From the NCBI GenBank assembly GCA_037441705.1, contig JBBIRR010000018.1, positions 1-64,000 on the forward strand: a stretch of DNA of 64,000 nucleotides, read 5' to 3'. The stretch's first letter is position 1. Every line of letters begins with the position of its first letter. The notes under the pieces are model-generated. The model was not told where the DNA came from. It saw nothing but the letters and a program-made list of their open reading frames with translations, and ran no database searches. Shown here in pieces: positions 1 to 64,000 of this stretch. Position numbers and translations under genes: made by a program. Source of the stretch: Ignavibacteriales bacterium. Lineage in GTDB: Bacteria > Bacteroidota > Ignavibacteria > UBA10030 > UBA6906.

Positions 1-2
1 TC

Positions 3-1922
3 GTTTCCGTCTCAGCGGCGCAGCAGGATTCGGCGGCCTACCGCGCTGCTACTGCCCTGACGCAATCGGAGGAAAGACTGCGTGCGCTCGAGAAGTTTGT
101 GGCCGACTATCCTCAGAGCAAATTGCTGCCGAGAGCATACGACGGGTTGTTCGAGTTGTACGTTGCTCGCGGCCGTGAAGCCGATGCGGTGCATGCCGCG
201 GTCGGCTCGCTTGCGACTGTTCCGCCCGATGCGCGCATGAGTCCCTACAACCGCTTCGCGTACGCGCTCGCCGAACGCGGCGTGGCGCTCGATTCGGCCC
301 TCGTCTGGATTGACCGCTCGATCGAAATTGCCGAACGAACAACGTCGCGCAACCTTCCGGCCTATCAGGACACGAAAGCGTACGTACTCTATAAGCAGGG
401 GAAACCCGTAGAAGCCGAATCGCTTCAGCGCATCGCCATCAAGGGGCATGAGGACGATCCCGAATTCCTCGCCCATCTTGCTTTGTATGAACGCGCGAAC
501 AGGAAGCTGAGCGATGCGCTGGCAACCATGGTACAAGCACTCTACTACGGCGGCGAGCCGGAAGTGAAAGAGGATTTTCTTCGCTGGCTTGATGACCTTG
601 AGACGGGGAAGCGTGAGGAACTCAAGAAATCCGTCGTCCTGACGACGCTGCACTCGTTGACCGATACACTGATGGGGAAGCGGTTCGTTGCCGCACGCAG
701 CCGCTGTGCCATGGTGATGGCTGATGTGGGTGTTGAGCTGGACACGGCGCAGCGGTGGGCGGAAGCAGCCGTGAAGACTCTGGATAACACTTCTTCGCTG
801 GATGAAATGATCACGTTTCGGCAAAGTCTTGCGCTCGTGCTCTCAGCCCAAGGCAAACGGAGCGAAGCCCTGAGGCACCTCCGTTCGATCGAAAACCTCG
901 TGGACCCGTACGATGCGCGCTTCTGGTTGACACTCGGGCAGATGTATGAACAGGCAGGAGACAGCGGGAGGGCCGAGACGGCGTACATGAGTGGACTTGT
1001 TGCGCGCAATGAGAATCGGTTGCGAACGGCGCTGGAAACGCTCTACGCCAGGCGCCGAGGCTCATTGGCCGGCCTCGATGCTGCACTCGATTCTGTGAAG
1101 AGAGAAAGCAGCGAGTTTCATGCAGGAACATACGGCAGGACCACAACCCCCAACGGCAAAGTCATCCTTGCCGAGCTGTTCACCGGTGCCGAGTGCGGGC
1201 CATGCGTCGGTTCCGACCTCGCCTTCGATGCACTCAGCGAATACTACCCGCGCACGGTGCTTGCCATCGTCGAGTATCATGTCCACATTCCCGGTCCCGA
1301 CCCGATGACGACGGATGAGTCGTGGGACCGTTACACGTGGTACGAGGGGCAAGGGACGCCGACGGTAGTCATTGATGGACGTGAGCGTATCCTTGGCGGC
1401 GGACCGAAGACGGTGACGAAGAATCGCTTCCACGTGTATCGCTATGCCATTGGGAAGTTTGAGTCGGAGAAACCGCGCGCAACACTTGCGCTTGCGGCGG
1501 CACTGCGCAAGGATACGGTCGTCGTTGATATAAACGTGCAGCGAGTCGGGAAGGATTCGTTGAAGCACGCGGCGCTTCACATTGCATTGCTCGAGCGCTC
1601 GGTGGACTACACCGGCGCCAACGGCATCGCGCGCCACGCCTTTGTCGTGCGACGGATGTTCGACAGTGCACAGGGCATGCCGCTGACGTTCAACGGCTCG
1701 GCCCAACGGATCGCGAAATCACTTTCTCTTGCCGACGTCGAGACAGCGATCAGGAGCTACCTCGACAATCCCACGGCGCAGCGCTCGTGGTCCTACCGAC
1801 GCGCGTTCGCCGGCTGGCGTGCGCGCCCCGAACGCCTCAACCGCGCCAACCTCGCCGTCGTCGCGTGGCTGCAAGACATGAACACGAAGGAAGTGCTGCA
1901 GGCGGTGTACAGGGAGTTGTAG
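3..1922 (+). CDS. Exported TPR-repeat protein with C-terminal thioredoxin-like CxxC domain (5'-truncated by window edge)
   Basis: Frame open from nt 3 (VSVSAA|QQD, end of a signal peptide); helical TPR-like repeats; LAELFTGAECGPC and GTPT thioredoxin-fold motifs (Omp28/DUF1223-like). Confidence 0.7.
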   Translation, partial: VSVSAAQQDSAAYRAATALTQSEERLRALEKFVADYPQSKLLPRAYDGLFELYVARGREADAVHAAVGSLATVPPDARMSPYNRFAYALAERGVALDSALVWIDRSIEIAERTTSRNLPAYQDTKAYVLYKQGKPVEAESLQRIAIKGHEDDPEFLAHLALYERANRKLSDALATMVQALYYGGEPEVKEDFLRWLDDLETGKREELKKSVVLTTLHSLTDTLMGKRFVAARSRCAMVMADVGVELDTAQRWAEAAVKTLDNTSSLDEMITFRQSLALVLSAQGKRSEALRHLRSIENLVDPYDARFWLTLGQMYEQAGDSGRAETAYMSGLVARNENRLRTALETLYARRRGSLAGLDAALDSVKRESSEFHAGTYGRTTTPNGKVILAELFTGAECGPCVGSDLAFDALSEYYPRTVLAIVEYHVHIPGPDPMTTDESWDRYTWYEGQGTPTVVIDGRERILGGGPKTVTKNRFHVYRYAIGKFESEKPRATLALAAALRKDTVVVDINVQRVGKDSLKHAALHIALLERSVDYTGANGIARHAFVVRRMFDSAQGMPLTFNGSAQRIAKSLSLADVETAIRSYLDNPTAQRSWSYRRAFAGWRARPERLNRANLAVVAWLQDMNTKEVLQAVYREL

Positions 1923-1926
1923 GAGC

Positions 1927-3198
1927 TCAGTCTGTTGCCTGCGTTGTGGTTTTCCAGGAACGAATATACGTCACCACCGCTTTGAGCTGATCCTCCGACA
2001 GCGTCTTCGCGAAGCCCGGCATACGCAGGCCGAGGTTCCCTTCGCGAACAAACTCGATCAACTCACCGTCCGACAGGCTCGGTGCGACTTCAGCCAGCAC
2101 GACGTTCGTCGGCGCTGCGCCTTTACCTTCCGTCCCGTGACATGCAGCGCATGTGGAGTTGAAAAGCGCTTCCCCTCTTACCAACGGATCGGAGGAAACC
2201 GCGCTGCCTGCATACGTCCTCGCGGGCGTTGTGCGGCGCACGGGCGGAATCGAGCGCAAATAAGCATACACGGCTTTCAGCTCAAGCGTATCCCATAAGC
2301 CGTAGTAGGCGTAGGGCATGTGCCCGGATCGCACAATTCCATCAGGCCCGACGCCGGTTCGCAGGACAGTCATGAACTCCTCCTCCGACCACGAACCGAT
2401 GCCCGTCTCCACATCGGGTGTGAGGTTGGGGGCGTAGGCCAGTACAGCCGAACCGTCATCGTCGCCGTAGCGGAAGGAGCTGCCTGCCAGGAGACTGTCG
2501 TAATAGAACGATCCGTCCTGCAGGTTGCGCGGCGTGTGACAGTCGGAACACAACGATGCATGCTTCGCCACGTACTCGCCGTACGTCGTCGTTATGCCGC
2601 GCGCAGGAGCAACAACCGGCTCCGTGCGTTCCTTCGCCGGACCGATGATGCCGAATGTCATCAGGGTTTTGACAAAGAGGGACGGTTCCCGTCGCGGAAC
2701 AAGGTTTTTCACGGGAGGCAGGCTGCGCAAGTACGCGACAATCGCCAGCGCATCCTCATCCGAAAGTCCGTTCAACGGATCAACAGGCATGATGGGGAAA
2801 AGAACTCTTCCATCGTTCCGGACGCCTTCGCGAATGGCACGCACGATCTCGCCGTCGGTCCAACCTCCGATGCCGGTTTCAGCATCGGGGGTGATGTTCG
2901 CGGCGTAGTAAACGCCGAGACTGGGACTGAGGACCGTCAGGTCAAATTTCCTGCCGCCGCTCGGTGCAGCACGATCGCCGTCATTGCTGTGACACGACCA
3001 GCAGCCGATGGATTTCGTGTACAGGAATTTTCCGCGTGCAATCGTCGCCGAGTCTCGCGGCGCGATCATGTTCGGAACAGTGCGGCTCACCGTGCCGTCC
3101 CAACGAAATGCTGCGTAGCCGACAAGGCCGAAGAGAATCACAACCAACGCGGCTACAACGAGGCCGCCAATCTTGAACACAGTACGAAGCGTATTCAT
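1927..3198 (-). CDS. Membrane-anchored triheme cytochrome c
   Basis: Three CxxCH motifs (CWSCH, CSDCH, CAACH), repeated NITPD/NLTPD.ETGIG.W motifs, N-terminal TM helix; start reassigned to MNTLR. Confidence 0.85.
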   Translation of the reverse strand: MNTLRTVFKIGGLVVAALVVILFGLVGYAAFRWDGTVSRTVPNMIAPRDSATIARGKFLYTKSIGCWSCHSNDGDRAAPSGGRKFDLTVLSPSLGVYYAANITPDAETGIGGWTDGEIVRAIREGVRNDGRVLFPIMPVDPLNGLSDEDALAIVAYLRSLPPVKNLVPRREPSLFVKTLMTFGIIGPAKERTEPVVAPARGITTTYGEYVAKHASLCSDCHTPRNLQDGSFYYDSLLAGSSFRYGDDDGSAVLAYAPNLTPDVETGIGSWSEEEFMTVLRTGVGPDGIVRSGHMPYAYYGLWDTLELKAVYAYLRSIPPVRRTTPARTYAGSAVSSDPLVRGEALFNSTCAACHGTEGKGAAPTNVVLAEVAPSLSDGELIEFVREGNLGLRMPGFAKTLSEDQLKAVVTYIRSWKTTTQATD

Positions 3199-3363
3199 GC
3201 ATACACCCTTGAGGTTGTTTGTTTGGACTACATGATATGGAAGGGGTGCGTATCTCCTACATGTTTGTGTAGGGTTGCTTTTCTCTCCTGAACGTAGTAG
3301 CTTCTCTGAGCGCTGCAAGATAGTGCTTGCCCACTTCGTCACACACAATCAGGTCCAATCCCT

Positions 3364-3783
3364 ATGAATCCCATTATCCGAAACATTCTTGCGGCAGTTG
3401 CCGGCATCGTTGTCGGCAGTGTTGTGAACATGGGAATCATCAGCGTCGGCGGTTCCATCATCCCGCCTCCTGAAGGAGCCGACGTGAGAACGATGGAGGG
3501 ACTGAAAGCGTCCATGAGTTTGTTTGAACCCAAACATTTCCTGATGCCCTTCCTCGCTCACGCGCTCGGGACGTTTGTCGGCGCACTCACGGCGGCTGCG
3601 CTCGCGGCAAGTCATAAGATGAAATTTGCACTGGGTGTCGGCATCTTCTTTCTGATGGGAGGCATCCTCAACGTGATGATGCTTCCTTCGCCGGTGTGGT
3701 TTTCCACTGTGGACCTGGTCGGCGCGTATGTGCCGATGGGGTGGTTGGCGGGAAGGATCGCCGCGAACCGTGCTCACCAATGA
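3364..3783 (+). CDS. Hypothetical 4-TM membrane protein
   Basis: 139-aa hydrophobic ORF with a plausible start. Confidence 0.75.
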   Translation: MNPIIRNILAAVAGIVVGSVVNMGIISVGGSIIPPPEGADVRTMEGLKASMSLFEPKHFLMPFLAHALGTFVGALTAAALAASHKMKFALGVGIFFLMGGILNVMMLPSPVWFSTVDLVGAYVPMGWLAGRIAANRAHQ

Positions 3784-3958
3784 GTGCGGCTGCATCTATC
3801 CGTTGAGACCTGCCGCCTCATGTTCTTCACGCGAGATGGGACGCGATGACGGGTAACGGATTTCAAAACCGCGATCATCGGTTCGAACACGCCGAGCGAA
3901 GGTGATATACTATCAGAGACTCTTCCATCCTGCCCATGCCACCATCTGAGCCTGTTCT

Positions 3959-5665
3959 ATGCCCGACGATCTGGCAACAAGGCGCATGACGAAGCTGCGT
4001 ATCGTGCTCGTCTCGATGTTTGTTTTTGCGGCAACGATGCTGACGTTTGTCAACGCCGTGCACGCCGACTTTGTGAACTGGGACGATGATGTGTACGTGA
4101 CGTCGAATCCCAGGGTCCAGCATCTTACGCCGGATACCGTGGCCTGGATGTTCACGCATCCTTATTACTATGCGTGGACCCCGCTGACTCTCCTCTCACA
4201 CGCGCTCGATGTCGCGGTGTGGGAGATGAACCCCTTCGGGCACCATCTCACCAACGTCGTCCTGCACGCCTTCAATGCGGTCTGGTTGTTCTGGGTGGGG
4301 ATGCTTGTCTTCGCGCGAACGCACAGCGAGCGGTCTGGTTCGCCCGTACTGCTGGAGCGCATCACTGCTGCGATGATCGTCGGAAGTGCCATTGCCGCGC
4401 TTCTGTTCGCAACGCATCCCTTGCGCGTGGAGCCTGTGGCGTGGGTGTCGGGACGGAAAGATCTGCTCTGTGTGTTTTTCCTCTTGCCTGCATTCGGGGC
4501 GTATCTCCTCTGGCGGTTCAAAGAGATAGAGGCGTACCTCGTAGCCGTGCATGTGCTGTTCGCGCTCGCTCTCATGTCGAAGCCGCTTGCAGTCGTGTTT
4601 CCGTTCGTTCTGGTGATGCTCGATGCGTGGTGGCTGCACGATCCATCAAAGAAACCCGATCTTCTTTCTGTGGTGGTCGAAGGGAAGCTGCTGCTGTTCC
4701 TGATGAGCATTGTCGTAGCGGTCGTAACGTTTATCGGCGCAGGGCGCGGTCCGGCCAACGTCGTCGGAGAGTTGACGCTTATCGATCGGTTTTTCCTCCC
4801 AACGTATGCTATCGCGTTCTATCTCTGGAAAACCATCGTGCCGCTGGATCTTTCGCCGGTGTATCCCGATGTGCCGCGGGCGTGGCTGTATGTGTCGGGA
4901 TTGCTGTTTGTGGGAATAACGTATGGTTGTTTGGTGTTGATGGGGAAACAGCGGGCGGGGGCTGCGCTGGCGTTCTTCACGTACGTTGCGTTGCTGCTGC
5001 CGGTGTTCCTCGGCCTTGCTTCGGGCGCACAGCCCATTGCCGATCGGTACACGTACATTTCGATGATCAGCATCTTCCTGTTTGTCGGCGGTTGTGCTTA
5101 CTGGGTGTGGAGTACGTCTGCCGCTTCGCCGGGGAAGTGGTATCGGCGAGAAGCCCTTGCCTTCGTCCTCCTGCTGCTCTGCGGTATCAGCGCGTATCGC
5201 ACCATCCGTCATCTTGCGATCTGGAACAACAGCGTGTCGCTGTGGTCCCACGCCGTACGCTACGCACCGACGACGCCGCAGGAGTACGAACGGCGGCGTC
5301 CGTATCTCCGCCCTCACTATCCGGATGCGTTCACGAACCTCGGCACGGCGTACTACTACGCGGGCGATGCGGAGAAAGCCATGGAGCAGTTTCACCACAT
5401 CCTCACGTTCGACACGTGCAACGCCGACGCGCATTACAATCTGGGCACGTTAGAGTACGAGCGCGGCAATCCGGAGGCATCGAAACAGCGGTTCGAGCGT
5501 GCCGTTGCCTGCGACTCCACGTACGCTAAGGCATACTACAACCTCGGCATCATCTACGCCAAGCGCGACAGTACCGCGCAGGCGCTTGCCATGTTCCAAA
5601 AGGCCGCGCGGCTGGGCATGCTCGACGCCCAGCGTGTGCTCGGTGCGAGCGGGTACAGGTGGTAG
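3959..5665 (+). CDS. GT-C membrane glycosyltransferase with C-terminal TPRs (TMTC-like)
   Basis: FVNWDD, HPLRVEPVAWVSGRKDLL, ALMSKP and ADRYTY motifs, many TM helices, TPRs (AHYNLG, AYYNLG); start may be 3986. Confidence 0.8.
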   Translation: MPDDLATRRMTKLRIVLVSMFVFAATMLTFVNAVHADFVNWDDDVYVTSNPRVQHLTPDTVAWMFTHPYYYAWTPLTLLSHALDVAVWEMNPFGHHLTNVVLHAFNAVWLFWVGMLVFARTHSERSGSPVLLERITAAMIVGSAIAALLFATHPLRVEPVAWVSGRKDLLCVFFLLPAFGAYLLWRFKEIEAYLVAVHVLFALALMSKPLAVVFPFVLVMLDAWWLHDPSKKPDLLSVVVEGKLLLFLMSIVVAVVTFIGAGRGPANVVGELTLIDRFFLPTYAIAFYLWKTIVPLDLSPVYPDVPRAWLYVSGLLFVGITYGCLVLMGKQRAGAALAFFTYVALLLPVFLGLASGAQPIADRYTYISMISIFLFVGGCAYWVWSTSAASPGKWYRREALAFVLLLLCGISAYRTIRHLAIWNNSVSLWSHAVRYAPTTPQEYERRRPYLRPHYPDAFTNLGTAYYYAGDAEKAMEQFHHILTFDTCNADAHYNLGTLEYERGNPEASKQRFERAVACDSTYAKAYYNLGIIYAKRDSTAQALAMFQKAARLGMLDAQRVLGASGYRW

Positions 5666-5778
5666 CGGAACCTCGGTTCCTTCCTACGCAAAAAAACTAT
5701 AGCAAGATTCTCATTCTCGAAGTATATTGGTCTAACAAGCAACTGTTCTTTGGTTCATTCAGGCGAGGAGTACGTTCT

Positions 5779-7224
5779 ATGAGATACGCTTGGGTCGTGG
5801 CGGTAGCCGTTCTCGGTATTGGCGCAGCACAGTCTCAGTATAGCTGGCAGCCGGCGTTTCCGAATCTTCCCACCTTCAATTATCCTGTCGAGCTTGTCCA
5901 TTCCGGCGATGGAACCAATCGGTTGTTCATCGTCCAGCAGCGCGGCATCATTTATGTCATCAACAATAACCCCAATGTCAGCACGCGGAAGGTGTTTCTC
6001 AACATTTCCGATCGCGTCTCGCAATCCGGCAGCGAGACGGGGCTGTTAGGACTTGCATTCCATCCGAACTACGAAACCAACGGCTACTTCTATGTAAACT
6101 ACACGGGCGGCACATCGCTCACCACCTACATTGCACGCTATCAGGTCAGTGCAACAAACCCCGACTCGGCGGTGAAAGAGAGTGAGCTGATTCTGCTCAC
6201 GGTCGCGCAGCCCTACTCCAACCATAACGGAGGGAAGGTGGCTTTCGGACCCGACGGGTATCTGTACATTGGTTTGGGAGATGGCGGTTCGGCAAACGAT
6301 CCCGGCAACCGCGCGCAGAACCGAGCCGTGATTCTCGGCAAACTCCTGCGCATCAACGTGGACAGCACCGAAGGTTCCCTCAACTACGCGATCCCTCCCA
6401 CCAATCCTTTCTATCGCAATCCCAATGGCTGGCGCGAAGAAATCTACGCCTACGGGCTGCGCAACCCGTGGAAGTTCAGCTTCGATCCCGTGACCAACTG
6501 GTTGTGGCTGGGCGATGTGGGGCAGGATTCGCGCGAAGAGATCGACATCATCGTCAGCGGCGGCAACTACGGCTGGCGCTTGATGGAAGGATTCATCTGC
6601 AACCCAACGGTCAACCCGCAGTGTCAGGACACGGCGGGCCTTCTTCGTCCGATCTGGGATTATCCGAACTCCGGTCCCGATCAATCCATCACCGGCGGCT
6701 ACGTTTATCGCGGCAGCCCCATTCCCTCTTTGGTGGGAAAGTACATCTACGGCGACTACGGCTCCGGCAAGACGTGGGCGTTAACCTACGACGGCATCAA
6801 TCCTCCCACGAACCAATTGCTGACCGACGAGACGTTTCTCATCTCCTCCTTCGGCGTTGATGAGAACAATGACATGTATTTGTTGGAGTATAGCTCGACG
6901 AACGGGCGCATCAGAAAACTGACCGGCCCCTCGAATGATGTCGGCGAAAGCACGACGCCCGCGCGCTTCACGCTGGAGCAGAACTACCCGAATCCGTTTA
7001 ACCCGACCACGATCATCGGATTCGCGATCGAGCGTTCAGCGTTCGTCTCGCTGAAGGTGTATGATCTACTCGGCCGAGAGGTTGCCACTCTTGTTGAAGA
7101 GGTGAGGCAGCCCGGCGCGCATCAGATTGTTTTCCGTGCCGACGGACTTCCCAGCGGGATGTATTTCTACCGATTGCGTTCGGGGAGTTTTGCCGAGACG
7201 AAGAAAATGGTCGTGATGCGCTGA
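5779..7224 (+). CDS. PQQ-dependent glucose/sorbosone dehydrogenase family protein with T9SS type A CTD
   Basis: NHNGG, FGPDGYLYIGLGDGG and YAYGLRNPWKFSFD motifs; C-terminal [11 protein letters not shown]...KKMVVMR; GGAG RBS. Confidence 0.88.
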   Translation: MRYAWVVAVAVLGIGAAQSQYSWQPAFPNLPTFNYPVELVHSGDGTNRLFIVQQRGIIYVINNNPNVSTRKVFLNISDRVSQSGSETGLLGLAFHPNYETNGYFYVNYTGGTSLTTYIARYQVSATNPDSAVKESELILLTVAQPYSNHNGGKVAFGPDGYLYIGLGDGGSANDPGNRAQNRAVILGKLLRINVDSTEGSLNYAIPPTNPFYRNPNGWREEIYAYGLRNPWKFSFDPVTNWLWLGDVGQDSREEIDIIVSGGNYGWRLMEGFICNPTVNPQCQDTAGLLRPIWDYPNSGPDQSITGGYVYRGSPIPSLVGKYIYGDYGSGKTWALTYDGINPPTNQLLTDETFLISSFGVDENNDMYLLEYSSTNGRIRKLTGPSNDVGESTTPARFTLEQNYPNPFNPTTIIGFAIERSAFVSLKVYDLLGREVATLVEEVRQPGAHQIVFRADGLPSGMYFYRLRSGSFAETKKMVVMR

Positions 7225-7283
7225 GGGCAACCGTCCTTTCTCCAATTTTTGTATTATGTGGGCAAGAATGATTTCTTGCCCGC

Positions 7284-10217
7284 ATGACTGCATCAGCATT
7301 TCCCTTTCAGGCCTTTGCCGAGCCTGAGCGCTCGCTGCGCTCGGTGGCGAAGCTGCACGAGGTGTTCATCACATCCGGCACCACCTACGCCGTCGAGCAT
7401 TTTTCCCGCGCGCTTGCTTCGTCGTTGGAAACCCTTCCCGATCCCGACCGCGGCGCGACGAACCTGCTGCGGTTTGTCGAGGCAACGCTGAGTCCATCGT
7501 CTCTCTTCCACGATCTCCTTGCCTATCCCGTGCTGATGGATGTGCTGATGAAGATGCTTTCCAGCTCTCAATACTTTGCCGACATTCTGGTACGTGACCC
7601 GGAGCTGTTTCGGTGGCTTACGGCGTCGGATGCACTCGTGCGACCGAGGACGAAGGAGGCTCTGCGCGCGGAGGTGGAACGAACGATGCGACTGTTCCAG
7701 AAGCCGGAGCGCAAGTTAGACGGCTTGCGCAGACTCTACCGGCGCGAGATCCTTCGCATCGGTGCACGGGATGTGTTGGGCCAAGCCGATCTGGCGACGG
7801 TGACGCTGGAGCTGTCGCACCTGGCCGACGTGTTGATTGATGCGTCGTGCCGGATAGCGCAGCAGCAGGTGGGCGAGCGCTTTCCCCAAGCTCCTCCAAC
7901 ACCCTATGCCGTGATCGGATTGGGAAAGTTGGGCGGCCGCGAGTTGAACTACAGCTCCGATATTGACATCAATTTCGTGTATCATGATGAGGGGGAGTTG
8001 AAAGATGCCCGCGGCGTCACACGAACCTACCACGAGTATTTCAATGCCTTTGTCGAGAAGCTGGTACAGAATCTCTCATCCAGCTCTGTCGAGGGTCACC
8101 TGTATCGCGTCGATCTGCGATTGCGTCCGGAAGGAAGGATGAGTCCGCTGGCGCGTTCGCTGCAAAGCTACGTGCTCTATTATGAATCACGCGGAGAGTT
8201 GTGGGAACGCCAGATGCTGCTCAAAGCGCGCCCGGTGGCAGGCGATATGACCTTTGGAGAAGAATTCATCCGGCACCTCGAACCGTTTGTTTATCCCCGA
8301 ACATTTTTCCAGAACCCGAAAGAATACATTGCGCGGATCAAGGCACGGATTGAAGCGGCGGTTGCAGGCGAAGAAAACGTCAAGCTGCGCTCCGGAGGAA
8401 TACGAGACATCGAGTTCATCGTGCAAGCCCTGCAGTTGATCAATGGTGGAAAGAACCGGGCGATTCGGGCAACGAACACGCTGGAAGCAATCCGGCAACT
8501 TTTCGCGGCCGGGCTGCTGAGCGAAAGCGAACAACGGAAGCTCACCGAGGCATACGTATTCTTTCGAACGCTCGAGCATCGTCTTCAAACCATGCTGAAT
8601 ACACAAACCTCTGAGCTGCCCGAGGACGTTCGGCAGCGACAGATTGTAGCCAGAAAAATGGGGCTCGCGACCGCAGACGAGCTGGAGCGCCGAACCCAGT
8701 CACTGCTGATGGACGTGCGGACGATTTTCAACAGCGTGCTGAGTGTGGAAACAGGGCCTCCTGATGCAGAGCTAACGGCCGTGATTGATGGCGAGGCGGC
8801 AACAGAAACGACGGAGCGTCTGATGGGCGCGTTCGGCTTTCTCCATCCGCACAAGGCGGCGAAGAATCTCACCAGCATGGTCTTCGGCAGCAGTATGCTG
8901 GGAGTAAAGGAGTTGGATAACCGCGCACGCGAAGCGTTTCGGGCTGTTGTACGCGATCTGCTCCGCCAGGTGGCGCAAACCCCCAGTCCCGACATGACGC
9001 TGCAGAACCTTGCAGCTATCGCGACGGCACAGCCATTCCCCGAGCAATTCTACATGCAGCTTAAGGAAGAGAACTTCCGTCGGATGCTTCTTCGGATTTG
9101 CGCTGTAAGTCCACGCTTTGCCGTAGGGCTGGCACGCAGTCCGCTCATGTTGGAGACACTTGCAACCGACCCGAACGCGCTGATGGCGCGGCGCCGTGAA
9201 GCGGCTTTGTCGGCCGATGGTCTTGTAGCTCTCAAACATCAGGAAGAACTTCGCACAGGAATCCGCTACGTGCTGGAGGTGGCGAGCTTCGACGAGATGA
9301 CGGTGGAGCTTTCACACCTGGCGGACGTTGTGTTGCGCGGGACGCTTGAGGCAGCTCTCGGCGAGCAAACCGATCGGGCCGTTCCGCTGGCGGTGTTTGC
9401 TCTCGGGAAGTACGGGACCTGTGAGCTCATCTTCGATGCAGACCTGGATGTGGTCTTCGTTTGCGAGACGACATCCGGTGGGGCAAAGAACAAGGCCGAG
9501 AAGATTGCGACACACATTGTGCAGCGTCTCACGTCGGTTGGCGGGCCCGGCAAGCTCTATGACGTTGATGCGCGGCTGCGACCGGAGGGACGGAGTGCGC
9601 CGTTAGTTGTTGAGCGGCAAGCGTATCGCAGGTATCTTGCAAGCCGGGCATCGTTGTGGGAACGCCAATCGCTTACCCGCCTCCGTTTTGTTGCCGGTGA
9701 TGAGACCCTCGGTGCTGCGGTTGTAAAGGATGTTCAGGCTTTCGTTTTTGAGTCGCCCCTTCCGCAGCATTGGGTTCAGGACATCGTTGCGATGCGGAAG
9801 AGGATGGAGAAACGAAGCAAAGTGCGCGGCTCCGAGTTGCTAGACCTGAAACTCAGCGCCGGCGGAATGGTGGATGTCGAGTTCCTTGCCCAGATGCTTC
9901 AGTTGCGCTACGGCGGAAATCGCGCAGAGCTTCGTCACGGCAGGACGTGCGACGTCCTTCGGTCATTCTCTTCGTTCCTGAAGCTCGACCATGAGATCGA
10001 AGAGTTGATAGCAGCATACCGGCTCCTTCGAAGCGTCGAAACATTGGTGCGGATAACGCTGGAGGAACGCGGCACAGTTCTTCCTGACGGAGAGAAGTTG
10101 GACGTGCTGGCAAAGCTGCTCCAGTTTCCAGAAGGGGAAACGTTCCGGCGCCATCTTCGCACGCTGATGAAAAAAGTTCACCAGATGTTTCTCACAACAG
10201 CCGACCGTCTTGCATGA
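7284..10217 (+). CDS. glnE: Glutamine synthetase adenylyltransferase/deadenylase
   Basis: Two nucleotidyltransferase halves (LGKLGGRELNYSSDID; LGKYGTCELIFDADLD), VDLRLRPEG, GGIRDIEF. Confidence 0.93.
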   Translation: MTASAFPFQAFAEPERSLRSVAKLHEVFITSGTTYAVEHFSRALASSLETLPDPDRGATNLLRFVEATLSPSSLFHDLLAYPVLMDVLMKMLSSSQYFADILVRDPELFRWLTASDALVRPRTKEALRAEVERTMRLFQKPERKLDGLRRLYRREILRIGARDVLGQADLATVTLELSHLADVLIDASCRIAQQQVGERFPQAPPTPYAVIGLGKLGGRELNYSSDIDINFVYHDEGELKDARGVTRTYHEYFNAFVEKLVQNLSSSSVEGHLYRVDLRLRPEGRMSPLARSLQSYVLYYESRGELWERQMLLKARPVAGDMTFGEEFIRHLEPFVYPRTFFQNPKEYIARIKARIEAAVAGEENVKLRSGGIRDIEFIVQALQLINGGKNRAIRATNTLEAIRQLFAAGLLSESEQRKLTEAYVFFRTLEHRLQTMLNTQTSELPEDVRQRQIVARKMGLATADELERRTQSLLMDVRTIFNSVLSVETGPPDAELTAVIDGEAATETTERLMGAFGFLHPHKAAKNLTSMVFGSSMLGVKELDNRAREAFRAVVRDLLRQVAQTPSPDMTLQNLAAIATAQPFPEQFYMQLKEENFRRMLLRICAVSPRFAVGLARSPLMLETLATDPNALMARRREAALSADGLVALKHQEELRTGIRYVLEVASFDEMTVELSHLADVVLRGTLEAALGEQTDRAVPLAVFALGKYGTCELIFDADLDVVFVCETTSGGAKNKAEKIATHIVQRLTSVGGPGKLYDVDARLRPEGRSAPLVVERQAYRRYLASRASLWERQSLTRLRFVAGDETLGAAVVKDVQAFVFESPLPQHWVQDIVAMRKRMEKRSKVRGSELLDLKLSAGGMVDVEFLAQMLQLRYGGNRAELRHGRTCDVLRSFSSFLKLDHEIEELIAAYRLLRSVETLVRITLEERGTVLPDGEKLDVLAKLLQFPEGETFRRHLRTLMKKVHQMFLTTADRLA

Positions 10218-12121
10218 ACATCGTAAAGAATCTCTTTTCGACTCCAACCGGCAACGCGGCGATTGTCTCTCTCGTTGTGTTTGTCGTGTACCTGAAGACT
10301 CTCGCACCGTCGGTCACGTTCATTGATAGCGGTGAGCTGGCGGCCGTTGCGTGTACACTCGGCATCGCTCACCCGACGGGGTATCCGTTATTCACACTCG
10401 TCGGTTGGGTCTTCTCCAGGTTACCGATCGCAGCAGATGAGATCGTCCGGCTCAACATCATGGCAGCAACGCTGTGCGCTGGAGGGGTTTTCTTCTTCTA
10501 TCACCTCGTTCATGGAATGCTGACAGGTGTCTTTGCCGGGAGTTCTGTGTTACGGTTCAAAAGGAAAGAGGTTTTGCCGTCGGCGATTCGTGTGGCGAGT
10601 GCTGCTGCGTCGCTGCTTCTGGCATTTTCGGAAACGTATTGGTCGCAGGCTGTGTCGGTGGAAGTGTACGCACTGCACGTCTTCTTCCTGTCGCTTGTAA
10701 CGTTCGCGTTTCTCCGCGCTGTGTATCACGGCGAGTGGTTCGCGGATGAGCCCGGCGCGTCCGCACGCTGGTGGTATCTGTTTGCTTTTGTTCTGGGGTT
10801 GAGTTTCACAAACCACATGACGACGATTCTGTTGGCGCCCGGCTTTCTCTATCTCTACTTTGCCTCGCAGGGTGTTGGGAGAGAAGCGTGGAAACGGGTA
10901 GGACGGCTGGTGCTCCCCTTCCTTCTCGGCTTTTCTGTTTATCTCTACCTGCCGTTGCGGGCGATGCAATCTCCGCTCCTCAACTGGGGAAATCCGGTGA
11001 CGCTGGAGAAGTTCTGGTGGCATTGGACGGGCAAGCAGTATCGGGTGTGGATTTTTTCCTCCACCGAAGCTGCAGGTCGTCAGCTAAAGTACTTTCTGGA
11101 ATCGCTGCCCTACGAGTTTGCATACATCGGCGTGCTGCTGGCAAGCCTCGGCATTGCTCTGTTGTGGCGCAGCAACAGACGTCTGGCGATAACGCTTCTG
11201 CTTCTCTTCTTTGGCTGCGTCTTCTATTCCATCAATTATGACATACACGACATTGATTCCTATTTTCTGCTTGCATACTTCTGCGTTGCCGTGGCAGCAG
11301 GTATCGGCCTCCTGTGGCTGTTCCGGTGGATCAGCGAAGAACTGGATGTGAGGGCAGCGTCGTTCACCGTCATTGCAGTAAGTTTGCTGCCATGTATCGT
11401 CCATTTCTCGCAGACAGATGAAACGAAGAACTATTTGGTCGAAGACTACACGACAAATATGTTCGCTTCGCTCCAGCCGAACGCGTTGGTGTTCTCGTTT
11501 CAATGGGATTTTTGGGTGTCTGCTTCGTACTACTATCAACACGTCAAAGGCGTGCGGCCGGATGTTGTTGTGGTGGATAAGGAGTTGCTGCGGCGTTCGT
11601 GGTACTTCAACCAGCTGGAGCAACAGCATCCTTGGTTGATAGAAAACTCACGCGCAGAAGTTCAGGCATTCCTCGCGGAGCTCGACAAGTTCGAGCATGA
11701 CAGGCCGTACAATCCTGCGGTGATTCAAGCACGGTTCGTCGAGATGATCAGGAGTTTCATGCTGAAGAACATGACAACGCGTCCTGTGTACGTGACAACG
11801 GAGATCGAACCCGAATTCACGACAGGGTTGCAGCGTGTGCCGGAAGGATTGGCGCTGCGCGTCTATGCCGATACTCTTCAGCATCAGATGCGGAATGTCG
11901 AGTTGAGGTACCGTCCATTTGAGCGGCAGGGCAGACTTGAAGATGCCGTGAGGAATCTTTACGCGACAGCGCTGAGCGCGAGAGGAATGTACGCATTACA
12001 ACGAGGGGATGTTGATTCGGCAGTGAGAACATTACGCAGGGCGTTGGAGTTCAACCCGCATTCGCGGGAGGTACTGCTCTTGTTGCGGCAGGCAGAACAA
12101 ATGAGGAAGCAGGGAGTGTGA
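10214..12121 (+). CDS. DUF2723 (TMEM260-like) GT-C membrane protein
   Basis: LAPSVTFIDSGE...LGIAHPTGYPLF and EVY motifs; ATGA overlap with glnE stop. Confidence 0.85.
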   Translation: MNIVKNLFSTPTGNAAIVSLVVFVVYLKTLAPSVTFIDSGELAAVACTLGIAHPTGYPLFTLVGWVFSRLPIAADEIVRLNIMAATLCAGGVFFFYHLVHGMLTGVFAGSSVLRFKRKEVLPSAIRVASAAASLLLAFSETYWSQAVSVEVYALHVFFLSLVTFAFLRAVYHGEWFADEPGASARWWYLFAFVLGLSFTNHMTTILLAPGFLYLYFASQGVGREAWKRVGRLVLPFLLGFSVYLYLPLRAMQSPLLNWGNPVTLEKFWWHWTGKQYRVWIFSSTEAAGRQLKYFLESLPYEFAYIGVLLASLGIALLWRSNRRLAITLLLLFFGCVFYSINYDIHDIDSYFLLAYFCVAVAAGIGLLWLFRWISEELDVRAASFTVIAVSLLPCIVHFSQTDETKNYLVEDYTTNMFASLQPNALVFSFQWDFWVSASYYYQHVKGVRPDVVVVDKELLRRSWYFNQLEQQHPWLIENSRAEVQAFLAELDKFEHDRPYNPAVIQARFVEMIRSFMLKNMTTRPVYVTTEIEPEFTTGLQRVPEGLALRVYADTLQHQMRNVELRYRPFERQGRLEDAVRNLYATALSARGMYALQRGDVDSAVRTLRRALEFNPHSREVLLLLRQAEQMRKQGV

Positions 12122-12301
12122 GTTGAAGGGCCGATATCATCATCGTTTTCCGGCGCATCCGTTGGCTTTGCTGGGTGAATTTCCAATGAAGGAAAATTAA
12201 CAGAAGGGTACTTGTTGAGAGGGGACGAAGTGCTTAGATTATACGTGACCTCTGACCGAGTTGCGGGGGAGCCATCCACTCAAAAAATTTTTCCTCCCTG
12301 C

Positions 12302-12330
12302 TTGACACAAATGTACCAGTTGAGTATATT
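12302..12330 (+). promoter_or_regulatory. Sigma70 promoter of rrn operon
   Basis: TTGACA-N17-TATATT preceded by an AT-rich tract. Confidence 0.8.
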
Positions 12331-12366
12331 ATAAGCCCGCAAAAATGCGGCACTCGGTACGAGTGG

Positions 12367-12378
12367 TGTTCTTTGAAA
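12367..12378 (+). promoter_or_regulatory. rrn leader boxA antiterminator (second copy at 14590-14600 in the spacer)
   Basis: TGTTCTTTGAAA in leader; TGTTCTTTGAC in ITS. Confidence 0.75.
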
Positions 12379-12503
12379 AATAGTGTGCATAGCCAAAGTC
12401 AAAACCTGGCAGAGTGAACAACCTTGGCTTAAGGACCTTGCCCTTCGAGGCAAGGCACTCAAAGCCAAGCATCAAACTCGACATTGAAAAGTTTGAATGA
12501 ACT

Positions 12504-14057
<1,554 letters not shown>

Positions 14058-14188
14058 AGTCTTCATCCCGCGCTCGCGCGGGTGAGACAACTTTGATTCT
14101 CCACCCTGCTCGGTAGCGACGTTTGTGCTGTGCACACTATTGTTTGTTCGATGTAGCCTGTGTTCTCCCCATCATCGTTGAATGACAT

Positions 14189-14262
<74 letters not shown>

Positions 14263-14347
14263 CTCCATTAGGCGGTGCGACGAAGGCTCTGCGTTTAGAA
14301 GGCATTCCTTCCATTCTTATCAATTTGGTTCGTATCGCCCGAGCTAC

Positions 14348-14420
14348 GGGGCTGTAGCTCAGCTGGGAGAGCGTCTGGTTTGCAACCAGAAGGTCAGGGG
14401 TTCGATCCCCCTCAGCTCCA
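14348..14420 (+). tRNA. tRNA-Ala (TGC)
   Basis: Cloverleaf, TCTGG-TTTGCAA-CCAGA, G3:U70 pair. Confidence 0.97.
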
Positions 14421-14439
14421 CAAAACGCGTGTTGGTCAT

Positions 14440-14514
14440 GGGCTTGTAGCTCAGCTGGGAGAGCGTGGCGCCTTTGGCGCCAAGGTCAGGGGTTCGATCC
14501 CCCTCAGCTCTCCA
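14440..14514 (+). pseudogene. tRNA-like element: tRNA-Ala duplicate with replaced anticodon arm
   Basis: D arm, variable loop and T arm identical to adjacent tRNA-Ala; anticodon arm is TGGCGCC-TTT-GGCGCCA (no U33); imperfect acceptor stem ending TCCA. Confidence 0.8.
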
Positions 14515-14795
14515 GCGCAACAGCGCGTTACCCGCCAAGCGGCGGACATCCACGCTCGGCGTGGATGCGGTTGGTTTCAATCAGCCGGCTGTTCTTTGAC
14601 ATACAGGAAGAGTATCGTTAGAAGCGATGCAAGTAGTTTTCGCCCGGCTCAGGTCGAGCGAAGAACAAACGCACCAAATCTAACATCACAAGCAACAAAG
14701 TATCCAACGTAGTAAATGTTTTTCCGTAATCTTATTGATGCACCTGAATCCCGACGAATGTCGGGAAGGCAGGATCCGAATCAAGAAAGATTTTT

Positions 14796-17875
<3,080 letters not shown>

Positions 17876-18049
17876 AAGTTTTTGTTGATGCGGAACTGCT
17901 CTTCTCCGACATGCTCTCATCGTCATCGAGGGCCGCGCGGATGAGGGTGCATCAATAAGCTTATGGAAGAGCACAAATAATCAACGTGATGATCGCCTGT
18001 GCGCTTCAACGCGCAGGGCGCTCGATACTCTTCCTCTGTTGTAGAAAAC

Positions 18050-18167
18050 TTCTGGTGACCATAGCGGAGGTGTTACACCCGATCCCATTCCGAACTCGGC
18101 AGTTAAGCCCTCCAGCGCCGATGGTACTGCACTGGCGACGGTGCGGGAGAGTAGGTCGTTGCCAGAG
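18050..18167 (+). rRNA. rrf: 5S rRNA
   Basis: CCCATTCCGAAC, GCCGATGGTACTG, GGGAGAGTAGGTCGTTGCCAG. Confidence 0.97.
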
Positions 18168-18174
18168 TTACTGT

Positions 18175-18214
18175 GAATCCCGTCTTGACGAAAGTTGAGA
18201 CGGGATTCTTGTTT
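18175..18214 (+). terminator. rrn terminator T1
   Basis: GAATCCCGTCTTGAC-GAAA-GTTGAGACGGGATTC followed by TTGTTT. Confidence 0.85.
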
Positions 18215-18336
18215 CTGCCCCGCCACTCAAAACCAACACAGTCCCATCTCGTGGCTCAAGCTTCTCATTCTGCGCATCAGAGGGCATCGCTCAAAGCGCT
18301 CGATGAGGGAGTGGCGCCTGCGGCGCCATGAAATCC

Positions 18337-18398
18337 GGTCGTTGCCAGAGTTACTGTGAATCCCGCCTTCGCGAAAGTTGAGGCGGAATTCTTTTTTT
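18337..18398 (+). repeat. Direct repeat of 5S 3' end plus terminator (T2)
   Basis: GGTCGTTGCCAGAGTTACTGTGAATCCCG repeats 18154-18182 exactly, then a variant hairpin and T7. Confidence 0.9.
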
Positions 18399-18472
18399 GT
18401 TCTCAACCCCCAAAAACATCAAAGCCCGATCTCGTTTATCGGGCTTTGTGCCACCTGGTGTCTGACCTCGAG

Positions 18473-18823
18473 CTACTTCTGCATCATCTTCTCATGGAAC
18501 GAGCGGATCTGTTCGCGCGTAAACTTCCCCACCTTTATGAGCTTGACTTGCGACAACCCCGCGGGAAGCATTGCGCGAGCGGCTGCTTCATCGTTTGCTT
18601 CGATCACCGCGTAGCCCGCATGGTCTCCATACATGCATCCCCAGTCAAACATCGCAAGCATCTTCTCCCCTTTGGCATTCACCTTATCGAGATCGCTCAG
18701 GCACGATTCGGGGGTGTGGTTTACGATGACGAGAAAGCGCTGCCCCTTCGCTGAAGCGGACGACGGACTGATTGCCGTCGCAAACGCGAGGGCGAGAACG
18801 ATAGAGATGATCCGCGCAAGCAT
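18473..18823 (-). CDS. Small exported hypothetical protein
   Basis: Signal peptide (ASA|KGQ), strong AGGAGG RBS; HTPESC and WGCMYGDH motifs. Confidence 0.8.
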   Translation of the reverse strand: MLARIISIVLALAFATAISPSSASAKGQRFLVIVNHTPESCLSDLDKVNAKGEKMLAMFDWGCMYGDHAGYAVIEANDEAAARAMLPAGLSQVKLIKVGKFTREQIRSFHEKMMQK

Positions 18824-18941
18824 ATTTGATCCTCCTTTCCCTCTTAATGAACAAGTTTGTTTGGAGTAACGGGAACAATATACTCAAGAGACGCCCTCTC
18901 ACTCAATCGCACGATGATGTGATTGCAAGGATTCGCCCGGT

Positions 18942-19583
18942 TCAATGGCGTGACTTTTCCGAGCGGAGGGCGAGCGCGATTGCCTGTGCTTTGGAGTTAA
19001 CGTGAAGCTTCTCGTAGATGTGCTTGATGTGCGATCGAACGGTATCAATGCTGATGTAGAGCTGGGCCGCGATCATCTTGTAGCTGAGACCTTCGACGAG
19101 AGCTTTGAGCACCTCTTCCTCGCGTCGCGAAAGCTGGCGGGAAAGCTGCGACGTTGGTGACGTCCCCCGAAACATCTCCAGCACCCGGCGCGCGACTTTC
19201 GGTGTCATGGGCGCGCCGCCGCGGCGAATGTCGAGAATTGCCTGTAGGATTTGCTCCGGGGGAGTCTTCTTGAGCAAATATCCCGACGCCCCTGCGCACA
19301 CAGCTTCAAAGATGCGCTTGTCGTCGTCGTACACCGTGAGCATCAGCACCTCCGCCGTGGGGAGTGCCTCCTTCAAGTGAGGAAGCGCCTCGACGCCCGA
19401 CATTCCCGGCAGGCCGATATCCATCAACACCACTTCGGGCTTGCAGGTCTGAAGCTGATCCAGCAGCGCCTCCGCATCGGCAAATTCCCCCACACACACA
19501 AGGCCCTGCGCACTGTCAATCAGTTGCGTCAGACTTGTCCTGAGGGCGGCATTGTCTTCAACGATGGCAACGGGTATTTTCAT
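18942..19583 (-). CDS. NarL/LuxR-family response regulator
   Basis: IVED, LMDIGLPGMSG, GYLLK, LuxR HTH (LSRREEEVL...IYEKLHV). Confidence 0.95.
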   Translation of the reverse strand: MKIPVAIVEDNAALRTSLTQLIDSAQGLVCVGEFADAEALLDQLQTCKPEVVLMDIGLPGMSGVEALPHLKEALPTAEVLMLTVYDDDKRIFEAVCAGASGYLLKKTPPEQILQAILDIRRGGAPMTPKVARRVLEMFRGTSPTSQLSRQLSRREEEVLKALVEGLSYKMIAAQLYISIDTVRSHIKHIYEKLHVNSKAQAIALALRSEKSRH

Positions 19584-19627
19584 ACGCAATAATATGAGAG
19601 ATTGAAAAGACCGGCACAATCACATCA

Positions 19628-22615
19628 TTATGTGAACGGGGTAATCAGGTGAACGGTCGTTCCCTTTCCCGGCGCGGACGCAATCGAAAGCTGAGCGCCC
19701 AACGCAGCGGCGCGCCGATGCATATTGCGGAGGCCGTCGCCGGTCGATCGTGCGTTGGGGTCAAACCCTCTACCGTTGTCTCGCACGGTGAGGGCTACCG
19801 TCTGTGCGCGCAGCTCCAGGCGGATTTCCGCTTCTGTGCATCCTGAGTGTCTTGCAATGTTGTTCACTGCCTCTTTGAAAATGAGGTACAGATGTCCCCG
19901 CTTTTCCATAGGGATCGTCATACCGTTGGTGTTTTCGGGGAAGGTCGCGGTGTACGCGATACCGCGATGTTCCATGGCATCGGCGACAAATGTTTTCATC
20001 CGCAACAGAATTTCATCGAGTGAGTCGTTTGCGGGATTGATGGCCCACACGATGTCGTCGAGGCGTTCCAGCATGGCGCGGGCATTGGCGTTGATCCGCG
20101 TGAGGACCTCCGATGCGCGTGAGCCGTTGGTTGCCATCTCCTTTCGGGCCACTTCACTGGCAATGGCGATGCTGCTGAGCGTTGAGCCGACGTCATCATG
20201 CAGGTCGGCGGCGATGCGCAATCGGACTCGCTCAAACGCAAGTGCCTGCTGGAGCCGGTAGCGATGCACGAGCCAGAGGAGTGTTGCAACGACCATCGCA
20301 GCGCTCACCACAAACCATCCTTGCGCCCACAACGGTGCATCGACGGTGAAACGGAACGTTGCCGGTGCTGCACTCCAGACGCCATCACCGTTACGTGCGG
20401 CAACCTTGAATCGGTACTCTCCCGGCGGCAAGTGGGTATAGTGAACGTACCGCCGATCGGTCATCGCCGACCACGTCGAATCGAACCCTTCGAGAGTGTA
20501 GCGATACTGCACGCGTGCTTCATCGCGGAACGAGAGTCCGACAAAATCAAACGCAATCGATTGGTGCTGATAGGGAAGTTTCTTCTGCATCGTGCGGAGC
20601 GCGGCGGTATCTTCCTGCCCCGAGACCACAACCCGCGTAATGTACACGCTCGGCGGCACCGAAGGCGGCATATCTTCCGCAGGTTCGTATCGCGTCACGC
20701 CGTTGTAGGTGGCAAACCAGAGAAATCCGTTGACGTCTTCGTACACTGCGTTGACGCCTTCACCGGCGAGGCCATCGAACACGGTCAGTGTGCGGACTTC
20801 CGGAATCGCAGCATCGGGTGAGGAAAACGTGAGCCGATTTGCGCCGCGACTTGTGGCAAGCCACACGTCCCCTTTCCGATCTTCTACAATCCCGTTCACC
20901 CAATTGCTTGCCAGACCGTCTGCCGTCGTGTAGGATCGAATGGAGGCAATGCGGCGATCCTGCAGGACAATTCTTATCGCTCCGCCGAAGCGTGTGCCGA
21001 ACCAGAGCTGCCCATCGCGTGTCCTCCAGGCACAGCGAATCTGCTCATCCTTCAACCCGTCGGCAACGCCGATGCGTTGCTTTAGCTGCAGCGTCGGTGT
21101 GCCATGACGCTCTCGCGCAGAGACTTCGAAGCGAAGGACTCCCTTGCTGTGCAATCCCACCCACAAATCACCCGCGGCATCTCGAACAATCCCCGCGACG
21201 AGCCGCGCTCCGTACTCCCCTTCGATCGGGTAGGAAAGAAACTTGTCATGACGATACAGGCTCACGCCTTCATCGGAGCCGAACCAGAGATTGCCCTCGT
21301 CGTCTTGATAGATGGCCCGAACGCGATTCGGTTTGTGGTTGCGTTCTGCCCAGCCTTCGCGCGGGCCATAGGAGCGAAACCGTTGGCGCTGCGGCTGAAA
21401 CTTGCTGGGTCCTGCCTCCGTTCCGCACCAGAGCGTGCCCGCAGCATCAGTGAAGACGGTGAGAATGTAATTGCTCGCGAGACCATCCCGCGTCGTAAAC
21501 GTCCGCATTTTTTCATTGTCAAGGCGAGCAACGCCGAATCGCGTTCCAAACCACATTGCCCCGGTTTCATCTCTCGATGCTGCTGTGGCCGCATAGTCTG
21601 GAAGCCCATACGCTCGCGTGTAGGTGACGAGGTGTTCGTTAATCAGTTTGCTAAGACCGGTCGTGGTGCCGAACCAGAGGTTTCCCTCGCGATCGCGATA
21701 GAGCGCTCTCACGCCGCTTCCTGCAAGTCCGTTGGTCTCGTCGAGGACCGTCAGCATTCCGTCGCGCGTAAATCGGACGACACCCCTATCGTCCAGCCCG
21801 ATCCACAACGTGTTGTCGGGATCGACCAGCAGCGCGCGAATCGGCTGCTTCTGCAGGTAGCGCATCAAGCCCTCTTTCTGCCACGGCTGCTTCGTTGTTA
21901 TTGTGGGAGAAAGAAGAAGACCCGAAGTAGTTCCCACCCAGAGGAGGCCGGTGCGGTCGCATGCGAGCGCCTGTACTTCGATCTTCTCAAGAACACGTTC
22001 GAGATGCCAGAGTGTGCCGGTCTGCACGACTCTCATCAAACCGCCGGTTGTGCCGACCCATACTGTTTTGCTGCTGTCTTCGGCCAGTGTCAGCGCCTGG
22101 ACTTCTGTGTCGAGCGCGACAAATCTGGAGTCATGAAAGAAAAGCACCCCGGCATCCGTGGCAACCCACAGCCGAGATCGAGAATCAATCAAGAGTTTGT
22201 TGACACGATTGGATGCTGCCGGCGGGGATTCGGGGGAAGGAAGGAAGTTTGTGAAGCGACGATCGTGATAGCGACTGATGCCGGCAAAATTCGTCGCTAT
22301 CCAGAGAGCGCCGGTGCTGTCTGCGATGATATCGTTGATGAAGTCGCTGGGCAGGCCGTCTGCAGTGGTGAAGTGGGTAAACGCGGCACCGTCGTAGCGG
22401 TCCAGGCCGTCGCTTGTCGCGAACCACATCCAGCCGCCGGCATCTTGGTGAATTGCGCGTATGCTGCTTCTCACCAGGCCGTCTTTGACCGAGTAATTAC
22501 GGACGGCGAGATGTTGAGCCAGCAGGACGGGCGCTCCAAGCGTGAGGGTTATCGCTCCTACAACGCTTATCGCGGTGGAACGCGATCTGAACAAATCAAA
22601 GAACTCATCCGGCAT
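19628..22615 (-). CDS. Sensor histidine kinase (beta-propeller repeats, Y_Y_Y, HisKA_3, HATPase)
   Basis: Repeated D..G.LWFGT propeller motifs, YRYTLEGFD, IAADLHDDVGS, KEAVNN, DNGRGF; start uncertain. Confidence 0.92.
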   Translation of the reverse strand: MPDEFFDLFRSRSTAISVVGAITLTLGAPVLLAQHLAVRNYSVKDGLVRSSIRAIHQDAGGWMWFATSDGLDRYDGAAFTHFTTADGLPSDFINDIIADSTGALWIATNFAGISRYHDRRFTNFLPSPESPPAASNRVNKLLIDSRSRLWVATDAGVLFFHDSRFVALDTEVQALTLAEDSSKTVWVGTTGGLMRVVQTGTLWHLERVLEKIEVQALACDRTGLLWVGTTSGLLLSPTITTKQPWQKEGLMRYLQKQPIRALLVDPDNTLWIGLDDRGVVRFTRDGMLTVLDETNGLAGSGVRALYRDREGNLWFGTTTGLSKLINEHLVTYTRAYGLPDYAATAASRDETGAMWFGTRFGVARLDNEKMRTFTTRDGLASNYILTVFTDAAGTLWCGTEAGPSKFQPQRQRFRSYGPREGWAERNHKPNRVRAIYQDDEGNLWFGSDEGVSLYRHDKFLSYPIEGEYGARLVAGIVRDAAGDLWVGLHSKGVLRFEVSARERHGTPTLQLKQRIGVADGLKDEQIRCAWRTRDGQLWFGTRFGGAIRIVLQDRRIASIRSYTTADGLASNWVNGIVEDRKGDVWLATSRGANRLTFSSPDAAIPEVRTLTVFDGLAGEGVNAVYEDVNGFLWFATYNGVTRYEPAEDMPPSVPPSVYITRVVVSGQEDTAALRTMQKKLPYQHQSIAFDFVGLSFRDEARVQYRYTLEGFDSTWSAMTDRRYVHYTHLPPGEYRFKVAARNGDGVWSAAPATFRFTVDAPLWAQGWFVVSAAMVVATLLWLVHRYRLQQALAFERVRLRIAADLHDDVGSTLSSIAIASEVARKEMATNGSRASEVLTRINANARAMLERLDDIVWAINPANDSLDEILLRMKTFVADAMEHRGIAYTATFPENTNGMTIPMEKRGHLYLIFKEAVNNIARHSGCTEAEIRLELRAQTVALTVRDNGRGFDPNARSTGDGLRNMHRRAAALGAQLSIASAPGKGTTVHLITPFT

Positions 22616-22798
22616 TGTCGCCACGGGTAATATGGCATCTCTGCGCCGCAACCGCCGCACAAACGTGCGGCGCGCGCAGATGAATCTACGACGGGATGGG
22701 ATGATTATCAAGCGTTCGGTCAGATCGGCCCCGCGCATTGCGCGAACTCCCATCAGTAGCATGAATCATTCGTGAAAGGAGTCCGCACAACGCACGAC

Positions 22799-23794
22799 TC
22801 AAGCGAGAATCGGCTCCTTCTCCGGACTGGTGGTCGTCGTTTCATCCATTTCCTCACCTGAGTGGTACGCCTTCATGACCTGCTGCAATCCTTCTCGGAA
22901 TGTTGGATAGTGCGGCGCCCACCCCAGGCCTTCCTTTGCGGCTTGGTTGGATGCGCGAAGAGAGATCTGCATGAACTTCACAGCATCCTTGCCCGTAACG
23001 ATCTTCGCAACACCCGACGGAATGGAACGCGGGCTCGGCGCGCCGACCATTTCAGCAATCGTCAGGAACAACTCCTTGATCGTTACAGGACGATCGTCCA
23101 CAATGTTGTAGGCGCGTCCGGTGTTTGTCTCATACCGTTCCACCGCCTGCACGACTGCCGCTGCGGCGTCGTCGAGATGAATGAGGTTCCAGACTGCATC
23201 ACCCTTTCCCAGCATGGGAATGCTTCTGTTCCGTATCCCTTCGATGAGCGAGACGGTGTTCTGCGCGCCGGGACCGTAGAAGCCGCCGAACCGCAGCGTG
23301 ATGGACGGCAGGCCGTCGTTCCGGACATGGCGCTCAATGATCCGCTCCATCTCCAACGCTGATTGGAGTGTGTATGGGAGGTCGTGGCCGAGAGCAACGC
23401 TTTCATCCACCTTCGCCCCATCGTAGCGAGCGTACAGATGGACGATACTCTCCTGCACGTACACGCGCACACGGTTTTCGAGCGCTGCGCGTATCAGGTT
23501 TTGCGTACCCTTCGTCCGCAGCAGATCGTTCATCACCCAATCTTTCTTTCGCGGTCGCGGAGATTTGGGAATGCTTGTAGCAAGATGGAGCACAGCGTCA
23601 TGGCCGGCGACATGGTGTGTCATGGCCTTTGGATCGAAGATGTCCGCGCGCGCAATCCGCGCCCCCATCGAGCGCAGGAGTTCCTCGTTCTCTGTACTGC
23701 GGGCAAGTCCCGTTACGTCGTGACCACGCGCGATGAGCCTTCGAACCACGCGGCGGCCTAACACCCCCGTTGCCCCGGCAATGAATATGTTCAT
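22799..23794 (-). CDS. NAD-dependent epimerase/dehydratase family oxidoreductase
   Basis: IFIAGATGVLG Rossmann motif, LRFGGFYGPG, IHLDDAA. Confidence 0.9.
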   Translation of the reverse strand: MNIFIAGATGVLGRRVVRRLIARGHDVTGLARSTENEELLRSMGARIARADIFDPKAMTHHVAGHDAVLHLATSIPKSPRPRKKDWVMNDLLRTKGTQNLIRAALENRVRVYVQESIVHLYARYDGAKVDESVALGHDLPYTLQSALEMERIIERHVRNDGLPSITLRFGGFYGPGAQNTVSLIEGIRNRSIPMLGKGDAVWNLIHLDDAAAAVVQAVERYETNTGRAYNIVDDRPVTIKELFLTIAEMVGAPSPRSIPSGVAKIVTGKDAVKFMQISLRASNQAAKEGLGWAPHYPTFREGLQQVMKAYHSGEEMDETTTTSPEKEPILA

Positions 23795-23837
23795 AGTGTA
23801 TCCTCGATGCGTTCAACAATGGTGGTTTCACTATGAA

Positions 23838-23864
23838 GACAAGTCGAGAGGCGAAAACGTGACA
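23838..23864 (-). promoter_or_regulatory. Putative ECF41 target promoter
   Basis: TGTCACG-N16-TGTC upstream of the epimerase, close to the ECF41 consensus TGTCACA-N16-(C/T)GTC. Confidence 0.65.
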
Positions 23865-23871
23865 ACAGCGA

Positions 23872-24723
23872 TCAACTTTTCTGGAACGCCTGCAGCTTGT
23901 TGGGATTGAGCATGACGTACATTCGGGAAACCTTGTCGCCCTCGCTGACGGTAAGGACGTATGCCGCAACGGGATGCGTGCGATCGAAAACGACAAAGCC
24001 GGGCTGACCGTTGATGGAGAGGACTTCGATGCGCGGAGAGAATTGCGCCTTGCGGGCGGCGGTTGTCAGCAGATGCGCAACCTTTTCGGCGCCGAGGAGA
24101 GGAGTCGGAGATGCCGCCACCTTGCCGCCTCCATCGGCCGTCAGTCGGACGTCTGGAGCCAGCAACGCGATGAGCCCTGCAACATCTCCGGCTGTAATCG
24201 CGGCGACGATGCGTTCCGCGAGACGAAGATCGGATGGCGTCGGCGCCGGATAAGAGGCCTGCGCTTGCTGAATCTTGTCCTTTGCCCGCTTCAGTAATTG
24301 GCGGCTATGCTCCGTTCGTCTGTCGAGCATTTCCGCGATCTCTTCGTGTGTGTAGTCGAAGGCTTCTTTCAGCACGAAGACAGCCAGCTCAAGAGGTGAA
24401 AGCTCACGCGTCAGCACCATCATCTCGTAGGTGAGCACTGTGCGTGTTTCGCCCGTCGGATTTGCAGCGTGCTCTACAGCATCGGGGAGTGGTTCGGGAA
24501 GCCAGATGTTCGGATAGCTCAGCCGCTTCTTGTGTGCAGATTGGAGAGAGTTGATCGCAGCGTTGACCGTGGATTTCACAAGATACCCTCGAACATTCTC
24601 AACGCGATCCTTCGGTGTTTCTTCCCAGCGCAACAATACGTCCTGCACAACATCCTCAGCCTCGGCACGACTGCCGAGCATGTTGTACGCAACCGAAACC
24701 ATGAGCGGGCGGTATTCTGTCAT
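23872..24723 (-). CDS. ECF41 (SigJ-like) sigma factor with SnoaL-like C-terminal extension
   Basis: AEAEDVVQD, WLPEP linker, DGGG and NPNKL motifs. Confidence 0.9.
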   Translation of the reverse strand: MTEYRPLMVSVAYNMLGSRAEAEDVVQDVLLRWEETPKDRVENVRGYLVKSTVNAAINSLQSAHKKRLSYPNIWLPEPLPDAVEHAANPTGETRTVLTYEMMVLTRELSPLELAVFVLKEAFDYTHEEIAEMLDRRTEHSRQLLKRAKDKIQQAQASYPAPTPSDLRLAERIVAAITAGDVAGLIALLAPDVRLTADGGGKVAASPTPLLGAEKVAHLLTTAARKAQFSPRIEVLSINGQPGFVVFDRTHPVAAYVLTVSEGDKVSRMYVMLNPNKLQAFQKS

Positions 24724-24778
24724 AGCATGATCAAAGAACAACAGGCAAACGCTGAACTCAAAGCTACGAATCGATACG

Positions 24779-25404
24779 ATGAAGAACAAGGGACCCGCAG
24801 CCGGAGCAGACGGTGTTCGTCAGCAGCAGCCCCTGCCTGTTGTATGCGTGGTTGTCCTTCTGCAGTTGTCGCTCGCCCACGCGATCTCGCAACCGACGAT
24901 CCAGAAAATTGTTCAGGCGGTGAGGGCAAGAGACGTCATTACGGTGGATGGCATTCTCAGCGAATCCGTCTGGCACACACCTGCGCTCAATTGGACGTTC
25001 ACCCCCAAGCTGAGCCTGCAAATGTGCATCCAGCCGCTGATTTCGGTCGGAACTTACACGGCAATCAAGGAACTTACACGACCTCGGTCGTATGAGTTCA
25101 CACCTACGGTAGCGGCGTTTCGACAATCAGGAAGGAGAATAACGAGTATGTGATCGACCCCGACGGCACCGGACGACCCTTCAGCATTACCGATCCCGAT
25201 TTCAACTCTAAGTCGCTTCGCGGCAGCGCAGTACTACGGTGGGAGTATCTGCCCGGCTCGACCATCTATTTCGTCGGGACGCAACTCCGCACTGACGAGT
25301 CTGACCCCGGCGCGTTCCGATTCGGACGGAACGTCTCGCAGCTTTTCCGTTCCCAGCCTGACAACCTCTTTCTCATCAAACTGAGCTTCTGGACGAACCC
25401 GTAG
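24779..25404 (+). pseudogene. Remnant of a CBM9/DUF5916 outer-membrane protein (large internal deletion plus frameshift)
   Basis: N-terminal ITVDGILSESVW joined directly to late LNWTFTPKLSLQ; C-terminal SLRGSAVLRWEYLPGS...FLIKLSFW in another frame. Confidence 0.7.
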
Positions 25405-25443
25405 ATTTGCACCGGTCTCGTCCTCTCCCCGGGTTGCCGATCT

Positions 25444-26484
25444 TCACAGCGTGACCTTGGATTTCCCCTGGTCGACCGCTTTGATCCATTGGATCAATCC
25501 CTTCATGTACGTCTGTTGGTCGTCGTACATGCACATGTGGCTGCCGTTCGGGCACAGGAGAAAGCTGCCGTTCCGTACTTCGTTTGCTATCCACTTCATA
25601 TGTTCGGGATCCATAGTGTCATGCGTTGCGCCGATGACCAATGTCGGAACGGTGATCATTTTCAGATCCGCTTTCCGATCCCAACGTTCGAGCTTGCCCG
25701 AGATACCGAATTCACTCGGCCCCTGCATGGTAACGTAGAGAGATTTGTTCAACTTGTTGAAGGAGCGCACCACAGGCTCGGGCCATTCTTCTAACGGCAT
25801 GCGAAGAATGTGCTTCGTGTAGTAGTGGGTCATGAGCAGATCCATGTACTGCGGGTTGTCGAAGTCGTTCTTTGCTTCGAATTCCCGTACCTGGCGAAGG
25901 ATGTTGGGGTCGAACTGCTTCGCCAGCACCTCTTCTGCGTAGCGATCATAGTCCGGCGCGCTGGCCATCATGTTGGAGATGATCAACCCCTTCAACCGAT
26001 CTTGATACGTGAGAGCGTACTCCATGGCAAGCAGTCCACCCCATGAGTGACCAAGGAGATAGAAATTGTCCTTCGAGAGGTTCAGCGCTTTCCGTACCTG
26101 CTCAACTTCTTCGACATAACGCTGAAGGTCCCAGAACGTCGTGTCGTTCGGATTGTCGGAGTTGCCGCATCCCAACTGGTCGTAGTAGATAAACTCGATG
26201 CCTTCTCGCGGAAGAAAATTTTCGACGCACTCAAAATACTCATGCGTCGCACCGGGACCGCCGTTGAGCAGCAGCAGCTTGATCCGCGGATTATTCCCGA
26301 AACGCTTTGTCCACACCTTGAAAACACCCTCGGGCGTCTCGATCGGAACAACTGTGACATTACCGTTTTGGACTCCCTCCCTTGCCGGCGCAAAGTACTC
26401 TTCCAACCGGGGCCTGTCGTGTTGTGCGCAGGAGACAAGAAGGAAGCTGAGACATACGAGGTGCAGCAGTGCGTAGCGGTTCAT
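25444..26484 (-). CDS. pip: Proline iminopeptidase family lipoprotein (alpha/beta hydrolase)
   Basis: NGGPG, YDQLGCG, GHSWGG nucleophile motif, GSH; lipobox LVSC. Confidence 0.88.
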   Translation of the reverse strand: MNRYALLHLVCLSFLLVSCAQHDRPRLEEYFAPAREGVQNGNVTVVPIETPEGVFKVWTKRFGNNPRIKLLLLNGGPGATHEYFECVENFLPREGIEFIYYDQLGCGNSDNPNDTTFWDLQRYVEEVEQVRKALNLSKDNFYLLGHSWGGLLAMEYALTYQDRLKGLIISNMMASAPDYDRYAEEVLAKQFDPNILRQVREFEAKNDFDNPQYMDLLMTHYYTKHILRMPLEEWPEPVVRSFNKLNKSLYVTMQGPSEFGISGKLERWDRKADLKMITVPTLVIGATHDTMDPEHMKWIANEVRNGSFLLCPNGSHMCMYDDQQTYMKGLIQWIKAVDQGKSKVTL

Positions 26485-26641
26485 AGGTCCTCCAAGGACA
26501 TGCTCGTCTCGTTTACGAGGCGTAGCGGGTGAGAACATGATATGTGAAAGAACGGCCGCGTCAGTTTATGGATTCGCCGGCCTTTTTTCAAGTGCCGGCG
26601 TGAGGGCGCGGGTGCGTTCAGACTCCTGCCGCGTCCGGCTC

Positions 26642-26685
26642 TTGACAATGCATGGCGCGAAACCTATATTATTTAGGACTCCTAA
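26642..26685 (+). promoter_or_regulatory. Sigma70 promoter with downstream palindromic operator
   Basis: TTGACA-N17-TATATT then TTAGGA-C-TCCTAA (26673-26685) just before ATG 26688. Confidence 0.8.
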
Positions 26686-26687
26686 CT

Positions 26688-27005
26688 ATGAAGCCCTTAC
26701 ACCGTCTGTTTCTTTTCGTTGCGGCAATGCTGGCTCTGTTCGTGATCGCCACCGTCGGCTTCACAAAAGGAGACATCGAGCGAGACGGCGCGGCCCGGCT
26801 CTTCCGCAAGAAGTGCTTCCGCTGTCACGATGCGCGCCTGACGATGGGGCCGATTCGTCCGGCTGCCGCCGACTCGCTCGTCGAGGCAATGCGGAGGTAT
26901 GACAAGCGCTGGATCAGCGCGGAGGAAGCCAGGCTTCTTGCCCGCTACGTTAAGGAGCTCTCTTCTGTCCCTAATCCACAACATTCATCCACCAACAAGG
27001 AGTAA
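26688..27005 (+). CDS. Small monoheme cytochrome c-like protein
   Basis: N-terminal TM/signal, CFRCH, candidate distal Met (VEAMRR). Confidence 0.75.
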   Translation: MKPLHRLFLFVAAMLALFVIATVGFTKGDIERDGAARLFRKKCFRCHDARLTMGPIRPAAADSLVEAMRRYDKRWISAEEARLLARYVKELSSVPNPQHSSTNKE

Positions 27006-27009
27006 ACCT

Positions 27010-27510
27010 ATGAAGCGCTATGCTGTGTTGCTCGCATTCGTTGTCGTGATCCTCGCCGGAGCGTTCGTTGTGCAACGCGTCGTCGCCGATGCGCCCGGCC
27101 TGAAGTATCCCGAGGGTTACCGCAGCTGGACCCATGTGAAGTCCATGCTCATTCACAGCAAAGATCATCCGCTCTACGACCCGTTCGGCGGTTTGCATCA
27201 TGTGTATGTGAATGACAAAGGAGAAAAAGCGCTGAAGAACGGCGGCACCTATCCCGACGGCTCGCTGTTGGTGTTCGATCTGTACGACGTGAAAGACGAC
27301 AACGGCGCGTATGTTGCCACCGACCGGAAGTTCATCGGACTGATGGTGAAGGACTCGAAGAAGTACAAAGAGACCGGCGGTTGGGGATGGGAGGTGTTCA
27401 AAGGGAATGCGAAAACCGGTGGCAACGTGAAGGACGCCAAGACCGAATGCTTCAACTGCCACGCATCGCAGAAGGAAAGCGACTTTGTTTTCTCGAAGTA
27501 CCAACAGTAG
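27010..27510 (+). CDS. Cytochrome P460-family protein, probably cytochrome c'-beta type
   Basis: YPEGYRSW, GLHHVYVN, YPDGSLLVFD, TGGWGW, C-terminal CFNCH..DFVFS; AGGAG RBS. Confidence 0.88.
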   Translation: MKRYAVLLAFVVVILAGAFVVQRVVADAPGLKYPEGYRSWTHVKSMLIHSKDHPLYDPFGGLHHVYVNDKGEKALKNGGTYPDGSLLVFDLYDVKDDNGAYVATDRKFIGLMVKDSKKYKETGGWGWEVFKGNAKTGGNVKDAKTECFNCHASQKESDFVFSKYQQ

Positions 27511-27518
27511 CGAGCGCA

Positions 27519-27547
27519 TGTAGGTCGGGATGACATCCCGACCTACA
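27519..27547. repeat. REP-like perfect palindrome
   Basis: TGTAGGTCGGGAT-GAC-ATCCCGACCTACA (13-bp arms). Confidence 0.75.
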
Positions 27548-27605
27548 GAGCTTTTCAACGTGCAGGATTTTCGTATCTTGCACATCCTATCAACTCTGGA
27601 GCTTT

Positions 27606-28226
27606 ATGTCGACTTCAACTTTTGATCCCGCAGCTCAAGACAACATCGATCGCAAAATCGCCGTCGGGATCGAACGTATCTCGCAGGTACTGAAATCCCT
27701 GCTGTGGGAACACAGCAAGACGATGGGACTCAGTCCCATTCAAATTCAGTTCCTGACCACGCTCGCCTACGAGCGCGATGCGCCATGGACGATCGGCAAC
27801 ATTGCATCGCGGTTTCAGCTCACCCCGGCAACAGTCAGCGACGCGTTGACGGCGTTGGAGAGCAAGGAGCTTATTGTCCGTACGCGCAGCGAGCACGACA
27901 GGCGCACCGTCTTCGTCACGCTGACGCCCGAAGGGAAACGCACCGCTCGCACCACAGGCAAATGGTTGAACGTTGTGCAGGAGCAGATTGCCGGTTTCAG
28001 CGATGAAGAGAAAACCGTTCTCCTGAAATCTCTCATCCAACTGATTGCCGCATTCCAGCAGGAGGGGATGATTTCGACAAAGGGGATGTGCGTCTTCTGC
28101 ACGTACTTTCGCCCGAACGCCCACAGGAGTGCAACTGCGCCGCACCATTGCGCCTACATTAACAAAGCGTTCGGCGATGCCGAGCTGCGGATTGATTGCC
28201 CGGATTACGAAGAGGCAACAAAATGA
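27606..28226 (+). CDS. MarR-family regulator with Cys-rich C-terminal extension
   Basis: wHTH (TPATVSDAL..LESKELI..DRR) plus MCVFC...HHC...IDC. Confidence 0.88.
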   Translation: MSTSTFDPAAQDNIDRKIAVGIERISQVLKSLLWEHSKTMGLSPIQIQFLTTLAYERDAPWTIGNIASRFQLTPATVSDALTALESKELIVRTRSEHDRRTVFVTLTPEGKRTARTTGKWLNVVQEQIAGFSDEEKTVLLKSLIQLIAAFQQEGMISTKGMCVFCTYFRPNAHRSATAPHHCAYINKAFGDAELRIDCPDYEEATK

Positions 28227-28254
28227 GGCACACTCCTGCGACGTTGCCTGATGT

Positions 28255-28764
28255 TTGAACTCGGTGAGGGATACATTCCAGCTTGAACGGTTTCTGGACC
28301 GCGGGATGTGTGCGTTGACGTTTGCAACGACCAGCCCGGCCGATGTCTATCCGTTCGACCCGAGCACGGGTCCGGGATACGTCTGGCACTGCCACATCAT
28401 TGACCACGAGGACAACGAAATGATGCGTCCGTACAACGTACTGCCGATGCCGGGCGCGCTTCGAAGAGTCGGCGGCGAAGCCGCGGCAGAGACAAAACCG
28501 GGACGCTTCTCGCTCGAGCAGAACTATCCCAACCCCTTTAACCCCTCGACGGAAATCCGCTTCCAGATTCCGGAGGATGGCCGCGTTGTCTTGAAGCTCT
28601 ACAACAGTCTCGGCCAGGAAGTCCAAACCCTCATCAACGCTCATGCACCGGCAGGTGTGCATACCGTAAAACTCGATGCAACCAACCTGGCGAGCGGCGT
28701 GTACTTCTACCGCATTCAAGTCGGCGGACAGACAGCAACAAAGAAGATGACGCTGCTTCGGTAG
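28255..28764 (+). pseudogene. 3' remnant of a multicopper oxidase with T9SS CTD
   Basis: [18 protein letters not shown] copper motif followed by [14 protein letters not shown]; no signal peptide or N-terminal cupredoxin domains. Confidence 0.75.
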
Positions 28765-28793
28765 TTCGGCCGAACTGCCCGGCAACGAACGAT

Positions 28794-28826
28794 GGCAGCC
28801 TCGCATTGCGGGGCTGCCTTTTTCTT
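28794..28826 (+). terminator. Intrinsic terminator
   Basis: GGCAGCCTCGCA-T-TGCGGGGCTGCC followed by TTTTTCTT. Confidence 0.85.
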
Positions 28827-28953
28827 ATCCGTGCGAAGATTGCGGCGGGCTTTTTCTTGTTATCAGAAAAGAGTTGATACTGAATGTGAATGGCCGACGT
28901 TTCTTGCAGGCATGGATGTTGCGTCTTTATGATTGAACGAAGGAGATCTTTTC

Positions 28954-29346
28954 ATGTTTGTCCGACATGTCCTCGCGTGGTTTCTGCTGCTCATTGCGGC
29001 CATCACCAACGGCATCATCCGTCAAGCGTTCTTCATCCCACGCATGAGCGAGCTGCATGCGCACCAGCTTTCCACGCTTACCGGCATTATACTGTTCGGG
29101 GTCATCGTCTGGTTCCTGCATCGTACGTGGCCTCTGGCAACTGGCGCCCAGGCATGGGCCGTCGGTTTCATCTGGCTGGCAATGACGCTCGCCTTCGAGT
29201 TTCTCTTCTTTCACTACGTAGGAGGAAAACCGTGGGATGTGTTGTTGGAGGATTACAACATCATGCATGGCCGGGTGTGGATGTTGATTCCCCTCTGGGT
29301 GACGATCGCGCCGTACATCTTCTTCCGGCTGAGGGGCAACGGGTGA
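28954..29346 (+). CDS. Hypothetical membrane protein
   Basis: AAGGAG RBS, 4 TM segments, AITNGIIR and TLAFEF motifs. Confidence 0.8.
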   Translation: MFVRHVLAWFLLLIAAITNGIIRQAFFIPRMSELHAHQLSTLTGIILFGVIVWFLHRTWPLATGAQAWAVGFIWLAMTLAFEFLFFHYVGGKPWDVLLEDYNIMHGRVWMLIPLWVTIAPYIFFRLRGNG

Positions 29347-29348
29347 CC

Positions 29349-29636
29349 TTACGCTCTCTTCCGCCACTCCCACACAACAATGCTTGCTGCGATCAAGCCA
29401 AATCCAAACAGGTAGTCTTCGACCGGAATGGTTCCAAGCCGTAGTCCGGTCTGAAACGATTTTCCATACAACACAATCGGTCGCCACGTAAGGTAGCTGT
29501 TGACGATGGTCATGAATACAAACATGACTCCCATAAACAGCCAGAACCGCGGTTGTCGTAGTATGCCCGTCTTCAGGAGATGGTCAAGGCAAGCGACAAG
29601 TGCAACGGATGCCAGTGAGGCGTAGGTGTATTCCAT
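29349..29636 (-). CDS. Heterodimeric lycopene cyclase subunit (CrtYd-like)
   Basis: Hydrophobic, GTIPVEDYLFGF motif; coupled to the upstream subunit. Confidence 0.85.
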   Translation of the reverse strand: MEYTYASLASVALVACLDHLLKTGILRQPRFWLFMGVMFVFMTIVNSYLTWRPIVLYGKSFQTGLRLGTIPVEDYLFGFGLIAASIVVWEWRKRA

Positions 29637-29944
29637 CACTCTTTCCTCAGAAAATACTTCACGGATTCCCACACAAAGATAGAAACGAAACCCACGACGG
29701 GGAAGAAGAGAAATTCTTCCAGCGGCAGATGGAAAATCCAGATGCCGATGATGTAGTGGGGATTGAACGACCAGTGGCCGCGCGCAGCCGCAATCAAATC
29801 CCACATCCAATATACGATGGAAACTCCGGCAACGGAGGCAAGCAGTGCACGGCGATTCCTCCAGAGCGAAATATTCTTGTCGCGACTCAACGCGAGCGGT
29901 ATCGCCAGCGTCGCGATGAGCACGAGGAGGTACTCAGTTCTCAT
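29636..29944 (-). CDS. Heterodimeric lycopene cyclase subunit (CrtYc-like)
   Basis: WDLIAAARGHWSFNP and LPLEEFLFF motifs. Confidence 0.85.
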   Translation of the reverse strand: MRTEYLLVLIATLAIPLALSRDKNISLWRNRRALLASVAGVSIVYWMWDLIAAARGHWSFNPHYIIGIWIFHLPLEEFLFFPVVGFVSIFVWESVKYFLRKE

Positions 29945-30761
29945 GGCGAACCTCTGTGGGCACAAGCGAACGGCGACCCATCAGCGACCATACCGCAACG
30001 CCGGCAACGATGAGCACGGCTGTTGCAGCGTGGCTTGCATATCCGAACAGACTATCAGTGATGAGGAAAAGTCCGAATTGAAGAGAGAAGACCACGATGC
30101 TGCTGGTAAGCAACGCGCTCGTGTGGGCCGAGTTCGGAAGTCGGTCGTAGCATTCCAGCAGAAATACCGCTGCGGCTGAAAGGCCGAACCAGCTTGCGTA
30201 GTTTTGCAGCGGGATGGTACCCTCGTGCCATTGCCAGTACGACTTGATAAAAGATGCCATCGGCTCGAGGGCGATGTCAAACGCGAGGGTGAGCGTGCCT
30301 GCCGCAAGCGCTGTAGCGATGCCGGGTGGGAAGATCGCTTGTGCAATTCTTCGCGTTATCATGATGGTGGTGTACCATGCAGCCGCGATCGCCAGCGGTA
30401 CGCCCATGAGACGAAAGCCGAGAACATCAGTGTACGTGTAGGAGCCAAACGGGATGCCTGTACGCATGCCAACGTACTCCAGGGCAAACGCGGCAACGAA
30501 AATCACGACGGCAAGCAGAACGTTGCTGCGCAACGACCTGACGCGTCCTTCTGAGATGAACACCACCGCGGCGGACAGAAAGAGAATGAGCGATGCCGTC
30601 CATGAAAATTGCTTGGGCAGCAAGTCGGCGGAAATGAAGACGTAACCGAAAAGCAGCAATACCATCCAACCGACGAGCAAGACGCGAAACATCATCCTGC
30701 TTGTCGCCGAAGCGAATCCGTCAGCAATGCCGTGAAGGAATTGTCCGACCGAGCTCATCAT
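29934..30761 (-). CDS. cruF: Carotenoid 1,2-hydratase (CruF/DUF422 family)
   Basis: EYVGMRTGIPFGSYTYT, GVPL, DIALEPMA, PLQNYASW. Confidence 0.85.
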   Translation of the reverse strand: MMSSVGQFLHGIADGFASATSRMMFRVLLVGWMVLLLFGYVFISADLLPKQFSWTASLILFLSAAVVFISEGRVRSLRSNVLLAVVIFVAAFALEYVGMRTGIPFGSYTYTDVLGFRLMGVPLAIAAAWYTTIMITRRIAQAIFPPGIATALAAGTLTLAFDIALEPMASFIKSYWQWHEGTIPLQNYASWFGLSAAAVFLLECYDRLPNSAHTSALLTSSIVVFSLQFGLFLITDSLFGYASHAATAVLIVAGVAVWSLMGRRSLVPTEVRHEN

Positions 30762-31306
30762 TCATTCATCGTCCGTTGCAGGAGTCGATTATACAACTCT
30801 CGATTGGAGCTTTCGATAAACTCGTTCAGCATGTCATCCATTTCTTCTTTCATTCTCGATTCGATGAATGCTTCGCCGAGCAGGGGAGCCATCCAGTGTA
30901 TCGCGAAGCCGTTCTCGCGCACCAAACGTAATCGGAGTGTAATTGAAATTCGTGTTGTCCGTTCGGCTTCAGGCTTGATCAACACTGCACAATACATATA
31001 GTTCTGATCATCGGGGGAGAGCGACTCGTACACGGTCAGCGAGTCTCCCTCGGTACGTCGAGCGATCGTAAAGTCGGTGCGCAGCGTGCCGGCGAGCGGA
31101 ACCTGCTTCGCCGTCTGGTAGAGGTAGATGTTCTCGCCGATGCTCTTGACGCGCACAACGCCGGGCATGTGGCGTTCGAACAAGCCAATGTCATCCACGA
31201 AACCGGCAAGCAGTTCGCGTTCGAGGTCGATAGTGTAGGATGCTTCAGTGGCAACATCGACCACGAATCCGCTGTTCATGAAAATTAGCAGTGCAAGCAA
31301 CTTCAT
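30758..31306 (-). CDS. Hypothetical protein, possible SRPBCC/START-like lipid-binding fold
   Basis: AAGGAG RBS, hydrophobic N-terminus, C-terminal helix typical of SRPBCC; fold is inferred. Confidence 0.6.
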   Translation of the reverse strand: MKLLALLIFMNSGFVVDVATEASYTIDLERELLAGFVDDIGLFERHMPGVVRVKSIGENIYLYQTAKQVPLAGTLRTDFTIARRTEGDSLTVYESLSPDDQNYMYCAVLIKPEAERTTRISITLRLRLVRENGFAIHWMAPLLGEAFIESRMKEEMDDMLNEFIESSNRELYNRLLQRTMNE

Positions 31307-31335
31307 TTCATTCTCCTTTGATCTGTACGTGAAGG

Positions 31336-32499
31336 CTACGTCGCCTGGCGTGAGAGAGGGTAGATTCGGCCTTTCCACCGTAGTCCGCCAGCAAAGAGTG
31401 CCCAGCGGACGGAATTGGCAGCAATCCCGACAACAATTGCCGTGGCAACAGGATGCAGCAGGATCGGCAAGAAGCCCAGTGAAAACCTGAGGGAGAGCAT
31501 CGAGCGAGTCGCAATCAGCAAACCCACCTGGATGAGCATGAGCGCCATCCACGAATCGACTGGCGCAGAATCGATCGCTGGCCAATCGAACATTCCGCCG
31601 ACAGCGAGAACAAAAGGCCCGATGGAGGTGACGACATTGAAGAGCATGACGAGCGTGATCGCGGCCAGCGAGTATCGGAATCCCGGAAACAGGTTCTTCG
31701 AGAACCCATCCCAAATCTCTCGCAGGGAGCGATACATGCGTGTCGTGACCACCTCGGCTCCATCCATCACCCGTAAACGAAAGCCGTGTTTCTTGACCAG
31801 GCGCGCTAACCAGACGTCTTCGACCAATGCATCCTTCACCGCTTTATGTCCGCCGATGGCGTCGTAGGCAGAACGTCGGAAGAGCATGAACTGTCCGTTT
31901 GCCATGGCGAGTTGCGGCTTGCGTGTGTGATGCACCAACGGGAACGGAAGCGTTGTGAACGTCACAAAGTGCAGCATCGGCATGACGACTTTCTCCCACA
32001 GCGAGCGAAGCTCGAGGTGGGGAATGAGTGACAGCAAGGCGGCGTTGGAGCGTTCGAGTGCTGCAACGGCATTCGCAATGGTGGTGGGCGAGTGCCGGGT
32101 GTCTGCGTCCGTGAAAAGCAGCAGTTCACCACGTGCGGACTCTGCGAGTTGATGACACGCAAAACATTTTCCAACCCATCCTGCTGGTAACGACTCTCCG
32201 CGTAGAACGCGAAGCTGCGGAAAACGGGATTGCCATTTCTGCAATTCCTCCCAGGTCCCGTCCTCCGAGCGGTCGTCCAGCACGATGATTTCGAACTGCG
32301 GATACGCTTGAGCAGCCAGCGAGGAAAGGCACGTACCAATGGTATTGACCTCGTTGCGGGCGGGAATGAGCACTGAGACGAACGGCATCGTTCGGGGCTT
32401 CCAGGTTTTCCGTATGCGCGGAAGGGTCAACACATTCACTGCAGCGATGAATGTCATGACCAGGAGCAGCGCCAGAACGATCTGTGCATACAGCATCAT
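31336..32499 (-). CDS. GT2 glycosyltransferase (carotenoid glycosyltransferase, CruC/CrtQ-like)
   Basis: IPARNE, DDRSEDGT, GWVGKCFAC, FTDAD, ANGQF, LVED, WKGR. Confidence 0.88.
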   Translation of the reverse strand: MMLYAQIVLALLLVMTFIAAVNVLTLPRIRKTWKPRTMPFVSVLIPARNEVNTIGTCLSSLAAQAYPQFEIIVLDDRSEDGTWEELQKWQSRFPQLRVLRGESLPAGWVGKCFACHQLAESARGELLLFTDADTRHSPTTIANAVAALERSNAALLSLIPHLELRSLWEKVVMPMLHFVTFTTLPFPLVHHTRKPQLAMANGQFMLFRRSAYDAIGGHKAVKDALVEDVWLARLVKKHGFRLRVMDGAEVVTTRMYRSLREIWDGFSKNLFPGFRYSLAAITLVMLFNVVTSIGPFVLAVGGMFDWPAIDSAPVDSWMALMLIQVGLLIATRSMLSLRFSLGFLPILLHPVATAIVVGIAANSVRWALFAGGLRWKGRIYPLSRQAT

Positions 32500-33224
32500 C
32501 ACTTCATCCCCCTGAAGTGATCGAAGCGGACGTTGACCGAAGCGGCGCCATGAAGCAGAGTGTCGTACTCTTCTAATCGTCCCTCGATGATGTCGCTGCG
32601 CAGGCGCTCGAGCAAGTCTGTCACCGCTGTCTCGAGTGATCGCGTCACAGCCTTGCTGTCGCATGGGGGAGTCACACTTATCGGAGCGCCGAAGATGGTG
32701 AAAGCATCGGGGCGTTGTTCGCTCAACAATTCATAGCGGTGGGCGAAAGGGAGAATCTGCACGCTCTTGCCCACCAGAGAGACGATGCGTGCAGCACCCG
32801 TGTAGAAACGGAGCGGACGCGTGTCGTTGGGCTGCATGACCCCCTGCGGATAGATCCACAGGAATCTGTTCGGACGGTCGAAGAGCTGTGCGGCATAACG
32901 GACGGAACGGTAGGCTTCGCGCGCTGAGTTACGATTCACCGAAAACACACCAAGCCATCTGAAAAACTTGTACCGTGCCATCTGCTGTTCATCCATCATC
33001 AAGTAAGGCTCGCAGTCGAAAACCTCGCGCGAGAAGAACAGTTCAATCAATCCATCCCACCAACTGCTGTGGTTCCCCACGCATAGGATTGGTTGATGAC
33101 GATCAAGTTGCTGAACGAAGTGGAGATTCCTCGCGCGCACTGAAGCAAAATACTTCCTCAACAACTGCCGGTTATGGATGAGGAACAGTCTTTCGAACAG
33201 CGCCGATTTTCTTGCTTCGATCAT
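32499..33224 (-). CDS. LPLAT-family acyltransferase (carotenoid glycoside acyltransferase, CruD-like)
   Basis: NHSSWWD (HxxxxD) and IYPQG motifs. Confidence 0.85.
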   Translation of the reverse strand: MIEARKSALFERLFLIHNRQLLRKYFASVRARNLHFVQQLDRHQPILCVGNHSSWWDGLIELFFSREVFDCEPYLMMDEQQMARYKFFRWLGVFSVNRNSAREAYRSVRYAAQLFDRPNRFLWIYPQGVMQPNDTRPLRFYTGAARIVSLVGKSVQILPFAHRYELLSEQRPDAFTIFGAPISVTPPCDSKAVTRSLETAVTDLLERLRSDIIEGRLEEYDTLLHGAASVNVRFDHFRGMK

Positions 33225-33646
33225 CGCAAAGCCCGCTCGATGGCATATCGCCGAAAGGTGAAGAGAGCGGTCAGCCCGATGCCGATAAACGGCGCTACCC
33301 ACCACACCGGATCACAGTGAATCTCGTCGGTCAACAGTGTGCCGCCGGGCGTCGCCTCGTACTGATGGATGTGCCGCCACATGCGCATGAGCCTGCCCTC
33401 AGCAGTATCGATGAACAACGATCCGGCTTGGACACGCTCGATGTGCGATCGCCACCGCGCCGCGAAGAGGATGAAGTCCAACTCAAGGTCAAACGTCCTG
33501 CCTTCTTCAACGACGGTCTGTTCAGTGAGAATGCGCAGGCGAGGGAAGGGCGGCGAAATCTTTACGAGGTTCCGAACATCGCTGTAGAAAGCAGCGACCT
33601 TCTCCGGATGCGTCGGCACGATGTGTTGGTAGACAAAGTGCTTCAT
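33221..33646 (-). CDS. SRPBCC family protein
   Basis: NLVKISPP, WRHIHQY, GTLLTDEI, FTFRR. Confidence 0.8.
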   Translation of the reverse strand: MKHFVYQHIVPTHPEKVAAFYSDVRNLVKISPPFPRLRILTEQTVVEEGRTFDLELDFILFAARWRSHIERVQAGSLFIDTAEGRLMRMWRHIHQYEATPGGTLLTDEIHCDPVWWVAPFIGIGLTALFTFRRYAIERALR

Positions 33647-35133
33647 GTATTCTCCCGGCGAAGAATCAAATCTGCGGCGTGTTTTCCCGAAAGCAGCACC
33701 AACGGGATTCCTCCTCCGGGATGTACACTCCCGCCGGCAAAATACAGGTTCCCGATGCGCGACGACGTATTGCGATGGCGCACGAACGCGGACCGCCGGC
33801 TGTTGGAGGACATCCCGTACAGCGTTCCGCGCCAGGCATGGTAACGCGATTCGAAATCCGCCGGCATGATCATCTCCTCTACCTCGATCTTTTCTTCCTC
33901 GATCTGAATGCCCATGCTGCTGAGTTTATCGAGAATGATCCTTCTATACTCACGCCCCCATTCCGACCAGTTGTGACGCTGCGCCGACGATGGCGCGTCG
34001 AGCGGGGGCGCGTTCACCAGCACGAACAAATTCGAGCCACCCTCAGGTGCATGGTGCGGGTCGGTGAAAGACGTGTTGCAGACATACACGGTCGGGTCTG
34101 CCGGAATTGTGCGGTGTTCTACTAACGCATCGAACTCCGTGCGATAATCCGACGAGAAAAAGATGTTGTGATGCAGGAGCGACGGAAAGCGTTGCCGCAG
34201 GCCGAGCATCAACACCAGACCACTGAGCGAAGGATCGTACGAGGTTGCCTCTCGCCCGTTCAATCCAAGCAAGGAGCGATAGGTATAATCGACGTCGGCA
34301 TTCGAAACGACCACATCCGCACGAATCTCCTCGCCCGAGGCGAGCACCACCGCACGCGCTGTCATGTGTTCGACGACGATGCGCTCAACCGGAGCGTTGG
34401 TCTGCACGACAACGCCCAGTGATTGTGCGAGCCGGAGCAGCGCCTCGGCAAGCCGATAGATGCCGCCCGCAATATACCATCCTCCAAAAGCAAGCTCGAT
34501 GTAAGGAATGATGAGGAGCGTCGCCGGAGCGCGATAGGGAGACGACCCGTTATAGGTAGCAAAGCGATTGAAGAGTTGCTGCACCCGGCGATCGTGAAAG
34601 AAGGATGAGACCGCGGTGTTGTACGTACGGAAGGGATCGAGATGCACCAGCCGGGGAACGAGACGAAGGTTCCGAAGCACGCCTTGTAATCCGAGCGACC
34701 AGAGTGGCTGATAGAGAAACGCCTCTGCGGCAGCGTCGTACAATCGCTTGCCATGCTGCATGAAGCGAGGAAATGCCTCGGCGTCGCCCTGATGCAACGT
34801 CGCTATTGCCGCGCGTATCCGATCGGGATGTGTTGACGCATCGAGATGAGTCCCGTCGGGCCAGCGATAGCGGCACAGAGGCTCGACCTGCACCAACTGC
34901 AGATAGTCTTCAACGCGATGACCGACGGAGCGAAACAGTTCTTCGACGATGAACGGCATGGTGAGGAGCGACGGGCCGGTGTCGAACGTATAACCGTTGT
35001 GCTGGACGATGTTCATCTTTCCCCCCACCCGCTCGTTCTTTTCCAGTACCGTCACGCGGAAACCTGCTCGCGCAAGGCGAATTGCAGTTGCCAGTCCTCC
35101 GATGCCCGCACCGATGACAACTACCTGTTTCAT
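33643..35133 (-). CDS. crtD: CrtI-family desaturase, probably 1-hydroxycarotenoid 3,4-desaturase
   Basis: GAGIGG, FDTGPSLLTMP, QLFNRFATYNGSSPY, GGSVHPGGGIP. Confidence 0.75.
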   Translation of the reverse strand: MKQVVVIGAGIGGLATAIRLARAGFRVTVLEKNERVGGKMNIVQHNGYTFDTGPSLLTMPFIVEELFRSVGHRVEDYLQLVQVEPLCRYRWPDGTHLDASTHPDRIRAAIATLHQGDAEAFPRFMQHGKRLYDAAAEAFLYQPLWSLGLQGVLRNLRLVPRLVHLDPFRTYNTAVSSFFHDRRVQQLFNRFATYNGSSPYRAPATLLIIPYIELAFGGWYIAGGIYRLAEALLRLAQSLGVVVQTNAPVERIVVEHMTARAVVLASGEEIRADVVVSNADVDYTYRSLLGLNGREATSYDPSLSGLVLMLGLRQRFPSLLHHNIFFSSDYRTEFDALVEHRTIPADPTVYVCNTSFTDPHHAPEGGSNLFVLVNAPPLDAPSSAQRHNWSEWGREYRRIILDKLSSMGIQIEEEKIEVEEMIMPADFESRYHAWRGTLYGMSSNSRRSAFVRHRNTSSRIGNLYFAGGSVHPGGGIPLVLLSGKHAADLILRRENT

Positions 35134-35585
35134 ACAGCCTCATCCTCTTCAACATGGATCGACTCCAGCTGATGACGTCGAATGACGAACAACAACCCAT
35201 ACGGTTCACCGCCGGTACGGTGATGCAGTGCGTGTGCTTGCTTCAATTCTCTGAGGAACGGCAAGCGCAGCTTCAGCCATTTTGCCCGGCGATGGATGTA
35301 GAGGTCGTGAATGAAAAAGTACACAAGCCCATACGCGCTGATGCCAACACCGGCGGCAACTAACTCGCTCCTGTCCGGATCGCTCAAGCCATAGAGCAGG
35401 ATCAAGATCGTTAGCGTTGCAAAAATCATGGGAAAGATATCATTCCACTCGAAGATGCCGGAGCGCCGTTGGTGATGACTCTTGTGGAAGAACCATCCAA
35501 TGCCGTGATAGATGTAGCGGTGGGCGAGATACGAAACCAGCTCCATGATTGCAAAAGAGATCAAAGCGATGAGTACTTCTTTCAT
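35130..35585 (-). CDS. crtZ: Beta-carotene hydroxylase
   Basis: His boxes HRYIYHG, HKSHH, FEWND, HD..IHRR, AHALHH. Confidence 0.88.
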   Translation of the reverse strand: MKEVLIALISFAIMELVSYLAHRYIYHGIGWFFHKSHHQRRSGIFEWNDIFPMIFATLTILILLYGLSDPDRSELVAAGVGISAYGLVYFFIHDLYIHRRAKWLKLRLPFLRELKQAHALHHRTGGEPYGLLFVIRRHQLESIHVEEDEAV

Positions 35586-35618
35586 TGTTCTGTCCGAAAC
35601 ACGGTATCCGTTGATGTG

Positions 35619-37913
35619 TTAGAACTCTGCGCTGATCCCGATGGACGGCAAAATGCCGATCGCAGCATTTTCTTCCACCTGTTCGGTGCGCGCATTGTAG
35701 CGTGGGATACCGACCGGCTTGCGATTGTAGATGTTCTGCACGTCGAGGTATGTAACCAGCGTCCACCGATCGAAATGCCATCGGCGATCTACCCGCAGGT
35801 CCAGACTGTGATTGGGGCGCACTCGAACGCTGTTGTAGCGCGAGGGATTCTGGGTGCCGTCCGGTTCGTAAGGCGTGTACGGGCGACCCGAAGCGAAACG
35901 GAATCGGCCGCTCAACTCCCACCGTTCGTTGAAGACATAGCCCCCGCCGACGTTGACCACCCAGCGCTGATCGAAACTACCCGGCCGCTCGATGCCGTCC
36001 AGTGCAGTCGTCAATGCCTTGCCGTAACTGATGCTGACCGTGCCGTAACACGGAATCTCGGACAACTTTTTCTGAGCGAAGAGTTCTACGCCGTAGGCGC
36101 GTCCGGTTCCTGCGCTGCTCAACGGATCGAAGCCGAATGATGCAAACCCATCCTCCGTGCCTCCAAACCCTGCGCCGGTGTTTGAGAGCACGAGGTAGGG
36201 TCTCGTCAAGCTCGCCGGGTAGTTTCGATAGCGTTTGAAGTACGTCTCGAGCGTTACCTTGGTATCCTCGCGCACAAGCCAATCTACTCCCGCAATCCAC
36301 TGCGTCGAGCGGAGATGTTCCAATCGCCGATTGATCGGATTGGCGACAAGCCAGATGTATGATGGAGCCTGAGCGTACTCACCAACACTCAGGTTGATAC
36401 TCCAGCGCGGGTTTAGCCTGTAGGATGCCGCGGCACGCGGCGTGATGACAGTCTGCTTTTCAATGAGACTGAAGTACTCGATGCGCCCACCGACGGTCAG
36501 GCGCAGGTTCCCCATCACGTTGGAGAGCTGCACATATCCGGAGGCTTTCGTTGCGTTGGTATCGAACGAAGCTTGAAGCGCGATGGGATACTGGTATGTG
36601 GTCCGAAAAGAGTTCACGACGACATCCGATCGGAATTGAATCATTTTTGCCTGTGCACCGACGGCAACCTCAAGACCTTCCTTGACCTGATATAACAAAT
36701 CCCCGCGCAGCGTTGTCTCCGTTTCGCGGGAGGTATTGCGAAAGATCGGGGCGAGCAGGGAATCATCCTGACGATAGTTGAACGAGATGTCGGTACGGCT
36801 TGCGGTGAGTCGTGAATACCCGAACGGGAACAGATGTTGCCATGAAACGCCGCCGATGTATTGCTGCTGATCGCTCGCGAGCACGCGCGAATTGTTGAAC
36901 CGTTTGTCAGGCGTGTCGTTGAACAGACGGGTGTTATCGAGTGCAGCCAATCCGAGCACCGAGAGGTTGTCCTGAATTCCCAGTCGGTGTTTCGTCGAAA
37001 CGAGAAAGTCCCAATACTCAGGCACAAATCCGAACCCCGCGGCTTTGAAGATGAGATCCAGATAACTCCGCCGGGCAGAAAAGAGCATCGAGCTGTTGTC
37101 GGAAATCGGTCCTTCGAGGTTCAGTCCAAATTGCGTTGCGGAGAGCGTCGCTTTACCGCCGAAATCATCGCGCGGATCGCGCAGTGAGATCGTGAGAAGG
37201 GAGGAGAGCTTGTCGCCATGCGTCACGCCGAACCCTCCCGTTGAAAATGCCGTCGCTCGCACGAAGTCGAGGTTGATGAAACTCAACGGTCCGCCCGACG
37301 CGCCTTGCGTGCCGAAATGGTTGATATTGGATAGCTCGATGTTCTCCACCACGTACAGGTTTTCCGACGGAGCCCCGCCGCGAACGATCAGGTCGTTGCG
37401 CCCCGGTTCAGCTTGGGCGACGCCGGGCAAGATCGAAATTGCTCGCACAACATCTTCGAAGCCGCCGGGCAAGCGTCGAATTTCCTCGTTGGATTGTGTG
37501 TAAATGCTCAACGGCGCCTCCGGCGCTTTCTCGAACGCCATCGCACTCACATCAACAGCCTCGATGGGAATAACCGCTTCTTCCAGCCTCACCAAAACCT
37601 GAGCCGGTCGTGCCGCCGTCACAACGATGTCCGTCACTTCAGCGGGCACGAATCCCACGGCACTCACTCTGATTCTGGTCAGACCGAGCGGAACAGATGT
37701 AATCCGAAAGCGACCCTCGAGGTCGCTTGCGGCTCCGAGTGTTGTCCCAACAACGATGACGTTGGCGCCGATGACCGGCTGCTCGGTGATCGCATCGAGC
37801 ACGCGGCCGACGATGACCCCCGTGCGCTCCTGCGCATGAAGCGCCTGAGCAGACCACAAAACAATCAGCAATGCGTACAAACGATAGAACAATGTTTTCA
37901 ATCTTCTCTTCAT
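35619..37913 (-). CDS. TonB-dependent receptor with carboxypeptidase-regulatory-like N-domain
   Basis: Signal peptide, GRVLD..T.QPVIGANV, plug LIVRGGAPSEN, C-terminal Phe. Confidence 0.9.
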   Translation of the reverse strand: MKRRLKTLFYRLYALLIVLWSAQALHAQERTGVIVGRVLDAITEQPVIGANVIVVGTTLGAASDLEGRFRITSVPLGLTRIRVSAVGFVPAEVTDIVVTAARPAQVLVRLEEAVIPIEAVDVSAMAFEKAPEAPLSIYTQSNEEIRRLPGGFEDVVRAISILPGVAQAEPGRNDLIVRGGAPSENLYVVENIELSNINHFGTQGASGGPLSFINLDFVRATAFSTGGFGVTHGDKLSSLLTISLRDPRDDFGGKATLSATQFGLNLEGPISDNSSMLFSARRSYLDLIFKAAGFGFVPEYWDFLVSTKHRLGIQDNLSVLGLAALDNTRLFNDTPDKRFNNSRVLASDQQQYIGGVSWQHLFPFGYSRLTASRTDISFNYRQDDSLLAPIFRNTSRETETTLRGDLLYQVKEGLEVAVGAQAKMIQFRSDVVVNSFRTTYQYPIALQASFDTNATKASGYVQLSNVMGNLRLTVGGRIEYFSLIEKQTVITPRAAASYRLNPRWSINLSVGEYAQAPSYIWLVANPINRRLEHLRSTQWIAGVDWLVREDTKVTLETYFKRYRNYPASLTRPYLVLSNTGAGFGGTEDGFASFGFDPLSSAGTGRAYGVELFAQKKLSEIPCYGTVSISYGKALTTALDGIERPGSFDQRWVVNVGGGYVFNERWELSGRFRFASGRPYTPYEPDGTQNPSRYNSVRVRPNHSLDLRVDRRWHFDRWTLVTYLDVQNIYNRKPVGIPRYNARTEQVEENAAIGILPSIGISAEF

Positions 37914-37946
37914 AGTTGTTATTCCATTTTAGTGCTGCTGGCGAAT

Positions 37947-39380
37947 TCAAGCTTTCTGTCGCTTGACCTCGCCATACCACGTCTTGAAATGTGATGCTGC
38001 TTCTGTGTGATCGACGATCGGTGCAGGATAATCCTTTCCGATACGACAACCAACCTGTTCCTGAACGGTCGGCGGCATTTCGTGCGGTGCATGGATGTAT
38101 CGGCGAGGAACGTTGCGGAGTTCCGGCACATACTGCTTGATGTAGTTGCCCTCGGGATCGAATCGTTCCGCTTGTAAACGAGGGTTGAAAATTCTCAGCG
38201 GTCGCGGGTCCACTCCTGTACTGGCAGCCCATTGCCAGCCGCTGTTGTTCGACGCGATATCCAAATCCGTGAGATGTTCCATGAAGAATGACTCCCCTCT
38301 CTGCCAATGGATAAGGAGGTCTTTCGTGAGGAACGACGCGACGACCATGCGGACGCGGTTGTGCATCCAGCCTTCCTGCGCTAACTGACGCATGCCTGCA
38401 TCGACGAGTGGAAAGCCGGTCTCCCCACGGCACCATGCGGAGAACTGCGTGTCGCTGTCTCTCCACGGCAGATGCTCGAACTCCTGACGGAACGACTGTT
38501 GAGTCACATGAGGATAATGGGTAATGATGTAGTAGGCAAACTCGCGCCAGATCAGTTCATTCAAGAACGCATCGATCCCCGTCCGTTGTCCGGGCGGAGA
38601 TTGAGCGCGCCGCTCGTTGAGAGCGGTGAACACCTGACGGATCGAGATGACCCCGAGCGAGAGAAACGGAGAGAGGCAGGACGTTCCATCGACGGCTGGA
38701 ATATTGCGCGTCCTGTCGTACTGATCCACTTTACACTGCAGGAATTGCTGAAGCCGGCGTCGGGCGGCACGCTCTCCCGTTTCGATTGCCGTCTCGGAGA
38801 ACAGGGCGCGAAGGTTCGATACCTCTGTCGTCTCGCTCAGATCGGTCGGTGTGTTGACGCGCGACAGTTCCGGGAGTGGAGGCTGGATGTCCATGCTTCT
38901 CCGGAGCCAGGCGCGCTTGAAGGGTGTGAAGACGATGAACGGTTCACCGGCCTGCGTCATGAGGTTGGATGGTTCCAGCAGCACGCGATCCTTGACTGTG
39001 TGAAAAGCTATGCCGATCGATTGCAACGCCGAGGCGATCTTTGCGTCGCGTTCGTTCGTGATCGGATCGTGCGGTGCAACGGCAAAGACTGCAGCGGCGT
39101 TCACCTGCCGGGCAAATCGCGGTAATTGCGTTTCTGCCTCACCGACGATCAGGAACAACCGAGAACCACGCCTGCGCAGCTCGGCATCGAGCGCTGCGAT
39201 GTTGGCACGGACGAAACGGCGCCGAGGGGTGTCATCGCGGTAGCGGGCATCGGAGCGCAAGAAGAGAACGGGTATGATTTCATCCGCGTTTTGCTGCGCC
39301 GTGAAGAGTGCAAGGTTGTCCTCGACGCGGAGCGCGCGACGCATCCAGACGATCGCCCGTGTCTTGTTCGTGTTCGACAT
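37947..39380 (-). CDS. phrB: Class I CPD DNA photolyase
   Basis: WMRRALRVEDN, VFTPFKRAW, ELIWREF, TGFPLVDAGMRQL, WMHNRVRM, NNSGWQW. Confidence 0.93.
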   Translation of the reverse strand: MSNTNKTRAIVWMRRALRVEDNLALFTAQQNADEIIPVLFLRSDARYRDDTPRRRFVRANIAALDAELRRRGSRLFLIVGEAETQLPRFARQVNAAAVFAVAPHDPITNERDAKIASALQSIGIAFHTVKDRVLLEPSNLMTQAGEPFIVFTPFKRAWLRRSMDIQPPLPELSRVNTPTDLSETTEVSNLRALFSETAIETGERAARRRLQQFLQCKVDQYDRTRNIPAVDGTSCLSPFLSLGVISIRQVFTALNERRAQSPPGQRTGIDAFLNELIWREFAYYIITHYPHVTQQSFRQEFEHLPWRDSDTQFSAWCRGETGFPLVDAGMRQLAQEGWMHNRVRMVVASFLTKDLLIHWQRGESFFMEHLTDLDIASNNSGWQWAASTGVDPRPLRIFNPRLQAERFDPEGNYIKQYVPELRNVPRRYIHAPHEMPPTVQEQVGCRIGKDYPAPIVDHTEAASHFKTWYGEVKRQKA

Positions 39381-39381
39381 C

Positions 39382-40260
39382 TCACATCCTTCTCTCGGTC
39401 AATGCATGAGCTAGGTTCGCCAGTTGATCGCGTGCAGCGGATCGAGGGATGCGCTCTAAGGCGCGAAGTGCGGCATCCGTATAGTCTTGCACAACACGCT
39501 TTGCAGGTTCGCAATCACCCGGCTCGGATCGGGTCGCGAACGTGATTTTGCCGTTCTTCAGATCCAGGAGTGTCGGTTTGCCCAATTCTGATTCCGTCCC
39601 GACGACGTCGAGAAGATCATCTTGAGCTTGAAATGCCATGCCGATGAAGTAGCCGAACATCTTGAGCGCATGAACAGTAGATTCTTCGGTCACGGCGTGC
39701 AGGGCGCCCATCTCGCAGGCGACACGCGTGAGGGATGCGGTTTTCTTCCGCGCAACCTGATCGGGTATTGCCTGGGGTGTTTGCTCACCATCAACATGCT
39801 GCAGATCGAGCGCCTGACCTTCGCACAACTCTCGAAACGCAATGCTAAACGTCTGCTGGATACGTTCGCGCATCGGTACTCGAACTTTGCGGACCTGTTC
39901 GAACGCGAGGGCAATCAGGGCGTCACCGGAAAGGATCGCTGTCGGCACGTCGTACAGCGTGTGCAGTGTCGGGACCCCTCGCCTCAAGGGCGATTCGTCC
40001 ATGAGGTCGTCGTGGACGAGCGACGCTGTGTGGAGCAGCTCGATAGCCACAGCAGCATCCACTGACTGTCGGGGATTGCCCCCCGCAGCAGAACACGCAA
40101 GCATGCAGAGCAGCGGGCGTATCCTTTTTCCGCCCTGAAGAACATGGACAACGGCTTCTCGCAAGAAGGGAGTTTTCACGCTCCTGACGGACTCCGAAAG
40201 TCGCTCGTTGATGGCTGCAAGAGCGTCGAAAGATGGTTCGTTGTAGGGGAGAAGCATCAT
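39382..40260 (-). CDS. crtE: Geranylgeranyl diphosphate synthase
   Basis: GGKRIRP, HDDLMD..LRRG, QAQDDLLD. Confidence 0.88.
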   Translation of the reverse strand: MMLLPYNEPSFDALAAINERLSESVRSVKTPFLREAVVHVLQGGKRIRPLLCMLACSAAGGNPRQSVDAAVAIELLHTASLVHDDLMDESPLRRGVPTLHTLYDVPTAILSGDALIALAFEQVRKVRVPMRERIQQTFSIAFRELCEGQALDLQHVDGEQTPQAIPDQVARKKTASLTRVACEMGALHAVTEESTVHALKMFGYFIGMAFQAQDDLLDVVGTESELGKPTLLDLKNGKITFATRSEPGDCEPAKRVVQDYTDAALRALERIPRSAARDQLANLAHALTERRM

Positions 40261-40263
40261 CGT

Positions 40264-41193
40264 TCATCCTTCTTGATGTTGGGTAGAGAATTCGGGCGCT
40301 CTCACCGGGACCGACCGCGGGGAATTTCGCTCGACAAGGGCCTGAGCAGCGAGAAGGAATTTGCTCCATGTCGGTACGAATGCACGACGGCTAAACACAT
40401 CGTAGTCGTGTCGCTCGAGGTCGTCGAGAATAGCCGCGTACGTGCGGCGCATGAGTCGGACGCAGAAGCGAGAGCCGTCGTTCGTCAAGAATGGAATGCC
40501 CGCATCCGCGCTCTGGTAGTATTTGCGCGCTCGTGCGATGTTGTGTTGCATGAGCCGCCGGAAGTTCTCATTCCTGACGTGAGCAATCAGTTCGTGTTCT
40601 GAATACGAGAATCGCTCCAGGTCTTCTTGAGGAATGTAGATACGCCCGCGCCGTGCATCTTCCCCGACATCGCGCATGATGTTTGTCAACTGCATGGCGA
40701 TCCCTAAATCCACCGCATGCCGCAACGCTTTATGATCGGCAACACCGAAGATGTGAGTCATGATCAGTCCAACGGTCGAGGCAACGCAGTAACAGTACTC
40801 GCGTAACTCTGCAAACGTGGCAAAGCGCTGACGGTCGAGGTCCATCTCCACGCCGCGCAGCAGATCAAGGAAATATTCCTGCGGAATATGGTAGCGCACG
40901 ACCGTATCGAGCAGCGCGCGCAACCGTTTGTCCATGTGCGATGAGCGATTGTAGAGGTAGCGAAGCTGGTCGCGCAGGGCACTCAAGTGCAGTCTGGCGT
41001 GGTGCCGTGATTGACCGCCGTCGGCCAGTTCGTCGGCATACCGGCAGAATGCGTACACGGCGTAGGCTGCACGGCGCTTCTCGGCAGGCAGAACATGCGA
41101 TGCGAAATAGAATGTGCGTGCGTACCGGCGCGTCACCGCTTTACACCGTTCGTAATTTGCGCGAAGCTCGCGCTCGTCGAGGTATCCGTTCAT
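40264..41193 (-). CDS. crtB: Phytoene synthase
   Basis: YAFCRYADELAD, YCYCVASTVG, AMQLTNIMRDVGED..RGRIYIP. Confidence 0.95.
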   Translation of the reverse strand: MNGYLDERELRANYERCKAVTRRYARTFYFASHVLPAEKRRAAYAVYAFCRYADELADGGQSRHHARLHLSALRDQLRYLYNRSSHMDKRLRALLDTVVRYHIPQEYFLDLLRGVEMDLDRQRFATFAELREYCYCVASTVGLIMTHIFGVADHKALRHAVDLGIAMQLTNIMRDVGEDARRGRIYIPQEDLERFSYSEHELIAHVRNENFRRLMQHNIARARKYYQSADAGIPFLTNDGSRFCVRLMRRTYAAILDDLERHDYDVFSRRAFVPTWSKFLLAAQALVERNSPRSVPVRAPEFSTQHQEG

Positions 41194-42743
41194 ACGGCCT
41201 CCACCTCCAACGATACTCGAGGGTGTGTCAAATTTACGTTCCCAAAATCTTCGAGAATGCAGCGCTCGGTCGCTTCGGCCGAAAGCAGCACCCCCGGTAC
41301 ACCGCCACCCGGATGCGTACCCGCACCGACGAAGTACAGGCGCTCGATATCCTCGCTGCGATTATGCGGCCGGAAGATCGCGCTCTGAGACAAACGAGGC
41401 TCAAGAGCGAAGGCATTGCCGAGATATGCGTTCAGCTCCGATTGGAAATTCAACGGCGTAAATGTTTCGAGAACTTCGATATGACGCGTCAAGTCCTTTA
41501 AGCCAAAGCGATGTTCAAGATGGTGTAGAATTTTATCTCGGAACGGTATCGTCATCCGGCCCCAGTCGACGTCGCCCCCGAGGTGAGGGACAGGCACAAG
41601 GACGTAGAGACTCTCGCACCCCGGCGGCGCCATCGAAGAATCCGTACGGCTTGGCACGTGAAGGTACATCGAAAAATCATCGGCAAGAATTTTCCGATCG
41701 AAGATATCCTTCACCAGCCCTCGGTACCGCTTGCTCAGAATGAGGGTATGATGGTTCAGTTGCGGGTATTGGCGACGAACGCCGATGTAGAGCAGGAAAC
41801 AGCTCATCGCGACATGAAGACGGTCGATCTTCCGCTCCGTCCATGTTTTTCGGTGTCTTCGATCAATCAGATGCTTGTAGGTGAAGGGCACGTCCGCATT
41901 CGACACGACCGCGTCCGCTCTGTGAAATTCGCCGTTGGCAACAACTCCAACGGCTCTGTCCTGCTCGATGACGATCTCGCGTACTTCGGCATTGGTGAAA
42001 ATTTTTCCCCCCATTTCAACGAAGAGCCGCTCGAATGCCTGCACGAGACTGTACATGCCGCCGCGTGCATACCATACTCCGCCTTCCCGTTCAAGGTAGG
42101 GGATCATAATGTAGACCGACGGCGCCCGAAACGGAGAGCCTCCGATAAAGAGCGGATGGAACGAAAAGGCAAAGCGACTCCGTTCATCACGAAAATAGCG
42201 GGAGACGAAACGATAAACAGGAGTCATGCCGCCGAGCGAAAGTGCTCGCGGCATAAACTTCAAGAACGTCTTCCATGAATCGAACGGAGCAGAGCCTAAC
42301 CCTTCGCTGATCACGGCATCATAGATGGGTTTGATGTCCTGCATGAACCGATCGTACGCCTGTGCATCGCGAGGATCGAACTTTGCAAGCTCTGCCTTGA
42401 CTCTTGCAGGGTCGCCGGAATAATCGAAGCACGTTCCGTCATGAAAGTAGATGCGATAGTACGGGTCGAGAGGAACAAAATCGACATAGTCTTCCATCCG
42501 ACAGCCTGCGGATTGGAACACACGATCGATGATGAACGGCGCTGTGATGAGCGATGGTCCCATATCGAACGTGTAGCCATCCTTGACCAGTTGATAGGCG
42601 CGCCCGCCGACGCGGGAACGCTTCTCGAAGATCGCGACGTCGAATCCTTGCGCCTTAAGTCGGATCCCTTCAGCAAGACCGCCGAAGCCCGATCCGATGA
42701 TGATGACGCGTGGCTGCTTATTTCTTTGTTGAAGCATTGGCAT
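41190..42743 (-). CDS. crtI: Phytoene desaturase
   Basis: GSGFGGLA, FDMGPSLIT, GAGTHPGGGVPGVL. Confidence 0.93.
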   Translation of the reverse strand: MPMLQQRNKQPRVIIIGSGFGGLAEGIRLKAQGFDVAIFEKRSRVGGRAYQLVKDGYTFDMGPSLITAPFIIDRVFQSAGCRMEDYVDFVPLDPYYRIYFHDGTCFDYSGDPARVKAELAKFDPRDAQAYDRFMQDIKPIYDAVISEGLGSAPFDSWKTFLKFMPRALSLGGMTPVYRFVSRYFRDERSRFAFSFHPLFIGGSPFRAPSVYIMIPYLEREGGVWYARGGMYSLVQAFERLFVEMGGKIFTNAEVREIVIEQDRAVGVVANGEFHRADAVVSNADVPFTYKHLIDRRHRKTWTERKIDRLHVAMSCFLLYIGVRRQYPQLNHHTLILSKRYRGLVKDIFDRKILADDFSMYLHVPSRTDSSMAPPGCESLYVLVPVPHLGGDVDWGRMTIPFRDKILHHLEHRFGLKDLTRHIEVLETFTPLNFQSELNAYLGNAFALEPRLSQSAIFRPHNRSEDIERLYFVGAGTHPGGGVPGVLLSAEATERCILEDFGNVNLTHPRVSLEVEAV

Positions 42744-43647
42744 GTTTCCTTCGTGGCCCCGGTTTGAGATGGAACTGTTCTTTCACGAACGCAATAGCAT
42801 CTTGCACTCCGTCGGCTACATAGTCCGCCCGCAGTCCTACATCGCGGAGTTGGCCGGCCCCTCGACCTCCGACAACCATAATGCCCTTGTGAGCATGGAC
42901 GGCTTTTCGCAGGAGTTCGAGCTCCCGGAGTAACTGACGACGCTGCCGCACGATCGTTACGGAAACACACACCAGCGCAGGGCGATACACCGGAAGCTGG
43001 TCGGCAATGTCCGTCAACGGAGTATTCGGACCGATGTATTGAACATCCCACCCTTCGACTTCGAGACTGTATGCAATGCAGCGCAGGCCGAGAGCATGCA
43101 GCTCCTGCGAAGGACAGGCGCATACGACGGCCTTGTGGCGCGCTGGTTTTCGATGAAGACTCGCCGTCGAGAGAATGAGCGCGTCTTCGAGAGCGCTCGA
43201 CGCCGCATGTTCCTGATTCACCCTGAGCTTTCCGTTTTGCCACAATACGCCGATCTCCGAGAACGCCGGACGAAGAATCTCGTCCGCAACCAACGGAAGC
43301 GTGAACTGGTGTTTGAAGAGGTAGAGAAGAAGTTCTACCAACCCTTTTCGGTCGCCCTGGAGTGCCTCCTCCTTCAGCACAGCGGCGATCCGCCGATAGT
43401 CGCGCAGCGCCACGCCGATTTGCAACTGTTCCAATTGTTGCTGTGTCATCGGCGGCGGCTGTGCGCCTGCGAGTTTCAAGCCTTGCGATTCTGCAAAGCG
43501 TGCCACGTCGCTCAGGAGAAATTTTCTGTGGCCGCCGGGCGTACGGATGCAGGAAATTCTGCCGCTATCGGCCCACCGTTTGACCGTAGTTTCGGTCACC
43601 CCCAAAAGGGAGGCCACCTCGCGCGTCGGTAAGCTGGCTGGTTCCAT
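42718..43647 (-). CDS. CarH/LitR-type B12-dependent photoreceptor regulator
   Basis: MerR/excisionase-like HTH (RTPGGHRKF), W-x9-EH (WQNGKLRVNQEH) and ExHxxG (ELHALG) cobalamin motifs. Confidence 0.85.
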   Translation of the reverse strand: MEPASLPTREVASLLGVTETTVKRWADSGRISCIRTPGGHRKFLLSDVARFAESQGLKLAGAQPPPMTQQQLEQLQIGVALRDYRRIAAVLKEEALQGDRKGLVELLLYLFKHQFTLPLVADEILRPAFSEIGVLWQNGKLRVNQEHAASSALEDALILSTASLHRKPARHKAVVCACPSQELHALGLRCIAYSLEVEGWDVQYIGPNTPLTDIADQLPVYRPALVCVSVTIVRQRRQLLRELELLRKAVHAHKGIMVVGGRGAGQLRDVGLRADYVADGVQDAIAFVKEQFHLKPGPRRKHANASTKK

Positions 43648-43912
43648 GAAAGTACGATTTATATGAAATGTTTGTTTTATACGGATTAAATATAAGCGGC
43701 CATATCATCAGAAGCAAGCAGGAACAGGAAAAATTTTTCGAGGGCGCACCGGGCGGGTCGGCGTGTAAGGCGGTGGAATGAACGACTGGGGCTTCGGGTC
43801 AAGTATGAGAGGGCGCTAAGCGCCCGCAACTCCCTCTACATTAAGGCGTTAGAGGGGTTGCGTCAGCTGAACAGGAATGCTTGTGTGGTAGGCGGTTTGC
43901 GTTAGATTCGAG

Positions 43913-45355
43913 TTAGTACCTCGTCAGGTGTGGGGCAACACGTTCGGCCCATGCATCAATTCCGCCGACCAGGTTTTTCACCTTCGTGAACCCAAGGTCT
44001 CGAAGCAGTTCCACCGCTCGCGCGCTGCGGGTTCCGTGGTGGCAGTGCACGACGATTTCCCGCGCCGAGTCCAGCTCGTGCACGCGCTTGGGGAGGTCGT
44101 TCAGCGGAATCAGGTAGCCGTTCATGTTCACGATCTGGTATTCATGCGGCTCACGCACATCTAACACAAACACGTCCTCTCCACGATCCATCTTTGCTTT
44201 GAGTTCTTCCGGCGTGATCTCAAACTCCCGCACGCTGCCGCCATCGGTCGGCGCGATGCCGCAGAACGCCTCATAGTCGATCAGCTCCTTGATGGTCGGA
44301 TGTTCGCTGCACATGGGGCACTCCGGATTCTTGCGAAGCTTCAGCTCGCGAACCTGCATGGTGAGTGCATCGAGAAGCAACAGTCTGCCGATCAGCGGCG
44401 TGCCGATGCCGAGAATCAGCTTGATGGTTTCTGTTGCTTGAATGGTGCCGATGATTCCCGGCAGCACACCTAGCACTCCGCCTTCTGCGCAACTGGGGAC
44501 AAGTCCCGGCGGCGGCGGCTCGGCATACAAGCAGCGGTAACACGGACCTTCCTCTGCGTAGAACACCGACGCCTGTCCGTCAAACCGGAAGATGCTGCCG
44601 TAAATGTTCGGCTTCTTGAGCAGCACACACGCGTCGTTGACGAGGTAGCGTGTAGGGAAATTGTCCGTGCCGTCAACGATCACGTCGTACGGCGAGAGAA
44701 TCTCCAGGGCATTTACTGAAGTCAGGCGCGTCTCATACAACTCGACATGCACATGGGGATTGATCTCGGCAATGCGTTCTTTGGCCGATTCGAGTTTCGA
44801 ACGCCCGACGTTGTTGGTGCAATGGAGAATCTGCCGCTGCAGATTGGACTGATCCACGATGTCGAAGTCCACGATGCCGATGCGTCCGACCCCGGCGGCG
44901 GCGAGATACAGCGCTACCGGCGAGCCGAGTCCCCCTGCGCCGGCGAGCAGCACGCTGGCGGCTTTCAGTTTTTTCTGACCGTCAAGCCCGACCTCCGGCA
45001 TGATGAGGTGTCTGCCGTAGCGGCGGAATTCTTCCCGAGAGAGCTGCACGCCGCTTTGAGGCGAAGCAATGGTTGCCTCTGCCCCGCCCGCAATCGCAGG
45101 AATGATGCTGACGACGTCCTTCTCGGAGACCGGCGTGTGTTCTTTCTTCAACGAGCGAATGTCTTCGTTGTTGACGTAGACATTCACAAACGCACGCAGC
45201 GTGCCATCATCGGCAAAGAGATGGCGCCGCAGGAGAGGATACGTTTTCGCGAGATGGTCCAGCACCTCGCCGACGGTTGCCCCTTCGGCAGGGATTGCGT
45301 CCTGCCGCTCCGTGTACGCACGCAACGGCGTCGGAATCAGAACTTTCGTTGCCAT
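43913..45355 (-). CDS. Fusion of CysO/MoaD-like sulfur carrier, MoeB adenylyltransferase and rhodanese (MoeZ-like)
   Basis: N-terminal ubiquitin-like domain ending IPAIAGG; RYGRHL, GAGGLGSP, SNLQRQ, CYRC, PSCAEGG, CPMC; rhodanese HCHHGTRS; AAGGAGG RBS. Confidence 0.9.
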   Translation of the reverse strand: MATKVLIPTPLRAYTERQDAIPAEGATVGEVLDHLAKTYPLLRRHLFADDGTLRAFVNVYVNNEDIRSLKKEHTPVSEKDVVSIIPAIAGGAEATIASPQSGVQLSREEFRRYGRHLIMPEVGLDGQKKLKAASVLLAGAGGLGSPVALYLAAAGVGRIGIVDFDIVDQSNLQRQILHCTNNVGRSKLESAKERIAEINPHVHVELYETRLTSVNALEILSPYDVIVDGTDNFPTRYLVNDACVLLKKPNIYGSIFRFDGQASVFYAEEGPCYRCLYAEPPPPGLVPSCAEGGVLGVLPGIIGTIQATETIKLILGIGTPLIGRLLLLDALTMQVRELKLRKNPECPMCSEHPTIKELIDYEAFCGIAPTDGGSVREFEITPEELKAKMDRGEDVFVLDVREPHEYQIVNMNGYLIPLNDLPKRVHELDSAREIVVHCHHGTRSARAVELLRDLGFTKVKNLVGGIDAWAERVAPHLTRY

Positions 45356-45387
45356 GGTCATAAGCCTCCTTCATCGTTCACATTCTT

Positions 45388-45828
45388 CTATCCGTGCACA
45401 CACTCACCTTCGGTCACCACCAACGGTTCCTCGTCGAACCCCGAGCGGTCGTCGCGCAACCGCCACGACTGAACGGCGGCGGGGATGCCGTTCTCCACCG
45501 CTGCAATGACATACGAGTACCACGGAAGCGCGTTTTCAAGGTCGAACGCGGAAGGCTTCGCGGTATGGTCAGGATGCGAGTGGTAGAACCCGAGCACCTG
45601 CACCGACTGTTGCGAGGCGAATTCCTCGGCCGTGCGGTACTCCTCGGGGTCGATAAGATACCGCCGCTCGCGGTTTTCAACGACGGCGTTGCGCACCTCA
45701 TGGACATCACATACGATGCGCGCGTCCTCGCGTTCAAGCCCGAGCAGAATGCCGCAGCACTCCTCCGGGTACGTTTGCATTGCATGCACCTTCAGCTTAT
45801 GCAAGGCGGTATGACTGAGCTGTAGCAT
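45388..45828 (-). CDS. JAB/JAMM metallopeptidase (Mec-like, M67 family)
   Basis: YPEECCGILLG and FYHSHPD..AKPSAFD JAMM motif. Confidence 0.9.
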   Translation of the reverse strand: MLQLSHTALHKLKVHAMQTYPEECCGILLGLEREDARIVCDVHEVRNAVVENRERRYLIDPEEYRTAEEFASQQSVQVLGFYHSHPDHTAKPSAFDLENALPWYSYVIAAVENGIPAAVQSWRLRDDRSGFDEEPLVVTEGECVHG

Positions 45829-46753
45829 CGTTGTTCTCCCCAAATACGTCGTGCAAGTATCGCGAACCGTGGTCTGCAAAAATCGTTACCACAACGCCGG
45901 CTCGCAGCCGTTCAGCAACGCGCAGCGAGGCAACAAACGCAGCGGCCGACGAAAGCCCGATGAGCAAGCCTTCCTGACGCGCGGTTCGCCGGGCCATTTC
46001 TTCCGCTTCTTCGGTTGACACTTCTATCGTCTCGTCGGCGAGCGTCGGGTCGAATATGCCCGGCACATCGGCAGTTGGCAAGTGCTTCAGCCCTTCCAGC
46101 CCGTGCAGCGGCGAATCCGGTTGCACGGCGATGCAGCGGATGGAGGGATTGAATTCCTTGAGACGCCGCGCCGTGCCGACGAACGTTCCGGTGGTGCCAA
46201 GCCCGGCCACGAAATGCGTGATGCGCCCTTCAGTCTGCCTGATGATCTCCGCGGCTGTTGTCGTGTAATGTGCCTGCCAGTTTGCCGGATTGTTGTACTG
46301 ATCGGGATAAAAGTAGCGATCGGGATTTGCGTGCACGATGGCGCGCACGGTTTCCCGCGCGCCGTCCGTTCCTTCTAACGGATTCGTGTAGATAACATCC
46401 GCGCCGTACGCTGCAAGCAGACGCTTGCGTTCCTGGCCGGCGTTGGCTGGAACGGCAAGCTGCACACGGTATCCGAGTACGGCACCAAGCATGGCGTATG
46501 CGATGCCCGTGTTGCCGCTCGTGGCGTCGATGATAATCTTCTCCTTCGTCAGCTTGCCCGTCCGTTCGCCTTCCCGAATCATGTTGAGCGCAGCGCGGTC
46601 CTTCACCGACCCACCCGGGTTATACCATTCCGCCTTTGCGAAGAGTTGCACATTCGGGCGCCCCGCGCCGATCTGCCGAAGGCGCAGGAGCGGCGTGTTG
46701 CCGATAAGCTCCGCGATATCTGAACCCGTCAGGCGCTGGCTAATAGTAATCAT
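45797..46753 (-). CDS. cysM: PLP-dependent cysteine synthase (CysM type)
   Basis: IGNTPL, NPGGSVKDR, ATSGNTG, GLGTTGT. Confidence 0.9.
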   Translation of the reverse strand: MITISQRLTGSDIAELIGNTPLLRLRQIGAGRPNVQLFAKAEWYNPGGSVKDRAALNMIREGERTGKLTKEKIIIDATSGNTGIAYAMLGAVLGYRVQLAVPANAGQERKRLLAAYGADVIYTNPLEGTDGARETVRAIVHANPDRYFYPDQYNNPANWQAHYTTTAAEIIRQTEGRITHFVAGLGTTGTFVGTARRLKEFNPSIRCIAVQPDSPLHGLEGLKHLPTADVPGIFDPTLADETIEVSTEEAEEMARRTARQEGLLIGLSSAAAFVASLRVAERLRAGVVVTIFADHGSRYLHDVFGENNDATAQSYRLA

Positions 46754-46809
46754 AAAAAATCAAAGAACAGAACTCTGTTTTTGAGACAGCAGTGTGTAAG
46801 ATTGTACGG

Positions 46810-46848
46810 AAGAAAGCTGTTGATGAACGCGCGCGGTTCAACAACAGC
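46810..46848 (-). terminator. Putative attenuator terminator upstream of cysM
   Basis: GCTGTTGTTGAAC-N7-GTTCATCAACAGC (12 of 13 bp) then TTTCTT on the minus strand. Confidence 0.65.
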
Positions 46849-46939
46849 CGCTACAGATGCAGCGAAGCGAACGGCAGGAACGGGCGGCCTTCAGAAGAAG
46901 GCTTTCCGCGAACGAGGATGTGTGGAGTAACGCTATCAT
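46838..46939 (-). CDS. Putative Cys-rich leader peptide (33 aa)
   Basis: MIALLHTSSFAESLLLKAARSCRSLRCICSGCC*; 5 Cys in the last 12 codons, directly upstream of cysteine synthase. Confidence 0.65.
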   Translation of the reverse strand: MIALLHTSSFAESLLLKAARSCRSLRCICSGCC

Positions 46940-46968
46940 GCAAAGAACGCTGAGACGCTCTACCACCT

Positions 46969-48312
46969 TTAACGCCGAGCGGGCGGTTTTAGTTCGGAGG
47001 CCGCGACAACCCGCGACCACCGCTGCGTGCCGGTGGAGTCGTACAACGCGAACGTCACCCGCCGGTCGGCCGCCGGCCCATCGAACCGCAGCATGCCGAA
47101 GTTGCGCGTATCGTTGACGAACGTACCGGGCACGAGAAGCGCGTTCTCCTCCGGACGACGTTCGGTTGCCACGCCGGCGGTGAGCGGCGAGGACGTGAAG
47201 TCGTAAAGAGGATAGAAGCTCGTATCCGGCAGCATGCTGAGTTCGGCAAAATGCCTGTCACCGGAAAGAAAGATCACGCCCGGAATGCTCTGTGCCTTGA
47301 TCCAGCCGATCAGATCTTGGAAATCCGACGGATAGCGGCGCAGTGTTTCATAGGAATGGTGAGAGAGAAACTGATTGCCATTGACGACGACTCGAAATGT
47401 TGCCGTGCTTGCAAGCAGACTTTCCTTCAACCAGGAGAGTTGTGCGGTTCCAAACATCGTCTTCTCCGGCGTTTCGGGCATGCGATTGGGCGAACGATGG
47501 TAGCGATCATCCAACATGAAAAATTCCACGTCACCCCACTGAAAACGATAGAATACACCGGGTGTCTCTGCCGTCCCGTGAGTTTGATTGGCCCAGTAGT
47601 CCGTGAAAATCTGCAGCGCGGCCGAGCGCAACCGATATGTTCGATCGGCATCGTTGGGTCCGTAGTCATGATCGTCCCAGATGGCGTAGTGATGCGTTGA
47701 GCCGAGCAGGGGTTGAAGCTCAGCAATCGCACGATCTCGCGCCACACGCCGGCGCATTGCTGATTCCGCAAAGTAATCCACCTCGCGGTAGTACCAGTTG
47801 TCGCCGAGCCAGAGCATGAGTTCGGGTTTTTTTGCAGCTATGGCTCGAAAGATCGCGTAACTTCCACCGTACGGCCTACCGGGTCGGTCGGCCGTTGTGT
47901 CGTTGATGTATGCGCACGACCCGAACGCAACGCTGAATGCCGGCGGCTCCGTGCGCCACTGCCAGAATGGTTGCGTCACGAATGTGAGGGGATACGGACG
48001 CGCGTGTGCCTTCCCATTCAATATCATTTCGTACTCATACCGGGTGCCGGGTTTGAGATTGGTGAGAACGACTTTCGCGATGAAGTCGGACTCTTCTGTG
48101 GCATTGACTCTCTTACTGAGCGAAGCGTTTTTCCTGTCTCCCTCAATCCAATACCGATACTGAACCGTTGCAGCCGACGTTGTTTGCACCCACAACATCG
48201 TCTCCGTCATCTCGCCGTACCCCAGCATCGGCCCTGAGCGGACGGAAGGTTGCTGCGTGTAAACAGGCTGGATGAGAGAGACAAGGAGAACGACGGCGTA
48301 GAACAATCGCAT
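46969..48312 (-). CDS. phoD: Alkaline phosphatase D family protein
   Basis: FGSC, WLGDNWY, IWDDHDYG, MLDDRYHR, LSGDRH; signal peptide. Confidence 0.88.
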   Translation of the reverse strand: MRLFYAVVLLVSLIQPVYTQQPSVRSGPMLGYGEMTETMLWVQTTSAATVQYRYWIEGDRKNASLSKRVNATEESDFIAKVVLTNLKPGTRYEYEMILNGKAHARPYPLTFVTQPFWQWRTEPPAFSVAFGSCAYINDTTADRPGRPYGGSYAIFRAIAAKKPELMLWLGDNWYYREVDYFAESAMRRRVARDRAIAELQPLLGSTHHYAIWDDHDYGPNDADRTYRLRSAALQIFTDYWANQTHGTAETPGVFYRFQWGDVEFFMLDDRYHRSPNRMPETPEKTMFGTAQLSWLKESLLASTATFRVVVNGNQFLSHHSYETLRRYPSDFQDLIGWIKAQSIPGVIFLSGDRHFAELSMLPDTSFYPLYDFTSSPLTAGVATERRPEENALLVPGTFVNDTRNFGMLRFDGPAADRRVTFALYDSTGTQRWSRVVAASELKPPARR

Positions 48313-48447
48313 TGAAGAGTCCTGACATATTTGGGTGAATGATGACAAGAACATACGGAAGAAGGTGTTGACAGACAAGAAGGTGGGTGAGGCTGAATTG
48401 GTGAATGTGTGTGACCGAAAGTCGGGGCTGCACAAAAACAAACCATT

Positions 48448-48562
48448 GTCATTCTGAACCCTTCGGCTTCGCTCAGGGTAAACTCAGCGAAGCGGAGTGA
48501 AGAATCCAGTAAATGGCTCGGTTCTCGATTCTTCGCCTCTGAGAAACGAGGCTCAGAATGAC
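48448..48562. repeat. MITE/REP-like inverted-repeat element
   Basis: Terminal IR GTCATTCTGA...TCAGAATGAC, inner GAAGAATC/GATTCTTC, nested CCCTTCGGCTTCGCTCAGGGTAAAC unit. Confidence 0.75.
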
Positions 48563-48747
48563 GTGGTGACTACTTTTTGGTCAGCCTCCTACAACAGTCC
48601 CCGGAAGCAAGTTTGAATAACTCGGTGTTCTCCGTGGATCATCTTCACCAGCAACACTGCGCGTTGATTTTCGGAGTGAGATTACGTTAATTGCAGCATG
48701 AGGAGAACTCCTCGCTCGCAATCGCACACGAAAACGCTCCGTCGCGT

Positions 48748-51387
48748 ATGTCCACTCCCCTCATGAAACAGTACGCTTCCGTGAAGGCGAAGTATCCCGA
48801 CACGATACTCCTCTTTCGCATGGGGGATTTCTTCGAGACGTTCGAAGAGGATGCGAAGATTACCTCGAAGGTGTTGGGCATTACGCTGACGAAGCGGGGC
48901 AACGGGGCTGCCGGTGAAGTGCCGCTTGCCGGCTTCCCCCATCATGCACTCGAGTCCTATCTCCCCAAACTCCTCAAGGCGGGCTACCGCGTGGCTGTGT
49001 GCGAGCAGTTGGAAGACCCGAAGTTTGCCAAAGGCATCGTCAAACGCGATGTGATTGAGGTGGTGACACCCGGGGTGGCCTTTTCCGACCGAATTCTCGA
49101 CAGGAAGCAGAACAACTATCTCGCCGCAGTCGCGCTTCCGTCCGCTGTCGCAACCGGCACCGACACTATCGGCTTTGCGTTTGTGGACGTGACGACGGCG
49201 GAGTTCAACGTTAGCGAGTTTCCGCTCAAACAACTCGCCGAACAGATTGCTGTCGTTTCTCCTTCCGAGATTCTCGTGCAAAAGCGTGATCTCGCCTCGC
49301 TGCAGGAACTGCTCAAAGAACATTACAAGGGCATCTTCACGAAAATCGAAGATTGGATTTTCAATTTCGACTACTGCTACGAACAACTCGTTTCGCAATT
49401 CAACACGCAGTCGCTAAAAGGTTTTGGGGTCGAGGAAATGAAGCAAGGAGTGATTGCCGCAGGCGCGGCCATGCACTACCTGCAGGAGACGCAGAAAGCT
49501 AATCTCCCCCACATCAAATCGCTGCGCCGGCACGATGTGGCCGACTACATCATTCTCGATCCCTCAACGAAACGCAACCTCGAGATCATCTCCTCACTCT
49601 CGGGCACGAGCGAGGGCACGCTCTTCGCCATCCTTGACAAAACCGAGACGCCGATGGGCGGACGGATGCTGAAACGCTGGATCAATCAACCGCTGAACAA
49701 AGTTGAGGCGATCCGGCAGCGGCTGGACGCGGTGGAGGAGTTAGTGCAGAAACCCGAGATCAGAGACCGAGTGTCCGAAGTGCTGTCGCGCATCGGGGAC
49801 TTAGAGCGGCTGAATGCGAAAATCTGTACGGGTCGTGCGACGCCGCGCGATGTTGTTGCATTGAAGTTTATCCTGATGGAAATCTCCAATTTGAAAACCT
49901 CAACGACGGGTCTCGCGTCCGACGCGCTCAAGGCGGTTCATTCTCGCCTCCAACCCCTTCCTGAGATCATCTCGCTGATCGAAACCGGGCTTGAACCTGA
50001 TCCGCCGCTCTCACTTGCAGATGGCGGTGTGATAAAGAAGGGATACAACGGCGAGCTGGACGACTTGCGCCGTCTTGCCCTCAGCGGTAAGAGCTGGATT
50101 GCCGAGCTGCAGAAAACCGAACGCGAACGTACCGGCATCCCGTCGCTGAAAGTCGGATTCAACAACGTGTTCGGGTACTACATCGAAGTCACCAAGACAC
50201 ACAAGGACAAAGTGCCCTCCCACTACATCCGCAAGCAGACGATTGCGACGGGCGAGCGCTTTGTGACGCCGGAGTTGAAGGCGTATGAAGAAAAGATTCT
50301 CCATGCCGAGGAAAAGATCCTCGCGCTGGAGACGCAACTGTTCAATGAGTTGCGGATGAAGATCGCCGAGCATGCAACGGCCATCCAAACCAACGCGCAG
50401 ATGATAGCCGCGCTGGATTGTTTCACGGCGCTTGCTCGCGTGGCGGTGGAGTACGAGTACTGCCGTCCCGACGTGAACGAGTCTACCCTTCTGCACATCA
50501 CGGGCGGTCGCCATCCCGTGATCGAGCGGCTGCTGCCGCCCGGCGACAAGTATATCCCCAACGACGTGAAGCTCGATACAACGTCCGATCAGATTCTCAT
50601 CATCACCGGACCCAACATGAGCGGGAAGTCCAGCTACCTGCGCATGACCGGCTTGATTGTTCTGCTCGCGCAGATCGGGAGTTTTGTACCGGCGAGCATG
50701 GCCGTTATCGGTGTGGTGGATAAGATTTACACCCGCGTCGGAGCGAGCGACAACATTGCGTCGGGGGAGAGTACGTTTCTCGTCGAGATGCACGAAGCAG
50801 CACACATCGTGAACACGGCGACGAAGCGGAGCTTGATTTTGTTGGATGAAGTCGGCCGCGGCACGAGCACGTTCGACGGCATCAGCATCGCGTGGTCGCT
50901 GACGGAATACCTGCACGAACGCGTCGGCGCACGGACACTGTTTGCAACGCATTACCACGAACTGAACGAGCTTGCCGATCTCTTTCCGCGCATCAAGAAT
51001 TACAAAGTGGAGGTGCGGGAGTACGGCGACAAAGTGATCTTCCTCCACAAAGTCACGCCCGGCGTTGCCGACCATTCCTACGGCATTCAGGTCGCCCAAA
51101 TGGCGGGCCTGCCGGAGGAGGTGACGGAGCGAGCGAAGAAGATTTTGAAGAATTTAGAAGGATCGGAGCTAACGGTGCATGGAGAAGGCGGAGAGGGTTC
51201 AGGGTTCAAGGTTCAAGGTCGTGGGAAGAGGTCAAAGGGTCGCGTTGCGCCCGAGGTGCAGATGACGTTGTTCGAGATGCGCGACGACGCGCTGCGCGAA
51301 GAACTGCGCAAGATTGATGTGGAGAGGCTCACGCCTCTCGAGGCTCTCCAGAAACTTGCTGAGTTGAAGAAGTCACTGGGAACGTAA
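48748..51387 (+). CDS. mutS: DNA mismatch repair protein MutS
   Basis: TPLMKQY, FRMGDFFETF, GPNMSGKS, STFLVEM, DEVGRGTS, HSYGI; start could be TTG 48691. Confidence 0.97.
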   Translation: MSTPLMKQYASVKAKYPDTILLFRMGDFFETFEEDAKITSKVLGITLTKRGNGAAGEVPLAGFPHHALESYLPKLLKAGYRVAVCEQLEDPKFAKGIVKRDVIEVVTPGVAFSDRILDRKQNNYLAAVALPSAVATGTDTIGFAFVDVTTAEFNVSEFPLKQLAEQIAVVSPSEILVQKRDLASLQELLKEHYKGIFTKIEDWIFNFDYCYEQLVSQFNTQSLKGFGVEEMKQGVIAAGAAMHYLQETQKANLPHIKSLRRHDVADYIILDPSTKRNLEIISSLSGTSEGTLFAILDKTETPMGGRMLKRWINQPLNKVEAIRQRLDAVEELVQKPEIRDRVSEVLSRIGDLERLNAKICTGRATPRDVVALKFILMEISNLKTSTTGLASDALKAVHSRLQPLPEIISLIETGLEPDPPLSLADGGVIKKGYNGELDDLRRLALSGKSWIAELQKTERERTGIPSLKVGFNNVFGYYIEVTKTHKDKVPSHYIRKQTIATGERFVTPELKAYEEKILHAEEKILALETQLFNELRMKIAEHATAIQTNAQMIAALDCFTALARVAVEYEYCRPDVNESTLLHITGGRHPVIERLLPPGDKYIPNDVKLDTTSDQILIITGPNMSGKSSYLRMTGLIVLLAQIGSFVPASMAVIGVVDKIYTRVGASDNIASGESTFLVEMHEAAHIVNTATKRSLILLDEVGRGTSTFDGISIAWSLTEYLHERVGARTLFATHYHELNELADLFPRIKNYKVEVREYGDKVIFLHKVTPGVADHSYGIQVAQMAGLPEEVTERAKKILKNLEGSELTVHGEGGEGSGFKVQGRGKRSKGRVAPEVQMTLFEMRDDALREELRKIDVERLTPLEALQKLAELKKSLGT

Positions 51388-51478
51388 CGGCTGCGCGTTT
51401 CGCACTGCGGAGCGTTATATTGTAGGTAAGCCTGATTTTTCGTACCATATGTGCAGCACGAACACAAATGTACGCCTC

Positions 51479-51562
51479 GCCCGGATGGCGAAATTGGCAG
51501 ACGCGCTAGATTCAGGGTCTAGTGGCCGCAAGGCCGTGCAGGTTCAAGTCCTGTTCCGGGCA
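51479..51562 (+). tRNA. tRNA-Leu (CAG)
   Basis: Cloverleaf with long variable arm; CTAGA-TTCAGGG-TCTAG. Confidence 0.96.
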
Positions 51563-51655
51563 CGACGAAAGAACGCCGTTGCTTTCTGCGCGGCGTTTTT
51601 CATTGTCAGTACGTTTGCGTCAAGCTGTTGACGCGTCACTCAGCATGCAGAGAAC

Positions 51656-52411
51656 ATGAACAGATTGTTCGACCTTACAGGCAAGGTTGCCATCGTGACG
51701 GGAGCGAACACGGGGTTGGGCCAGGCGATGGCGGTTGGTCTCGCCGAAGCCGGCGCCGATGTGGTTCTTGTCGCGCGTTCCTCGCCCGATGAAACAGAGG
51801 CCGAGATTCATCGCGCGGGAAGACGAACGCTGCGCATTCTTGCCGATTTGCAAAACACCGATGCGATTCCGGTCATCGTCAGACGAACGCTGGAGGAATT
51901 CGGCAAGATTGATATTTTAGTCAACAACGCCGGCACCATCCGGCGGGCACCCGCGTTGGAGTTCTCCGAAAAGGATTGGGACGAGGTGATGAACCTGAAT
52001 GCGAAGACGGTTTTCTTCCTCTCTCAGGCAGTTGCACGCGAGATGGTTCCGCACAAGAGCGGAAAAATCATCAACATCGCCTCGCTGCTGAGCTTTCAGG
52101 GAGGGATTACCGTTCCGTCGTACGCCGCAAGCAAAGGCGCAGTCGCGCAGGTAACGAAAGCACTCGCCAATGAGTGGGCAAAATATGGTTTGAACATCAA
52201 CGCCATTGCGCCAGGATACATGGTGACCAATAACACCGAACAGTTGAGGAATGATCCTGTGCGGTATAAGTCCATTTCAGAAAGGATTCCGGCGGGCCGG
52301 TGGGGCGAACCGTCCGATCTGAAGGGAGCCGTTGTATTTCTTGCATCGCAGGCTTCGGATTACGTGAATGGGCACATCCTCGTTGTAGATGGCGGCTGGT
52401 TGGGACGATGA
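51656..52411 (+). CDS. kduD: 2-dehydro-3-deoxy-D-gluconate 5-dehydrogenase
   Basis: SDR TGANTGLG, NIASLLSFQGGITVPSYAASK, VDGGWLGR. Confidence 0.93.
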   Translation: MNRLFDLTGKVAIVTGANTGLGQAMAVGLAEAGADVVLVARSSPDETEAEIHRAGRRTLRILADLQNTDAIPVIVRRTLEEFGKIDILVNNAGTIRRAPALEFSEKDWDEVMNLNAKTVFFLSQAVAREMVPHKSGKIINIASLLSFQGGITVPSYAASKGAVAQVTKALANEWAKYGLNINAIAPGYMVTNNTEQLRNDPVRYKSISERIPAGRWGEPSDLKGAVVFLASQASDYVNGHILVVDGGWLGR

Positions 52412-52454
52412 CGGAGTGCTCGCATTGCGCCCTTGCACACAGGAGAAGAGAAGG

Positions 52455-53600
52455 ATGAAACGCATCTTACGCCTCAGCTGTATTCTTCTGCTCTGCAGCT
52501 GGAACCTTCGTTCGCAGACAATTCTCGTTGAGGCTTCAAATCCGCTCCCTGTCGAAAGAAACAGTGAAACGCTCGTCATTCGCACAGCCGAGCTGGAACA
52601 ACTCCTCCCGAGCGCCTCGGCGGAGCGTCTTGTGGTGAGAGATGCCGCAACGCGAGAAGAACTCCTCTCACAGGTGATGGAGGGTGAGTTTCTCTTTCAA
52701 TCGCATTTCGGTCCGAACGAGAAGAAAGAGTTCCTCATTGCTGAAGCGCCCACCAGAACGAACCCTGCATTGCTTGTGGACGGACGGTTTGTACTCCCGC
52801 GAGAGGATTATGCGTGGGAAAACGATCGCATCGCGTTCCGCATGTACGGCCCTGCTCTCGCGGCGGAGGTCAATAACGGCATTGATGTGTGGACGAAACG
52901 AGTCAGATACCTGATTGTCGAGAAATGGTATGCATCGAGTAGAGAGAGCGGGAAGGATACCTATCACGAAGATCATGGAGAAGGAGCAGACTTCTTTACC
53001 GTGGGGCGGACATTAGGCGCCGGAGGTTCCGGAATCTGGTTCAACGGAAAACTCTACCAGTCGGGTGTGTTCTCATCGCAACGGACAATAGCCAGAGGCC
53101 CCGTGCGTGTCGTATTTGAATTGACCTACGATCGCTGGAATGTCGAGGGGAAGATGTTCAAGGAAGTGAAACGAATTTCGCTGGACGCGGGGCAGAATGT
53201 CAATAAAATTGACGTGACGTTCACAGGCCTTTCGCGTGCCGATACACTTACGGTTGCTTGCGGTCTTGCCAGGAGAAAGAACGCACTCTGCGAACGAAAC
53301 GAGAAAGCGTGCTGGATGAGTTTGTGGGGACAGACAAATGAAGATCCCGTCAACGGATATCTCGGAACGGGAGTTGTTCTTGGCGCACAGCAGTGTACAG
53401 GGTTTGCTGAAGATGCAGGCCAGTACATGATCCTCGGGAAGGCAATTGCGGGAGAGAAGTTTACTTACTACGCAGGCGCAGGATGGACGCGCAGCGGTGA
53501 TTTTACTTCAGCGGAGGATTGGAGGGGTTACCTCGATCAGGTTGCCGCTCGGCTGCAGCACCCCGTGGCCGTGGTTTTGAGAATCAAACAGGACAAATGA
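52455..53600 (+). CDS. DUF4861-family exported protein
   Basis: DYAWENDRIAFRMYGP, GIDVWTK, YHEDHGEGAD, YYAGAGW. Confidence 0.8.
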   Translation: MKRILRLSCILLLCSWNLRSQTILVEASNPLPVERNSETLVIRTAELEQLLPSASAERLVVRDAATREELLSQVMEGEFLFQSHFGPNEKKEFLIAEAPTRTNPALLVDGRFVLPREDYAWENDRIAFRMYGPALAAEVNNGIDVWTKRVRYLIVEKWYASSRESGKDTYHEDHGEGADFFTVGRTLGAGGSGIWFNGKLYQSGVFSSQRTIARGPVRVVFELTYDRWNVEGKMFKEVKRISLDAGQNVNKIDVTFTGLSRADTLTVACGLARRKNALCERNEKACWMSLWGQTNEDPVNGYLGTGVVLGAQQCTGFAEDAGQYMILGKAIAGEKFTYYAGAGWTRSGDFTSAEDWRGYLDQVAARLQHPVAVVLRIKQDK

Positions 53601-53633
53601 ATTTCGCTTTCTTACTTGAGTAAGGTGAAGAAG

Positions 53634-54467
53634 ATGGAAGTACGTTACGCACCCGACGCAAAAGCCATTCGCACAATGACGAACGAGGAGTTACGGAGGC
53701 ACTTCCTCATTGATACACTGTTTGTCGAAGATGCTGTTCCGATGGTCTATTCCGACATTGACCGATCGATAACGGGTTCAGCTGTTCCGGTTCATCAACG
53801 GCTGACGCTGGTTGGCAGCAAGAAAGAAATGGCGGCCGAATACTTCCTCGAACGTCGAGAGATAGGCATCATCAACATCGGCGGAGAGGGGACAATCACC
53901 GTTGATGGTGTTCCGTTCGAATTGAAGCACAAAGATGGTCTGTACATCGGGCGCGGAGCTCGAGACGTGGCATTCGCGAGCGCAGCGAGTACGAATCCTG
54001 CAAAATTCTACTTTGTCAGCCTTCCCGCGCACGCTGCGTATCCCACGACGCACGTGAAGTTCATCGAAGCTGAGCCGGTGCGCCTGGGCAGTGAGCCTGA
54101 AGCCAACAAGCGCACGATCTACAAGTACATTCACCCGCGGGGAGTAAGGAGCTGTCAGCTTGTTATGGGACTAACGGAATTAGACACAGGAAGTGTGTGG
54201 AATACGATGCCGGTCCACACTCATCAGCGCCGTTCAGAGACCTACATGTATTTCAATCTCAAGCAGGATGCAATTGTTGTCCACCTGATGGGCGAGCCGG
54301 GCGAGACGAAACACATCATCGTTCGCAATGGACAGGCGGTTCTTTCACCAAGTTGGTCCATTCATTCTGGTGCTGCTACTTCGAATTACTCCTTCATCTG
54401 GGCAATGGGGGGCGAGAATCAGGATTTCGACGACATGGATTGGGTCCCGATGAACATGCTGGCCTGA
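53634..54467 (+). CDS. kduI: 5-dehydro-4-deoxy-D-glucuronate isomerase
   Basis: YFLERREIG, SCQLVMGLT, WNTMPVHTH, SPSWSIHSG, WAMGGENQ. Confidence 0.95.
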   Translation: MEVRYAPDAKAIRTMTNEELRRHFLIDTLFVEDAVPMVYSDIDRSITGSAVPVHQRLTLVGSKKEMAAEYFLERREIGIINIGGEGTITVDGVPFELKHKDGLYIGRGARDVAFASAASTNPAKFYFVSLPAHAAYPTTHVKFIEAEPVRLGSEPEANKRTIYKYIHPRGVRSCQLVMGLTELDTGSVWNTMPVHTHQRRSETYMYFNLKQDAIVVHLMGEPGETKHIIVRNGQAVLSPSWSIHSGAATSNYSFIWAMGGENQDFDDMDWVPMNMLA

Positions 54468-54554
54468 CCTTCCGATACACCTCGCTTCCGCATCAGACAG
54501 ACTTCGCATAATTGTTGCTTGACCCCAGCCGGTGAATTTTTTTTGGCCGAGGTC

Positions 54555-54605
54555 TTGACAAGTGGCTTTTCATTTATTACATTTAATACCGATAAAGTCA
54601 TCGGT
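54555..54605 (+). promoter_or_regulatory. Sigma70 promoter with palindromic operator at the start site
   Basis: TTGACA-N17-TACATT; ACCGAT-N6-ATCGGT at 54588-54605. Confidence 0.7.
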
Positions 54606-54790
54606 TAAGTACTTACGGTCGCCCTTGCTGGCTACCAGCATCGCCGGGTGGAGTTACCTCTCTAAGACTCTGCGAACACGCTCCTGCCCGTAAAGGTCTT
54701 TCACAGTAGAATAGCTCTTCAGGCCCCTCGGCCAAACACGAAAGTCTCATCGCTCTGAGGGGACCAGCAACTTCCTTTCTTCGGAGAGGC

Positions 54791-57721
54791 ATGATGGTAT
54801 CTGCACGCAGAACAACATATCAGGTCGCACAAGCAACACACTCCCGTGCGCTTGTGTCGAGCGTGATTCTGGCAATCTCCTGCTTCACACTCGCATCCTT
54901 CATGCATGCCCAAACAGTCGGGAAGATTTCCGGAGTCGTGAAGGACACAGAAACCGGTGAGCCGCTCATCGGCTGCAACGTTGTGGTAATGGGGACGACT
55001 CTTGGGGCCTCGACGGACACCGAGGGCGCGTACTTCATTCTCAATATCCCACCGGGCAAATACGAGTTACAGGCTTCGATGGTTGGTTACAATCGGGTTC
55101 TGCAGCGTGATGTCATCGTGAATGCCGGGCGAACGACGATTGTCAACTTCGCGCTGACAGCAACGGCTGTTGCACAGGAAGTGATTGTGGTCGAAGCCAT
55201 ACGTCCCGACGTTGAAAAAGAGAAGACCTCAACGAGCGCCATCGTGCGGGCTGAAGAGGTGCAGACCATTGCCGGCATCCGCGACATCGGGGATGTTCTC
55301 ACGCTGGCGGCAGATGTAACCGACGGACACTTCCGCGGCGGTCGCATCGGCGAGGAGTACTACACGTTGCAGGGCATGGGTATTGTCAATCCCCTCGACA
55401 ATTCGAGCGCGTTTCTTCCCATCATGAGTGCGGTCGAGGAAGTGGAAGTGATCACGAGCGGTTTCGGTGCGCAGTACGGGAACGCGCAATCGGGCGTTGT
55501 GAATATTTCGATGAAGGAAGGCAAGCGCGACCGATGGCAATCGCGCATTGAAACGAGGATGCGCGCGCCACGCTTCAAGCACTTCGGGCCGAGCGTGTAC
55601 GACCCTTCCGCCAACCCCTATCTTGCCATGCTGCTGAACGCGGGCATCTGGCTGCGCGGCGACCCGAATGCTGAGAACCCTCAGCCGTATTACGGTTCCA
55701 TGGGTTCAGGACTTGTCAATCGCTATGCGCGAGATACGCTGGTGCAGCTTGCGGTTGCGCGTGCATTGTATATGCAGTCGCGTCGTGACATTAACCGTTC
55801 CTACGGCAATGATGTTGACTTCTCGGTAGAAGCCTCTGCCGGGGGGCCGATAGAAGAAGATGTGAGAATGTTCCTCGCTCTCCGGTCAAGCACGGAGTGG
55901 CCCGCCTTTCCCACTGTCCGCCCGGACCTCGAGCGGCAGCTCTTAGGAAATGTGGTGTTCGATCTCAGCGGCACTGCGTCGCTGCGGCTAAGCGGGGGAT
56001 TCACGCAAGAAGACAACAATGCGTTCCCCGGAACGAACAGCGTGTCGGGATTTCAGCGGTGGCTGTGGGATAGAGTGACGGGCATCCGCTATCAGAAGCG
56101 CACGAACACCCAGGTCGGGGCACGGCTGACGCACACACTCAGTCCCAGCACGTTCTATGAGATAAAGCTGAACGTGCTACTGACGCGCAATCGTATCGGT
56201 TCCACGCCCGTGCCGAGCGGCATTCCCGATTCCGTCGCGTACGGCGGAGATATTGCGTGGAGTTTCATTCTTCCGGTGACCAACAATAACTCGCCCGATG
56301 GGCTAAACTATCAAATAGGATATGATGAGTTCCGCGACGAGAAGACGCGCACCTTCACCATTGATGCTGCTCTCACCAGCCAGGTGACCAAGGCCCATCT
56401 GATCAACGCCGGCGTCCAATTCAATTTCTACTCTATTGATGTATCCAACATCTTGCAGCTCCGCAGTAATGATTTCATCGAACGCTACAAGGCTCGTCCT
56501 TTTGAAGCGGCGGTCTATGTTCAGGACAAGATGGAGTTCGAAGGACTGATTGCCAACGCAGGTGTGCGCCTCGATCTGTGGAGTTCGGGACGAGATTATT
56601 TCACAAACCACTTCACGCCGTTCCTTACGCCTGATACGCTTGGCATCTTCCATCCCGAGAATGCTCCCCAGGCGAAAGCTCCGGTTATTGGGCGATTGCA
56701 GCCGCGCGTAGGGGTGTCGTTCCCGGTCTCGCTGAACACCGTGTTCCATCTGAACTACGGTGCCTTCATGCAGCGGCCGCCGTTTCAATACGTCGTATCC
56801 ACGCGCGTTGCGCAGGGAACGAACCGCCCGGTTGTTATCGGCAACTCGCGCGTCGAACCCGAGGTGACCAATAGCTACGATATCGGCGTCACCCAGGGCC
56901 TGGGTGAGGGATTCACGCTGGACGTCAGCGGGTATTACAAAGACGTGAAAAACCTGATCGAGCAGGCGAACTTCGTTGATCAGCGAACAGGCCAACAGGT
57001 CAGCTCGTACTTCAACCGGGACTACGCCGACATACGCGGCTTCCGCGTTGCACTCTCGAAGCGGCGCGGTAAGCTCACCGGCTCCATCAATTATCAGTTT
57101 GGCGTTGCCACGGGGAAAAGCGCAAACGTCACCAGCGCAACGCCGCTGTTTACGCAGGATACTGCGGGAGCGGTGATGACGGATCTCTCGAACGTACCGA
57201 TTCGTGACATTACGCTCGACTTCGATCGGACGCATAACATCATCGTCAATGCGGGCTATACCACAGACCCGGAGTGGGGACCCACCATCTTCGGCAACAG
57301 CGTGTTTGGCGACATAACGCTCTCGGTTCATTCCTTCTTCCGCAGCGGCCGGCCGTACACATCACCATCCAACGTCAAACTCATCAATGCAAAGCGGACG
57401 CCGTGGGAATACAACACCAACGTTCGGCTCACGAAACGGGTCCGCAACTTCTTCGGCGCGACGATGGTGTTGTACATGGAGGTATTCAACCTCTTCGAGA
57501 ACAGGATCCTGAATTACGACTATCTGTTCGCCCGACCGACGGCGACAAACCCGAATCTGCCGCTGCAGTACTATGAGGCGTATCCCATTGACGATCCGAA
57601 CAACGGCGTGCGCTACTGGTATAACAAAGGCACGCAGGGGCCGTTCGCCATCGATCAGTCGTTCCTCATTTACGACAATCAGCCGAGGTCGTTCACGGTC
57701 GGTCTTACGCTGGAGTTTTGA
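54791..57721 (+). CDS. TonB-dependent receptor
   Basis: GKISGVVKD.ETGEPLIG, plug HFRGGR..SGFGAQYGNAQSGVVN, LQPRVG, C-terminal LEF; start may be 54794. Confidence 0.92.
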   Translation: MMVSARRTTYQVAQATHSRALVSSVILAISCFTLASFMHAQTVGKISGVVKDTETGEPLIGCNVVVMGTTLGASTDTEGAYFILNIPPGKYELQASMVGYNRVLQRDVIVNAGRTTIVNFALTATAVAQEVIVVEAIRPDVEKEKTSTSAIVRAEEVQTIAGIRDIGDVLTLAADVTDGHFRGGRIGEEYYTLQGMGIVNPLDNSSAFLPIMSAVEEVEVITSGFGAQYGNAQSGVVNISMKEGKRDRWQSRIETRMRAPRFKHFGPSVYDPSANPYLAMLLNAGIWLRGDPNAENPQPYYGSMGSGLVNRYARDTLVQLAVARALYMQSRRDINRSYGNDVDFSVEASAGGPIEEDVRMFLALRSSTEWPAFPTVRPDLERQLLGNVVFDLSGTASLRLSGGFTQEDNNAFPGTNSVSGFQRWLWDRVTGIRYQKRTNTQVGARLTHTLSPSTFYEIKLNVLLTRNRIGSTPVPSGIPDSVAYGGDIAWSFILPVTNNNSPDGLNYQIGYDEFRDEKTRTFTIDAALTSQVTKAHLINAGVQFNFYSIDVSNILQLRSNDFIERYKARPFEAAVYVQDKMEFEGLIANAGVRLDLWSSGRDYFTNHFTPFLTPDTLGIFHPENAPQAKAPVIGRLQPRVGVSFPVSLNTVFHLNYGAFMQRPPFQYVVSTRVAQGTNRPVVIGNSRVEPEVTNSYDIGVTQGLGEGFTLDVSGYYKDVKNLIEQANFVDQRTGQQVSSYFNRDYADIRGFRVALSKRRGKLTGSINYQFGVATGKSANVTSATPLFTQDTAGAVMTDLSNVPIRDITLDFDRTHNIIVNAGYTTDPEWGPTIFGNSVFGDITLSVHSFFRSGRPYTSPSNVKLINAKRTPWEYNTNVRLTKRVRNFFGATMVLYMEVFNLFENRILNYDYLFARPTATNPNLPLQYYEAYPIDDPNNGVRYWYNKGTQGPFAIDQSFLIYDNQPRSFTVGLTLEF

Positions 57722-57741
57722 CTCAACGACGAGAGACACAC

Positions 57742-59976
57742 ATGAAACGCGCTGGCCTTTTTTTTCTCCTTTGCATGCTGCCGCTTCTTGCAACCTATGC
57801 GCAGCGGGATTGGCGTGTCCACTCCCGCGGCCTGCTGCATCAGACGGTGTACAATACAGGAGAGATTGGACGGACCTACAACCCCGGCGGAACGGTTGAC
57901 GAGGGCACGCCATCCATGGAATGGCCGCCGCGCTCGCGCATGATTATTGATCGCACCGTCTATCCGGGGCAGCATAACTCCTTCGGCAGCGGGATCTGGA
58001 TTGCCGGCACCAGGCAGCAGCTCAACGGCACGCGGCAGTACATGTTCTGCGGCGCGGTTTCGGACGCGAGCGGCAATCCTGTCACCGTTACGGGCCTGTA
58101 CAGCAATCCGATCTCGATCGAGCGTGTCGAGAATTTCCCGGTGCTTGCCAACGGCAATCTCAATCCCGCATACAATCCGGATGAAGCAGAGGAGATCATC
58201 ACGGCGCGCTGGCGGACTCCGCTGGGCATTACCGTCACGCGCACGAGTCGCGCGTGGAGTTTTCCGGGGTACGACAGCTTTATCATCTATGAGTATGAAT
58301 TGCTGAACACGACGCCCGATACGCTCTTCGACGTTCACGTCGCGTTTGCCAATTCCTTTGCGCCTTCGATGTTCGGCTATCAGCGCAATCACGGAAACTG
58401 GACGGAAGCGCAGTTTCGCGGCCAGCCGCCGAATGGATTGGGTGATCACTTCGCCCGGTTCGATCTGCGGCGCTACTTGACGTACAATCATGATCGCGAG
58501 GGCGCGCCTGATACGGTGTACTTCGATCTGTGGTCGCAGCCGGGAGACCGGGGCGGCCTGAACTCTCCGCAGGCGGCGGGCATGATGGTGCTGCATTACG
58601 ATTACAATCATCTGAGTCCCAGAAACAGAACCCGCCAGGTCTGGATTGCCCCATCGGACAGCGCGGGCATGTGGGATGAGAACGGAAAAGCCAAGCAGCC
58701 CTTCTTGCTGCGCTACGAGAACGGCAACCTTCCGCCGGAAGCAAAAACGATCTCGTGGCTCGATCCCGCGTTGCAGCGCAAGACGGGAATCTTTCAGGGC
58801 ACGCAGGACTCGCTTCGCATCATCCAGCAGTTCTCCAGCGATGTTCGCGATTGGTATTATTGGAAAGGACGAACGAAGGGCTCCGTCAATCTCTCGTGGT
58901 GGCAGCCCGTGAACCGTGCGTTAGGGTTCTATCCCTACATCCTGCCGCCCAATGAAGCTCTGCGCTTCTCTGTTGCCGAAGTGGTCGGCTATGGGCCCGG
59001 CGTGTTGAGCGACCGCGTGTACAGAGATCTTGGGGGAACGGTCCGCACGGCGGTGGATCAGGGTCTCTACTTCTCTCCGATTCCGAGTTGGTACGATACG
59101 CTGCAGTATCCCGGTGTCGGTACTGCATCCACCAAGCAGTACATCGGCAGCCGGTACCTGCAGACGCATCCTCTGCCGTGGTACGTCACGCCGGGCGTCG
59201 TCTCGATTCGTGACGTCGCCGATCGGGCAATTCAGACGTACACGGGGCGTCCGTTGGTGAAGTACGATTCCGTTCAATACGAACCGAAGGACGCGCCGCC
59301 GACCGGCAGATACAACACGATTCCGATCCCGTATCCCGCGCCTGTCATTACGGTGGAAAACACGCGTGCCGCCGTCAACAAAATCACGTGGGGTCCACAG
59401 GTCGAAGCGTTCTCATCGCCGCGTTTGCAGGCGCCCTTCAAGCACTATGAAGTGCTGCGTGCGCCACACCCGCTCGGCCCGTGGTCGCTTATCGACAGCG
59501 TCAGCGTGCGCGATCCGCGCTATTTCCAGGATTCGGTGTATGTCGTGTACGATCGGGAAAGCAACATCGGCGAGTTTGCGTACTACGCAGTGCGCTCGGT
59601 GGACTCGCTCGGCGGCAAGAGCGGCTGGACGAACGTGACGCGGCATGAAACGCAAGCGCCCGCTTCGGAAACACTCGGCAAGGTGTACGTCATTCCCAAT
59701 CCGCTGGTGGTCACCAACGGCCTGCGCGGCTCCGATCCGGGCGGCGAAGTAACAGACCGCCTGCAGTTTGTGGGACTCACGAAGCGATGTACGATCAGAA
59801 TCTTTTCCTACAGCGGTCAGCTGATCAACACCATCGAACATCATCGCGACACCTACGGTCATCCGTGGTATCAGATTTCACGAAACAACCAGTTGCTTGC
59901 CTCCGGCGTGTATTATTTTGTGGTGGAAGATGAAAGCGGAGCGCGGGCAACCGGCAAGTTCGTCATCATTCATTGA
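57742..59976 (+). CDS. Large exported protein with atypical T9SS-like Ig CTD
   Basis: Signal peptide (TYA|QRD); FN3-like segment; C-terminal VIPNP...IRIFSYSGQLI...ASGVYYFVV...GKFVIIH. Confidence 0.8.
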   Translation: MKRAGLFFLLCMLPLLATYAQRDWRVHSRGLLHQTVYNTGEIGRTYNPGGTVDEGTPSMEWPPRSRMIIDRTVYPGQHNSFGSGIWIAGTRQQLNGTRQYMFCGAVSDASGNPVTVTGLYSNPISIERVENFPVLANGNLNPAYNPDEAEEIITARWRTPLGITVTRTSRAWSFPGYDSFIIYEYELLNTTPDTLFDVHVAFANSFAPSMFGYQRNHGNWTEAQFRGQPPNGLGDHFARFDLRRYLTYNHDREGAPDTVYFDLWSQPGDRGGLNSPQAAGMMVLHYDYNHLSPRNRTRQVWIAPSDSAGMWDENGKAKQPFLLRYENGNLPPEAKTISWLDPALQRKTGIFQGTQDSLRIIQQFSSDVRDWYYWKGRTKGSVNLSWWQPVNRALGFYPYILPPNEALRFSVAEVVGYGPGVLSDRVYRDLGGTVRTAVDQGLYFSPIPSWYDTLQYPGVGTASTKQYIGSRYLQTHPLPWYVTPGVVSIRDVADRAIQTYTGRPLVKYDSVQYEPKDAPPTGRYNTIPIPYPAPVITVENTRAAVNKITWGPQVEAFSSPRLQAPFKHYEVLRAPHPLGPWSLIDSVSVRDPRYFQDSVYVVYDRESNIGEFAYYAVRSVDSLGGKSGWTNVTRHETQAPASETLGKVYVIPNPLVVTNGLRGSDPGGEVTDRLQFVGLTKRCTIRIFSYSGQLINTIEHHRDTYGHPWYQISRNNQLLASGVYYFVVEDESGARATGKFVIIH

Positions 59977-59989
59977 ATCGGGAGAGTGT

Positions 59990-61021
59990 ATGATGAAGAC
60001 GTTGTGCAGAGTTTGGGGAGTGCTGGTGCTGCTGGCATTGCTGCCGCTCTCGCTTTCTGTTGCACAAAAGGTCGGAAGCACCTCGATGCAATTTCTGCAC
60101 GTGATGCCGGGCGCGCGAGCTACGGCGATGGGTGATGCCTACAGCGTGCTTGCCTCGGGGGCCGATGCCGTGTTCTGGAATCCGAGCGGCGTCGCGCTGG
60201 TCACCGGCCATCAATTTTCTTCTACCTACATCAATTGGATTTTCGATGCACAGCAGGGCGCGCTCTCGTATGCCACATCCTTGGACGGCTTCGGCGCGAT
60301 AGGAGTACAAATCCAGTATGTGGACTTTGGCGTGTTCGAGGAAACGACGAACAGCACGCCGTACATCAAAGACCCCAATGCCCCCGGCATTACGGGCAGA
60401 ACGTTCCGTCCGTTCAGCTACCTCGTCGGTCTTACGTACGCAAGAAGTCTGACGGAACGTTTCTCAACCGGCATCAGCATCAAGTACGCGCGCGAGTCGC
60501 TCTTCAACGGAGAGATCGTCCGGGCGCAGGTCAGTCAAGGAGTGTTTGAGGATGTCAGGACCTGGGGGGAAGGCGTGTTGTTCGATTTCGGGATTCGCTA
60601 CAACACCGGCTTTCGTTCGGTGGAGATCGCTGCCTCGGTGCAGAACTTCGGCGCCGATATCAAGTATGCAAAAGAAGCCAGTGCCGCGCCGCTGTTGTTC
60701 CGGTTCGGTATCGCGGGGAACCTCGTAGGCCCGCAGGCTCTGCTGTTCGAGCAGGACGACAACCGTGTCACGGTCGCTTTCGATCTCTTCCAACCGAATG
60801 ATTACACACAGCAAGCACACGCAGGCATCGAATATGAGTTCGCGAACACCTTCGCGCTGCGCGGCGGATACAAGTTCAATTACGATTCGGAAGGGCTCAC
60901 GCTCGGTGTCGGCTTCAAACACACGATCGGGCCGGTGGCGCTCTCGCTCGATTACAGTTACGGTTCCATCGGAACCTACCTTGGGAATGCGCAACGGATA
61001 AGTTTGGGAGCCGAGCTATGA
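59990..61021 (+). CDS. PorV/PorQ (UPF0164) family outer-membrane beta-barrel
   Basis: QFLHVMPGARATAMGDAY...FWNPSG N-terminal motif, alternating beta strands. Confidence 0.85.
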   Translation: MMKTLCRVWGVLVLLALLPLSLSVAQKVGSTSMQFLHVMPGARATAMGDAYSVLASGADAVFWNPSGVALVTGHQFSSTYINWIFDAQQGALSYATSLDGFGAIGVQIQYVDFGVFEETTNSTPYIKDPNAPGITGRTFRPFSYLVGLTYARSLTERFSTGISIKYARESLFNGEIVRAQVSQGVFEDVRTWGEGVLFDFGIRYNTGFRSVEIAASVQNFGADIKYAKEASAAPLLFRFGIAGNLVGPQALLFEQDDNRVTVAFDLFQPNDYTQQAHAGIEYEFANTFALRGGYKFNYDSEGLTLGVGFKHTIGPVALSLDYSYGSIGTYLGNAQRISLGAEL

Positions 61022-62535
61022 AGATTCTCTTTTCCCGGCCTCAATCGTGGGGCGACGCCCCGCTCCGAAATCTCGCCGGTGTGCTTGTGGTTCTTCTCGC
61101 AATCAGTGTGCAGGTGCAGCACGCGTTGGCGCAGGGCTACGGCGCACCACTGACGGTTCAGGGGCTGGACAAGACGGTTACGCACTCCGCAGCGTCGAGG
61201 GCGTTGGGGGGCACAATTTTCGGTGTGTCGGCGGATGCAGGAATGATGTTCACGAACCCGGCATCGCTACACAGGCTGCGGGCGATTCAGATTTCTCTTG
61301 GTGGCGCGATGTACTCCTCGCGCGCCGAGCAGACGCAGCATTATGCACCGTTGAAATACTACTCCAATTTCAGTCTGCTCATGGAAGGATTGACGGCGTA
61401 CATCCCCGATCCCGATACGTCGCTGCCGGGAGTGAATGCCGGCGACACGGTTCAGCGGCCGTACGATACGATCGGGCCGAACTGGTCACGTTCGAAGAAC
61501 CGTACGTTGCCTGTCCATGCTCTGCTTGCCGTTCCGTTCACGGCGGGCGAGACAGAATTTGCCGCGGGTCTGGGAGTCGTCGAGTACGCCGATCTCAACT
61601 ATTACTATCAGAACAACAACGTGCTCGATCCTTCGATCCTTTCGAACCGCCCCCTGCCGACGCCGCGACCGCCCAACGATTCCATCCCCACTCTCGTACG
61701 CTGGTGGCAGAACATGCACACGCGCGAAGGCTCGCTGCGCGGGTATGGTGCTGCGTTCTCCGTTTCCCTCTTCGATCGTCTCTCACTCGGTTTCAGCGGC
61801 ATGATCATCAAGGGGCAAACGGATGACTTCGAACAGCAGGTCTCCCGGGGAAGGATGACATTCTACACGAATTTCTTCCGTCTTGATTCGCTGTACGGGC
61901 GTATGACACGCACAGGCACGTCGGAGTTCAGCGGGACGGAGTTCACCATCAGCGGCATGTACCGGACACCGAATGTCACGTTCGGTTTCAGCGTCAGGCC
62001 GCCGACGACCATCAGCCGCGAATACACGACGCGCCGGCTGGTTGATACCACAGGGACGACGCTCGGGCAGACGATTTCGGGCGAAGATAAGATGCGCTTA
62101 CCGTGGCGCGGAACGCTCGGGATCGCCATCATGCCGAGCACGAGTCTGCTGCTGGGACTTGAATACGAGTTCCGCTCCTTCGCCTCGGCGGTGTACACGC
62201 AGGGGAATTTCGAATCGCATCCCTGGCGTTCGGCATCGGTGTTTCACGTCGGTGTGCAGTACACATTGGCAGAGTGGTTGATGCTGCGCGCCGGCTTGCG
62301 TGAACAGGCAGAAGTTTTTGAATCGGAAGGCAATCCGCTCGTGGGCGAGCCGGTGCGTTCCTCCGTGTACACGGGTGGCCTTGGCGTGAACATCGGCGGA
62401 GTTCGTTTGAACGTCACGTATGAGTATCACCAGCTGAAGTACCAAGATGTGTGGGGCAGCGCCGTCAGCTTCAACAGCGACGCGCGCCACTTGCTGAGCG
62501 CGGATATTTCGTACGAGATTCCGTCGCTATGGTAG
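61018..62535 (+). CDS. FadL/PorV-superfamily outer-membrane beta-barrel
   Basis: AASRALGG...FTNPASL motif, amphipathic strands. Confidence 0.7.
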   Translation: MKILFSRPQSWGDAPLRNLAGVLVVLLAISVQVQHALAQGYGAPLTVQGLDKTVTHSAASRALGGTIFGVSADAGMMFTNPASLHRLRAIQISLGGAMYSSRAEQTQHYAPLKYYSNFSLLMEGLTAYIPDPDTSLPGVNAGDTVQRPYDTIGPNWSRSKNRTLPVHALLAVPFTAGETEFAAGLGVVEYADLNYYYQNNNVLDPSILSNRPLPTPRPPNDSIPTLVRWWQNMHTREGSLRGYGAAFSVSLFDRLSLGFSGMIIKGQTDDFEQQVSRGRMTFYTNFFRLDSLYGRMTRTGTSEFSGTEFTISGMYRTPNVTFGFSVRPPTTISREYTTRRLVDTTGTTLGQTISGEDKMRLPWRGTLGIAIMPSTSLLLGLEYEFRSFASAVYTQGNFESHPWRSASVFHVGVQYTLAEWLMLRAGLREQAEVFESEGNPLVGEPVRSSVYTGGLGVNIGGVRLNVTYEYHQLKYQDVWGSAVSFNSDARHLLSADISYEIPSLW

Positions 62536-62570
62536 TGCATCAATCGTACCATCAATAAGGGAGGTAGATC

Positions 62571-64000
62571 ATGAAAACAGGATACACGGCGGTCGCACTG
62601 CTTGCGATCGTGTTCATGTCCGCCGCCGAGCTGCATGCGCAGCGAGTCGGAGACTACCGCAGCAACGGCACCGGGGGCGGCAACTGGAGCGCACCGGCAA
62701 CCTGGCAGCGCTTCAACGGAACGACATGGGTGGCGGCAACAACACCGCCGACCGGCACGGCCCAAACCATCACCGTCAGAAGTACGGACTCGGTGTATGT
62801 TGATGTCGCAGCAACGATTTCCGACACGCTGAAGAATCAAGGCCGTCTTGGAGGCGGCACCAATCTCACCATTGCCAACGGCGGCGTCTTCCAGCACGAC
62901 CAGGATGCCGGTTCGCTTCCGCGAGCCACCTGGGCTGTCGGTTCAACCCTGTTGATGACGGGAACCACATCAACGGCGCCGGATAACCGCAATCAGAATT
63001 TCCATCATGTCGAGTTCAACACTCCGGGCCTTCTTTCCAACCTGAACATGAGCTGGGATAGCGTAACCATCGGGGGCGATATTCGTGTCGTCAACACCGG
63101 CAGTGCGCGCTGGTATATGACGACGGCGCTGGCAGGCGACTCTTCCATTTTTTCTATTATGGGTGATGTGATTGTCACGGGAGGGCAGTTCTCGACCAAC
63201 GGCACCAGCAACGCGAACACGAAATTCGTCATTCATCATTACGGTAACATCATTGTCACGGGCGGGAATCTCTCGATCAGTCGCGGATCGCAGGGCAGCG
63301 GGTCAGGCTCGACACGCTGGTATCTTCACAACGGCAACTTCTCGATGTCGAACGCCACGACGCAGAACTCCAACGCGGCCAATGCCTGGTTTGTGTTCGA
63401 TAAGCCCGGCACACAAACCTTGACGTTGGGCGCGAACAACACGCTGACGTCGCTTCCCATCGAAGTGAAACCGGGAACCCGCCTCGATATGGGGCTGAGC
63501 AAATTGCGCGGCAGCGGACTCTTCACGCTGAATCCGGGCGCGATGCTCATCACCGCACAGGAGGGCGGCGTGGATAGCGCGGTGAGCGTGACGGGAACCG
63601 TGACCATGACGGGCGCGAGTTTCATGTTCACCGGCACCGGCGTGCAGGTGACCGGCCTGACCATGCCTGCAACGGTTGATACACTCGCCATCAATCCTGC
63701 CAACAGTACCGACACCGTTCGGCTTTCGCAGCCGACAACCATCACCGGACGGTTGCGCTTGATGCGCGGGGTGTTCGATAACAGAATTCCGTTCACGCTG
63801 GGACCGAATGCAGAGATTTCCTTCGAAGGAGGAACATTGTTGGTCACCTCGGTGGATGAAACGTCGGGCATTCCAACGTCCTTCTTTGTGGAGCAGAACT
63901 ATCCGAACCCGTTCAATCCTTCCACCACCATTCGCTACGGGTTGCCTCGCGAAGCATACGTCACCGTCAGGGTCTATAATCTGCTTGGACAGGAAGTGGC
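62571..64000 (+). CDS. T9SS type A sorting domain protein (3'-truncated by window edge)
   Basis: GGAGG RBS, MKTGYTAVALLAIVFMSAAELHA|QRVGDYRS; in-frame [20 protein letters not shown] near 63890; absent from the ORF track because no stop is in the window. Confidence 0.85.
   Translation, partial: MKTGYTAVALLAIVFMSAAELHAQRVGDYRSNGTGGGNWSAPATWQRFNGTTWVAATTPPTGTAQTITVRSTDSVYVDVAATISDTLKNQGRLGGGTNLTIANGGVFQHDQDAGSLPRATWAVGSTLLMTGTTSTAPDNRNQNFHHVEFNTPGLLSNLNMSWDSVTIGGDIRVVNTGSARWYMTTALAGDSSIFSIMGDVIVTGGQFSTNGTSNANTKFVIHHYGNIIVTGGNLSISRGSQGSGSGSTRWYLHNGNFSMSNATTQNSNAANAWFVFDKPGTQTLTLGANNTLTSLPIEVKPGTRLDMGLSKLRGSGLFTLNPGAMLITAQEGGVDSAVSVTGTVTMTGASFMFTGTGVQVTGLTMPATVDTLAINPANSTDTVRLSQPTTITGRLRLMRGVFDNRIPFTLGPNAEISFEGGTLLVTSVDETSGIPTSFFVEQNYPNPFNPSTTIRYGLPREAYVTVRVYNLLGQEV

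Follow-up and report, generated by a model that had tools for sequence, protein, structure and literature searches.

A conserved 17-nt hairpin stands in place of the anticodon arm in a tRNA-Ala copy of a 16S-23S spacer and recurs beside genes for very small GIY-YIG proteins

The window considered here is a stretch of 64,000 nucleotides from an Ignavibacteriales bacterium, the genome of which (G000) is a draft of 92 contigs with one assembled rRNA operon. The operon lies in the window, and the features of interest are collected in Table 1. Its 16S-23S spacer holds two real tRNA genes and, beginning 19 nt downstream of tRNA-Ala on the same strand, a third element, which will be called the pseudo-tRNA; the spacing of the tRNA-Ala/pseudo-tRNA pair is 92 nt. 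A low-threshold Rfam search of the spacer gave, for other families, matches at chance level alone (tmRNA_permuted, mascRNA and YrlA, with E values from 0.02 to 0.3).

Table 1. Positions, in the window, of the rRNA operon, its spacer tRNAs and the hairpin cassettes
Feature	Position	Strand	Remarks
16S rRNA	12505-14051		single rRNA operon of the window
tRNA-Ile(GAT), real spacer tRNA	14189-14263	+	ARAGORN; Rfam 71.6 bits
tRNA-Ala(TGC), real spacer tRNA	14348-14421	+	ARAGORN; Rfam 71.0 bits
Pseudo-tRNA-Ala	14440-14514	+	tRNA-Ala copy with Ile-like 5' acceptor strand, 2-nt insertion in 3' acceptor strand and cassette arm
17-nt hairpin cassette TGGCGCC-TTT-GGCGCCA	14466-14482	+	in place of the anticodon arm, tRNA positions 27-43
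23S rRNA	14796-17876		same operon
23S helix tip CGATGCC-TCT-GGCGTCA	16141-16157	+	diverged, still paired, cassette-like
23S helix tip TGGCGCC-TTT-GGCGCCA	16826-16842	+	17-mer identical to the pseudo-tRNA arm
5S rRNA	18051-18167		same operon
Cassette TGGCGCC-TGC-GGCGCCA	18312-18328	+	followed after 8 nt by the second copy of a direct repeat with 183-bp spacing
Second copy of the direct repeat	18337-18430	+	79% identical over 94 nt to 18154-18247

By the covariance model the pseudo-tRNA is a tRNA: its score with the Rfam family RF00005 is 45.7 bits, the gathering score being 29, and its elbow, formed by the D and T arms, is that of a tRNA as well. ARAGORN calls the interval 14440-14513 tRNA-Lys(ttt), a miscall that a preliminary description of this DNA had foreseen. 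The genuine tRNA-Lys(TTT), with the loop CUUUUAA, is found at C36:15838-15910 of G000, and a tRNA-Lys(CTT) is also present elsewhere in the genome. The 47 ARAGORN calls make up a full, single-copy tRNA set, and the pseudo-tRNA is dispensable for the set of anticodons.

The parentage of the element can be read from its neighbours. In the D arm (positions 8-26) it agrees with tRNA-Ala at 19 of 19 positions, in the variable loop at 5 of 5 and in the T arm at 17 of 17, which means that the three parts together are identical at 41 of 41 positions. The acceptor strands agree less closely (5/7 on the 5' side, 6/7 on the 3' side), and the anticodon arm agrees at just 5 of 17 positions. The 5' end of the pseudo-tRNA, taken together with the three bases upstream of it (CATGGGCTTG...), is one base off the corresponding context of tRNA-Ile. 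The preliminary description had proposed both a tRNA-Ala copy and a tRNA-Ile-like beginning, and both are confirmed by these counts.

The anticodon arm reads UGGCG-CC-UUU-GG-CGCCA, that is, a G+C stem of 7 bp closed by a UUU triloop, with C at position 33. In the loop sequence CC-UUU-GG, C32 can pair with G38 and C33 with G37, and the 7-nt loop of a decoding tRNA is then not formed. Since these two pairs close the loop, and since there is no U33, the pseudo-tRNA cannot decode; that it is an extra, non-decoding copy had been concluded before from the same arm, and the conclusion stands. The acceptor stem is also altered: in the Rfam register C4 and C69 are mismatched and G1 pairs with U72, where an intact stem of 7 bp would be expected. 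The 3' strand of the stem is CAGCTC[TC]CA in the pseudo-tRNA and CAGCTCCA in tRNA-Ala, the difference being an insertion of 2 nt, and it is because of this insertion that the element appears to encode a CCA end at 14512-14514. The related spacer copies in three other genomes (G014, G060 and G211) end with ...CAGCTCCA and have no CCA thereafter. Most simply, then, the CCA would be the ordinary C72-A73 end of tRNA-Ala, displaced by the inserted bases. The encoded CCA to which attention had been drawn earlier is thus present in the sequence, but it is not conserved and is a by-product of the insertion. As far as the letters themselves allow a judgement, the preliminary description is correct throughout.

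When other genomes were inspected, a T loop with the cassette was found after tRNA-Ala in 4 of the 15 tRNA-Ala-to-23S spacers that could be extracted, those of G000, G014, G060 and G211, which belong to two families. In G014 the acceptor stem of the copy is that of tRNA-Ala, undamaged and with G3-U70 and A73 in place; its loop has 4 nt, and its score is 47.4 bits. In G060 and G211 the copies are degenerate in their 5' halves and do not reach the Rfam threshold; the spacer of G211 holds three units, one of which has a compensatory stem variant. A Bacteroidota metagenome-assembled genome (L099) has an Ile-like copy after its spacer tRNA-Ile, again with a degenerate 5' half and below the Rfam threshold. 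The element was looked for in the spacers of two genomes of the same genus, G006 and G007, and is absent from both. The conservation in relatives that had been suggested as a check is therefore found in three of the other genomes and fails in the two from the same genus.

One explanation of the pseudo-tRNA is that it is a plain decaying duplicate, or else an artefact of assembly, and the damage to the acceptor stem together with the draft state of a genome with a single assembled operon would fit either. Comparable elements are, however, present in three other assemblies, and because of this the element is not an assembly chimera, a possibility that had been raised at the outset. Further, random decay would leave scattered substitutions, and these are not seen in the arm: by comparison with other copies, the anticodon arm of the pseudo-tRNA is a conserved cassette of 17 nt that recurs in tRNA copies of six isotypes, and the earlier suggestion of a decaying duplicate is in this respect not supported. 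Decay or artefact can hardly be credited as the explanation.

The cassette is not confined to the spacer. The 17-nt pattern TGGCGCCNNNGGCGCCA has three matches in the window, and the number expected from 100 shuffles is 0.00. In the whole of G000 there are five copies of the strict form TGGCGCC-NNN-GGCGCCA, all of them in stable-RNA genes or copies of such genes: in the spacer at 14466, in 23S rRNA at 16826, after 5S rRNA at 18312, and in tRNA-Pro-like units at the ends of C5 and C9.

In 23S rRNA the tip at 16826, which from its flanking E. coli-like sequence we take to be that of helix 68, reads UCA-[cassette]-GAA in G000. In relatives the same tip is a shorter hairpin of the GNRA type, namely GCGCC-GUAA-GGCGC in G007, GCC-GCAA-GGC in G014 and UCCGC-GCAA-GCGGA in G060. 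When 277 genomes of the order were searched with the cassette and its 3' flank at this tip, the combination was found in G000 only; since many of these genomes are drafts without assembled rRNA, this should be read as 'not found' elsewhere, rather than as 'absent'. A second tip, near 23S position 1346, shows the converse distribution, with a perfect TGGCGCC-TCT-GGCGCCA in G007, the diverged version at 16141 in G000, and short tips in G014 and G060. Taken together, the two tips look like one older and one more recent acquisition of the cassette in this genus. An alignment of 23S rRNA from four genomes reveals no large insertion specific to G000, and the length by which the molecule exceeds the Rfam model is a feature of the clade. 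A further tip, GGCGCC-GAGA-GGCGCC, lies at 17761. The idea that the pseudo-tRNA is a mimic of the 23S hairpin was also considered, and it was dropped because the 23S tips of G014 and G060 do not co-vary with the arms of their pseudo-tRNAs.

The copy after 5S rRNA stands next to a direct repeat, the first copy of which (18154-18247) consists of the last bases of 5S rRNA, the terminator hairpin and sequence downstream of it. As an Rfam search of 18168-18430 at E <= 1 gave no 5S match, the duplicate is taken only as a 94-nt repeat of the 5S end and the terminator, and a faint, gapped resemblance upstream of it is given no weight. Both duplications of the operon, the tRNA-Ala/pseudo-tRNA pair with its spacing of 92 nt and the 5S-end repeat with its spacing of 183 bp, bear the cassette at their junctions.

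To follow the cassette through the order, a pattern was used in which it is preceded by a D-stem flank (GAGCN-cassette). This pattern matches in 37 of the 277 genomes, in two of which (G208 and G253, with loop GGA and GGCGTC) the match lies in coding-like sequence and seems to be fortuitous; the reversed pattern, used as control, has one match. The order-wide matches adjoin, on the same strand, real genes for tRNA-Pro(CGG/TGG), tRNA-Ala(TGC/CGC), tRNA-Val and tRNA-Asp, and over all data the tRNA copies with a cassette lie beside real tRNAs of six isotypes (Pro, Ala, Val, Asp, Ser and Ile). Some of the units form arrays, one with 16 copies at a spacing of 118 nt and another with a spacing of 79 nt after a tRNA-Ala(CGC). 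In the genus of G000 there are one to five cassettes per genome.

A wider search, with one genome per GTDB species, gave 85 matching stretches, mostly from Ignavibacteriota, Melioribacter, Ignavibacterium, Bacteroidota and Chitinophagales, and in a few cases from other phyla; viral contigs gave 0 matches to the pattern. Eighty of the 85 stretches, with 146 cassettes, were analysed as loci. A real tRNA on the same strand lies within 600 nt in 59 of the 80 (34 of them Pro-CGG and 12 Pro-TGG, the others including Ser, Ala, Asp, Ile and Val), and a same-strand ORF for a GIY-YIG protein of 78-89 aa lies within 600 nt in 46 of the 80, the cassette itself having been the means by which most loci of this search were found. 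As a rule tRNA-Pro comes first, followed by the ORF and, 0-5 nt after its stop codon, by the cassette. Across the 80 loci the stem is fixed and the loop triplet occurs in 25 kinds; the 17-mer identical to that of the pseudo-tRNA, TGGCGCC-TTT-GGCGCCA, is present in 36 of 177 loci. Paired variants of the stem, of the form TGGCGCT...AGCGCCA, occur in G211 and G004. Most members of the family are truncated to halves of tRNA copies, contain insertions in the T loop, or belong to tandem arrays with ORFs at spacings of 79-299 nt.

In every case that was read, the cassette is an exact 17-nt replacement of the anticodon arm between the D stem and the variable loop. What surrounds it depends on the locus. 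When the flanks of each copy were compared with its own neighbouring tRNA and with tRNAs of the same anticodon elsewhere, the neighbour was the better match for the 3' flank in 65 of 68 cases and for the 5' flank in 61 of 68 (14 of the 82 pairs were dropped, there being no comparators). From this follows that the tRNA part of each element is local and that the cassette is universal.

Such a pattern could in principle arise if GC-rich GGCGCC tips with a triloop were favoured in the structural RNAs of this lineage and had arisen separately at each site. The 23S tips of relatives are already GC-rich, as in G007, there is the further GGCGCC tip at 17761, and even the anticodon arm of the real tRNA-Ala folds closed in silico, just as that of the pseudo-tRNA does. 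Convergence has, on the other hand, to account for an identical 17-mer in the pseudo-tRNA and in the 23S tip where the shuffles lead one to expect none, for the same stem in tRNA copies of six isotypes from distant genomes in a context of low G+C, and for 37 genomes with the pattern against a single match of its reverse. Separate origins are very unlikely.

The ORFs beside the cassettes encode proteins of a single GIY-YIG domain. PF01541 (E from 4e-14 to 5e-17) is the sole Pfam family above its cut-off, and among NCBIfam models no family exceeds its cut-off; the best relatives of solved structure in the PDB are UPF0213 proteins (E 6e-5) and SLX1. In G000 there are two homologues, at C5:339-587 and C7:3820-4059, the first of which (83 aa) lies beside tRNA-Pro(CGG) and tRNA-Pro copies that bear the cassette. 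Of the order's 277 genomes, 207 contain homologues at E <= 1e-8, frequently arranged in tandem with pseudo-tRNA units, and one genome has at least 14 nuclease/pseudo-tRNA units with a spacing of about 299 nt. Although 35 of the 37 genomes with the cassette have a homologue, co-occurrence at the level of genomes is uninformative, because 207 of the 277 have one in any case. G007, despite its perfect 23S cassette, has no match at the same E value.

A further comparison is obtained when loci are chosen by protein similarity alone. This was done for 20 loci, a small sample for which the seeds came from cassette loci. Among the ORFs with E <= 1e-34 to the seed profile, a TGGCGCC-type hairpin is present at seven of nine loci, five with the exact stem and two with paired variants, and among the weaker-scoring ORFs at none of 11. 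Eight of these 11 have other triloop hairpins in pseudo-tRNAs (for example TCCGCC, TGCGCC and TCAGCC). The type of hairpin thus appears to follow the clade of the nuclease, as would be expected for a cognate site.

The partner of the cassette might instead be a REP-associated Y1 transposase (RAYT/IS200-like), and G000 does have two Y1_Tnp genes. A partnership of this kind is at odds with the cassette following the GIY-YIG stop codon by 0-5 nt in dozens of loci, and it was rejected when both Y1_Tnp loci of G000 were found to have other hairpins and no cassette; of all the explanations weighed here it has the least claim to belief.

Among published systems, the closest is that of the single-strand-specific Ssn nucleases with their NTS/SRM hairpin repeats. 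The gene of an Ssn nuclease is flanked by triloop hairpins, which its product binds in a sequence-specific manner, and the DNA that is cut is single-stranded (PMC11893778); the stem sequence is needed, and the identity of the loop is dispensable (Chenal et al. 2025, PMC11893778). As far as the main text of that paper describes them, there are three points of likeness: the protein is a tiny, single-domain GIY-YIG nuclease (SsnA has 94 aa, the proteins here 78-89 aa), its gene is flanked by a hairpin of conserved sequence with a 3-nt loop in which the letters are free, and different clades of nuclease pair with distinct hairpins, solitary copies of which occur elsewhere in the genome (PMC11893778). 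Judged by the same text there are also differences, in that the hairpin here replaces the anticodon arm of tRNA-gene copies and occurs also in the setting of 5S and 23S rRNA, and in that there are one to five copies per genome in this genus, as compared with hundreds of Ssn hairpins (PMC11893778). In the main text the words tRNA, rRNA and Bacteroid do not appear (PMC11893778). The Ssn/SRM system is defined by nucleases of the CDD clade cd10448 that act near the hairpin and on single-stranded DNA only, by a single GIY-YIG domain in a protein of about 100 aa, and by the flanking hairpin. The size and single domain are matched here by proteins of 78-89 aa, and the flanking hairpin with a free loop is found at 46 of the 80 loci. 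The pseudo-tRNA of the window is a same-strand copy of a neighbouring tRNA in which the arm has been exchanged for the triloop hairpin, and a GIY-YIG ORF is not adjacent to it. The 16S-23S spacer contains no ORF; the pseudo-tRNA is therefore classed as a solo copy.

The SegB protein of phages T4 and T6 offers a second comparison. SegB is larger than the proteins considered here and has a DNA-binding part. The present proteins, unlike it, comprise the catalytic domain only, and their setting is not that of a phage, as judged from the lack of matches in viral contigs. Common to both is a GIY-YIG gene among tRNA genes (PMC2330249, PMC13096335). With its nuclease activity SegB drives a tandem amplification at a tRNA locus, which proceeds through homologous recombination and requires that activity (PMC13096335). 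The arrays and local duplicates found here have a precedent in this segmental amplification (PMC13096335). SegB differs in being a free-standing homing endonuclease that is directed at a T-loop motif of real tRNA genes and acts on double-stranded DNA, and for which no hairpin cassette or pseudo-tRNA is described as a companion (PMC2330249, PMC13096335).

Two further systems share some of the features. Like REP/BIME elements with their RAYT enzymes, the cassettes are short, dispersed, GC-rich palindromes that flank the gene of an enzyme for single-stranded DNA; the family of the partner enzyme is different, and REPs are extragenic, whereas the cassette lies inside copies of RNA genes. Fungal mitochondria have GC clusters and double-hairpin elements, which are likewise small and mobile GC-rich hairpins and lie in variable regions of rRNA and near endonuclease ORFs. 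They differ from the cassette in being organellar and in their sequences, and they show no precise exchange of a tRNA anticodon arm. In a literature search by titles and abstracts, no account was found of hairpin cassettes in anticodon arms or of such elements in rRNA operons.

From these observations, and by analogy with the systems just described, we think it probable that the pseudo-tRNA is a solo copy of the cognate hairpin of an Ssn-like nuclease, which came to reside in a duplicate of tRNA-Ala through break-stimulated duplication and short-patch conversion. To see how this could come about, consider a clade of tiny GIY-YIG nucleases (78-89 aa) that resides at tRNA genes, mainly those of tRNA-Pro, in Bacteroidota of the Ignavibacteria type, and for which the fixed hairpin would be the cognate DNA motif. 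In a first step the nuclease would recognise the hairpin when it is extruded in single-stranded DNA, as Ssn and SegB suggest. Breaks nearby would, in a second step, be repaired by recombination with homologous RNA-gene sequence in the neighbourhood. The repair would, thirdly, leave tandem partial duplications and short-patch gene conversions, and by the latter the cassette would, fourthly, be copied into other terminal hairpins that are bounded by short homology. Candidate stretches of homology are (A/C)GCG and ARGTC in tRNAs, UGGCG in 5S rRNA and GCGCC...GGCGC in the 23S tip. For the spacer of the window, the course of events would then be that tRNA-Ala was duplicated locally, that the 5' end of the duplicate partly recombined with tRNA-Ile, and that TGGCGCC-NNN-GGCGCCA was written over its arm.

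The spacer copy must, from its place in the operon, be transcribed together with the pre-rRNA. Of 24 candidate RNA runs, each with at most 0.10 of the sampled words, four were mapped to the window, and the contigs from these four reach the conserved tRNA-Ile and tRNA-Ala only. With its damaged acceptor stem and displaced A73, the pseudo-tRNA of G000 is probably poorly charged with amino acid, and from this, together with its inability to decode, it follows that the RNA would be a tolerated passenger of the pre-rRNA. Several observations weigh against this account of a solo copy as a passenger. The nuclease gene is absent at the spacer locus, and what links the two is the shared cassette only. 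G007 has its 23S cassette but no GIY-YIG match at the E value used. Full-length copies exist that pass the Rfam threshold (those of G000 and G014), and these, with the stand-alone copy described below, would be compatible with a function as RNA. Paired variants of the stem, moreover, suit a hairpin in RNA as well as one in DNA.

Such a function would be that of a non-decoding tRNA-like RNA, released from the pre-rRNA by tRNA-processing enzymes, and the hairpin would be the means by which decoding is prevented. The RNA could possibly act as an extra processing site, as a decoy for tRNA-binding proteins or, where the alanine acceptor is undamaged as it is in G014, as a non-translational carrier of alanine. 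AlaRS ignores the anticodon, and the G014 copy has the full tRNA-Ala acceptor with its G3-U70 pair and A73. The intact D and T arms, the Rfam scores in G000 and G014, the compensatory stem variants and the recurrence of spacer copies in two families can be read in the same direction, as can a copy in a Melioribacter metagenome-assembled genome (L090), which is full-length, tRNA-Pro-like and stands alone behind a terminator. Against a functional RNA speak the absence of the element from the spacers of G006 and G007, the damaged acceptor stem in G000, the degenerate, sub-threshold copies in G060, G211 and L099, and the predominance in the family of partial, T-loop-inserted or tandemly arrayed members. 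The stem is, besides, conserved as a sequence, beyond what mere pairing would demand, and the cloverleaf of the pseudo-tRNA is predicted to lie 12.7 kcal/mol above its minimum free energy fold, as compared with 2.1 kcal/mol for the real tRNA-Ala. A functional RNA is on balance unlikely, though it deserves to be kept in mind.

If the pseudo-tRNA is indeed a solo copy of a nuclease hairpin, the argument may be carried a step further. The 17-nt hairpin could be selfish, with the terminal hairpins of stable-RNA genes as its habitat. An Ssn-like nuclease would strike the non-template strand when it is single-stranded in highly transcribed tRNA and rRNA genes, and repair of the breaks would copy the cassette into the anticodon arms of tRNAs, into a hairpin of 5S rRNA and into 23S tips. 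As its copies include one in working 23S rRNA, the ribosome itself would carry the element. The spacer copies would then be abundant, non-decoding tRNA-like RNAs, those of the G014 type possibly alanylated. This extension is put forward tentatively, and we hold it to be possible, though rather doubtful.

For annotation the consequence is immediate: pipelines will give a spurious tRNA-Lys(TTT) at this locus, and similarly false tRNAs, or tRNAs marked '???', in relatives. For the biology of the family, the hairpin is a drop-in substitute for an anticodon arm, by which the decoding capacity of a duplicate would be disabled and its length kept. By analogy, the pseudo-tRNA would connect the hairpin-specific nucleases of the Ssn class, described in 2025, with tRNA and rRNA genes, a connection that the main text of that work does not mention (PMC11893778). 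An 83-aa protein and a 17-nt hairpin would make a simple system in which to assay the action of such a nuclease in cells. The cassette in a functional 23S tip, finally, would be a concrete and recent case of the remodelling of rRNA tips and of spacer tRNA content by selfish elements.

The cassette, in which a fixed 7-bp stem with a free triloop (TGGCGCC-NNN-GGCGCCA) takes the place of the anticodon arm of a tRNA copy, also occurs in tandem arrays. At one locus of another genome (L155, G141:C2:364800-369156) at least 14 units follow each other up to the contig end with a spacing of about 299 nt, each consisting of a GIY-YIG ORF and, 3' of it, a pseudo-tRNA-Pro with the cassette. Many of these cassette copies carry small indels, which may come either from errors in long reads or from genuine decay. 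Partial pseudo-tRNA units also form arrays without an ORF, at L048 (G097:C2), L066 (G246:C75) and L148; among these, one has 16 copies spaced by 118 nt, one lies 3' of tRNA-Ala(CGC) with its copies spaced by 79 nt, and a single 8-kb locus holds 19 cassette matches.

Pseudo-tRNAs also occur singly (table below). The tRNA-Pro-like gene of a Melioribacter MAG, which stands behind a terminator and has a complete acceptor stem, is called Lys(ttt) by ARAGORN, and the Ile-like copy of a Bacteroidota MAG begins 56 nt after the spacer tRNA-Ile.

Coordinates of cassette-like and associated features
Feature	Position	Strand	Remarks
Second cassette-like 23S helix tip	window 16141-16157		counterpart G007:C18:128155-128171
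GGCGCC-GAGA-GGCGCC helix tip	window 17761-17776		23S, near 3' end
Full-length tRNA-Pro-like gene with cassette	L090 5568-5642	-	stand-alone; Melioribacter MAG
Ile-like pseudo-tRNA	L099 47-122	-	TTT-loop cassette as in the window's spacer copy; Bacteroidota MAG
Second GIY-YIG ORF of G000	within G000:C7:3300-4600 (L156)		

The second GIY-YIG ORF of the genome of the window (G000) is 43% identical to the first, and it follows a Ser/Leu-type tRNA 3' end and a terminator. Next to this ORF, no hairpin with a stem of at least 6 was seen.

Within 23S, the second cassette-like tip is a perfect cassette, TGGCGCC-TCT-GGCGCCA, in G007, a genome of the same genus with no GIY-YIG homologue at E <= 1e-8. The G000 version has diverged from the cassette with its pairing kept, and two other genomes of the order (G014 and G060) have ordinary short tips at this position. 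The tip near the 3' end differs from the cassette in its 4-nt loop and in lacking the T...A closing pair; the corresponding tips of G014 and G060 are unrelated. Further downstream, the 5S end is duplicated with a spacing of 183 bp (window 18154-18430), and two terminator-like hairpins therefore stand in succession after the operon.

Other hairpins occur as well. In pseudo-tRNAs of distant GIY-YIG clades (L159, L161 and L163, from G058, G190 and G046) the anticodon-arm hairpins are longer, with stems of 11-12 bp, and a second small hairpin, TCCGCC-NNN-GGCGGA, is inserted in the T loop. When triloop hairpins whose stems are at least 7 bp long are counted throughout G000, the stems ACACGGC, CCGCTCC and CCGTCGC recur 14, 12 and 10 times, and these hairpins may represent further repeat families.
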